From assembly GCA_965112155.1 (NCBI GenBank), contig OZ218109.1: a stretch of DNA of 64,000 bases; one strand, written 5' to 3'. Shown one piece after another: positions 1-64,000 of this stretch. The DNA comes from Podarcis liolepis (Eukaryota). The notes beneath the pieces were generated by a model. It saw only the letters and a list, made by a program, of their open reading frames with translations, made no database searches and was not told the DNA's origin. Every line of letters starts with the position of its first letter. Positions within the stretch are counted from its first letter, which is position 1. The position numbers and the translations under genes are program-made.

Positions 1-246
1 CGCTCATCTCACTATATTGGCCCAGGGAGCCAGCGTACAGCTTCCGAGTCATGTGGCCAGCATGACTAAGCCGCCGTTTACCTTCCTGCCAGAGCAGTAC
101 CTATTTATCTACTTGCACTTTGACGCACTTTCGAACTGCTAGGTTGGCAGGAGCAGGGACCGAGCAACGGAAGCTTACCCTGTCGCGGGGATTCGAACCG
201 CCGACCTTCTGATCGGCAAGTCCTAGGCTCTGTGGTTTAACCCACA
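1..246 (-). mobile_element. Sauria SINE (Squam1-type), partial, cut by the window edge
   Basis: Reverse complement of the copies at 11953 and 48055: tRNA-like head with B box ggttcgaatcc, aaataggtac body and catgctggccacatgac motif. Confidence 0.9.
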
Positions 247-789
247 TGCCTAAAATACTACCATATATGCACAAATGGATTGCATATTTTCCCTTCTAGC
301 TGCACACCCTTGAACCATATCAACTACTGCTCAAGAAGGCTTCCCCAACCCTTAAGTATAATGTTTTTAAGGGACAGCAGGTGCTGCATTGCAAATCAGG
401 CCTTTTTTTAAAGAAAAGGAAATGTGTGTTTGCATGAAACACCATTCACAGCCCTTTGAATTCTTGCCAAAGGTTTGTTTTTTTAAAAAACCAAAACAGA
501 ACACAATTCAGCCAACCATTAAAAACTTAGGTTTCATTCATTTTAATGGAAAAGATTTGAACATCTCCTTAATGCTCTCTAATTGAAGTTCAAAGTGCTT
601 AAATTTGGCTAGATTGCACTCCTAATTCTGCAACAGAATTACTATGGGGTTTGGGGTTTGTTTTTTGTAAAAGCCATTTTTGGAAATGCTTCAAAGAATT
701 TTTTCAAAATGGCAGATGTAAGCCAGTGAAACAAGTGCAGTATGGTTTCACTTCCTTAAGTGTCAACAAGCACTTTGTCCACTTATAGG

Positions 790-1045
790 TGTTGTTGTTT
801 AAATTTGTATACCACCCTCCATCTGAAGATCCTAGTGCAGTTCACAACATTAAAATACAAAATGAGAATGCAAAATACATAATAAAACAAAAACAAACCA
901 ATAACCCCACTCCCACAAACACATTTAAAAAGCCATAGAATGTTAATCAGCCAAACACCTGGTTGAAGAGAAACGTTTTTGCCTAGCGCCTAAAGACATG
1001 TAATGATGGCACCAGGTGACTTCCCTGAGGAGAGCATTCCACAAA
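790..1045 (-). mobile_element. L2-type LINE 3' end fragment
   Basis: Has the simple-repeat tail plus aaatttgtataccaccc and the gagcattccaca motif typical of reverse-oriented squamate L2 ends. Family assigned from pattern recognition only. Confidence 0.55.
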
Positions 1046-2271
1046 TAATATAAACATATTTGACATATTGATTAAATTAAAACACTGCTTAAATATGAAG
1101 GCCAAATATATTCTAATTTACTTCACACAATCTGGAAAAACACCAAATGTGAATCTTTAATTAAGTTTTTAAAAATATACTCATGAGAAAAATATTGTGC
1201 AGTCCTAGTGTATCAGCTAGTAAGTGGCCATATACAATATAATAAAGTCATAATAGAGAAAAATTATTTTTTCTAGTATTTCCACAGGGTCAAAGGTGTT
1301 GCATGTTCATGTGTGACAAATGAAAGAAAGCTTTATTCAGAAACTTGTACCATGCTGAAAATTATTTGAGGTCCTCATTTCCCTTTGGGAAATTAATAAA
1401 ATTAAACCATGTAGAAGCCATTTTAAACTTAACACCTGATGTTTAAACTTCATCAAAGTTACTGCATTTTACATTAAATGTGAGTTTCTCCAGTTCCATG
1501 GGCGCAACACCCAGAGGAATTCCCACAGGATATCATCAGGCCCCCACCCACGATCTTGTGCTCTAACTGCACAGAGATAGAGGCCTCCTATTTCTTTTAG
1601 CAGCCTGCTGTGCTGACATACTCTCCTTCTCAACCTAGAGTCAGTCTCATTTCTAAGGGAGATGCCAGAAGCCCCACCTTAGGGATTTCCATCATTCCTC
1701 TATCTGCTTTCAAATCTGGGACAGGCAAATGTGTACAAGAAGAATGAAGGACATTCATAGCTTGCACAGTTCCAGCGGCAGCTGTTATTGCAAGTCTAGC
1801 CTCCCAAATGAGTACAGATGGCAGTGGAACTACTGCCCATACTTCTCCTTCCTCCTGCAACTGTCAGGACGGAAAATGGTTGTGCACATGTATACACAAT
1901 CCATTTCCTGATCTTGGTCCCCTTTTATTTCTATTTCTAATGCTGTACTTCTGCAAACCTGAGTTCCCCTGTGGGTTCTGCTGCCTCTCGTGTGGGTGGG
2001 TGGGGTGCCATTTTGATTCTATATGTATCAGCATTCATCCCATAAAATAAAGGGAATGTTTTCCTTAAGCCAAATGAAACCCAGCTGAATCCAAGAGCAA
2101 ATTTAGAAGTGATAGAGACCAACAAAGCGTAATCAGTATAATTCAAAAGGGTGACATTTTCTTATGTAGTTTGAAAACACAATATAAACTTTCACCTAAA
2201 AGATTAGCTCTGGCCAGTTTTCTCAGGTGCTGTTTACACTTAACACACATTTTTATACAAACATATTCAGT

Positions 2272-2949
2272 ACTCCTAGAAGCTGTCAGCATGCGATAGC
2301 GGCTGCACCCCAGGAACAGCTTTGACTGGTCGGTTAAACCAGGTGAAGCTAGCTTATGGGTTTCAAACCCTTGCTGAGTTACGGACTTCCCCTGCCTGCA
2401 AAGACAGGCTCTGGCGGATTGAGCGGATGAGACCAATAGCAGGTCCCACAGTCAAGAAAGCGGTTTCTGCATGAGCTGTAGAGGGAAGTGAGGGGCAGAT
2501 GGGGCTTCTCAACCTGGGAGGGTAGCCCATCAAAAAGAAGGGAAATTCTGGTCCTAAACATCCGCTGCCTTGCAGAACATCATTGGGAGAAGAAAAGGCT
2601 CAGGAGTAAACCCTACACCAATCCGAAGGAGAATCCCTAAGACGGTTCAATGGCACCTTGTACGCTTCCTTCCAGCAACTCCTACAGCCAAGCTGGTGCC
2701 AAACATAGTCCAAAGGAAAGCAGAGCAATACATCAGCGAGGCTGTCGTTTGGGCAGCTCAAGACCTCAATACATACTGCTCAGGCTTGCGCCTCAGGGAG
2801 GTCACTTCTGTGATGCTAACGCAGCAAACATAACACAGGAGGCAGCAGTTATGAGTTACCAACACAGCAGGTGCTGTGCTTCTCCAGCAGTTTGACTTTG
2901 CTCCTGGAGATGCACTCCATTGTGTCTCAAGACAGACCGATGCCAACAA
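2272..2949 (+). mobile_element. Non-autonomous RTE-derived element (5' UTR-like part joined to an RTE-like 3' terminus)
   Basis: Extensive similarity to the inverted copy at 14765-15335. No ORF. Ends in cactccattgtgtctcaagacagaccgatgccaacaa, resembling RTE 3' ends. Confidence 0.6.
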
Positions 2950-3762
2950 GTATTTGAAGACGCTGTACATTATACATTGCTTAGAATCAGGGTAGCTGAA
3001 CAAATGCATGTTCCTACATCAAACCTCCCATGTGTAGGTCAGCAAATGACGCTTTTAGGTGCCCTTGACATATGTGGTGAGGCTAATGGGAAACCAGAGG
3101 CCTTTTAAAGCAAGGATGCCACGTCTCCTCTGACAGGCTCACCTTTGGAGCCAGGAAAAAGTCTCCATGTTCTCCCAGAACTGTTAAAGACTGCTTTAAT
3201 CTGCTGCATTTAATTGCTGACATTATTTTTATTGCCTGTCTTACTCTAGTTTCGTATTGCATTTTGTTTTTATTCTGAGTGTCTATCTTTCTTAAAAAAA
3301 GTTGTGGACCATCTGACGTCAAACAGGCAAGCCATTGTTTATTCTAGGTGTCTTGTGAGGTAAGCAGCTTCAGTTGTGACTAATTATAAACCAACTTCTA
3401 TTTTATAATTGGTTTAAAAAGCTAATAAATTGTGGCAAAATTCCATGAAGCCTCAGAAGTGACAAATTAAAGCTTAGCATTCCAGAACAGGGGGCGGGAT
3501 GGGGGCGGCGCTTACTGACTGAAACCTAGCTGAAACCTAGAAAGTGCCTTTCTAATTACAATTCATCTTTCTCAGACACTTTTCTAGGACGTTTTAAGAA
3601 TCTGACCATTTCATTAGATTATTTCCCCTCATATGCCTTGAGAAATTAAATGGCTTCTTAGGGCAACCTGCTCTGCCTTGAGAAAGAAGACCACAAAGGA
3701 AGACCACAGGCTCTTATTTGGGGTATTCTACACCAGCATCTTCACTATTCCCAAATGAGGTA

Positions 3763-4022
3763 CAGTGGACACTCGGGTTGTGAACGTGATCCATGTGGGA
3801 TACACGTTCGCAACTGACAGCTTTCACAACCCACAGCAGCACGTCTGCGCATGCGCAGGTTGCAATTCGGCACTTCTGCACATGCACAAAGCACAATTTA
3901 GCGCTTCTGTGCATGTGCGACCGTCGAAACCCAGAAGTAACCCATTCCAGTACTTACGGGTTTCGGCTGTCCGTAACCCGAAAAAACACAACCCGAAGCA
4001 TCTGTAACCTAAGGTATGACTG
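3763..4022. mobile_element. Tc1/mariner (Tigger-like) MITE
   Basis: TA|CAGT...ACTG|TA termini and internal gcgcatgcgc palindromes. Related to the copy at 47034. Confidence 0.8.
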
Positions 4023-6738
4023 TATTGCATTTTCTCATCCATATTCCACCTTTTTCAGGAGAAAAAGCCAACAAGCAAATATTGCAATTAACATGTATAG
4101 TTATTTTATTTGATGCAACAGCTGGCTGGGGTGGAGGGTGGGATAAAGATGGGGACCTCAGCATGCCAAAAAGAGTGGTTGACCTTCTTGCCCAACAACT
4201 CCTCCACCTAAGGCTGTCATTGGTGTCAAGAACAGGCTCCCCACTGGGACAAGCATCAGCTTCAGGGACATCATTTTTGTCAGGACCATGATGGGGGAAG
4301 CATTAACTCCTCTCCCCGTGTGCCATGGTCCCGATCCCAATTACTCCCATCCTAAACAGTTCTTTAAAATAAAGGAACAAGATTCATCCAATGAAAGCAC
4401 ACAACACGCAACTTGCCCAGCTTCAAGATGCAATTCCAGAACAGAACTTGTATCCCTGGTTAAAAGTCTCTACCAAACATGCTCGTAGTGGTTATAGTTC
4501 AGTATATTTTAATTCTTGCATTATGGAATGTGATCCAGTAGTTTGCCCTTCATACTATGCTAATAACTGCCACAGTGCTGAGCTACCCCATAAGCCCAAA
4601 TATCTTTGCTTGATTCTATTTTTCTCTCTCTATGGTGTCAAATACCAAACACTACTTTTGATTTTTTTTATTTATTTTTTTGCTGCTGCTGCTGCTAATA
4701 TACTATAGAATATTAAAAGAGAAATCATCAGCTGTATGTAGAACTAAAGAAAATAGTGCCATTTTATTAAACCATTACCAAGGTACTTGTGAAACAGTGG
4801 AGTGTTTGAGAGTCTCTGAATTGGCTATTATCTCTCCAGAAACATTTTTTAACCAATTGGTAGGGAGAAATGCAAAGAACATGCAACTGTGTAAGTGCAT
4901 TCACATTTGAATACTGGAATCCCATCTACATAAATTATAGAACTGTCATCCAGCAAGAGATTCTAAAACTTAGGAATTTTCAGTTACAAAAGGAAGGTCA
5001 GTGTTGGAACTTGCTGCTTTGACATGAGGAATGCTAGGTCTTTCTTTCTAAAAGGACAAGGCCATGAAGAGAGAAAATTCTGGTGATTAAGATAGTCAGG
5101 TGACTGCATTACAGACTAGTTTGATGAACACTTATGAAAAAGTGGGGGAAATAGTACCCAATGTTTTAATCTATTTTCTTTACACCACTTGAGAGAAAAG
5201 TATCTGAATCTTACCCTTGGGTATCATTAGGAAACACTCATATAGGTATAATTTCCAGTTATACTTCTGCTTATATTACAGATTTGTTCAAACAACATGG
5301 TGTTGGAAACAGAAAGCTAACTCCACAGCCATGAAATCTAGAAACACATTTTGTGAACAGAAACATAAATTTAAGCCTACCACCTACATAAGAAAACTTC
5401 AAATGATAGGAGCTCCATATGACCTAAAGCACCAAAGGAAAAAAATCTCTGAATGTTCCTTTTATATGTAAGTCACAGAACTTGCATAGAAACAATATCC
5501 TCAGGTGAGAGATTTGAACACATTTTGATATACAAAACAATGCCCAAATGCCAATATTTCTTCTGATTCTCTTGCAAAGATTTTATTTTTAAAAAATCTG
5601 GAAGCAAAACATTATTTTAGATATCATCTTTGCCTAAAGACCACTGGGTTATGGAGACAGTACTATACATTTCTTTTAGCAAAGAGGGGGTGGGTACGAT
5701 AACCAAAATGATACTTAGCCTACTGGATAAAATGTCTGCCAAAGGAGAAGATGTGTTACGGAGTCACATAAGTAGACTAAGGACAGGAACTCTACAGCAT
5801 CAAAAATAATCTGTGAGTTGTATCCAGTGTTAGTCATAAGTACAGTAGACCAATTCACATTGATTTCAGTGGGTCTACTCTTAACAGAAATCAGTTGGAA
5901 AACTGCCAATGATTTTTGGGGTTGAGACCATACTTCCTACTCTCCTTCCTTTCTTTTTGCTGTAGAGGTGTCTAGAACACCCATCTGGTTATTTTTGTGT
6001 GAGATCAGTTTGAGTTATTGAAGCCTGAGAATGTGGGCAGGAAGGTTGCAAGGGTCAAGCCAAAAACATGTTATCTTGTCCCTTGCCCAACATGGCCTGT
6101 GAGATCTAGTCAGCAGGGACTGACTGGGTGGGTTCACAAGGCAGTTAATGCCTATGGAGACAGTGGTGTCTGCTGCCTCCTCCCTCGGATGGATTTACTG
6201 CCCAACACTTACTCTTTCTCTGATACTGCATAATTGAACCAGCTAATTACTTGGAAATATTGTTTCATGTATTTCAACTGATGCAATTGTGGTATGCTGT
6301 ACCATACATGTACTGTACTATATATATATGGTACTCCAGGGTTTGTTAAACCAGAATTTCCTCTAACATCCAAACCATGATACTTACTGGAAAACGATAG
6401 TTTAAACTCTGATTACAAATGAGAATATGAAACATTTAAAATAATTGAGGTTATTCTACTATATTTATTTATTTATGTAAGCAGCAGAGTACTTTAGCGG
6501 AACAGTAATATAGAATCAATGATATCCCGTTTTTTAGAAAATATGTACATTTCAAAAATCAAGTTTGTTATATTACAAATACCTAATAGCACAGCTGTTT
6601 GATCAGAAGGATTGCTAGTCATCAATAGGGGGTTCTCTGTGATAAGCAATTTAGCAACAGCAGAATTCCTCACTCCATAAAACATACACCAAGAATATAA
6701 ATGTCATTCTAAAGAAGATGTAGGAAAAGCTCACTTAC

Positions 6739-6834
6739 TTTCTCTGTAGTTACTGTTAGAGAAGGAACCAGAGACGGTGAGGATTCTGATTGCTTCTTGT
6801 GTTTTTGTTTATGTTTATCCTTTTCTTTATATTT
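6739..6834 (-). CDS. MLLT10: MLLT10 coding exon (96 nt): KYKEKDKHKQKHKKQSESSPSLVPSLTVTTEK
   Basis: gctttgttag|AAA...AAA|gtaagt. Phase 0-0. Basic segment of AF10. The next exon was not found in 1-6738, so the gene runs off the window. Confidence 0.95.
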
Positions 6835-7217
6835 CTAACAAAGCATGAAAGCAAAATAAAATGCAACATCAGGTTTATGCAAAATGATTTTTTTGTCATT
6901 TAAATTGCGTTAATATGAGCTGGTACTAAAAATTAATAAAGGGCTGTATCCAACAGAAGTCATCTCATTCACATAAAGACTTCTGCAATGGAACCTGACC
7001 TCCCTTCTCCTCCTTGTTCCCAGCATACACACACATAGACACAACCAAACAATTGCTCTGGAGAGTTGTGGGGAAACTCCAGAAGATATCTGGGCTGGGG
7101 GAGGAGAGGGGGGAAGTTCTTGCACCAACAAGACAACTCTGTTGGATACAGCCCTCAGTGTTTCTGATGTATAAGAAACTACTAATGTTTTATTGTAGTG
7201 TAATAAATGCAAAGTAA

Positions 7218-7328
7218 CAGTGGCGTAGCGTGGGTTGTCAGCACCCAGGGCAAGGCAAGTAATTTGCGCCCCCTAACCCGTGGATTTGCGCCCCTAACCC
7301 CCCCTGCACCCCCCACGCTACGCCACTG
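7218..7328. mobile_element. hAT-type MITE (111 bp)
   Basis: Perfect 17-bp TIRs cagtggcgtagcgtggg / cccacgctacgccactg. 8-bp TSD caaagtaa / caaagtag with 1 mismatch. Confidence 0.9.
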
Positions 7329-8223
7329 CAAAGTAGTATTGTTAATAAAGAAGGTATAAAAAAATTAATGTTGTCCATTTCTCCTAAAAACATGATTTTA
7401 CATCACATCATAAAACAGATATCCACACATCTTTTGCTTGGCTTGCTAGCCATCTTTCATTTGTGGTTGCCACCATCCACCCAGCTCCAACTTCTCTAGC
7501 ATGTTCAGAGCACTTAGGAGAGGGTCAATAGTTTATTCTACCTCCTGCAGGTCTTCAGAGAATGCAAGCAGCAGCATGGATATTACTTCTTCCCCAATGC
7601 TTGTGGTTAGGAAGTGGGGAAGTGGGATGTGTCTGTTTTCTTTCACTATGATTTTACAGAGGGAAACGAAACAAAACACCCTCTCCTTCTTCATATTTGC
7701 AGAGAATCCACTTGCCAGAGGGATGGGACTTGTCACTGGCAAAATGAGCATTTTGGCATAATCTGCCCTTTTAAATTTTGCATTTATATACTTTCTGAGC
7801 AATTTTTGCTGGAAAGGCAATAAATTATATCATTCAATAAAGTATCTGAAAAACATGGACATAGGAATGCAATCTTTTTTTAAGGTTCTGGATGAAATCC
7901 TTCTAAAAAAAAATATTTGCTGTTGAAATGTACAAGTTTAATAATCAAAATATCATTCGACCAATAAGAGTGACCACAAAACTTCAGCAGCTATTACAAC
8001 CAAAATAAAAAACCAACAATATATATGCACATATAAACTATATTTGTTCCAACAATTTTCGTTTGGAGTTTTAATCACTTCTGTGCCTCTCCCTCACTTC
8101 CGAGCCAATCTCCACTGCAGATGGCATGCAGCAGCCACCTAGGAGTGAAATAAATCCTGAGTTTTCCCACTTTTTCTTTCCCTCCCTTAGAAGAGCACAG
8201 CTTGTGCAAAAGAGCCAAGGAAG

Positions 8224-8477
8224 GAAGAAGAAGAAGAAGAGTTTGGATTTGATATCCCGCCTTTCACTCCCTTTAAGGAGTCTCAAAGCGGCTAACATTC
8301 TCCTTTCCCTTCCTCCCCCACAACAAACACTCTGTGAGGTGAGTGGGGCTGAGAGACCTCAAGGAAGTGTGACTGGCCCAAGGTCACCCAGCAGCTGCAT
8401 GTGGAGGAGCGGAGATGCGAACCCGGTTCCCCAGATTACAAGACTACCGCTCTCAACCACTACACCACACTGGCTCT
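8224..8477 (-). mobile_element. tRNA-derived CORE/MIR-like squamate SINE with (TTC)n tail
   Basis: Reverse strand reads agagccagtgtggtgtagtggtt (A box) ... ccgggttcgcatct (B box) ... gggtgaccttgggccagtcac (CORE-like), ending in a simple-repeat tail. Confidence 0.8.
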
Positions 8478-10717
8478 GGAGGGGGTGTCAGTCATTACTT
8501 GTTTTCCCACCTGGGCAAAAGTGAGTGAGAAGTGGGTGAAGAAGGCATCACAGCTCTTCCATCCTCAGCTCTTCTTGTCTGGAGGTCAGGGGCACCAAGC
8601 AGAAGGTGAAGCAGCAGCCCCAAGCAAGAGATGAGAAGATAACCCTGTCTCTGCTATTCCAGCAGCAACCAAACCACTCTGTCCCTTTATATCATTGCAA
8701 ATGGTTCTTCCTTCCTTGGAAGCAATTCAATGAGCCACAAGAGGGATGCCAGCACTATTAGCTGCAGAAAACACCCTCACTTGCTACTCTGCACTCTGTC
8801 GCCCTACCAGATAGCCATCACCAGTAAACAGTGTAATAGCGGATGTATTGGAGGAAATAGAAATAGGTAGCTTTATATAGAGAAAATTCTGAGTAGACAT
8901 GTATAGGATTGTACTGTTATATTGTTTGAAATCATTATTTTATTTAAAACTGAGGGAAAGATTTACTTTCCCTTCTCTCTCCAAAAAACACATTACCAAC
9001 TACCATTTGGACATTAAAAAGTCATAGTAACTAATTAAAAATAAAGGTATTTATTCTGCAAGCTCAGAGGAGTAAGATATGATATATCTTTACTACATGC
9101 AGAAGAGTTGTGCCGACTGTGGAAACATTTATTGATAGAATTCAGTATCTGAACCAAATCCTGAACTGGATGCACTTTAATATAACCAGAAGAACTAGCT
9201 ATGAAAGTAGGTTATGCAGTGGGCAATGATAATTCTATAAAAGATCTATATTCAAAATAATATTTGGCAGATTGACTTTCTTTCTGCTGAGAAAATAGTA
9301 CCTAAAGTACTACTAAAAATGGCACAAATGTCTAGCTGAATGCTGAGGTACAAAGTATATAATGGACTGTAAACCTGCTTTCCTGATAAGGACAATAAAA
9401 ACAATAAACAAATCAACATCAAGGGAATAATGCATGTTATAATATAAACACAATAACCCAAGATTACAACTACCCAATCTTAAAAACTGAACATTACACA
9501 AGAATATGTTTTAAACATGGATGAATGAATTTTCACATTTATTTACAAATTCTGCAATAACATTTGTAAAGACATGAAAACAACCTGGCATGGTCTATAT
9601 GAATCATTTAGTTTATGTAAAAGTGAAGTAAATACTCCTAATGCTGTATGCATTTGGCTGGCATGATATATCTCCATAGCTTATTCATCTCAAATTTAGA
9701 GAGGTGGGGAAGTGCCTTAGATTGGCTTCCTGCAAAATTACAGATCAAAAGTAAATACTTTCAAAAAAGCTCCCAGTAAACTAGAGGACAGGCACAAGAG
9801 GTAGACACATTGAGCTGCTTCATGTGTAATGCCAAATCACATATTGGCAGTACATGAATGAGCTCTGTACTCAGGTACTCTGCTTCTTTGTTTGATCAAA
9901 CCATAGTTTGCCATTACATCCAAACTGGCAAGCTAGGACTGCAATCCTAACTGAAGTGGAATACACAATGGAGGATGGACAGAGAGGGGAAGTGGATGGG
10001 CACAGGGCTTCTTCCCATAGCTCCAAAGCATGGGAAGAACTCATATGGGTGTAATTTCCAGCTGTTGGTGTTACATGTGAACCAAACCATATATGGAAGA
10101 CAGAAGGCAATCCGTTAATATTAACAGATTTGTTTTGCTCCGTCAACATATAAATGATAAACTAAGAATTAGATATCAATATCAGCTTCAGCGCTCAAGA
10201 ATTCAAATTCCATCAGCATTAATTTAAGAAACACTAGTGGGAGAAATCTATTCATCAACTCAAAACAATTTATGGTTGTCCATATTATGCTTGATGTATA
10301 AACCACTATCTCAACAGATCCTACCAATTTCAGCAATTCATATAGAAACTGTATTTGAAGATGCTGAGCACTCTTTCGGAACTAAAGAGAAAAGGCTATT
10401 AGAGACTTCTACTGACACTTTAGAATTAAAGAATGCCAGTTTTTAAGATGGGAAAGAATTAGTGCAGGTAAACACAATCTATATGTGAGAGTGCCAAACA
10501 TTTGCAATTGCAATAATATACGACAAAAAGAATAATTATGTTAACACTTTCCATATACTCTTTTGCACAAACCTTAAGTATCAGAAGATAAATTCCATCC
10601 CCAAAGTAACTAGAGAATCACATTTCCACAATCCTAATTGAAAGGAGATTTCAGTCTCCAGCATTATTCTTAAATATATATAGAACAGTAACTCTAAATA
10701 TGGCAGTTGTAGATGTT

Positions 10718-10836
10718 CAGGGCTGAGATATAGTGACTATTCCAAGGTCACCATATAAGCTTCATAGCTGAATGTGGGTTTACACTTGGTCTCCTCCGTG
10801 CCAGCTCTGCAGCACTCTAAGCACTACAGCACCCTG
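10718..10836 (-). mobile_element. Older, degraded CORE/MIR-like SINE fragment
   Basis: gggctgaga...gtgact..ccaaggtcacc...cactacagcaccctg is collinear with the copy at 8345-8477. Confidence 0.55.
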
Positions 10837-11026
10837 TCATGCACACCTAGCTACACTTGATTTTAAAAAGTGTAGACACAGACACACAGTAATCACTTCC
10901 CATATCTTGAAGCTACTCCATGATAAAAAACGTTATGTGCTAATTATCCAACATACAGTTGTACAAGTTCATAGGAGAAATTAAAATAGGATTTTCTTTC
11001 TCTCAAATACAGAGAATTGTTGCAGG

Positions 11027-11138
11027 CAGTGCTATTTTTCTAGAAAAAGAGGTGCCGGAACTCACCATAAATGCCTCCCCCATTCTCTTATAATGGCAGT
11101 AGTGCCCACCTGAGAGTTTCAGTTGAAAAAAAGCCCTG
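11027..11138. mobile_element. hAT-type MITE (112 bp)
   Basis: Imperfect TIRs cagtgctatttttc / gaaaaaaagccctg. Perfect 8-bp TSD gttgcagg at 11019-11026 and 11139-11146. Confidence 0.88.
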
Positions 11139-11952
11139 GTTGCAGGTTTGGTTCAGACATTATTCTGATTGAGTATCAAACCATGTTTCAGTGATTAGAA
11201 CACATCCTAGTTTTGTGTGCTCCTCATTATCGCTTCTCCCTGCCCATGCATATTTTCCCTCCCTTTGTGGCAATTTAACCAGAAGAATTTCAAGGCTAAA
11301 GAAGCAATCAAAGGAGACCTATAATTTATGAGTTTCTCTAGCTTTCTCTACCCAACATCTTATATCAGGATGTTGTAACTGGTATATAGTTACTACTGAC
11401 CACCACTGATTCTCAAACTAAACTATGGAAACTAGGCGTATATCCCGGTTTAATTTAGCATTGTTTTATTGTTTGAGAGCAAACTTTTGTTAGCAGTAGC
11501 TGTGGTTATGCTGGTTCAGATACCCCAATGAATCACAGTCATTGCTAAACAGCGAAAGGCAGTGAAAGAAGTAAATGAGTCCAAAGGGGAACAGGGAGTG
11601 GGGCGTGCAAGCCTGCAGAGCATTCCCAACCGCCGAAGCACAATTTGGTAAATACAGTAACAGGATATCTGAATGCCACAGTCTAGGCAAATGTTGCAAA
11701 CTGTGATTTGAGGAGCCAAAACACTTAACTGTGTTGCTACATCCAATGTAACAACCAAGTTACATAACAGCCAATAGTAGTAGAAATAATAAATAATGGT
11801 TTTCTAGACATATATTCCAGAGGACTGGCTATGTTACTCGGTTTTAGCAAAAGCAATTTCTGCCAGTACACTTTTTTGTAGTACTGTATACTTTCTGTGA
11901 CTAGACTTCATCTTGTGCAGATTATATTGCAGTGATGTAACCTCAAAGTTAA

Positions 11953-12323
11953 GGGATGCGGGTGGCACTGTGGTCTAAACCACTGAGACTTGGGCTTGCT
12001 TATCAAAAGGTCGGCGGTTCAAATCCCCGCAATGGGGTGAGCTCCTGTTGCTCAGTCCCAGCTCCTGCCAACCTAGCAGTTCGAAAGCACGCCAAAAAAT
12101 GCAAGTATATTAATAGGTACTGCTCCGGCGGGAAGGTAAACGGCATTTCCATGCGCTGCTCCGGTTTCACCAGAAGTGGCTTAGTCATGCTGGCCACATG
12201 ACCTGGAAAAACTGTCTGCAAAAGTGGACAAACACCGGCTCCCTCGGCCTGTAAAGCGAGATGAGCGCCGTAACTCGAGAGTCGTTCGCGACTGGACTTA
12301 ACTGTCAGGGGTCCCTTTACCTT
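11953..12323 (+). mobile_element. Full-length Sauria SINE
   Basis: gggatgcgggtggc head, B box and (accttt)n tail. 13-bp TSD taacctcaaagtt at 11938-11950 and 12324-12336. Confidence 0.95.
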
Positions 12324-14764
12324 TAACCTCAAAGTTGTGGAAACAACTGAAGCCACTGCAGGATTTCAATAGGAAGGTGAAAAGTAATACGTCAGGATTC
12401 ACCTAACACACTCTGTCAGTGAAAGTCCTTCTCCGACACACATGCACACAAAATTGGCTCTGGGGAGGTCAGGTGGACACCCAGAACAGTGTGGGGACTG
12501 TTTGTAATAGCATGACACTGAATTCCACCCATAGCCTTCTGATCAGGCTGTTGCAGCAGAAATGTGTTTCCTACAATCTCTTCCTATGGAAGGGCAATTT
12601 AATCAGAATCATCTCAAAGGCTAAACAAGGAAGGCTTATGAATTATGGGTCTCCCTAGCTTTTCCTACCAAGTGCATTACGATTCTGCTCCAAAGATAAA
12701 ATATAAAAACTACAGCTAGTTGTAGTGCTAGCAAAATGGCAGAGCATGGCACTCAAGTGTCACTACCCCAGATACTTCCCTTGAGACTATGTGGAAGACA
12801 GGAATGTTGGCAAGTAGTTGTGCGAAGAGGGGGCTCTGGCAGCTCCTCCTCCTCCTCCTGTAATTCTTTCCCTAGGCCACTGCTCTACATACCATCCCTG
12901 CATAGACATATCAGCTGAAGCACACTGAAAACAAACAAAACCAAGTAAGAAAACCCAAGCCACATATTCCAAAAACTCAGACATACCGGTACATAATATC
13001 TCAATTTTTATTACAAATTAATATTGGAATGGCTCCTGGTTCTATGTTCATAATTCCCAAAATAAATTTGAATAACTGAATAATTTGGGGTGGAAGAGAT
13101 AAGACTCACTCTTACTCTAAACATGTAGTGTACATTAGGGTAAAGCGTACATTAGATGTGCATTAAGTCATTTGGAAAGTCCAGCACATAGTCGAAGGAA
13201 AGGTCACCAAGTTAACCTAAATACAGACAGCTGAGTGCGAACCAAGAACATAACTGACCCACAGAGCCATTTCCAACTGAGATCAGCAGAGGAAAAGTCT
13301 GTAGACTGTGGCATAGGAAGAGACTTCTTTTCCAGCAGTGCTGCCATAACCACTGCAGAGCTTTCATCTCCAACTTCAGTATGATGCGAGTCCCAGCTGT
13401 GCTTTACATGTCTGCTTGCCCTTACCTGTTCTCAGGAGAAGAACACTCAGAGGCAGCCCTGTCTCATAGTCGAAGGACAGGCTGTTGTTCTACAGTTCAA
13501 TCAGTTTGTCACAAAGGTTACCATGAAGCTCACCCTGTGCTATCTTCCCAGTGTCCAGCAATCCTGCACGCTGTCTATATCTCATAGGACAGAACATCGG
13601 GTTTTTCACCAACCTGAAAGGGTCACATGAACTCTCAAAAGGCCATCAGACCACAACTATTAAGTCTAGTTTATTTCTTACCAACTACTAGCTCATTACA
13701 GAATAACCATACTTAACTGGCTCAGAGAAGCATGTTATGGGGTTTTGTCAAGCTTTTTTTTCAGTAGCAGTAAGCTGCTGTCTTGTTTCCATTTATAGTG
13801 TACAGCATATTTGAATTTGAGTAGAGGAAGTATGCCTCCTACCACAATGCCGCTCCCTCCTATGCACGCAGCTGGCAGGCATAGTAAACCTTGTATCTGG
13901 TGGCATAAGGGTGGGAAACATAAAGTACAAGAAACCACACAAATACAATCTATTCTGTGTGGCTCAGTTTTCCTTTCCATTGCTATGTAAGATCCCTTTC
14001 AAAGCACAGAACCCACAGAACTATGCAAGCCTAATTACATGGAGCCACAGTATTTTGAGAGCTATCTTAGAATAAGAAATGACACCAGAAAACATATTGG
14101 CCTAGCAAACATTTCAGCAGTTTCAGGCCTGGTAAATCTAATTTAAGACCAATAGAAAAGGAAACTATGCCAATGAGTTGCCACATGCTGATTTGGGCTT
14201 CTTTTGGCAGCTTATGGACTTTGTGGTTCTGTGGGGAGATACCTTTTCTAACGATTCCAGGAGTCATACATTATTTTAGGCATTTGGAAGCATAAGGGGA
14301 AATTCCAAGCACACATTTTGGTTGCCTGGGAAAGATTATATTTAGTAACTTCTGTGGTCTTCAGATTGCTATAAAACAAAGTATTTTTTAAACACGACGC
14401 TAGAGAAGGCATTTTTAAGCTCTCTCTTTTGTAGACCATCATTTAGTTTGGCTACGACTTCTCCCTTTGCAGTATGACTAGCTGACAAAGACAAATTCGT
14501 TTTTTTAGAAAAAAATGTAAATTCATTTTACATCATTCCTTTATTTTTGATAATTGGAATTTTGGAGTTAGTAGATTTTAGTTTCTTTCAATCAAAATTT
14601 CAAACTATATTATAGTGTTAATTATCGGTATCATGACATTTTAAATTTATCTTTAAAATTGCAATAAGAATTAACCATGATATATGTTTGTATAACATGC
14701 ACACAGTTCAATATGTCACAATTAAAAAGCACTATCAAATATACCTTGGTAATATCCAGCTTGG

Positions 14765-15335
14765 CCAATGGAGTGCTACACCAGTGACCCCCCCCCCCGG
14801 GCGCAAGCCTGGGGCTGTGTATATAGAGGTCCTGGGCTGCCCAGACGACAAGACTTGCTGATATGTTCCAAAGGAAAGCAGAACAATATGTTTGGCACCA
14901 GCTTGGCTGCCGGAGTTGGCGGAAGGAGGCAAGGCAGTGGGAGGTTTAGGATCAGAGTTTTCCTTCTCCTTGATGGGTTACCTTCCCAGGTTGATGAGAC
15001 CCATCTGCATCTCACTTCCCTCTATAGCGTGTGCATAAACCACCTTCTTGACCACTGGACCAACTACCAGTTTCATGCGCTTACGCAACCAGATCCAGTC
15101 ATCACATGCAGGGGAAGTCCTTGATCCACTGAGGGTTGAGACCAATCGGCAACCCTCACCTGATTTAGCGAGCCAGTCAAATCCATTTCCCGGGGTATGG
15201 CCACTGTCGCATGCTGGCAGCTTCTAGGAGCCACAGGTGAGAGCTGAGTGCAGGGTGGGGACCAAAGGTGGCCAAACTACTCCAGAAGGAGCACAACATG
15301 TCCCCCACCAGAGGTACCATCCCTCCTGCCACACC
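14765..15335 (-). mobile_element. Second copy of the non-autonomous RTE-derived element
   Basis: Reverse complement aligns by eye with 2272-2920 (ctcctagaagctg, gacttcccctgc, agagggaagtgag, gccaagctggtgccaaacat, gcactccattg). It has a longer 5' end and internal deletions. Confidence 0.6.
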
Positions 15336-16744
15336 TCAAATGTGCTCTAAGGGTTTGGAAAGTGTAACTGATGCAGAATGGTGTGGCAAGATTGCTTCCA
15401 GGTACACTTTACAAAGATCATGTCATTCCCTTTTTGTTTGATCTCATTGGCTCCCAATTTGTTTCCAGGCACAATTCAAGGAAATAGTTATTCAAGGAAA
15501 TAGCAACAAGTCCACCATTCCGAATGACTTTGTATACAGAGCTTATGCTTTAGTGGAAGCGGGATGATGGTGTAGATGGGGCAAGAGTGCCCAATTTGAC
15601 CTATGGAAAAGCTTTTGGGCATGGCAGAATCCCAGGTACAGTTTGTTCCTAGAGTCAGAGTTGGTTTGAGGAGGAAAGGAATCATGGAAAGACTATAAAG
15701 ATCCATAGCTTCCCAGAGCTGTGGGGTGGAAATCAATCACATTAGTTGCTGTTTAGACCTGTTCAACTCCCTCTCACTGAACCAACAGTAGAGTTTACGC
15801 ATTCTTAACACCATGCTCAACCAATCAGTCATTTGCTTATTGCAGCAGCCACCATACCCACAACCTGGGGGGAGTTCCTCCCACTGCTACTGGAAATCCA
15901 ACACTGCCAGTTACCTTATTGGCACCTTGGACCAAAATATAGTAGATTCCATCACTGCCCTGCATACAGAAAAGTCAAGTATTGCAGATATTAAGAAGAA
16001 ACAATTCAACAATGAATATACCACTCAACAAAGGATGTGCTCTTCTTATAAGACTTTCCCCACCCTCAAGAAAGCATTACAGCCTATTGCTGTGAACCGC
16101 CCCGAGAACTATGGATGAAGGGTGGTATACAAATTTAATAAAGTAAAATATCAATACTGCAATAAATAAATATGATGATTTTAAAAGGCAAACTTCTAGC
16201 AAATGCCAATAGCAAAAACATACAGCAAAACCATATATAGAGCATGACACCTAAATTAGATATTCAGATGTTATTATGATCAACAGGTCAAAAAGACAAA
16301 ATACAAAATTGCAGCCTCATTGAAGCAAACTGTTTAAAACCTGACAGTCTAAGAACAAGAAATATGACACCATTCAGATATTTTGCCACCTGCTCTGTAA
16401 TAAGATCAACTAGGAAGCTGTCATATAAAAGGATATACAATACATTCTCTAAGCTCCTGATAAAAACTACAGTAAAAGAACACATGAGACTGTTTTGGTC
16501 TTTGTGTGGTTACATGAACAGCCTCTATCTTTAAATGAAAGCTCTCTAGCAATTCTGCCATCTAAACTCTTTGAAGAATTAATATTAAAATGGTCCAATA
16601 AAATACTCTTCTGTACTGAGGCATTGGTATTGACACACCATTATTAGAAGCAGATGAAGCCAGGACCAATGACGTACAGTAGATGTTCCCCTAGCTAATA
16701 GATGTAGCTCTTGCCCGCCTATATATTTATTCTCTATTCAACTA

Positions 16745-17460
16745 CTAATTCCAGTGAGAGCAGAAAACAGGAGAAAAACCAACAGCAGTTTTTTTCCACT
16801 TAACTCGCTTTTCCAGAAATACACAAAGCAGCACCTGACAGACCAGAGAGTTGGAAGAGGTAAAGGAGCAAATTTGAAGCCAATAATGAATTGAGTATGT
16901 CCATGCCAAGCTACTTAATGAGCTAAAACTGACTTCCAAATTAAAAGCAGCACCAGCAACACATTTAGGTATAGTTCTAAGAAAGGAAGACTGAATTCCT
17001 TCCAAAGAAAAGTTGAGTCCTGGAAACAAGATTGAGGCTCCAAACAAAATCTGGGTCACAACTTTTTGCAGCCTACATACATATGGTTGCTGGAACAAAT
17101 TTACTTCCTGTTGTGTAGAAAAATCCAATTAATGTTATTATTGTATGCTTTGCTTTGACCTTTGCTAATTTGTCCTGCACTTCCTAACTGGTAGATTCAT
17201 GAAACAGGATCCCAAGATACTTATCCATACCCATGGCCGAAGTTTACTTGGCCTTCCCTTTTGGAAAGACCATTAACTTTTGACTTCTCATAGTTAATAT
17301 TTGTTTCAATAACAATCTGCAATAATTTGCAAGTCATCTAAGTCCCAAGTGGGTTTGCAAGGTTAAAACAGCATCATCTGCATATAATAAAATGTAAACA
17401 GCTGAATTATACACATTGGACCATAAATGTCACCTAAAACTCTTAAGAACAAGAATCCAT
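16745..17460 (-). mobile_element. Degraded non-LTR retrotransposon RT fragment (RTEX-like)
   Basis: The minus strand encodes ILLYADDAVL (YADD at 17384-17373), then INYEKSK, KYLGILF and LEGIQSSFLRTIPKCV across frameshifts and stops. Confidence 0.75.
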
Positions 17461-20400
17461 TAAAAAAACAACCCCAAAAACAACAGCTATGAGATGAGAG
17501 CAAATCAGCTATGATACTACCATTAATTATAAGAATAAACGGTGACCCAAATGTAAATAGCCATACTTATAAAGCCAGCTAGTTCATCAATCAATGAAAG
17601 AAATTGACACAACAAATTTATATGCGCAGTTTCACAGACAAAAGGGAGACCAAGAGGACTTCAAAAGTATCTCCATTCCCCCGCCCAGAAAACCACAGCA
17701 TCAAAATGTCACTTCAGCATACAAAGACATACCCCAAACACAATATCAACTGGTGGTTAGGCTCTTTCCCCTTCTAAAGGCACCAATTTTCTAGCCAGTG
17801 AAATGTAACAGGGAGATCTTAAGTCCTACTGTAAATCCTTAAAGGACTTTCTGGCACATCTAACACAAGGTATTTGCTACTGGACAATTAATTCTTCATT
17901 CTATCTGCAGCATCAATATTTTCTTCAGTGCAATACAAAGAGAAGCATTTCACAGCAACAAAGTTTTAAATAAGGAAAAAAATGTTATAGTATCGTTTTG
18001 GTTGGTTGCTCTTTCAGTCAGTTTTATTTTGTTCACATACTGCATGTTGTCTTTATACAGTGCAGATCGGCTTGGCAGCTCTTCCAAAGAGCTGGAAATG
18101 CTTGTTGAACAAGTGTAGCAAGAAGTTCCCCACCCACGTTTTCATTATGACTTGAAGAAGGATACACACTAAAATGAACAGTTCATTAATGTCTGCTCCT
18201 CCACTGCAACACAGCATAGGCTTTTAACTGTAAAACGCGTCTCTCATGTTTGCAATTATGGAAAAATCATTACATTTTCAAAACTTAAATTCATCTATCA
18301 AGGGATTTTGAAATTTTGTAAACTGAAATTAAATAAAACAGATTTCTTTGCAATTGCTACTGTTAAGAACAAATAGTTTACTTTAAAAACTGAGCTCTCA
18401 GGCTATAATCATTTAAAATGGTTTAGAAACTACCCAACAGACAAGCAGGCTCCAGCAATGTTCTATACAAGGGGACCTGCAAGAACATTTGGCAGTGTGC
18501 AGTGCTTCTGTTAAGGCCTCCAGCCAGCCAGCTATGCCCTTTTCCAGGATATTCTATATCCAATTCCTCTCCATCCCCCGTTCTGAATTACTCCTCCTCA
18601 AAAAGGCACTCTTCTGTGACCACTGAGCATGCTTAACTGGCAATTGGCTCCTTTTGGATTCTCCCATATGTATGGATGATGCCACAAGGATCTACACTCC
18701 AGGAATGAACTCCCTATTAGGTTCTATTATTCTAATGCTGTTAGCTTTAGTAACAGAATATTAAAATATTAAAATATACATACATCAATTTAAAATACAA
18801 CTGAGTATCACGAATACCCCCCCCCTGCAAAAGTGGAAAAAACTGATTAGTAGTCAATAGCTTGGTGTGACAAATGCACAAGTATATTCAAACTGCCAAG
18901 AAAGGTGGGGAGAATGTAACTAGAATCCCAAGATAAAAATTTCCTCATATTATGTATGACCTAGAGACATGGTGAGGGAAGCAAAACCATGAGCCTTGGT
19001 CAATAATCTTGAGAAAGCCTCTAATTGTTGGCCTTCTACCCACTTATAAGATGGGAATGTCAACACACAGCTACTGTGCCTCTTTCTGCATCATTAGGAT
19101 AATTAGGGTTATCTATGGCTGGGAGCCAAAGAGCCCTTGTGCGTATCTAAGGCACTTGCACACATGGACAGGGCAATCCTAACCATAAGAAATAAATTAT
19201 ATTGAATTCAATGGAGGTTACTCCCATTGGGATTAGGATTGCAGCCTAAATATTTGAGAAGAGAGTTTCCACTGTGCAAATTTCTCCCATCCAACCAGTG
19301 TGTCTAGTTCTCAGGCTGGCCTACACACAGGCCCTTTGTATTTCTTGCTCTGAGTCTGAAGGAAACAGTTTTTGGTTGTTGAATGGGGAGGGGGAAGGAT
19401 TGTATTCTTTTGTTTTAGTGTGTTGACTCATTGTTTGCAGTTTTTATTCTGAGTAGAGGTCTCAAAAGTTGGAAGTGGCCCAGGCCTCTCTACACCTCTG
19501 AGAGGACCTGTCCAGAAGTACTAATGAAAGAGGAGTCTATTATGCCAGTCACTTTCCCTCCTCTGACTCAGAGAGCTCCAACTCAGAAGTCTTAACAGAA
19601 CCACAGACTCTCCCAATCTGTCACGGCAGGCTGGATGAGGCACTTTGTCTCACTTAAGGTGAAACTAGCAACTCAGATAGAGCTGCAGCTTCAATTAAGT
19701 CTGAAAATCTGCCATTCTCAGGCAACATTTAATCTCTACTGTTATGGAGTCTCTAGCCTGAGTTTTGCATTGAGTTATGAATCTTGAAACCCTTGCATTG
19801 CCATAACCCAGAGACTTTACCCTGCCTTGACTTCTTACTCTGGTGGCCTAAACCGGATTTTTTGCCTTGATTCAGAACCCCTGTACTCTCAAAGCTATTG
19901 CCTGGAACAGAACTGGCACCCTCACTTTCACTATGTCTGTCTGCAGAAACATACTACTTGTTAGTTGCAGATTGGATTAAAGTGAATCTAATTTAAAAGT
20001 ATGTTAGCCACATTCTTTTCCACTATAGGATCATTCTACCTACAACAAATCTATGGGCAGCTTATCACTACAGAAGTCATATTTATGACTGATACAACTT
20101 GAAACTACTCAGATTGACTGGAATTTTATAGATTTATTTATTTGCTAATTACATTTTATGAAAAACAATTTCAGGATTGTGCCCCATCCCACATCACCGG
20201 CAAGAAGCTGAGCCAAGTTCAATGTATACCTTTCTGAATCCTAGCAAATATGGCCAAGTTGGAAAAGCAGAGACGTTTCCCCAACAAATAGTTCACAAAA
20301 CAAGGGAACACTGAACATAGGCTTGGAATATCCAGACGGAGTCTACTCTCCTCTTATGGAGGTTTGAGTTATATCTGCTGCTTTAGTTCTATGCAATGGA

Positions 20401-21089
20401 AAACAAATAACTTAAAGCAATTATAAATTTGGTATTGTGAGCCAAAAATTTGCAAGTATTCACTTACCAACACTGAATCAACCTTCTTCCCTAAACTATC
20501 TAAAATCAAAGTATAAGAAGAACAAGTCAACAGGGATGCAATTAGTCTTTAGTGATTTATTTTTTACAATTTACTGAGATTACAAATTTCCATATGAATG
20601 ATAATAGCATCTTGTATGTAATTACAATGCAGAAAAGATTGCAAGTACCACCAAAAGATCAGCCAACAACTTCTAGCTAGCTTTCTTCAACAGAAGTGAA
20701 ATGGGTACATGAAAGATTGCAATAATAAGATATGCAGAAACTGATATTTTTAAGAACTAGTATGCTACTCGTATAGTCAAATGAAAACCAGCTTCACTAT
20801 TATATGACAAAATCTATAATAAAATCAATTGCATGCAAGAAACCCTACTCTAATCCCCTTTCCCCGCAACTTGAAACAAGGACACTGGTAGAATGAAATG
20901 TAAGGAACAAAAAGGATAGTTCCTCCACTAGGTCTTGTTATCGCTGAATCAACATGCACACAGTATTAATATAGTTGTTTCACACACTGAAGAAACCAAA
21001 CATCCTCATACATTTAATGATTACTGATTAAACATTTCGAAGGTGCTAACACAATAAAAGCAGATGTGTTATGTAACAGATCCACTTAC

Positions 21090-21185
21090 TTTTTTCTCTT
21101 TCTCATGGTGCTTATCCTGAGAGTGAGAGGAAGAATCACTTAAACTTTGATCATATGACCTATTAGATGCCCGTTTGCTCTTTTT
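21090..21185 (-). CDS. MLLT10: MLLT10 coding exon (96 nt): KKSKRASNRSYDQSLSDSSSHSQDKHHEKEKK
   Basis: tctctttttag|AAA...AAA|gtaagt. Phase 0-0. Matches the AF10 sequence after the PZP domain. Confidence 0.95.
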
Positions 21186-22299
21186 CTAAAAAGAGAAAAT
21201 ATATATACATACATATATATATATATATATTCATGAAATGAATATACGTAAAAGCCATCTACACCATGTCTGACAAGCACCTTATCAATCAAAACACAAA
21301 TGCACAACTCCAGAGCTAACCAAAACACTCATAATCTACACAGTTCTGAAGAGTATGAAAAGACAAGAATAAAAAGCCTGCTATCTTCACTGCCACTATT
21401 TGTAAAGGTACCTTTAATAAAGTCAGTATCATAAGATTAAAAGCATTATTTTGCTGAATTTGCATATATTAAGACATGCTTATGTGAAGCAAACTCTTTC
21501 TGGCTTAAATAAACAGCACCTATTAGTAGTTCCCAGCCTAAAGAATTAGCAACTTCTATTCATTTGCTCATTGAAGCTGACAGTTAAACAGCTAAAGAGC
21601 AGCTGCTTCAGAATCAACCTATTTCAGAATCAACAGTATTTCTAGGTAATCATACCTTTAAAAAAGTAGAGTCAATCCAAGTATTAAAACATTTCCCAAG
21701 AAGCAGAATTTATATTAGACTTGTATTTTTTTATTATCTATGCAATATTTATTTGCATAGTGCTTAAAAATAACAAATAAATGTTTCAACAACTGTAGCC
21801 TCAATAATCCTCAATATAATTCTGGCACATTACTTACTTGTACTTTTATAGTGCTGAAGAAAGTAATGCACAATTCAATTTTTTTCATGCATTAAAAACC
21901 AGAAAATGCAAGTTTGAGTACACTGGAGAATTCTGCAACCATTCAATGAATGCTCTCTTTCTTACTTGGGTAACACATTTTTCCGTGGACTTTCTGCCAG
22001 GCATGAATTTTATTGTTTCAAGGTATCATGTCACTGACTGAAGAAAAGTGGGGATTTATAAAATACTGCAGAACAACAGGTGTTTAAATATATGAATTGA
22101 AAGTTCATGGGGAAAACTGTGTCTTTCATTATTAGAAGCCCAACCACTTAAAAAGCCCAATCCTGTACTTTTTCAGGCATCATTCCATAACAAGGAAAGC
22201 CACAGAAATTTGAAAAATTGTAATGATTCTACGGCGACTACTGATCTATACAGAGGTTATTAGAGCTACAAGTGCAAAGATGTCTGAGGCAGATAGTGC

Positions 22300-23864
22300 T
22301 GCTAAGAAATGAAGTTTTACATCTAATAGATCACTTGGTCTGGGTGGCATTCACTTGCGAGTTCTCAAAGAACTCAAATGTGAAATTGTTGATATTCTAA
22401 CAAAAAAATGTAACTTGTCCCTGAGAACTAGAAAGCAGCCAGTGTGCACCAATTTCTAAAAAGGGAACTGGGAGAATCCTGGAAATTACAGGCCAAATAG
22501 CTTAACGCTTATCCCAAGAAAAATGGTGGAAAGAACTGTCAAAGACAAAATAATGACGCATATAGAAGAACAAGCCTTGCTGAAGCAGAGCCAACATGGC
22601 TTCTGCAATGGCAAGTCCCGTCTTACTAATCTGTTATGGGTCTTTGTGGGAGATAGGAAGCATACAGATAATGTGTACATGGACTCTCAAAAAACCCTGG
22701 CTCCCGACCAAGCTTAACAGTCATGGAATAAAAGGAGAGGTCCTCTTGTGCATCAGGAATAAATGGCAGTTGTAGAAAGTGGAGGCCCCCTGGAATCCGT
22801 ATTGGAACCTGTGCCTCTTTATTCGTTCATAAACAATTTAGAATTAGGAGTGAGCAGTGATGTGGCCATGTTTGCTGATAATACAAAATTGTTCAGGGAT
22901 ATTAAAACAAACTGAGTGAATGGGCAGAAAAATGGCAATAGTAATTCAATGTAAACAAGTATAATGTTTCGCATGTTGGTACAAAAGAAATCTTACACAC
23001 ACACACACACACGCACATGATCCTGAGGTCTGAGCTGGCAGCAAGTGACCAGGAAAGAGACCTTGAGATTATAATGAATAGCTCAATTAAAATGTTGACC
23101 TGGTGGGCAACAGCTGTGAAAACTGCAAATTCCATACTAGGGATCATTAGGAAAGGAATGGAAAATAAAACTGCCAATATCATACTGCCGTTATACAAGT
23201 CTATGGCATGACCACGTTTGGAATACTGTGTACAGCTCTGGTTGCTTCACTTCAAAAAGTGTATTCAAGAGTTAGAAAAGTTTCAGAAAACTGTGACCAA
23301 AAGGATCAAGGGGTTGGAAAAACTCCCCTATGAGGAAGTTGCAACATTTTGGACTTTTTAAATCATAGGAAAGGTGAGAAAGAGGTGACATGATAGAAAT
23401 TTATAAAATTATGCATGGCATGGAGGAAATGGAAAAAAGGTTTTTCTCCCTCTTTCATAACACTAACACTAAACACATTACACTAAAACTTGTAGCCATC
23501 CAACACAAAAACTTGTAGCATTCCAATGAATGTTGGAAATTTTGGGGCAGTTAAAAGAAAGTGCAATGCGTAGTTAAACTATGGAACTTACTTCCACAGT
23601 AAGCAGAGATGGCCACCAACTTGGATGGCTTTAAAAGGGGAGTAGACAAATTAATGGACAATACAGCTATCAGTGACTAGTAGTCATGATGACAATGGTC
23701 TGCCTCCACAGTCAGAGGCAGCCATGCTTCTGAATACCAGCTTCTGGAAACGACAGCAGAGGAAAGTGCTCTTGTGTTCAGGTCCTGTTTGCAGGCAGCC
23801 CATAAGCATATGGCTGGACTAGACAGGTCTCTGCCTTGATCCAACAGGGCTTTCCTTATATTCT
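22300..23864 (+). mobile_element. CR1 LINE, 5'-truncated and decayed (ORF2 RT region plus 3' UTR)
   Basis: Fragments NYRPNSLT..., QSQHGFCNGKSRLTNLL, FADNTKL, ERDLEII...KTANSILGIIRKG...ILPLYKSM, PRLEYCVQLW, with many stops. The 3' end reads tgatccaacagggctttccttatattct. Confidence 0.92.
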
Positions 23865-26227
23865 CAAAGAGAATAGGTGGTTGTACTTTCATGCCCCTGG
23901 ATCTGCATGACAACTGCTCATCAGATAATTATGTTTGCATAGGAGTCTATGTGCATAAAGTCTAACACAAGTCAGCCCTATGTACCACAAAACTGAAATT
24001 TACAAGTTGCACATTTTAGGTTGTGGCTGTGTACACCAAAATGCAAACAAAACATCCAAAATTTGACTGCTGAGTGGGCTGGGGACAGAAAGGGTCCAAT
24101 CCCCTTACTATAGACAAAACATTTAAAAATGCACATATTACATCAGAAGCCATACTGTCAGCTCCACTGCATGATCTCAGACATGCAGGTTTATAGAGTC
24201 TTGGCTGTGCCATTAGTAAACTGTGAGATATTAACATCAGCACTCATTTTACATAGATAAACTTATTTTCTATCAATGCAAGTACAGTAGTCAAATGCAA
24301 ACAACTGAATAAGTGGAGTTATTCCTGCTTATGTGGAATTTGAAACCTTAACTCCACTTTGATCAGAGATCCTTATAAAATATTAAGGCTTTCAAGGAGG
24401 AGAAAAGAACAGAATAAAATCCTAATCCCTAGTACTAGTGTTCAAGTAAAGCCAAGTAGCCAAGGCAATTCCAGTTATAGTTGTTTCTAGCATTTACTGA
24501 TAGCAGAATAAACAGTCCTCCTGCTGATACTAGCGCTACAGGGAGGCAAGCAATTCTGAGCTGCCATTCCAATCCAGAAGACATGAAGACATCTATGTGC
24601 AAAACAATGAAATGAAAGCAAGATGACTAAATCCACATGGCAAAGCATGGAAAAATCCAGGAAAAGAAAGTGGGGAGTCAGGAGGGTTTACAGTAGCAGC
24701 AAATGAAGATCAGAAGGGAAAGGAAAGGAAACTTTTACAGAACTTAAGTGTGTCCTGGGAAGGGGAGGGACTGAGCAAGGATAAATATCAGGCATCTTAC
24801 TGAGGGTCCATTGCCTGTAAGATCTGAGAAATACCAAATTCAGGTCTAACACTTTAATATGCTAGAGTGGGGAAAACCTGTATACACAGCAGAATCCTCA
24901 CTAGTCAGCTCTTAAGTATATATAGCTTATGAATAAGTTAAATCAGATTCATTCCACATCTCTGGATCACATTCTGCATTGACAACACTTGCTTATCTTG
25001 AATCCCAAAGGAATCAGAATCTAGCATTTAAATCATAGGTTGTAAAGCCCAACTTTTGGTGAACAACCTGCAGGTGCTGAGGAGTATCTGTTTCAGGATC
25101 ATTTACAGCTGTTATTCTATATCAGGGGTGGGGAAGCAGTGGCCTTCAGGCCAAATCAGCCCCAACATGGGACCAAATTTGGCCCACAAGGCACTTTCCC
25201 CCCAAACCATGCCCACCTGCCCACACCTGATGTCAGGTGTCATGCAGGTAGAGATGGAGCAGCAATGAAACAATCTGGAGCCTTAATCTACACCCTCAGA
25301 GTACAGATAGAACAGAAACTGGCAACAAGCACAGAAACTAATGGGAGCTGTTCAGAAATAATCAAATGTCACTTGAAATCCTACACAGAAAAAATTTTTT
25401 AGGAGAAGGACAAAATATATAAATTAGGAAACTCAGAATTGGAAGAGAATATAGCTTTATTTGCTGCATCAGAAACCTAGGAGAATACTGAAAAGTCAAC
25501 AGCATGTGATTATCCTCACATACAATTTTTAAAGAAATGGCATTAGTTAACTGAATAAATGAGAAAACTTAGAACAAAGTTTATCCCCAAAATCCAAGTA
25601 AAAATAATAAGATATGGCTATTGCTCTAATAGTGACTGACAGCATAAATCCTATGCATGTCAGTTCAAAAGCAAGTCTCGCTGAATTCAGTTAGACTTAC
25701 TCCCATTTAGGCTTGTAAAATAGGCTAAATTACAAAAAGGTTGTCAGGGATGCAGCTAGGGTTGGAAATATTATAACAAGAGACTCCAAGAAATTTCTCA
25801 GGGGGTGGGGGAATCGTACCACAATAGGCACAAGTTTTCTAGAGACAATAAATGACTCCAGATGGGATGGTCAATCATGGAACTCATCAAAAAGAAAACT
25901 TATGTATTTAATCCCAAAAGGTGAATAAGATCTGGCAGAAGATGCAAACAATGAACACAATACAATCATGCTTAAATATAGTGAATATGAAAAAATGACC
26001 AGAAATTCCCTTAGTCATATTAAACTGTAAAATGGGGAATCAACATTAATATTATGGTTATTATTAGGTAAAAGTAAGCTAAAACATACATAGTTGGGAG
26101 AGCCAAATCACTTCAAGAAGCTTGGAAATTATTTTAAACTTCTTTAATAATAGCTACAACAGGTGAAAATAGGCACCAATAAATCTGAAAAGATGAAAGG
26201 GTAGTTAAATAGCAGTATCAAGAAAAG

Positions 26228-26560
26228 GTCCTTTGCACCAGTAGCCTCCCACTTGTTGAATTCAGTTTCTAGAGAGGTCTGCCTCACACCTCGTCTGGTA
26301 GGTTCCCCCCCCCCCCACCTGAAAGGCCTTCTAATTTTCCCAGGCCTTTGTTCATTGTGTTTTGAATATTATTTAATTCAGTGAACTTTTATTCCACTGT
26401 TTTAAATTGTGAATTTATTTATTTGCTCTCTGTTTCAATTGACTGTTCTGATTTTATTGCTGTGTTTTTATTGTACTTTTATTGTAACGTGTATTTTTAT
26501 GTTCAAAGCAGCGCAGATAGTTTTTGTTTTAGGGGGGCACATAAAAATGCAAATAATAAA
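26228..26560 (+). mobile_element. L2-type LINE 3' end fragment, degraded
   Basis: Remnant of the ORF end, a T-rich UTR and an aaataataaa tail. Recognised by pattern only. Confidence 0.45.
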
Positions 26561-27153
26561 GAATGCTATAAAAGTCAAGAATTTTTCTTTCAAAAATTGC
26601 AGGGCTTGCCTGAATTGAAACATAGTGAAGTGCTCTGACAAACCAAATGTACATAAAACAAGCCAGAAAAAAATGCTATTTTAAAAAAATATTAGTTTAA
26701 ATAAGAGCAAGAGAATCGGGAAGCCAGCTTAGTTGCTATTATTATGATAGCTAAAAAAGAACCTTACTATCCATAGGGGACAGAGATCAGTGCACGGCTA
26801 TTACTATCATGTTCTGATTTGGGGCTTCCCAGAGATATCTGGGATTGGGGGGGGGACTGCTGCAAGAATGATGGACTGGATGACTGTCTGATTTAGTTAG
26901 GAAGCTTTTTCTTTATAAGGCAAGGTACACATCTAGTATTAAAATGTGGGTGCTCCCATAACAAAGATTAAACTCACTATGAAATAAAACTGGAAAGTCA
27001 AAATTGTCATTCACTAAATTTTGAAAAATGACCAAAAGATTACATTTTAGTCACTATTTAGTAAAAGCAACACCTTGTTAGTGGTCAATTGTTAAGTGTA
27101 CATGTTATTAGTAAAATACAATATTTGAAACACTAAATTCAACAGATTCTTAC

Positions 27154-27247
27154 CAGCTTACTGAAATGGTATTTACAGTAGCCACAATACTGTACGTTAT
27201 CTGCACCATTTCCTTCTTCTTCACAAAGAAGTCCTGCAAACTGTGCA
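27154..27247 (-). CDS. MLLT10: MLLT10 coding exon (94 nt): (C)AQFAGLLCEEEGNGADNVQYCGYCKYHFSKL
   Basis: ttcttctcag|T...CTG|gtaaga. Visible at the end of ORF-track entry 27139..27594. Encodes the end of PHD2. Confidence 0.97.
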
Positions 27248-28097
27248 CTGAGAAGAAGAAAAAGAGAGGAAGAAATCAGATACTGAAGATGGAAAATGTA
27301 ACTGCTCAACAAATTATTTAGGAGAGGAATCCCAAAGTTGTCGGGGGGGGGGGGTTGGTAGAGGGAATGCCACTGCCTAAGCTCTCCCAGCTTGGGCTGG
27401 TCAAGGTGGAAGTCAGGAGCTGGGAGGTAGAGGTTCCACTCGCCTCTTTTCAGCCTTCTAAATTTTTCCTCTCCCATTGACACTAATGGGAAGGGAAATA
27501 AGTAATGAAAGGGGAAATAGTTTTTCTCCCTTTCTGTTGGCATGTCTGGACAACAATGGGGCCTGGGATCAAGTGGATGCAATGCCTTCCCCAATATGTC
27601 CCAGAAGGCCCTGTTTCTCTACCATCCTCAGAACACTGCTGGTAGTAGAATGACAGCAACAGAACTTATGCCACCATACTAGGGAGGCCTGTGCCCACAG
27701 ACCTCCCTCTCCACAGCATCCTACAACCGCTCAGCCTCCCTCCCGGGATACACAGAACTGCTCCCTAAAACAGGTTCTTATTTAGATAAAAGATAATCTT
27801 TTGGCCGAGTGTGTAAACATGCACTTGAAAAATCTAATCAGAAAAATGTCTTAAGGTTACTGCTGTTTGTGAGTAGGAAGGACATCAAGCCTTTCTTCTG
27901 CACCACCGCAGCACAAATTGTACAATGAGTTATAGAAATAATGGTTAAGTGACGTGTACTTACTGCAACCATGCTATAACAAGTGATTATTTAAAATGGA
28001 ATCATGCCACTATGGAGCACATCTACCAGGGCAATAAAACAATATAACTTGTAGAGAGGAAACCAGGAATGCACGCAAGTGGGAATTGCTTACTTAC

Positions 28098-28201
28098 CAT
28101 GTTACATGGAAAGCTTGGCGGCATCCATGCTTGTTACAAGTCATGCAAGCGCCAGTGGCTGCTTTACTTTCTCTGCCTTGCTCATCACATATATAACATG
28201 T
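28098..28201 (-). CDS. MLLT10: MLLT10 coding exon (104 nt): TCYICDEQGRESKAATGACMTCNKHGCRQAFHVT(C)
   Basis: ccccactag|ACA...TG|gtaagt. Contains the PHD2 Cys/His ligands. Phase 0 to 2. Confidence 0.97.
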
Positions 28202-28713
28202 CTAGTGGGGAAAATAAGACAGTTGTAAGAACACTATTATCTTTAAATGGACTCAAACTCAGCAGCAAAAGTAAGAGTGATACTCCTTTGTGCAGCAAAT
28301 ACAAAGCAAAGGCAAGACTGAACAGTGCTTCGGTTCTCAGACCTGCTAATTGAAGTCACACTCCAATATTCCAAAACAGACTGTATGTTATGTAGAATAC
28401 TTTGTGTGATTAGCTGTTTCCAATGCTACCAAGATGCAGAGCTGTAGCTACGGGGGGAGGGGGGGCTAACCAGGTTTTTTGCCCCAGGTGAAGCTGAGGC
28501 AAGGAAGAAGGGCTACCCTTATGCTATTCATATAATCAGTTATCAGTAATCACGTTCACGTGCTTCAAAGCCTCCAGAGGGATGCTATTGTGGCTCCTAG
28601 TCTCGCTCTATGTGTGTACACAAATGTGCATAGGAGGGCATCAAACTAATTTTCTGACCAGGGTGAAATAAAGCATAGTTTAGTCCCTGCATTATGTATA
28701 GCATTGATAAATA

Positions 28714-28994
28714 CAGGGCTGGCCCAAGACATTTTGCCTACGCCCCTGATGTCTGCCCCCTGCAGATCTGGTGCCCTACCCCCTCCCTCCCTCCCTCTGC
28801 TGTCACTGCTGCCCAACCCATCACCACACCTGTGGCTGTGGCTGCGCTGCCACCACAAGACCACAGCAATGGCGAGGACACAGTGGCAAGGGGAACTGCA
28901 CTGGATCCACAGCATGGAATGTGCTGGCAGCAGTACAACAGTGGGGGCGAGGAGGGTGGAGGCTTTGCTTTGCCTCATGCACAGACCACCCTTG
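28714..28994. mobile_element. Degraded hAT-type MITE
   Basis: Starts cagggctggccc and is a GC-rich island in AT-rich intron. Possible decayed 8-bp TSD gataaata / ggtgaata. Confidence 0.5.
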
Positions 28995-29957
28995 GGTGAA
29001 TACAACCTACTTCTTTATCATATGGTATGTCTTCACATTAATACACTACCCTGGAGGTTGGTTCTGGCAAATAAAGCTCCTTGGTTATGAAGACTCAGAA
29101 TGAGTTTACTGAGGCTTCATATCATGTTAATGACAAGGAAAGGCATTATGGGAAAGTGTTCCTGTATGGTAATCAATGACTGACATCAGGCTTCAGATGC
29201 AGTAAATAACAGTACTGTACTAAGAAACCTGGAATAACTTTGCAACATGATATGTGCCCTATAATTTACATTTCTTCAGATCATTGTATCATTAAGATTT
29301 TCTGATTATTTTAATTAAATTCGCTGTAGCAATGTGGAAGACCTCCAGTGGGGCCAGCAGCATACAACACACATACGCAGACGCACAAACACAAAGGAGT
29401 TCTATTTAAAATATGCAAAGCTAACATTTTAATATTTTTCAATAAAACCTGTTGCTTTTGCAGGTCTAACAAAATACTTCTAAGACAACATTCTTGTGAA
29501 GTAAGATTATCTCAATTTTCCTTGGGCTACTGGCATTAACTGTTTTGTATCAATGGCTACCCTGCAGAACTGAAACCCAGAAATGCATATCAGCAATCAC
29601 AAAGCTATAATGGGGGCTGTTTCATGGCTGCCAGAGGATTTCATAAAAATGCACTCTTCTAGGCAGATTCAGTAATTCCTTTACCAGCATGGAGATTCAC
29701 AATAAACCTCATTTTCAAACAAGATTTCTAATATTCACAGAAAATTTTTATATTCTTAAAATAATCTCAGTCTCACAGGATGCATAGCTGGGCATTCCTA
29801 GTACTTATTAAATACAGTACAATTCTAATCCAAACAAATATTTTAACTCTTGCAATGCCTCTAGCTCTTCAACTGAAAACTCAACAAGCTTCATGTTTGG
29901 GGGCAGCAAGGGTTGTCTGCTGAAACAAGTTGGTGTCTTACTTGTGGTACTCCTGTA

Positions 29958-30208
29958 CAGTAGTACCTTGGTTCTAAAATTTAATCCGTTCTGCGAGTCC
30001 GTTCAACTCCCAAAACAGTTCAAAAACCAAGGCACCGCTTCCGATTGGCTACAGGAGCTTCCTGTAGCCAATCGGAAGCTGCGGAAGCCACACTGGACTT
30101 TCAGCTTCCCAAAAATGTATGCAAACCGGAACACTCACTTCCAGGTTTGCGACGTCTGGGAGCCGATTTGTTCCACGACTAAGGCGTTTGACTACTAAGG
30201 CACAACTG
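29958..30208. mobile_element. Tc1/mariner (Tigger-like) MITE
   Basis: TA|CAGTAGTACCTT...AAGGCACAACTG|TA termini. Internal perfect 20-bp inverted repeat at 30037-30079. Confidence 0.85.
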
Positions 30209-31959
30209 TATTGACTGTAGGGTGGAACTTTCAAAGGCTGCTTACAAATGTATTAATAGATTCTTTGAAAGCATTGTTCAAATACTGGTGCCCTTAGCAA
30301 CATACAATCTCATTTAATCATCTCATTACAATTTCATGACATGAAATGTTTAATGTAACAAGTCACTTTCCACAAGATAATGAACTTTGATACTGGCTTA
30401 TTACAATCTATCAAGTTCTCTCGAAAACATTTGGAACTCTTATTCTAATCCATAACCAACTATTATTTGCTCCCTCCAATGACAGGCTCCTGTTCTACCT
30501 TACATCATATAATGCTCATATACTCATCTCTATCTTATTAGTAAACACAAATCCATCTAACAACTTTCTTCATGTAAGAGTCTGTATTCTACCCGACAAG
30601 TTTACTACAGAAATCTCATGAAGATATTTGCCCATATGTATCTGACATTCATCTTTGTTTTAGATGTGAAAGAGGGCACACATGTCCCACCACGTTTCTT
30701 CTCTACAGGCCCAGTGTTGAGCAGTCAAAAGTTTTCAGCAATGATTAAGTATTCACCAATAAATGCCCACTAGCAAAGCCTGAAGCTGCATCAAAAACAA
30801 AAACAGGACTCCAAGGGTCCCTTCACACATTATCCAAGTTAGCAATATATACCTGTTAACTACAGAAATATCATATATCCATTTTGTAAACATACGTATA
30901 TGGCATAGGTATGGTTACAAAATGGATGTGTGACATATCTGTAAATCTGCTACAGAGCATACACATGGAGAAAAAGTGAGTCTCTCACACATTAAGGGGA
31001 ACAACACAGTTGCATATAAATATATATAAGCATATCCTTTCCAAATTTACATACAATATGAATCAGTTTTATAAAATGCCCTTAAAATATACATATTAAT
31101 GGATCTACTCTGAGTAGGCCTTAGTCAAACACATAGACAACTGTTTTTCAAATATCAGTTCACATTGCAAAATGGTTTTCTACAAATATGATAAAATCAT
31201 ATGTCTTTATGATCTCTTGTTCAACTGCATCAACCCAATCCAGAGATGTGTAGCAGACTAAACATGCCCGACTAGATCTTATTGATCACATGTTCAGCTT
31301 TTACAACATCAAGTTCCAGTGCCAACTACCTGAACATTACAACCACACACAGAGCAACTAATTCTTCTATTGAAGAATCACTGTCACTGGATTAGGGTGA
31401 ACATGTTATAAAACACCAGCTACACGTTGGGCAAATTGTGAGGAGCAAGGACTTTAGGATTTTTGAAACAACAACAACAACAACATGGTTTTAATGTAGT
31501 TCATGACTAAAACACACTTACAGCAAAGATATGATATGCAGACAGAATGTACCACAATATTTTTTTATGAATGAGAATGAAAAAAATGTAATGAAATGTA
31601 GTCACTGACAGCATAACAAAAACTGAAAAAATAAATGGTGGTGAATTGTTGAGAAACCACAGAAACAAAACTATGTCTAGAAAAGATAGTAAAAGTCTGA
31701 AAATGCAAGTTAACTTGCACTAACTCAACTAAACTGGCTTTTCTATGTATAACAATATCAAACTTATTTTGAAACCCCCTTCAGTTTCAAAAACGTTTTT
31801 CCGTACAGCCTGCAGTTCTGCCGTTCAAGAAATATAAAGCTGAATTGCATCCCTAATGCCCAGTTTATGAAACTAGTATCATAAATTAGTTCTTTAAACT
31901 GGCCTATGTGGGATGACATTTTCTGTAGCCTTAATTGTAGCTTTGTAATACTGTGCTTA

Positions 31960-32327
31960 GGGACGCGGGTGGCGCTGTGGGTAAAACCTCAGTGCCTAGG
32001 GCTTGCCGATTGTATGGTCGGCGGTTCGAATCCCCGCAGCAGGGTGAGCTCCCGCCTTTCGGTCCCAGCTCCTGCCCTACTAGCAGTTTGAAAGCACCCC
32101 TAAGTGCCAGTAGATAAATAGGTACCGCTTTATAGCGGGAAGGTAAACGGCATTTCCGTGTGCTGTGCTGGTGCCGGCTCGCCAGAGCAGCTTCGTCACG
32201 CTGGCCACATGACCCGGAAGTGTCTCCGGACAGCGCTGGCCCCCGGCCTCTTAAGTGAGATGGGTGCACAACCCTAGAGTTGGTCATGACTGGCCCGTAC
32301 GGGCAGAGGTACCTTTACCTTTACCTT
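31960..32327 (+). mobile_element. Full-length Sauria SINE, CpG-rich (young) subfamily
   Basis: gggacgcgggtggcgctgtgg head, B box ggttcgaatcc and (accttt)3 tail. 13-bp TSD taatactgtgctt at 31946-31958 and 32328-32340. Confidence 0.95.
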
Positions 32328-32878
32328 TAATACTGTGCTTGACATCTGACAAAGTTAAAAATAACTATAAATTAAGTTAAAAAATAAAATTAGACAAAAC
32401 AGCAGATCGGGTTAACTGGTGAATGGTAACAGAGGGAACAGGACTCAGATTTCTGGAAGTCCTCCCCATACTGTGCATCTAACAACGTCCCTACTCCATC
32501 TATCTGTCCCAAACCCCATACATTGGTCCCCCAATTGAAAATGGGAGGCTGGATAAAAAGTTAGAGTACATACAGATGACTATGGCACATCTTCAATGAA
32601 CACTGTATTAATCCCCAGCCAACGTTCAAGAAGACACATGGCAGGGATCACGCTGGCTTCTTCTGCCACCCTTCCCCCCTGCTACAAGATCTCAATGATA
32701 TTGCATGCTGGGTATCATATATGTATCCATTTTTAAGCCGTATGTAGGTTACCAAAACGTATATATTGCTTGACTGTAATAAAACCTCTAAGCGGTTTAC
32801 ACACGAGGACCTGAATCCCCTAATCTGTACACTTTGGTTTTGTCTGCTGGGCTCTATGCATGTACAACTCCAATAATA

Positions 32879-33367
32879 CAGGTGTGTGTGTCCCCCCCCA
32901 CTTACATATGATTGACTGCTGTGTAACCTCATATACACACAGTACCAGAAAATAATTAAATAATTCAATTAACCTGGAAATGGCAAGAGAGTTGGAGTGT
33001 CCTCATGGCTCGCAAGGAGAACCTCCCGGGAGCATGAAAAGGACGTCAGTGAGGGCAGAGGAGACCCTGAAGAGGCGTAGTGGGGCTTTGTTTACACTGC
33101 TCAGCCTCCCCACCTAACAGCTGCATGTGCGGGGTAGCACAGCAGCAGCTGCTACTTTCGTGAAAGTCCTCCAGCCTCCTGCCAGCCCCAGAACTTCAAT
33201 TATAGCTGTAGATATTTTTGGATACAGTAATTTTGGTATGGATTGAAGACAGAGCTACAGAAAGGGCATTTAAAGGGTTTTTTAGAGGGTGCTCCCTTCT
33301 TTAGCCAATTCCAATTATGTGTGCGGGGGACCAGAATGTAACCCCCGCATAAGTGGGGAGTCGCCTG
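32879..33367. mobile_element. Probable Tc1/mariner-type MITE
   Basis: TA|CAGG...ccccactta at the left and taagtgggg...CCTG|TA at the right. The TIRs are imperfect. Confidence 0.55.
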
Positions 33368-33956
33368 TACTTAACTTGTGAGTCAGCATAATCTAAATCT
33401 CACAACACACGTTCCAACTGAATTTCTACACTGGTCTATTATGTGTAAAGAACATGAGTGGGTGGGGAGCTCCTGCTGATATTTCATTCACTTTTTCAAT
33501 GGCAAAACAATGTTTATCTACAGATGCTTCCCTAAAGCAAGAGAACGAGAACTGTGAACATTGTGCTATAAGAAGAAAGGGAGAGAACAACAACAACAGT
33601 TGAAAAATTCAATTCTACTCTCAATTAGCTTTTAATAAGAACCGTATCAAGGAACTGATCAACAGTAATCTGCTACTAAATATAGTGATTACTAATAAAA
33701 CAGGAAATGTCATAAACCTATTTGATCAGTTGATGATGAAAAACAGTAGATATCTAAGTAGATATTACCTCATGCTATAAACTTCAGTAAGACGTAAATA
33801 ATTTTACTCATTTTCTTTCATACAAAATGTTCTTTAAGGAAATACAAGCCCTTCAAAGCAAAATATGCTTGTTTGTTTTTAATGAAATGTGAAATATATA
33901 GCATATTTTTCAAATACGAAATTATATCAAGAAAATAAGTCATAGTAGAATTATAC

Positions 33957-34066
33957 CTTATTATAGCGATCATGAGGAACAGACTGCAACACGATAGGTT
34001 CCATTGTAGAAACATTTGCAAATTGCACCTCGGGAATGTACAGAGCACAAACCACATGAGCCCAAC
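33957..34066 (-). CDS. MLLT10: MLLT10 coding exon (110 nt): (G)WAHVVCALYIPEVQFANVSTMEPIVLQSVPHDRYNK
   Basis: tttttatag|GT...AAG|gtataa. Phase 1 to 0. Recognisable AF10 PZP sequence. Confidence 0.97.
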
Positions 34067-37000
34067 CTATAAAAAGTTAATTACATTTTATTCTTAATGC
34101 CTTCTGACAATACAAATAGAATAATTTCAACTATAAAAAAGAACATTTCATATGTTACATGTATTTTCAATTATTTAAGCACAATGTAAGTATCTAACAC
34201 ATTCCTTAGCACATCACAGCATATAAAGATAAGATTACATATTTTCAAAGAGCTGTAAACAACTAATATAAATAATGATTTTGCAAAAGTAGAAACAAAA
34301 CACTTTTCGATTGTACCTAGTTCTTAATTCACATTGAAATTAACGGGCCTATATGCCTGAAATTGGGAAGAAAATATGCAGATAATTAAACTATAATGGT
34401 TTCTCTTCACACCTTTCCATAAGAAAGAATGAATTTTTTGCTTCTTTTCTTGTTGCTTACATCTAAGACCTGACACTATTACTTTTATATCTTCCTGTGT
34501 GGTATCCTAGAATGGTATTTCAGCATAAAGCAGCATATATTTTTAGCTTCCTTTCAGTAGCTTTTGATAGTATTTCATAGACCAGTAGGGTTTTTTTCTG
34601 ACAGTTTTTTTCTTTTCAATTTCCAAGGATTCTTGACCCAGATAAGAGCCTGCCTAATTTCAGGTTCTCTGTGGTTCCCAAGAGAGTCACCAATTTGTGC
34701 TTGCCAAAGAAAACAATTTAACCATGTCTGCTACTGTTTCATTGCATAAATAGCTCAGCTTGAAAATTACTTTGCTATTCAAGAGCTGCCCATATTCTGT
34801 CCTGGATTACTTTATACAGAGAATTCCCAGACAGTTTGATACACCAATTTCCCAATATGAAAAGCAGCAGAATAGCAGGAATGTTCAAAACGTAATTGCA
34901 GCCTTCCACAAGAAATTAGGTCCCAATCTTCACACACACTCTATATCTGTGTTAACGTCCAAACATGAAGAAGGAAAAAATATCACAGAGGTACACAAAG
35001 TACCTGTTAGAAATATCACATATACAATTTATCTAATCTTCATACGATGTTATAAGGCTCAGCTCTACCTATTCCGTGTATACTCAGTTGCTTCAAACCA
35101 TGCATGAGGTAATAGATCAATGTTTTACATGGCAATGCTGCGAACAGCAAATATTACGTAAAGCTGAAACAGGTTTGCAAACATTTGGGGCCACGAACGG
35201 AGAAATATTTGATTGTCTGCAGCTCTCTGGAACCTGCTCCAGAACTATTTATAAATATCCGCAAAACAGAAATGAATTGTGGTGTTTACAGCATACATAC
35301 TACGCGCTGGTATATATGCAACAAACACCCCTTGCCAAAAGTCTGAATCAACCTATTCCGGCATGCAAAAATGTTATGACACACACACCAAATTCCGCAA
35401 GAGAGACTGTGTGCACAAGGGACAAGGATAATATACTCTCAAGGTCAAACTAGACACGTGACTGCCCCTCGTTTACTTTGTTGTCTTTCAAAATCTTTAC
35501 ACCCAACGGCAGCTTTCCTCTGAAGGCAAATGGTAACCACTGGGCAAGTCCTACCTGTATTGGAACCATGACAGGAGCAATGAATTAAATCCCCCCACAC
35601 ACTTATCCCCACATCAAAGTGCCAATCAGGTCTCCCTCAGCAATATTTAACACAGGAAAACCAAACACACAAGTGCCAATCACGTGTACAACATTTAGTG
35701 CTGTTTCCCCCCACCCACCCACCCGAAGCCCTTTTCCCTCTCCAAAAATGGGAAAATTGAAAGATGTTGGGCTATGTCATGTGACAGGGTAGATAAATTT
35801 GTTTCTATCCAGGCAAACCTTTGATATTTAGAAGTCCATAATAAATATGATGACAAATATGAAGAAGCATAAATGGATTGAGATAGCTCAGAAAATGAGA
35901 TTGATTAAATTTCATGAAGTATTCATTGAGTCTTGGCTCTGCCTTCTCTCTGCCCCCTCCCCACCCCCCTCACAGCTCTTTTTATGGCAATGAGTGCATT
36001 ACGTCTGCTTGGCACTATGGAGAACAGAAGGAGACAGAGTGGTATTCAATGCTAGTCCTACTTAGATAGACCTACTGGAAGTTAAGAGACATGACATAGG
36101 TCCCTCAATTTTAATGGGTCTACTCTGAGTAGGACTGAGTCAAATATATAGTTTTCTTATTTTTACTATAATCATAATGGTTTCTCCTGTTTTTATTGTT
36201 TTTTCCCATTCTCATAAACTGACAAAATGAAAGGGATGCTAGACTCCTTACAGTTCAGCAGCTTGGAGCTCCACTTGTAAAAAGAAATAAAATGAAATGA
36301 ATTAAAAATGTAAATTCAATTTGTAATGGACCAAATAAATTGTATTTTAATATACCAAACATGATAATCTAATGGCAAACTATATTATACAAAATACATG
36401 TTATGTTCCTAAAGCAACAAAGTGACATTTGATCTGTAAAAGCGGCTTTAAAAAGTTGATTTTTATTTCAGTTGTCCACAAATTTCCACACCCCTAAAAA
36501 TATTCTCCTGTGGGTTCAGAATTTCAAAAAAATATATATCTCTAGTAAGAGTTGCATCTACTGCTCCACCCAGTATTCCCTCTTGCCCCACCCAGTACTG
36601 GAATGCAACATCCAGAAGGTTTTCCATAAGATAATGTGACCTGACCCTCAGGCTGAAAAAGTCTCCACACTCTTGAGATACAGCCTTAAATGATAAATGT
36701 ATTCTGGTTGGTGTGCTGTTATTGGAGGAGGAAAAAACAGCCCAGGATTGATACACGAAGTTTCACTGAAATACCACTCTAGCTTTAGTTATTTCTGTTG
36801 CTATCTGCTGGAAACAATGTCTTTGTGCTCCTAACAACCAAAAAACTGCTAGGAAGTTAATTTTGCTGTATTTCAAGTAGCTAGCTGCCCACAAGAGGTT
36901 ATGGCAAACTGAAACACTGATTTATGTAGAGCAGATTAAACTAAAGTGGAAGTTAGGGCTATAGCTTTCTTTGGGGTCCCAGAAAGCCACTGGTGTTCAT

Positions 37001-40000
37001 TTTTCAGTTCCCCTTTCCACAGGAACTCATAACCTTTTATAACAGACGTTGGAACTAATGCATCCCATCTGCTTTCTGCCACTAGAAATAACGTGTTCTT
37101 CTGTTCAGGGTCCTAGAAAGTGACCTGCTGCGTTCCTGGCTAATATTGTTTATGCACACTGCTCCATTCAAACAGCTTTTCTTCATGAGCTAATCATTTT
37201 TCAGATTTCCTTTCTTCCAAACCCTTAGATACAAACCCCATGACATAACACTTGCTTTTTCAGGGAATGTTGAAAGCAGCTGGGATCTCTTTGGAGACAG
37301 AAATGTCCTTTTAACTGAGCAAGATAAGGATATTACTTCCTACCCCCCTCAAAATTTTAGCACATTTGCACCAGATAGGAATTATCCAATATTCTTATGT
37401 GTTAAAAAACCTTGCGTTCTGAATAGGCAACAGCATTAAGTTCTAACACTACTATGCACTTACAGTGGGCAGTTTGCACCCTCAGAATACATATGTTACT
37501 TGAGGAACTCACTAAATATGGTGAGAATCTGCATTACACTGAAGCTCAGTGTATCTGATTGAAGACCATAATCCAGTCATCTTGCAAACAGAACTATATC
37601 CCTCACTAAGATAACAGCAGACAATTCTGAACAGTTCAGTTAACAAGGGCTTTCCAAGTGTTATATGCTAGGATAATTTACAACTTAAATGATGCCATAA
37701 GTATGGAAGTCACATTGGGTGACATCCTGATAGCCAGTAAGGCTTGAAGGCCTGCCTTTCCATCTTCAAGGTGGAAGGATAATAGCTGGGGCTGAGAAGA
37801 GCCCTTCCTTGCACAGCTGGTGCACCTCTGCAGGAAGTGTTCACAGAACCTCCATCAAGAGCCACCAAGAATGTCTTGGCCACCTAGAAATAACCAAAGT
37901 AGCATCTAATCGTTCTAACTGTCATAGGGATTACAGAAAACAAACAGACTAAGAATACATTTGAAAGGCATCGTCTACTTTTTCATCATTATGTCTGCAC
38001 CCACATTTGGTCCCTAGTATGCTTCTTCAGCAGACATGCAAGTCAACAACTGGAACCCAAACATAACTGATCAGAAGGAACCTCCAGAGTTAGAGATCGT
38101 TCCAACTGGTCTATTTGCTGCCTGCTCAACTACCATCCAAGCATTGTAGATGCCTCTCAGACACCTGGCTGTTGGAGGAGTCCTGCTTCACTCAACAGAA
38201 GGAATTCAAGGACTTTCCATAGGTAGGACACAGGTTCCAATATGCTTTTTCACATGTGCGAAAATCCAATTTGCATCCAGAGGTACCACTGTATTTGTTG
38301 ATTTGGAAAGACACATTTGTTCTGCCCAACATGAGAGCAAAGGTTCTGAGAGTCAGACAGACCACTCAGAACTTTAGGAAGCTGATGCTACAAGATGTCT
38401 TACGGTGTAACCACAGGTCTTAGATGAAGAATTATTTGAAGTGAGCTTCCCACATAGGTAGGCTGACAATGGTTACATCTGAATATACTATGAGTAAGTC
38501 TTTGATATGTACAGCTTTCCACCATAGTCCACTGGGATATTGACTTTTGAGTTCCTGGGTATTCAGATATGTGGGTTCAATCTTGATGCAATTTGATCTT
38601 GAAGATTAGCAGGAATGTCTGAAGAGCTCAGACATGTCGATAGGCCCAAGAAAGTCAGCTGAAATGAAAACCCATCATTTCCAACAGTCTGGCTAAGAGT
38701 TAAATCTCCTTTTACCAGAGATAACAGATTTTTCCCCCTCTAAAAGAAAAGAAAAACAATTGGCTTCCAGAAAGAGTGATCAAAAACATATGCCTCTAGG
38801 GCTTCTGTACAGTTGTCTGCACATGTTAAAGACACAATCAGGTAGTCTTACAAAAAGGAATAAAACTTGTACTCTACCATCTTCAGGTAAGTCTTATTGA
38901 TAGCTAGGACCAAGGACAGGAAGAAGGAGCTGAAGACAGAACAACTGGCACTGAAGTGCAGAAGGAACAATTGCAAAGTCAACGAGGCAGTTAGTTAGTC
39001 CTCCATAAAATTTATTCATGCGAGGAAATCTTAACATTACAGGCGTGCAGAAATAGTGCAACCCATCTCAATGCCAAAGTGTGGAGATTACGACCTTTCT
39101 GAGGTCTTCTGATTTCTTCAATATACTGACAAAAACATAATTCACCTTAAAGAAGTAATGATCCCTCTGGGACTAGCTCGGAGTCTATTACTCTTCTTTC
39201 CAGAAAGTATTGGATAGCATTGGAATAGTGTTGCATTTTGCTTGGGTTGCCTGAGCAAGGGAAGATAAGGGAATGGTCTCTAGGTATGCTTGAAGGGGGA
39301 ATAACTTTCTCTCACTGTTTGCAGAACCCACCTACAACATGGCCCTTCACCACATATCTGAAAGTGTTAAGAAACTAAGGAGCCTTGAGTCAAGAGGAAG
39401 GGCTTATTCCCAGGTTGGGGCTGATCAGAGTTACTCTTTGGTTTGGGAGAACTTTTGGAGTTTGGTGTTGCTTCTCTCATGGTCAGTGTTAGAAACAGAG
39501 ATATGAAAGCTAGGAGCTAAATGGCACCTTAAACCTAGGTTATAGGTGCAACAAAGGAATGTCTAGGCGCACTTTTTTATAACAAGAATACAAAGCTGAA
39601 AATGAATGAACTGACGCTAAAATATTATTTTCATTTTTCACATGGTCTAGTCGTTCCCCTGCCCCCCCCCCAATATTCTTAAGAAAATCTATTCTCCAGA
39701 GTAGCTAGAAGTGGGGAGACAGAAAAAGGTCCTTCTTTCCTTCCACTCTGCAGTTTTAATCTGAAATCTTAGGCACAGTACTGCCACCAGAGCTCAGAAA
39801 CTTCTTGCACTAATGAAATTCCCTGTCACAAAATGCGCCTAGAGCAATGGGAGTTTCGAACACTGCTCGTGGTATGCCTGAGATGGATAACAGAAACAAG
39901 AGGAATATCTAGAACAGGAGGGTATCTTCTCCATAAAGGAGCACCCTTAAGGCAATCACCAAATATTGGAAAATGAAAGGCAAGACCAGAGTGCGTTTCT

Positions 40001-40044
40001 GCTATATTGGTTTTTGGTTTCTCACTCCCTCTCTCTCATTGTTT

Positions 40045-40265
40045 ATTTATTATTGTTATTAATAATATGCCACCCATCTGACTGGATTGCCCCAGCCACT
40101 CTGGGTGGCTTCCAACAAATTAAAACACTAAGCACAGTAAAACATCAAACATTAAAAACTCCCTACACCTTCAGACATCTCCTAAAAGTCAGATAGTTGT
40201 TTATTTCCTTGACATCTGACAGGAAGGCATTCCACAGGGCGCGACTACCGAGAAGGCCCTCTGCA
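40045..40265 (-). mobile_element. L2-type LINE 3' end fragment
   Basis: (tta)n tail, ccagccactctgggtggctt and ggcattccacaggg...gagaaggccct motifs. Confidence 0.6.
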
Positions 40266-41257
40266 TCCTTCCCTTTATGCATCTCCTGAAGAGCACCACA
40301 GTGTCTTCCTATATAAACAGATAGATGACTTGGAATACATGGAGGGTGCCAACTTCACAAGAAGCTACCTTCTGAATTCCTGGAAACAGAACTTATCTCA
40401 ATACTGAACGCCCTTCTCTGTACAATAAATGAAAATAATTTAACAAAAACTATTTGCTTTTAGAAGACCTACTAATTTGTTTTATCAGACCATCTTTAGT
40501 ATTCTTTTTCTTTATTGCTTACTATACAAAACACCAATACTTAGGTGGTGTTGAACATGCCCTACTCTCAGCTTCAATCAGGAAAGAACAGCCACAAATC
40601 AGTCCAAGTTTGAAAACAGATGATTCAACAATCAAATTAAAGTTGGGTATCTCAACACTAGCATTATGAAGCTGAGTTCAATATTAAAATCTCACATTTC
40701 AAAGTAGCGGAAGGGTTATGTTGTTTATATTTATTAGGTAATTTATATCAGAATCCAGCTACAAGCAGATATAAGTACTTAATACAATATATTAGCAGTA
40801 GTCGGTGACAGCACTTGAGTAACTTAAGTTTGCATTAGTGCTTTTTATTTTAACTTGCAGAGCCTTAATGAAATTCAGAGGGAGAAAGCTGCTGACTCAA
40901 ACGCTGGCATGTGACATTCCTTACAAGCTTAGGAGATCCCCACTCTAACCCTTAAAAAAATGACGACACTAGTGCATTGTTAGTTGGCTTTCAACCAAGC
41001 AGCTGCCTTCCAGAAATCCTGTTATAAAGCTGACAAAGAATGCTGATGCACAACATTCCTGATCAGCATCCAGTTGGAACAGATTTCAATCCAATAACTG
41101 GTTCTACATATGCTGAACTAAAAAGCTTTGTTGTGTACAGTGCAGGCTTCCAAACAAAACCGTAAAACAAGAAAGATTGCAAATACTGGGTGCTTTGTAA
41201 CAGTTTAAAAGAACCAACTCCCTCACAGCTTTTTAAGTCTCTTATTGATTTATTTAA

Positions 41258-41259
<2 letters not shown>

Positions 41260-41297
<38 letters not shown>
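41260..41297. repeat. (CA)19 microsatellite
   Basis: Direct count. Confidence 0.95.
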
Positions 41298-41298
<1 letters not shown>

Positions 41299-44200
41299 CA
41301 ACTAGCACCCAAATGTTTTTGCAGAGATACTGAGCTTTAAAAAATAAGTGTCTCTGGTGTCCATTCTTACTCCAGGGCATCTTGCTGGAGATCAAAGATG
41401 TGCAATTTAAGAGTAGTAGTACAAGCAAAACATAAGGTCAGTTGTTTATGCAGTGATTAAGACCTCTGTGGAAATCTTGCAAGATATGCATTGCCAGCTA
41501 CAGCAAGCAACTGGAATTTAAATTAGTGAATCTAATACACAAACAAAAAGTATCCAGCTTCTTAAGAAGAGTAAGATGCTATTAGACAAGAAACTGATGC
41601 AGAAGGAAAAACAACTGTATAATGCAACAATGTGACAGGGCAATTTACAGTAAGTGGACATGACAAAAGCTTGGTATAGCAACAGTTAGTGATATTGTCA
41701 GTTTCAAGTGGAGTTCCAATGGGACCACCAAGACGCAGTCTTATGTTTGGATTCTGTCAGGCCCCTCTGCCCACTGAACCTCTCGTCTTTATCTTTGCTT
41801 AATGCCTCAAAATTTGAACTTTTGTTCTTCTACTATTGTTATTCTGAGATTATGAATGGAAGAGCTCTTTCTGTTTGCAGCAGGAATAGGAATTCAGAAA
41901 ATGCTGCCAGGGTGCAGGGCAGGGTAACATTTTCCGCTACCCTCTCCTTCCCCCAGCAGCCCCTTTCTCACGATGCTCCAGAATGTCACCAAATGGTGCA
42001 AACCACAAGGGGATGCAGGGGGAATGGCAGAAAATGCCACTGCCCCCCCCCCCACATCCTAGTGGGAGCTTCCTACCAAATGAACTCCACCCACAGGTTG
42101 TTCCCACCAGCAGAACTTTAGTTAAGATCTGATCCCAAATTATTATTCTTTTCGTTCTTTTACATGCTTTTCTGTTTTTAATGTAGTATAAATTCTGTTA
42201 ACCGAATACAAAACTAAAAATATAGCATGGTCTATGATAATTTCCTCGTTCAACGCTAAATAAGCTACATGTCATAAACACAGCTTGAAACATAATATTG
42301 TAATAATGAAACAATTTTTATAATGTCTTAAAATATGAGAAAAATACCTTTTCCCAGGGCAAGAAAAAACATGATTTTCCTGGCAAAGCCTACCCCTAAT
42401 AAATACCATGCAAACCCTACCATTAAGTTGAAAGTAATCTTCATTTTAGGCAAGCATTATCCAGAAGCAACTTTTGAAAATAGTTTTAAAGGCTTTATTA
42501 TTTTTATAGCATATCCTCCAGATTGTTGATAATAGCAGGCTGATATTTTTGCGTAGATAGCAATTTAATGTTCGGCAGCTCATTTATATTTATTTTTAAA
42601 TTGGTGTGCTGCCAAACATGGTTCCTCGGATCCCTCGGGCTGGCTAATACCATATCATAAATATAAGAACAGTACCAATTTAAAATACAGAAACATAATA
42701 CAAGGGGGTGGGGAACCTATCTGGCAGGTTCCAGAAACATTTAAGTGTGTGTGCCCTTTCTTTAAGACTTCACTCCCTCCCCTCAAAGCCTGAAGCAGGA
42801 AGGATTTAATCAACTATCTCAAAGTAAAAATTGAGCTAGTCATGTTGTAACAGGACTTTTATGACTTGAAAAAGCTCCAGTGGATGGCACTGTGCAGATA
42901 AAACAGTGGTGAAGGTAGGATTTCTTCACAGACATCACCAAAGAATCTGTGTTCAGCTGAACCTAACTTGACCTTTCCTACACCTTTCTGCACCTCATCA
43001 AACAGTTCCTTCATTGTTCTCAATTGCCTTGAATATCTAGAGCAAGTCTGACCAGGCCTGATGGGAGTTGGAGTCTGCCAACATCTGGAGGTGCATTGGC
43101 TACTCCTGTTCTACAGCCATCATGTCCAACACTCAAGTCGGTTCCAGTGGGTGATGGAGGACCAATCTTGGTCAGCCAATTGGTCAAACTAACCCATGAA
43201 GCTATTTGCCCCAAAACATACCCACCTGTCCATCAGCCAGTGTCACTGGGTAACTTCAGCTGATGGATAGGGGACAGGGTAAAATCCTGCTGAGTACTGT
43301 GAATCCTGTAGGCAGCAGGACTACACTCTCTGCTCATCAACTGGAAAGCAGGAAACTCAGTCTTTCTGGGATTTGCTTTGCCAGCACATTCCCTGCAGGG
43401 AATGAGCTCAGGAAGCAGACTGCTCCCCACACTGCCACAGGAATCCCCACCTATCAGTCAACTGACATAAGATAACTGACATGTTGTGGCCCACCCCCCA
43501 TCAAAGTTGGGCCCCAGGGGTCGGGGGAAGATAAAATGTGGCCTATTGAGCTAAGTAGTTATCCATCCCTGAGCTAGAGCTTTGACAGGACAGTCTGCCA
43601 AGTGCACCAAAAATGCAGTTTGGAAACCAACTAGATCCATCAACCTTCAGATGAGAACAATCCTTCTTGGCCTACCACGTCTGCAAGACTTGACAGATAC
43701 TCCCAGAAAGTCAACTGTCCATGACAATGGAGTAGTTGCATCCCCCAAACAGCACCCTCTACCCATTAAGACAGTACCCTAATCGATACACATATTCCAT
43801 GTCAGTAACCACAAGTTCATGGAAGTTAACTCCTTATTTATAGTGGTAATACAACAGCAGAGACTACAAAGCTGAACTGAAAATTCTTGAAGTATAAGAG
43901 CTGCTTTTCCATACAAAGTAGCATGAAGGCAAGACCAACTTGTTTCTTGATGCATATTTTCATCTCTTACACTAGACTCCTACACAGAATAAGAGATAGC
44001 TTTGCATCAATAACAATCCATGTCCTATTTCAAGAAAATTATGCTAATGAATCATTAGGCAAATTAAAGCTAAGCTAAAGTAAGCAATGCAGACTTTTGC
44101 TTTCTTCTAATAAGCACATTTGGGGCTCTTAGCCAAAATTTAAAAATCATGTTACTGATTCCCTCTAAAAAGCATTATAGCAAGAAACCTGGCTTGTAAG

Positions 44201-45150
44201 TTAAAATGAGAGTTTAAATATGTTTGTATTAGTGCCATGTTTTTATCTTTTATCCTGTTTTTGCTTTTTGTAAGCCACCTCAACAAGTCTCAAAAAGAGA
44301 TGGGTCTATAAAATAAAACTTTATCATGGAACCATGGAAAAGGAAAGTAATCACCAAGGAAACCCAAATTAAGCGTTCACAAAAATGAAAAAAATTAAGC
44401 ACAGATAAGTTTCCATGTATTTTAATACAAACAACCTGCATTGGCTCCAAAGTCTTATTCAAAGTGCTGATGACCCTAAATGGTGTGGGTCATGGATACA
44501 TCTCTTCTTCTATATGAGCCTAGCCACAGTTTAAAGACCTTCTTCAGGAGCCCTTCTCCATGTGCTCCCTCTATAATGGATGGGTACAGGGTTGGGCAAG
44601 CTAGTGTGTGCTGTGTGGATGTTGCTGGACTACAAATTTTGCCAACCCTGATCATTAGCCATGCTGGCTTGGGGAGAAGGAAACACCATTTTAAAGTCAG
44701 GTGGTATCATCAAGTAGTTGCTTGTCATATTAAGTGTGCCACTTGAGTTAGCAAACCATAGCCACCGAAGGAATTAAATAACCTTCACTGTTCACTTACA
44801 CTGAATTATTTTTGCATAAAATTAAAGTCTACAATTTATATACAGCCCTCTAGCATGATGCAGTGCTCTCATTCTCCATGTGTAAGAGGAAGATAAGATT
44901 TCTCATATACATGCTGCAAGAATAAATACATTTTACAGTGATGAGCACCTAAATTATTAAATATACAAACCCCGAAATACCTAAGTTTCAGAGCTCTTTA
45001 GAATAACAGAATATTTATACGTGGGGCTCCAAAAATCTTAACCACACAAGCTATGTTCCAATTTTATCAGTTTATGCAACTGAACTGCAGAAAAAGGAAC
45101 AAAATCTTTAAATTACTACAGAGTTTTTTTTGAAAAGGTAAAAGACTTAC

Positions 45151-45205
45151 CCCCATTATCAGTCCTCTTCAAAGCACCATCCTTATGAGGGCATAATTCG
45201 CATCT
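45151..45205 (-). CDS. MLLT10: MLLT10 coding exon (55 nt): RCELCPHKDGALKRTDNG(G)
   Basis: ttcctgcag|AGA...GGGG|gtaagt. Encodes the Zn-knuckle of the PZP domain. Confidence 0.97.
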
Positions 45206-46572
45206 CTGCAGGAAGGCAAACAGTTATTAAAACAAGAAATAAGGTACCGTTCAAATATTTTCTGTAGTTGACCCATTTCCTATTTGTCTCCTTTCTCAAA
45301 AATATAGATGCTTTCCTTAAGTTAAAAAAACTCTCTCTAACAGATATCTATGTCTTAAATCACAGCTCAGTATCCAACATTTCACACACATGGTTTCTAT
45401 TCATCTAAAGCTACTTATGAGAATGGCCATTTCTGGAGCTCAATTTCTAAATTATAGACAAGCCAAACCTCCAGAGCCTTTAAGTTCTGTATTTACAGGA
45501 ACAACGACACAAATAAGACAACCATGGGTGCTTCTGCATACACACACTGCTCCAAGTAATAGTGCTAAAAGCAACACTGTTGTATCAAAACCCACAAGAT
45601 AGATCTGTTCTGCATGAGCCACATAATATTATGGCCTAAAAGAATCAATGCCAACCATTATTGCAAAACTTTATGTTGAGACTGTGATGTTTAGTACAGT
45701 ACTAACCATATCCAGAATTCAAATTAAAGTTGGTTATCTCCACGCTAGCATTATGAAGCTGAGTTCAAACAACCAATATTAAATTCAATACATTTGAAAG
45801 TAGCAGGAGGGTTATGTCGTTTATATTTATTAAGTAATTTATATCAAAATCCAGTTATATCAAAATCCAGAACTTCAGTTCTCCATAGATACTTCTTTTT
45901 TACTTCATTGCCAATACAGAATTATAAGAAAGCTTTATCAGTACTTGCAAAAGTATCCTCCAAAACTGGAATTAATAATACCCAAAGAAGTTCCAGCCAG
46001 AGAGCTGCAGGCAGACTACAGAGCCAACCTGATTTATCTCTCTTTGGTTTACAGTGTATTCTCACAGTGGGGTGGTAGGTGTCCAAAAATCAGAGTAAAA
46101 CATTTATCAAGATAGCAGAGTACCACACTTCTGATGGCACAGCGTTTGTGTCTGACTTCTCTCTCTCCCCCCCCCCCTTGTTGCAGGGAGTCAATGGGGA
46201 AGAAAATGAAGGTTAGCATTCCCTCACAAGATCCTCTGCCATCCTCTCCCCTCACCAAAAAAAGGTCGTGGTGGTGGGAAACACAACTATGAATCATGCA
46301 GTACAGTATTTCTGCAACTGTTAGCCTCTGAGCAGCACTGAAAATCCTGCCTGGTTCTCTCTGTACTTCCATATTAAAACTAGAACATGAAAAAATCCAG
46401 GCAAAGGGGAAAAAATGAATTTCTATGGCTTCCAGCGGATATATGCCCATTGTTAACCTGAGAATGAGAAAGCTTCACCCCCTGCTAAGAATAATACATT
46501 TTGAGCAATGCTACCAAGATAAGAACTAGATTAGAACATGTACCCAAGTATGACACACCAATTCAAACTTAC

Positions 46573-46652
46573 CACTCTAGCTGCTCTTTCCTGAGATTCA
46601 CATTTTCTACAAAACCAAGGTCCAGTAGGTACTTGTACAATTCCATAGCATG
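46573..46652 (-). CDS. MLLT10: MLLT10 coding exon (80 nt): (A)CYGIVQVPTGPWFCRKCESQERAARV
   Basis: ag|CATGC...AGAGTG|gtaagt. Phase 1 to 0 fits the flanking exons. Encodes the C-terminal half of PHD1. Confidence 0.97.
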
Positions 46653-47033
46653 CTATTTTGGGAGAAGAAACCAAATAATCATATTAAAAATATGTATATT
46701 ATACAGAAAAAATAAGTCCTGCTATACACACATAGGTAAGTGCAAGGGTCATTCTGAGAGTACATTTGCAAACTGGAGAAACTGTTGCGGACACCACACA
46801 TACATTTCAACCAAGCACACACCATAATGTATTCTACTGGCTACCACAGAATGTTTCTTTCAAGTCTAACTTCAACAGGGGGAGAGGTGGAAGAGAGGAT
46901 GCTGTGGGAGCCCTTGGTCAACGGGTAAATAAATTTTATTTCATCTGTCTAAAAATCACAGGTTATCAGTTTATTTTAGGGTTGTGCATTGGATTCAGAA
47001 GAACTCAAGCTAAGATTTGATGCCTCAGTAGTA

Positions 47034-47206
47034 CAGTCTTTGCTTCAGGTTGCGCGTTTTCAGGTTGTGTCCCACGGCAACCCGGAAGTACCGGAAAGGG
47101 TTACTTCCTGGTTTTGCCGTTTGCGGGTTGCGTTATTTTCAGGTTGCGAACAGGCCTCCGCAACCTGAAAATAACAGGATCCCGTTCGCAACCAGAGGTA
47201 CCACTG
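47034..47206. mobile_element. Tc1/mariner MITE, deleted relative of 3763-4022
   Basis: TA|CAGT...gaggtaccACTG|TA termini. Shares the acccggaagta / gggttacttc core with the 3763 copy. Confidence 0.8.
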
Positions 47207-48054
47207 TATTGTAAGCTTACCTGGGTAATGACAGGGCCTGTGCAAGTCTGCACCAGTTAAAGCAGGGGCCCTAAACCACTTCATATTGACTCAGTGATAC
47301 AGACCTTTTAAAAATACTGCAGTCAAATGTCTACTAAAACTGAAGCTATGCTTCTATGCTTACCACACAAGGAAAATGCCAAATTGTGAGGTGAAGGGGC
47401 AACAGGTACACTACAAAATTGAAATTTAGCTCGCCAAGCTTAGGAAAGATGTCAGTATAGAATGGGATAGCTTCTTCACAAAAGACAGGTCTAGCTTGTA
47501 ATCATAAAGCAACCCCCTTTTAGTTATTCCTATGCCAAAATCCATTTTTATAAGGTGTATCCCACCTACTTGCCTGCAGAGTTCGAAATTAGCAGGGCAC
47601 CAGGCACATTTTGCACATGCAGATTCTCCATTTGCGAGCACCTCAGAAAGTTTAGGTGCCATTTTTTGCGCCTGGCTGACACTCAAGGATTACTGAAATG
47701 TATGTGCTTTGAAGCCTTGAAGTATATGTTAAGGATAGACAATCCTTGACTCCTTAAGAAGTTTAACAATAAAGAGTAGTGTTTGGAAAACTGAAGTATA
47801 GTACCAATATTTTTATTTCAACACCAAATTAAACATATATTAACAATTTCCTGCTAAAAATGTGATATTAACAATATGTCTCTTATGCTTATCAAAATAA
47901 TAAATAAAAAGTGTTGCCAACCCCCACCCCACCCCCTGACATTCTGTTTTGGCACCCAAAACCCAGGTCTCAGAAGCCATTTGGCTCCTAGCTTTTCTAT
48001 CCTAGCTTCTAACACTGCTTGCCTGTAATTTAGCAAGCATTATCCACTCTACAA

Positions 48055-48371
48055 GGGATGCAGGTGGTGCTGTGGGTTAAACCACAGAGCCTAGGACTTG
48101 CTGATCAGAAGGTCGGTGGTTCAAATCCCCGCGACGGGGTGAGCTCCTGTTGCTCAGTCCCTGCTCCTGCCAACCTAGCAGTTCGAAAGCAAGTCAAAGT
48201 TCAAGTAGATAAATAGGTACCGCTCCAGCAGGAAGGTAAACAGTGTTTCCGTGGGCCGCTCTAGTTCACCAGAAGCGGCTTAGTCATGCTGGCCACATGA
48301 CCCAGAAGCTGTATAGCGGCTCCCTCGGGGTCACAACTGGACCTAATGGTCAGGGGTCCCTTTACCTTTAC
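48055..48371 (+). mobile_element. Sauria SINE with a shortened 3' part
   Basis: Head, B box and (accttt)n tail. 13-bp TSD tatccactctaca at 48041-48053 and 48372-48384. Confidence 0.95.
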
Positions 48372-50303
48372 TATCCACTCTACAGGGACCTAGTATGCCT
48401 ACAGAATTTGTTAACTTCTGTCAAAAGAAAGAAAGTTAAGTGTCTCTCTTTTTTTGCCCATTAATGAATGCAGGGGAGAAACAAGAGCTCCTTGAACCAA
48501 GGCTGGGTGTTTCCTATAGTATCAAATCTTGTGGTCTAAATGTGCATGCAGACACACACAACATACACACACCAAAGAGGCCGGATTCAGTCAAGTATGG
48601 TAAAGAAAGAAAATTCTACTAATTTCAAAAGGCATTTACAGCCAAATGAGTTTATAACTGACACTTGCACAATTCTGGGTGCAATCCACATCCTATTGAA
48701 AGCAAAACAGAACTACCATTGTTTCCAATTACACAAATTGCATTTTTTGTTACAAATAAAAACATTGTATAAAAACAGGCTTGCAGAGCAGACTGCCAAA
48801 TTTAACAACAACATGTAGGTGTCACTATAAAAACGATATCCAAAAACTTAAGGAGAGTCATTTTTACACTCAAAAGTACGTCCATTTCTAATCAGTACTC
48901 TTGTTATCTAATATACCACAACAGAGGATATGTGCAGCATTATCACAGAAGAAAGCACATTAGCCCAAAGATGCAGTCTCATCTTGAACCTGAATTCTTG
49001 TTTAACAATGGCTGCACTCACACATAACAATAAGCCAAGAACTGTGGCTAAACAACCCATGTTGTATGTGCCCAGTTACTTCTGTTTCACTCCATGCTTC
49101 CTGCGAGTGCAAACCCGAGAAAAGGAGAGTTAGCATTATATCCAAACCCAGGATCGTTAAACCTTGGCTTAAAATTGACTTAAGTTTGGTTCAAGATACT
49201 TGGTTTACAGACCTGGCTTGTTAGGAGAAACAACCCACGATCCCAGGTTTGGAAGTAATGCTAAGTTAACCCTTCCTAGTTTGTTTATTTGCTCATGCAA
49301 AAGAAGAAACTAAGTGACAGCAATCAGCCTGCATGCACTAGCATAAACCTCCTGCACAGTATGGTGTATAAGCCAAGGTTCTTAGCTTACAATTATATGT
49401 TAAATGTGGCCACTGAATCACTGGCACTTGAAGGCGTTCACCCTTATGTGCCTGCTCTTTTCCATGACTCCTCTCTAGTTTCACACTTTGCTGGAGATAA
49501 AGCCTCCCCCAATTAGACCCAAATCTGAAGTCTAAAGTTAAATAATCCATTTGATCTTGCATACCTAAGCTCCTGTTTGTGCTTCTCAGCCTGCCATCTC
49601 TTGTGACCTACCTCCTGTTATGCATTTTACTCTTTCCACAGTTCCTGCTCCCAGTCCTTCTGAATAATCTACCCAGCTGTGACCTACTATCAGTTGTGAT
49701 GTTGGTTCTTCTTTTGCATGTACGGTATAAACTGACTGCACTGTCTCTCTTCTGACTCCTGAGGTCTGGTTCCTCTTTATGCTTTGTGCCTTAGACTTTT
49801 TTCAAGGTTCCTGATCCCTCTCATCTGGCTCTCATTCCATGGCTCCTCAAAACCTGCTGTTTGTAGACTCTGCATATACATCCAGAGCTCTAATTCTGCA
49901 GCAACAAGCTTATCAGGTGTAAACCCAATGAAAACACCCATCCCTACAACAAAGTGCTCACAACTGCAGCACTCTGTACTCATTCCCATAGGCATTTAGG
50001 CCAAAAGTGTAATTTCCCCCTTATTGGGAAGTGTGCCAGAGACAGTCTCTTCTGGTCTTAAATGGCCCAAGAGGCAGATGAGCTATTTCAGATTCCAAGA
50101 AAGACTGCAGAAGCAGCAGGAGGGGACAAGTGAGAGAAATGCAATAGAAAACACCCATGTACTCCTCCAGAGAACAAGGAAACTAAATATTTTACAGTCC
50201 TTATCATGTCTATCTACTCAGGCAATGTGAATAACCCTGCACACCTGTGCAGTCCCATCCTGATTAATGAAACTTAAGAAGTCAAATCTATACTCAAGTA
50301 CAT

Positions 50304-50330
50304 ATTATTATTATTATTATTATTATTATT
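50304..50330. repeat. (ATT)9 microsatellite, probably the tail of a decayed minus-strand retroelement
   Basis: Direct count. Followed by atttatatagcacc...ggcgcttt. Confidence 0.85.
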
Positions 50331-53300
50331 GCTGACATTTATTTATATAGCACCATCAATGCACATGGCGCTTTATACAATTAAAGTGAGAAATTCTGGA
50401 GCTCAAAACAGGTATACATACTCAAAACTGCCTTCCATCAGCATTTGCCAATGCTGCTTATACCTTTTATACTCTTAAGCCTCAACAATTTACCCTCACA
50501 TGATTTACGATGAAATGCTACATATGTGCAAGTCTCTCTAAATCCATGTGTCACAGGCATGACTGAGCTTAGGAATTAATATTGCAGAGACCACTGTGCA
50601 AACAGATCAACTAGCCCAGGGCTTTATATAGTCCAGAATTCAACTGCATCATAAAGCTAAATACCCTGAATATGTGCACAAGCAGAGAGCATGTAACAAA
50701 ACTAAGTTGGAACAGCGGATCGTATAGAAGTCTACTTGAGCACTCAGAATTCATTAGTGCATCAGATCAGCACTATATCTCTGGATAGCTTGAGTTATAC
50801 AGCACACAGTATGATCTTATGTGTATTTACTTGGAAGTTAAATTGCATGGATTAAATTGGGTTTACTTCCAGATATATATGCATGAGACGGGGCCTTAGA
50901 TACACTTTGCAGTGTAGGCTGAAGCTCCCAACCAACCACAACTGCAGTGGCTCCTGCATCTGAATTAATAAAAATCTTGGGTGTATTGGGAATGTTTTCC
51001 AAAACAGAGCCAAATATTTCTATCACCTAATTAGCCAAAGTGATTTCAGAAATTTTGGGAACTGGTGTTGTCAGCATGTCCAAAAAGATGGAATAAACCT
51101 CATGATGCCTCTAACCAGAACAAAAAAGAAAATACAGGGTCTCTCTTAATACGTAAGTTGTGCAAAAGTAACTGGCTATCTTAAAGCAAATTTCCATGCT
51201 AGCACCCCTCTCCTTTCCTTATCTAGAAGAAAATGTTTATGTCCTACTCCATTTACTCCTCAGTGTTAGGACACCATCAGATGCCATGCTTAGTCTCCAT
51301 GTCCTAGGCTGCCATCACATAAACAAAGAAGGTTAGTTACTTTAGAGGAAGGGGATACTTATTTCTTTACTGTTCACATACTTTGCATGTGTGAGTACAT
51401 TCCCCACAAGAAGAACCAATTCAAATGGAATAACTATTCAGGTGAAGATTGCTCTGGTTTCCCTTTTTAAGGTGTCATCTCACATTATTTCTGCAGCTCT
51501 ACAAAAGTCTCCCACAATTTCAAATTCCTTTACTTAACATGCTGTCACTGAAGATTGGACCACTAAAGGAATGACAGCTGTTCCTCACTACTGTCCTGTT
51601 GCACAGTCACCTTGCTTCTAGGCTCCCTGGGGAAATAGCAGCTACTACAGGAAGAGGGGGGCCCTAAGCTGTTTCTTCTCCACGGATGTCTAGCTCCCTC
51701 CAACAGGTTTATTAGTACACATGAAAGCAATAATAGAAGTTTGGGCGTGAAGTTTTCCCAAGTAAAGCTTTCCTGAAATATAAAGGAAATAGTATTTTGA
51801 TTTTCCCACAGCATATTCATAGTATTTAATTTAATTTCCATAGAGAGATCCAAGCCTTATTGCAAATAACTTTGAGGACCCTGATGCAGACCCAAACAAT
51901 GATATAACAAAACAGACATTTGCAGCTATTTTTCAGATAATGTAAATTATATGTGCATTTACTTGGGAGCAAACCCCACTGAACTAAATGGGATATACTC
52001 TGAGAAAACATGCACAGAATCAGGCTTTCTGGTGCTTTTTCAGAATCAAATTACACACCTAGTGCAACTATGATTTAAAAGCAAAACAAATACACTAATC
52101 AATATTAGTCTCACATGAGTACTTTTGTACTGTAACTCCTCCTATAAGTCTCCCTATTCCACTTTCAATTTCTTACTTACTTCCTATTTCCCATTCTCAG
52201 ACTATGCCTTAAAGATTTTGCAAACTCATAACCACATCAACAGAAGAAAAAGCTGGGTTAGCTGCATGTGTGGGAAACTGAATAAGAGCACAGATGCCAC
52301 AGTCTCTCACTTTCATTAAAAACTGAGACTTACTATAAATATAGATATCAATTTCAGTTTACAGAGTACAGAGGATTCCACAAACAATATACTGCAGGGT
52401 GCACGTAAACTAAGGTTTTTCTGCAATCCAATAGTCATGCTGAAAGGGGATGGGGCACATCTGCACCACTTTGTAATAGGTCACCATCTGCGGCCCATTT
52501 CCTGGTTGCTCACATGAAATCTCATACCTCTAAAGACGCATAAGCTTTTGTGAAATGAGAGGGGAGCTGAAGTTTCACATTGCCCCTTGACTTGGACAAT
52601 GTCCCATCCCTCCTCTTTCTCTAGCACATGCATCTATTCACCCAGACACCTTGACCCCTTTTTCAATGCACTGAATCAAACACATAGGTGCACAGTTGCA
52701 ATTCTAAAAATTTGGCATTTGCTGTAACAAATAATAGTAAGCCCAGACCTGAAATTCTGGAAAAGTACATGCATGCACACTGGAAACATAAAAAGATTAG
52801 TTCCAAGGTGTCACCCTTCGGGTGGAAGAGAATTCCTGAAGATTTTCATGATAGACAAGTTCACATGAAGGAATGACAGTTTATTCCATTCTCCAGTGCT
52901 CCTTCTGACTAGTCACAAACTATGTAGCCCTGCAGCCACCTCTCACAAACAGGATTAAAAAACAATCTGGATCAGCTGGATCTTTTGTACTATCATGTAT
53001 GTACTCGCATACTCTAAGTTACGACCGCAACAGTAACATATTCCAGACGTAAAGGAAACTCATACAGATCATCAGAGACAAGCAGAGACACACTGTGCTC
53101 ATTATAGCAAGCAAAACAGCAACACAGCCACTCAGCTGGGCACCAGCCAACTGCTCTCCCTCCACTAATCCAAACAAATCTACCATCAAAGGATAAGTCA
53201 GTCCACAGTGCCCCTTTCCTCCCCTCCCCCAACACTCTCCTACCACAAACAGGAAGTCTCCTCATCCAGCAGACACCATCCAGCCAAAGGACGCTCCGGC

Positions 53301-53479
53301 AGAGGCAGTCGGGAGGAAAGGGGCAGTCACATGACAGCTAACTCTCTCCCTTTGACAAACACGTTTTCTGGCTTCTTACCTAGGTTTAGGAGACAGGAGG
53401 AGGAGCAAGACTTTTCGAGGACGTGCCAAAAAGTGCAAAGGGATACCGACTCAGCAGGCAGGGGCAATTTTGCTAAAAG

Positions 53480-55460
53480 CAAAAAAGCGCACGTTGCCCA
53501 TACTCTTTTAAGCTCACGTCGAAGTGTTTTGATACTGCTCCGAATCTTTCCTTTCCTGCCTACTTTCACTACTAAGGGCGGAGGAAGGAAGGAAGGGCAG
53601 GCATTCACACAGGATGAGGAAGTAACGACTAGGGCGACACACGCAACTTACTCGTTCACACACAAGCATAGCCCCCCCCTCCAAAAGCACATGCCCGGCC
53701 GCCCCCAGCATCTTTGGAGGGGGGGTCCACCCATCTCCCTTTAACTAAAAAGGGCCCGCCTCCTTGAGTTTTAAGCATCCACGAACACAGCCAGCAACAG
53801 AGTTAACAGGAGGCAGGGGGAAGGGGGGAAGGCGACCCACTCCTGCAAGCAAGGAGGGGAAAGACGTGGATGGCGCACTCCATAAAGTGGTGACTTGTGA
53901 CGCGTGTGTGAGAGACAGAAAAGAGACATACGGGGGAGGAAAAAGAGACGCCTCCGAAAGCAGCCCCCCGGCCCTCTCTCTCTCTCTTTACCCCCCACCC
54001 CACCCCACCACCTCCCAAGAGAGGTTGGCCGAAGCAGGCCCGTCTCACTCACCTTGATGCACTGCGACATTGCAGCCATGCCCGTCGCAGTAAACCAGCG
54101 GATTCTCGGCCCAGCCCCTCTCGTCGGAGCAAACGCAGCAGCCGCCGATCATCTCCTTCATACTATTGGAGAACTCACCCTCCAGTGACACAGGCAGCAA
54201 CAACGGCTCGCTAGAGACCATCTAAGGGTTAAAAACACCGTCAGCACGACACCCCCCGGCACCGGAGAGACCCCGGCCGCCGCCGCCGCCGCCTCAGTTC
54301 TTGCCCCGCAGCACTCCGCCTTCAGTCGCTCAGCCACCGCCGCCGCCAGTACCGCCTCCATAGCAGGGACGTGGGACCCATGGCCGCTGGTGGCAGCGGC
54401 GGCGGCGGCGGCAGCAGCAGCAACAGCAACAGCCGAGCGGCGGATAAGGGGCTCCTTCCAAGTTCCTCGCTGGGCGCCGGCTCGGCCGGGCAGGTACCCA
54501 GTCCGTCTTGGGAGATCTCCAGCAAGGAATTAAGGGTTTGCTGGCAGCGGCAACAGTCCTGCGAGCCGCACGGACTGGGGGGGGGCGGAGGGAGAGAGAG
54601 AGAGACAGCAACGCGAAAAAGGCAACAGAAGCAGGGGCCTGCTGCACGCAGGCGCACTGCAACGCCTCCTCGGCGAAGGCCCCGCGACGCGGCAGCGGCA
54701 GCAGCCTTCGCTCTCTCGCTTTTCCTCCTCCTTTTCCCCCGCGGTGGCTCATGGGCCGACAGCGGAACACGAGCTCGCTGGGCGAAGTTCTGCGTCGCGC
54801 GCTGCCCTGCTGGCTCTCAACCGTTTTGTGTTGTTTTTTTGAGCGGGTGCCCAGTCAGAGCGTGCGCGTGACGGGGGCGGTAGAGGTGGGGGGGTGTCCC
54901 CTGAGGCGGAGGGCCAAGTGACAAATATATACACTCCCGCTGCCGGGCTCCTCCTGCCTTAAGGGACTCGTGCTCGCTCTTGTGCGTGTGTGTGTGGTGC
55001 TAGTGCCAGACTAGGCCCGGCCCGAGCCGTGCGCCTCCTCTCTTACACGTGTTAACTTATCATTACAACGATGGCATCACACACTCTTCTGCTCCCGAGG
55101 GATCCCAAGCGCCGCGCGCGCGTTTTTCGTCAGTCTCTATTTCCCGCAGGCCGCTGTGACACCTTGAGGAGCAGCGGGATTTATACTTTCCCGCTCCTCG
55201 CTCCGTCACACGCACCGCATCCTCTCTCGTGTGTTTACGAGGCCAGGCAGCTGAAACAGCTGGGCAGAGTCAAAAGCCTGAGTGAAACAAAAACGATTGC
55301 GATCACCTAGCCTGGCCCTAGAAATTTGATCAGTTTGGGATGGCGGGGGGGGGGTGCACGCACACATGCGACCTGCATTTCTTCTGCAACAGGCTCTTCT
55401 TTTGCATTTCAAGGGATGTTGAATTCCGTTTCTCTGTTCTTGGCTGATGCGGCGGGATTC
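53480..55460. promoter_or_regulatory. CpG island: promoter and 5' leader of MLLT10
   Basis: Abrupt switch to high GC and dense CpG around the first coding exon, with (GCC)n/(GGC)n runs, a GC box (ggggcgg at about 54873) and an NRF1-like cgcaggcgca (about 54647). The exact TSS and the non-coding exon 1 boundaries cannot be fixed from sequence. Confidence 0.9.
54053..54221 (-). CDS. MLLT10: MLLT10/AF10 first coding exon (169 nt): MVSSEPLLLPVSLEGEFSNSMKEMIGGCCVCSDERGWAENPLVYCDGHGCNVAVHQ(A)
   Basis: Manual translation matches the AF10 N-terminus and PHD1 start (MKEMIGGCCVCSDERGWAENPLVYCDG). The ATG is directly preceded by an acceptor-like ttttaacccttag, whose TAG is in frame. Donor G|gtgagt at 54052. 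The MVSS extension and IGG distinguish it from the paralog MLLT6. Confidence 0.96.
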
Positions 55461-57256
55461 CTCTCCCACCCTGATGATCCCAAACTCCTGGAACAGGAAT
55501 TCCTTTCAGGGGCACTTCCTTCCTGCTTTAAGGGTCCCCAGCCTCAATTTCGGATTGCTAGCTAATCCTTCTTCCAAAATTCCCCCCCTTAACTTGTTTG
55601 AATGTGCTGCATTTCCAATATATATCGTGTCTATGAACAAAGGGCACCGTGGCATCTAAAAATACTATTTTATGGCGACAAACTTTCCCAAGTACTCACT
55701 GGAATTCTTTGTTTTTATAGAAACAGCGTCTTAATCTCTCTGTGTGCACATACATACTACTTAGTCAAACTCTATTACCCTAGTTGCTATAAAACGGGTA
55801 ATATAGCTATATCCCTTTGGAATTCGGTTTCTCTTGCATCACTTTAGGTGCAAGGGCAGAACTGATACATTTCCAATTTTCTGTTTGGCTAACCTAGAGA
55901 CCACTGCACAAATCCTGCAGAAATGCTCATGTTCTCCTTACCTTCATCCTGGCCTCGCCATATCTTTTAGTACCATGCATGCAGAGGTCTTTCTGCATGG
56001 CTGTTGTTAAAACTAGAATTGAGCAGAATAGACAACACAACCAGGGAAAAGACAGGCTGCCTTATCCCTTTAGAAATATGCACCCCCCCCAAACTTGGAT
56101 GTTTTTGTTATCTAGATTAATTTAAAAGGACATGTTTTCTAGATTTTGATCAATTATTGTTGGTTTGCTTTTATCTCTTTCAAAAAGCAGAGTAAAAAAC
56201 GAGATGGTTCAGGTTATCAGAATCCCAAGCTTTTCAATTATCCACTGTAAGCAGGTAGGACTGCAGCAGAAGGAACTAATTGTGGCTACTGTTAAGACTG
56301 AAAGGAGATTAAATGCAGCTTTGCAAAATTCTCCTCCTCCACTAGCCCCAGGGCTGCTACTTTTGTGAAGGAGAAGGTGAAGGGAAAGCCTTACAAGTAA
56401 AATACCATTGATTTTCCCCTATTATCATGCTAAAGTGACTTTATGCATAGACTGGTAAAATTGTATGATTTTGCAAGACTGCATTATCGCCTGACATGAA
56501 GACAATTTAAATCAAGTGTACAGTATTAAACTATCTGTATTGTCCTAAAAGTGTGTGTGTGTGTGTGTTTTAGAAGTTGTGAAATAAAGAACAGTTTAAC
56601 ACATCTGCAGATATGTGGGCTTGTGAAGAGCTGCTGCTTAAAGAGAGAAGAGATGTGCCAAACTATTGTCCTTTGGGATATCAGAGCCTGCAGTTTATGA
56701 GAGGGATATCTTGGGTCAGTTTTTGCTGTCCTTGAAAGTCTGAAGTGAAATTTTCTAGATAGAGGAGGAAGGACAGGGAAAGGGAGTGGTGAGTGTCATT
56801 TCCTACAGAAGGCATAGCTGAGCACTTCGATTAACATAACAGGGTCATTGGGGTGTTTGTGATCTGCCAAATATTCAGCTGTATGCTGCATGGCAATATC
56901 CCCCCAAAGTCCAGTTTCAGCATTTTGAGACAAAAACTTTTGACATACCATACAAAAATGCTTCACAAAGTGCCTGTATTTCCATGTGCCTGCTACAGCA
57001 AAGAAAAAAATATGTAGAATGGAGAGTGATATTTAAAATCCTAGAGCCCAAGTACAAAAACATGTATTGCCTTTCATTCACGTGTATTATCTTTCAGTCC
57101 TTCAAAGATATGGAAATTAGAAGTATATTGTGTAATTTATTAATTTCCTTATGTTCTGAAAGCTACATTATTATTTAAATAAAAGTATTTAAAGAATTAG
57201 ATTCCACTTTAATAACTGTGTTCCTATCATACCAAACTACTGTTTTAACTAATTCA

Positions 57257-57475
57257 GACTTTAAAACCATACATGCTTACTTGGAAGTAAGCCCTACTAA
57301 AGACAGTGGGACTTACTGTAAGAAAAAAAAATATAGGATTGCACTGTCAACTCCATTGACCCATTTACACCTAAATGATTCAAAAACTAGCCTGTTCCTA
57401 TGCATATTTACTCATGTGTAAGCCTCGCTGTATTAAATGGGTCTTCCTTGAAAATGTAGATAGGGTTGCAGCTTT
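57257..57475. repeat. Two adjacent copies of an ancient ~85-bp palindromic (MITE-like) repeat
   Basis: Both follow the pattern cctatgcat.cttac..gaagtaagccc...tgggacttact...ataggattgca. Relatives lie at about 5825, 19170, 25645, 36050, 51940, 58700 and 59030. Confidence 0.55.
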
Positions 57476-59062
57476 AATTGAGTTGTGGATCTGAGTGAAG
57501 AGTATTTCAAAGCTATTTTTGCTTATTTCAGGAAAATGATATCTAAGTTCTAAAAAGTATTCCCAGTGATATTGTTAACCCCAGCATTAGAACTGTGGCC
57601 TAAATTGAACTCTAGTTTGTAGACAGTTTGTTGCTACCTTACAGACTAATTTAATTCTTGTTTCTTCATTGCCCTTTTCATTGGAAATTTACCATACACA
57701 TTATACGCCTTTTAATGGAGACCAAACAAAATGTTTTATTTAAACATAAATCATTCTTCATATTTATTCTTTTTTAATGGAGACCAAAAGAACTAAATAG
57801 ATACCAACCACTTCACTACAAAGTAGACCCAGAGTGACTGAAGCAGCATTATTCAACAAGTCAGTCTGCATCTACTAGGAACTATTGTGGGAGACTGAAT
57901 AAATACAGATAGGTGCACTGACAGATGGAGTTGGACTTTAAGGTAGCAAAGGGAGGGTGAATGTCAGGGATGCTGAGGACTTGGAACTTTCAAAATTAAG
58001 TAGCACCAAGGTTCTGTTGTTTAGCAAAGCATACAATGGACAAGAAACATAAGGGGTACAGTACTCTGGAAAAGTACATTGTAATAAAATTGCTGCCTAT
58101 GTTTCCTTCCAGTCTGTAAAAGCTTTGGACGTATTTTTTATTTTGAACACTATTAAACTTCATATAGTTCTACAGTTCATTTTTCACATTCAGTATCATT
58201 TAAAATTTGGCCCTTCCTAGAATGTAAAGCAATGTCAACTGAAAATCATGCTAAAAGAACTGCCCAAACTAAAATGTGTATGTTAGAAATGTATTTTGTA
58301 AAACCTTTGCATGCATTTTAAACAAATCTCTTTTTTTTAAGTATATATGCTGTATATTAACAGAATGATCAACATAAAACTTTGATTTTGGCACAAAACC
58401 CCCCAGGGTAAATTGTATTGCACTAATAATACATTAAACTTTATTTTAAATTGATTGTACTAACTTTAGTTTCATTTAAGGAATTGAAATATATAGACTG
58501 AAAGAGGGACTATGATGCTATTTTAAAACATTGCAGGGAACTTGATGACAAAATGTAGATAGCCTCTTGGTGGTTTTGTAAAACAATGCATTTGGAAAGA
58601 ACCATTGAAATGCAAAATAGGAAGAGAAAGGCTTTACGACAATGTACTACACACATAGTAAGCCATTAACATCCATATGATATGAATGTGGAAACCTTTT
58701 GCATCCTATTCCTAAGCACACTACTTGAGGCAAGTTTGAAATCAATGAGATTTACTTTCAAGTTACGGTTTTTAAGTTGGGGTGTTAGGGTGTGTTTTCA
58801 GGAATAGATGTAAAGGCTGATGATAGGGGGAAATGTTTTTGAATTCACAGCTTTTTCAGACCCAGAGATAGAAATATGCCTATTAGAAAAGGAAAACAGG
58901 CAAAGATTGAATTTTCAAAGATTGAAAAATTGGTGGTTTTTTAAAAGATACAATGTAGACAACAAATCAATCCACATATTTTAAAGGTACATGTAATTTT
59001 CTACTATTTTATAACTTTATTTGTTTTAAGCTGCAATCCTATGCACACTTACCTGGGAGTAG

Positions 59063-59239
59063 GTCAAAATAAAAAAATTCCTTCCAGTAGCACCTTAAAG
59101 ACCAACTAAGTTAGTTCTTGGTATGAGCTTTCGTGTGCATGCACACTACCAAGAACTAACTTAGTTGGTCTTTAAGGTGCTACTGGAAGGAATTTTTTTA
59201 TTTTGACTATGGCAGACCAACACGGCTACCTATCTGTAA
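59063..59239 (+). mobile_element. Penelope-like element terminal (pLTR) remnant with an inverted 5' segment and partial hammerhead core, nested in the palindromic repeat at 59030-59282
   Basis: Perfect 61-bp inverted arms (59063-59123 / 59147-59207). The loop carries gtgtgcatgcacac-gaaa-gctc on the minus strand. 3' extension cagaccaacacggctacc. Flanking 12-bp direct repeat ctgggagtaggt at 59053-59064 and 59240-59251. Confidence 0.8.
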
Positions 59240-61353
59240 CTGGGAGTAGGTGGCATTGAACTCCATTGGATGTACTTCTAGGGCTTCACGTTATTTGCTA
59301 TTATTTTCAATGGGAAAGACTTTTAAATGTTAGGGGTGGAAAGTAACGTACAAAAATGTTTTCAGCACTTTTAACGTCCTGTATCACCTAAATATTTAAA
59401 AATATTTTAAAAACAAGTAGCATCAACCTAAAATTCCAATTTCCTGAAATGCCCTTTATGTTTTGCATGTGGCAATAATTCTAAACATGGATTCAGTAAC
59501 ACATCCTGGGCTTGTTGACCAAAAGAGCCTGTATTACTTAATCACCTCTTTGTCACAATTAAATCAGGTGTAATTTTCTTATTACTCAATAAGAACGAGC
59601 ATGTGAGGTAAAACAGATATATAAAACCAAAACCAAAAAAAATCTCTTCAAACCCAAACATGTCTTTTTCATCCTATGTTGAAAACAATTAGGAGGGAAG
59701 GAGGGATAAATGGAGGAGGAATAGAAGAGTTGTGTCAGGGCTGTTTGTTTTTGAGGAGTGAGGTTAGGAATAGATGCTTGCCTAAAGCCCTTAAGAACAT
59801 GTTAAGATTTTAAAACTGAATCTTTGTCCAAACTTAAATTTTATACTTTACCCAAGCACAAAAAGCTATAATATTCATAAAATAATGTGCCTTTTAAAAG
59901 TTCTGAGAAAAAACTTAATAGACATTAAGTATCTTATTTGTGTTTATTTTTTTAAAAGCACACTTTCTTTACCTTCTTTGCTTGCTGAACTTGAATATAG
60001 CATTAATTTAAATGTTAATGATGCTATTTGTTTAATCCTAGGAAATGAAAGCATAATGGCCAGTCCAGTGTGGAGTGCGACACTTGTGATTTGACCCATA
60101 CACACTACTGCTATACAGTATTTAAAACTATAAGCTATAGTGGTCTGAATTCAGCAAATTATTTGCCCTTGCTCAGTTATGAAGAGCATAACATTTTGTC
60201 CATTTTTTTTACTCCCTGTGTTAATCCTGTTGTGTTCAGTACTTCAGTCCTAAAATCTACTTTCCAATTGGTTTAAACAGAACTTACTTTAAACAAAATG
60301 TGCTTGTAGAGTTTCTGAGTAAAGCTACACCAGTAAAAACATATATATTTTTATTTTGTGTGTGTGTGTGCATGTACACATAACCGCAGGAATATTTTGC
60401 AGCAATACAAATACCAGCTTATATGCAGTTCACCTTTCATCTGCATTTTTTAATGTATTTACACATTTTCCAATTTGTACATACAAGTTTTAAAGTCAGT
60501 TGTGTGCTGACCAAACTACCTATTAATGTAAGTATAACTTTGACTGTTAAAACTGTGATGGCATTGTTTGAATCTTTCTCAGAATCTAGCCAGTAAAACC
60601 ACTAATTTAACTGGGAAGTTGTTTTTAAAGCATCCATTATATTGTTTTAAATTGCACTATCACCTCAGGAGGCTTTGGGCAAATGCCACTTAACTAGGAG
60701 CACCAGTGGATGAAATAGTTGTTTTCCAAGTATTGCTTCCATTATGATAATGCTAGCATTTAATTGTTAATTTCAGCCTGAGATGTACTGTAAACATGAT
60801 GCAAAAGAGTGTTTTTTACATAAAACCCCTAGATTAAATATTCTAAGTAAATATTACAGCACAGGAATTTTTTTTAGCATGGTGGGTAAACATACCTTCA
60901 GTTTGAGAGGCCCAAGGTTTACATTTAAGAGCTAATTTATAAAGTTATTCATTGGAATATAGTTAAGTGCTACTTTCAGTTTATATACAAATATAATTTA
61001 TTATTAAAGGTTTTTTGAAAATTCACATTTAATATAATAATGCTGTACTAATCAGGGGAAAAGATAGTAAACTCTGAAGTTTAGATTTAATGTAATTTAA
61101 ATGTAATGCACTGATTTTCTCTGCAGTATCTCAATAAAGATTTGGAATTTTGCTGTAAATGGTTTGTTTTTGGCAGTAGGGATATTTGAAAATAGTCTTC
61201 CCCCTCATCCACACACACACCAAAAAGCACAAAAAACATTAAATATGAGCCTATATTTGAATAGAAATCAAAAGTTTATACTGGTTCATATTTTTGTCAG
61301 TACTCCAAGGTTGCATTTCCCCTTTTTATTCATGCTTGTTCTTCTATTAGAAA

Positions 61354-61395
61354 ACATCTTTAATTCCCTATCATACATCTTTAATTCCCTATCAT
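61354..61395. repeat. 21-bp perfect tandem duplication (acatctttaattccctatcat)x2
   Basis: Seen directly. Confidence 0.9.
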
Positions 61396-63439
61396 GCATC
61401 TAAACTATAAAGCTATTTCAGAATGACTGTTATCACCAGTTAAAAATTATCCATAGCAAAGGGAGGAAAGCAGTTTTGTTAGATATAAAAGCAACTTGCT
61501 ATACATGAAGCAGATCTCCAGTCAATATCAATTATGTGTCTGGTTTGGGCAGAATCATGTTTTTTATTTAAGGAGTTTTCTCCTCAAATGGGGGCTACTA
61601 CCTCCCAATCTCAAAAACACACCCAAGAATATGCTAATTAATTGTATTGTGTCTATGAATGGAGTAGCCAAATGCAACCATTAAAAAAAAATCTAACAAT
61701 GTGTGACGTTTCCTGTTACAGGACACACTTTTTTAATATTGATATTACAAACGTAAGGGCACAGACGATCCATGTACTAATTTTAAACCATTAAAAACCA
61801 CCTACTAAACACAGAGAAAAGCTAACATGACCGCATAGGCGGGGAGTATCTTGGGAAGCTTAACATTCCGAGCGAATTAAGGGCACAAGCCTCGGATCAC
61901 TTTTTGTCAGTCTCACTGTGGCACTTCAGAGTCGGAATGTGATTTTTTTACATCGTGCTACTCTCATTTTTTTTTAAAAAAATTACCCATTTGGCAAGAA
62001 AGAAGATGGGAGAAATGTTTCTATTTCGGAAACAAGAAAAGTAGTATGCAACACTGAGGAAAAACCAGACATGCTATTTATCCTGTTCCTTCAGCTGTAT
62101 TTTTTCTTCTGTAATACAGATTTGATTTTAAAATCCCTGTATATGTATTGCCTTATATAAATTATGTGTGCATCTGAAGGCCTTCTCACATATATATTTC
62201 AATAGTATTCTAATTATTTGTTACTAAGGATCCATGATCATTAAAGATTACAACCGCCAATATATTTTTAACTATGGTGATGTCTCAAAATATGGGAATT
62301 TTAAACTCTGAAATTATTTTCAAAGTGAGATTTGCCTTATTCTTCTGCATTGGCATTTACTATCTAAAGGCTCCAGAGACAGCAAGTTTTACAAAGAAAA
62401 GGAATAAACACAAACGTATTTCAACCCTGTCTCCAGGAAAGCTACCAACAGTTTTCTGCTCCATGGTGTCCAGAAATACAGCCCTGTTGAGTGCTTTACT
62501 GAAGTTCAGAACTTCAATAAATTCCATTTCCCCCCAGAGAACATGGAAATACAATATTTAGAAATTATTCTAATCCGCCTTTTAAAATTCCCTCAAGTTG
62601 CATGAAACAATACTACTGTATTGCTAAGAAGCTATTTTACCAGAAAAATAGTTTCAAGTCTATGTGTATATATACATTTAAAAAGAATGTAGACACGCTT
62701 ACCTCCCCCTATCTAACAAGGCTGGTCGAGTAAACAGTACCCCAGGCGCAACATTTAAAAACAATGTATTATAGACACTTGTTGGATTTTTTTTTTAAGA
62801 CAAGGTTAAGCAGTTTATTTTCCTTCAAGTAATTAAAATGACCAAAATCAACTCAAATTAATTGAATTGTTTTTAAGGACAAATGCATTTAGTTTTTGTT
62901 TTTACTTTTTAAAGAGAAACACTTCAGAAGGAACAGGCCTTTCGTTTTAAGAACTTTTATTTTTGCCAGCCTCTGAAAGGAAGAAGACACGGTTTTTCCA
63001 ACTTCAGCAACGATTTTTTTAAAAAAAAGAACCCGCTTTTTTCCGAACCCACTCTCCCTTTAGCTCCCTCTTCGTAAAATCTAATTATTTCAGCATTTAG
63101 TGTTTTTCCTCCTCGAGTTGTTTCCTGCCCCTTCCCCCCCTTCCCTCTCGAAAAGTCCTGTTCTAAAAATTCACCGCTGAACAGATGTTTCCCTTTGTAT
63201 CAGGCGAGCTTTTTCTCCCTGGTGGGGTCTTTTACCTTCGGTGAGCTATAAAGCCCAGTGAATAAAACAGCAGCACTAGAGGAAAACAAGGAAGAATAAG
63301 GAAAGAGATGGAAAAAAAGTCCTCTCTACTCATGGACCAGATAAAACTGCTGGAAACCGGGAGGGAAGAGCATTGCAAACTCCAACCGTACTCCTTCCAC
63401 ACACACCCCAACAATAAAATAAAATAAAATAGTGCTTGG

Positions 63440-64000
63440 GGAAGCTGAACCCAAAAAGCTGCTCAAGCAGAAGCTCGTCCCTTTTTCCTTCACAGCTGCG
63501 GCGAGAAAACAAGGGGAGCCTTCGCGCGAAGAAGGGCGGCAGCGGTGGCTTCCCTACGAGCAATGGGGGGAAAGGAGCCGCGGCTCCCCTTCCTCTCCCC
63601 TCACGGAGGCCGGCCTACCCCGCTCGCTGCTGCCCCGGCCCGCCTGCTGCAACCGAGCACCTTCCCTCCAACTGCACTTCCTGCCTGAATGAGGCCTCAG
63701 CTCCCCGGCGGCAGCTGCTACCGCCTTTCGCAGCTTCCCCTCCCGCCGCCGCCGGCAGCCCCTTTCCTTCCCCCCCCCTCCGCCCCCCAGATCTCGTCAG
63801 GCGGCCTCCCAGCTCCCCCTGCGCTCTCTCGGCGTCCCTCTCGGCTTCTTTCGTGGGGCCCAGCCCCTTCTGCTCCTGTGGCTACAGGCAAGCAGGCCGG
63901 CCGGCCGGCCTGTAGTTAGTAGGCCCGGCTGCGAGCCTGGCTGGGCTTCTTCTTCCCTCAGGAGGAGCAGCTCCTTCTCTGAGCCCTCCTGCCAGCCAGG
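63440..64000. promoter_or_regulatory. Second CpG island (runs off the window), probably the promoter/5' end of the divergent neighbour SKIDA1
   Basis: The GC/CpG-rich block is seen directly. The gene identity is inferred only from the known head-to-head SKIDA1-MLLT10 arrangement in vertebrates. No SKIDA1 coding sequence is visible here. Confidence 0.65.

Follow-up and report, generated by a model that had tools for sequence, protein, structure and literature searches.

Within a 64,000-nucleotide stretch of Podarcis liolepis DNA (hereafter the window), positions 59063-59123 and 59147-59207 are exact reverse complements of 61 bp each, with zero mismatches and a 23-nt spacer between them. RNA folding of the hairpin yields -104.8 kcal/mol (z -21), and none of 200 shuffled sequences is equally stable. 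A cruciform or a double-stranded RNA could possibly form from this hairpin, as from those of many copies of its family. A 12-bp direct repeat (59053-59064 and 59240-59251, plus strand) flanks the structure and leaves an insert proper of 175 bp (59065-59239). Element positions are numbered relative to the predicted cleavage site of a hammerhead motif in the spacer. The base immediately 3' of the cut is numbered 0, which makes 59124 position 0 of the minus arm and 59147 position +1 of the plus arm.

The two arms are unequal in extent. An inverted arm on the minus strand (59063-59147, 85 nt) carries element positions +61 to -23, and a sense arm on the plus strand (59147-59240) carries +1 to +94. 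Both are 100% identical to another copy of the element, L125. The plus arm begins 1 nt 3' of the predicted cut and extends 33 nt beyond the inverted part (59208-59240), forming a one-sided tail that had been overlooked in an earlier reading of the DNA letters (the sequence-only reading). This tail is also present in the full-length copies L231 and L212, and it carries the first ATG of the element's long reading frame (59209-59211) plus subsequent codons. Base 59147 fits either arm, giving the inner joint a microhomology of 1 nt. At the outer edges, the final 2 nt of the left duplication are common to the inverted arm, and the initial 4 nt of the right duplication match the element, a microhomology located at the likely priming site.

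The insertion splits an older dispersed, imperfectly palindromic repeat, whose left and right parts (59022-59052 and 59252-59279) were recognized from homologues and contig ends. In two other records a homologue continues uninterrupted across the site of insertion, matching at 80% over 55 nt in one and at 74% over 61 nt in the other, and loose contig ends at 59061-59065 run on into the same repeat. The perfect arms and their spacer, the flanking 12-bp repeat, the divided palindrome and the start of the plus arm 1 nt past the predicted cut had all been described in the sequence-only reading, and each is borne out. The same is true of its placement of the insertion between two CpG islands, as CpG-rich blocks occupy 54001-55500 and 63501-64000.

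The nearest coding exon found (54048-54221, minus strand) matches solved AF10 structures (E 3e-26). By this match it represents the initial coding exon of an orthologue of AF10 (MLLT10); it lies within the CpG-rich block at 54001-55500, and has the insertion ∼4.8 kb upstream of it. No sign of function, or of a tie to AF10 regulation, was found at the locus. For the second CpG-rich block, no open reading frame of at least 150 aa in the next 10 kb (L301) named a gene. An exact 21-bp tandem duplication is present at 61354-61395.

The insertion carries half of a minimal hammerhead motif

On the minus strand, comparison with intact copies identifies the spacer (59124-59146) as half of a minimal hammerhead ribozyme. 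Stem II (59146-59133), the GAAA sequence, a short palindromic stem III and the UC are retained, and the predicted cut falls between 59125 and 59124. The motif lacks the CUGANGA core that would precede stem II on its 5' side, as well as the 5' strand of stem I. An Rfam scan of the locus produced no match to a hammerhead model. The half motif is predicted to be catalytically dead, as had been proposed from the loss of CUGANGA; the missing box is present in intact relatives, where it had been expected upstream in longer copies.

These intact relatives share their organization with the minimal hammerheads of metazoan Penelope-like elements (PMC4209133). Both have CUGANGA, one extra base before a long stem II, GAAA, a palindromic stem III and a 4-bp stem I, and the relatives are predicted to self-cleave after UC. 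In contrast, neither CUGANGA nor the 5' strand of stem I is present in the window copy, whose remaining half is predicted to be locked in the 61-bp duplex.

Several relatives (L107, L114, L097, L126 and L020) contain short re-copies of the hammerhead core, created by jumps back to stem II from a hot spot of arm ends that is described below. Such re-copies are a likely origin of paired tandem hammerheads. A recurring TA at the base of stem II (30 loci) was dropped as a candidate feature because the loci had been chosen by their likeness to the query.

The insertion is a stub of an abundant Penelope-like retrotransposon

A 36-mer that includes the tail (59205-59240) has 3,926 exact matches in the 1.57-Gb genome, whereas the reversed control has none. 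Longer copies extend upstream into a 3' UTR and the end of a GIY-YIG coding region. Full copies have a 926-codon open frame (L231) with matches to RVT_1 (E 1.4e-11) and GIY-YIG (E 2.2e-5), both above Pfam cut-offs, and L138 has an open reading frame product of 565 aa. In L212, L225 and L231 the arrangement is that of a partial tandem, in which the end of one open reading frame is followed by the 3' UTR, an intact hammerhead, the tail and the next open reading frame. The Penelope-like origin put forward in the sequence-only reading is therefore confirmed by a tail present in thousands of copies and by full copies that encode both reverse transcriptase (RT) and GIY-YIG domains, a link that had been singled out for checking. 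The locus is a dead head-to-head stub of this abundant young element and is ordinary in form.

The translations contain a C-x4-C-x2-C linker between the RT and the endonuclease, and CxxC between GIY and YIG. Neptune elements are defined by a CX2-5CxxC linker plus two cysteines between GIY and YIG, features that are shared with Nematis (PMC8557442). The element thus appears to be Neptune-type, with a linker motif that marks Neptune or Nematis.

Two separate family insertions lie less than 1 kb apart near 3.394 Mb (L045/L046, G000:C1). Elsewhere, an open frame adjoins a Penelope fragment (L142:2191-3162, minus strand); it resembles the RT of an LTR retrotransposon.

Relatives share the architecture of the window copy

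To define a sample of relatives, we used the first 100 of the 3,926 tail matches listed, all of which are on contig C1 and were selected for the tail rather than for the inner joint. An inverted arm is present in 66 of the 100. Counting microhomology in the lengths, the set of 63 duplications (62 relatives under a stricter rule plus the window copy) includes 57 of 12-18 nt and 60 of 8-18 nt, with a mode of 12 nt (23/63). Tail-less arms have outer ends at +48 to +65 in 61/66 cases, and tail arms end at +94 or beyond by selection. The joints show short overlaps or filler, as in end joining.

An inverted arm with a one-sided tail and a target duplication is an insertion form already published. 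The insertion units of endonuclease-positive Penelope-like elements (PMC8557442, PMC3846280) have the same head-to-head inverted pLTR piece, the same single-ended tail overlapping the start of the open reading frame (30-40 bp there, beside a 5'-truncated inverted copy), a short target duplication, and TATA and initiator-like motifs in the pLTR. The window copy differs from these units in having no open reading frame past the tail, and duplications are mostly 12-14 nt here compared to 8-10 in rotifer elements.

The sequence-only reading took the absence of mismatches between the arms to indicate a recent insertion. That inference is weak, since zero mismatches are seen in 22/52 loci and in 18/38 short-armed relatives, and the chance of such an outcome at the sample rate is 0.49. 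The young age itself stands and is likely, being better supported by the 100% identity to L125 and by a related sample (run X3) in which the site is likely empty. There, matching in one contig breaks off at 59052, 30 letters before its end, and a second contig begins at 59240; such breaks would fit an empty site in that organism.

Arm ends accumulate 36 nt upstream of the predicted cut

The inner ends of the arms are concentrated between -40 and -33, where 24/100 tail arms and 29/66 inverted arms end (53 together). This hot spot has its mode at -36 and a further peak at -34. A TATA-like box begins at -67 and an initiator-like A is located 30 nt downstream at -37, which places the mode one base inside this A. 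We take these two motifs to be promoter elements on the basis of consensus and spacing. Similarly, TATA and initiator-like motifs are found in rotifer pLTRs (PMC3846280), and the Drosophila virilis promoter is located in the pLTR (PMC2377424). The hot spot is likely to be the 5' end of the element RNA.

The fates of the arms that end at the hot spot agree with this interpretation. When 89 arms ending at -40 to -33 were pooled from differently selected loci, 50 were found to join filler or target DNA, 23 an antisense arm and 16 sense element sequence. All 16 sense rejoins occur downstream, at -23 to +159, and none occurs upstream, as expected if the template held nothing upstream of the hot spot. 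However, 30/100 tail arms extend past -70, which indicates that read-through RNAs were used as well. Four loci (L008, L073, L098 and L108) have ORF-start fragments (to +136 to +159) joined directly to -34 to -39, and these are head-to-tail template jumps.

Alternatively, the hot spot could mark not an RNA start but a splice acceptor or a pause at an RNA structure, with the remaining model unchanged. A pyrimidine tract and an AG ending at -36 make a plausible acceptor, there is a precedent in D. virilis, where the 3' limit of the intron coincides with the 5' edge of helix I (PMC4209133), and a small hairpin is predicted with its loop at -35 to -31, albeit weakly (frequency 0.05). Against splicing, no common upstream exon is evident, an upstream donor joins 0/89 hot-spot ends, and splicing would not terminate a cDNA. 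This alternative is a serious one that we nevertheless consider rather doubtful, and we retain the RNA start as the preferred reading.

Among the matches listed, no element holder is recorded as RNA. One bulk RNA run aligned to the window gave no pile-up of read starts and zero flank depth, and that run is subject to random fragmentation, multi-copy reads and an unsure species match. When the RNA extends further upstream, a weak prediction (ensemble frequency 0.05, z 0.3) has the CUGA box pairing with the five bases that precede the hot spot (L125:310-368, minus strand); an RNA starting at -37 would be without that pairing partner.

Ribozyme-cleaved RNA is at most a minor template

The start of the plus arm at +1 had been interpreted as the mark of a template cleaved by its own ribozyme. 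In this scenario, cleaved RNA was the template of the plus arm, the cDNA reached the cut end and ran off, and one base was lost on joining. The window arm, which starts at +1 or +2, fits the scenario, but the ends of its relatives do not. Among unselected ends, those within 3 nt of the cut number 2/100 for tail arms and 0/66 for inverted arms (2/166 together). Genome-wide, with patterns that required three mismatches immediately outside the end, we counted 71 ends at 0/+1, 1,454 at -36/-35 and 641 across the 25 positions from -5 to +19. After correction for this filter the counts are 79, 1,855 and 65 per position, respectively. Ends at 0/+1 are therefore ∼1.2 times local background and those at -36/-35 are ∼23-fold commoner than these, although both ratios are rough because the correction uses an assumed base composition and the anchors differ slightly. 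The genome-wide junction peak anticipated at the UC cleavage site is thus not clearly seen, and the meaning first given to the +1 start is not supported.

A finer count offers the cleaved template some encouragement. Scoring 99 of 100 matches listed for -5 to +19 revealed that position 0 is the top single position, with 12 ends (9 loci) compared to a mean of 4 (Poisson p 0.0008 before correction). However, three self-palindromic loci, each scored on both strands, supply half of these 12. The class of the window copy, +1, is not clearly raised: it has 6 ends, and other positions reach 7 or 8 (8 each at +6 and +17; 7 each at +11, +12 and +13). By eye, both arms meet at the cut in 11 loci, which would also be consistent with cleavage. 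Palindromic joints at the cut were nevertheless rejected as a cleavage signature because a control palindromic joint, at a 4-nt palindrome 5 nt upstream (-5), is equally common (22 matches, 12 loci).

The cleaved-RNA route is also unneeded for the window copy, because its other arm runs through the uncut site to -23. The break beside the predicted cut is likely due to chance, as such breaks pile up ∼36 bases further upstream. Ribozyme cleavage is likewise not needed for insertion in vitro (PMC11167929). We therefore regard a cleaved template as unlikely for this insertion, and a minor route of this kind in the family as possible. Within the abstracts and article passages covered, we found no published table of inner ends relative to the cut or to the start site. 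Further related literature includes bioRxiv 10.64898/2026.07.22.740005.

Two priming events probably account for the inverted form

The likeliest explanation for these insertions, and one that we hold with good though not full confidence, is that reverse transcription on uncut element RNA was primed from the two ends of a staggered cut in the target and that the two resulting short cDNAs were joined by microhomology. It builds on features observed directly, namely the family, the ORF link, the arm extents, the duplication, the microhomologies and the distribution of arm ends. One target end would prime at the end of the tail (+94) and the other near +61. Most such cDNAs would pass an intact hammerhead and reach about -36, the likely RNA 5' end, which would be set by the TATA-like box (-67) and the initiator-like site (-37). 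Those of the window copy would have stopped or been trimmed early, at +1 and -23, with +1 likely a chance position, before microhomology joined them at the inner joint.

Biochemical work on Poseidon of the green anole, PAc, provides a parallel (PMC11167929). In vitro, both target strands are cut and extended, and reverse transcription begins at a pair of internal sites flanking the tail. The outer ends described here, +94 and +48 to +65, match these two start sites, and hammerhead cleavage appears similarly dispensable in the two elements. The systems also differ. The present element carries the Neptune/Nematis C-x4-CxxC linker, and its first ATG follows the cut by 63 nt instead of lying at stem II. 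The data here are genomic rather than biochemical.

An inversion in the same family might instead arise by self-priming, with a cDNA folding back on itself and later repair shaping the joint. Self-priming on an antisense template has been proposed for rotifer Penelopes (PMC3846280), and it would accommodate two observations made here: the inner ends of paired arms are correlated (rho 0.39, p 0.001), with 13 loci in which both fall at the hot spot, and 11 variants that differ from the reference copy are common to both arms of one insertion. However, a fold-back copy cannot contain sequence that is missing from its template arm, and each arm of the window copy holds sequence missing from the other, the tail in one case and -23 to 0 in the other. 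Moreover, the tail-less arm is the one that reaches further 5' in 36/66 relatives (the tail arm in 13, with 17 equal). Since each arm has sequence absent from the other, two independent syntheses are indicated. The correlated ends and the shared variants suggest that both arms are likely from RNA of one source, and shared variants are expected on that basis as well. Self-priming is accordingly quite improbable.

Finally, a non-autonomous TIR DNA transposon or a microRNA-like hairpin gene, suggested by the long, perfect inverted repeat and by Rfam microRNA models that score the hairpin (best 62 bits), can be dismissed: every Rfam score is under its gathering cut-off (95 for the best model), arm lengths and inner joints vary in every copy with no fixed termini around a constant interior, and the ORF link, which shows this sequence to be one end of an element with RT and GIY-YIG, refutes it.

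Implications for Penelope-like elements

As a dead stub, the locus itself is of little weight. The family-wide junction map, in contrast, bears on two questions raised in the literature covered, which are the role of the Penelope hammerhead and the origin of head-to-head inversions. The map indicates that cleaved RNA is a minor template at most, and it leads to a sharp prediction of the RNA start site.

A broader interpretation, on which we are evenly divided, is that the thousands of such stubs constitute a genomic record of Penelope "strong-stop" cDNAs. Both nicks would prime in the start of the open reading frame, and RT would pass the uncut hammerhead to a capped 5' end 36-37 nt above the cut and then jump. 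What remains useful from this work is the hot spot, sharply placed at -36 throughout the family, together with the interpretation by double priming; the hot spot is a modest and testable by-product. If the strong-stop interpretation is true, the ribozyme would be uncut on the template in vivo, and the head-to-head form of Penelope insertions would be explained.
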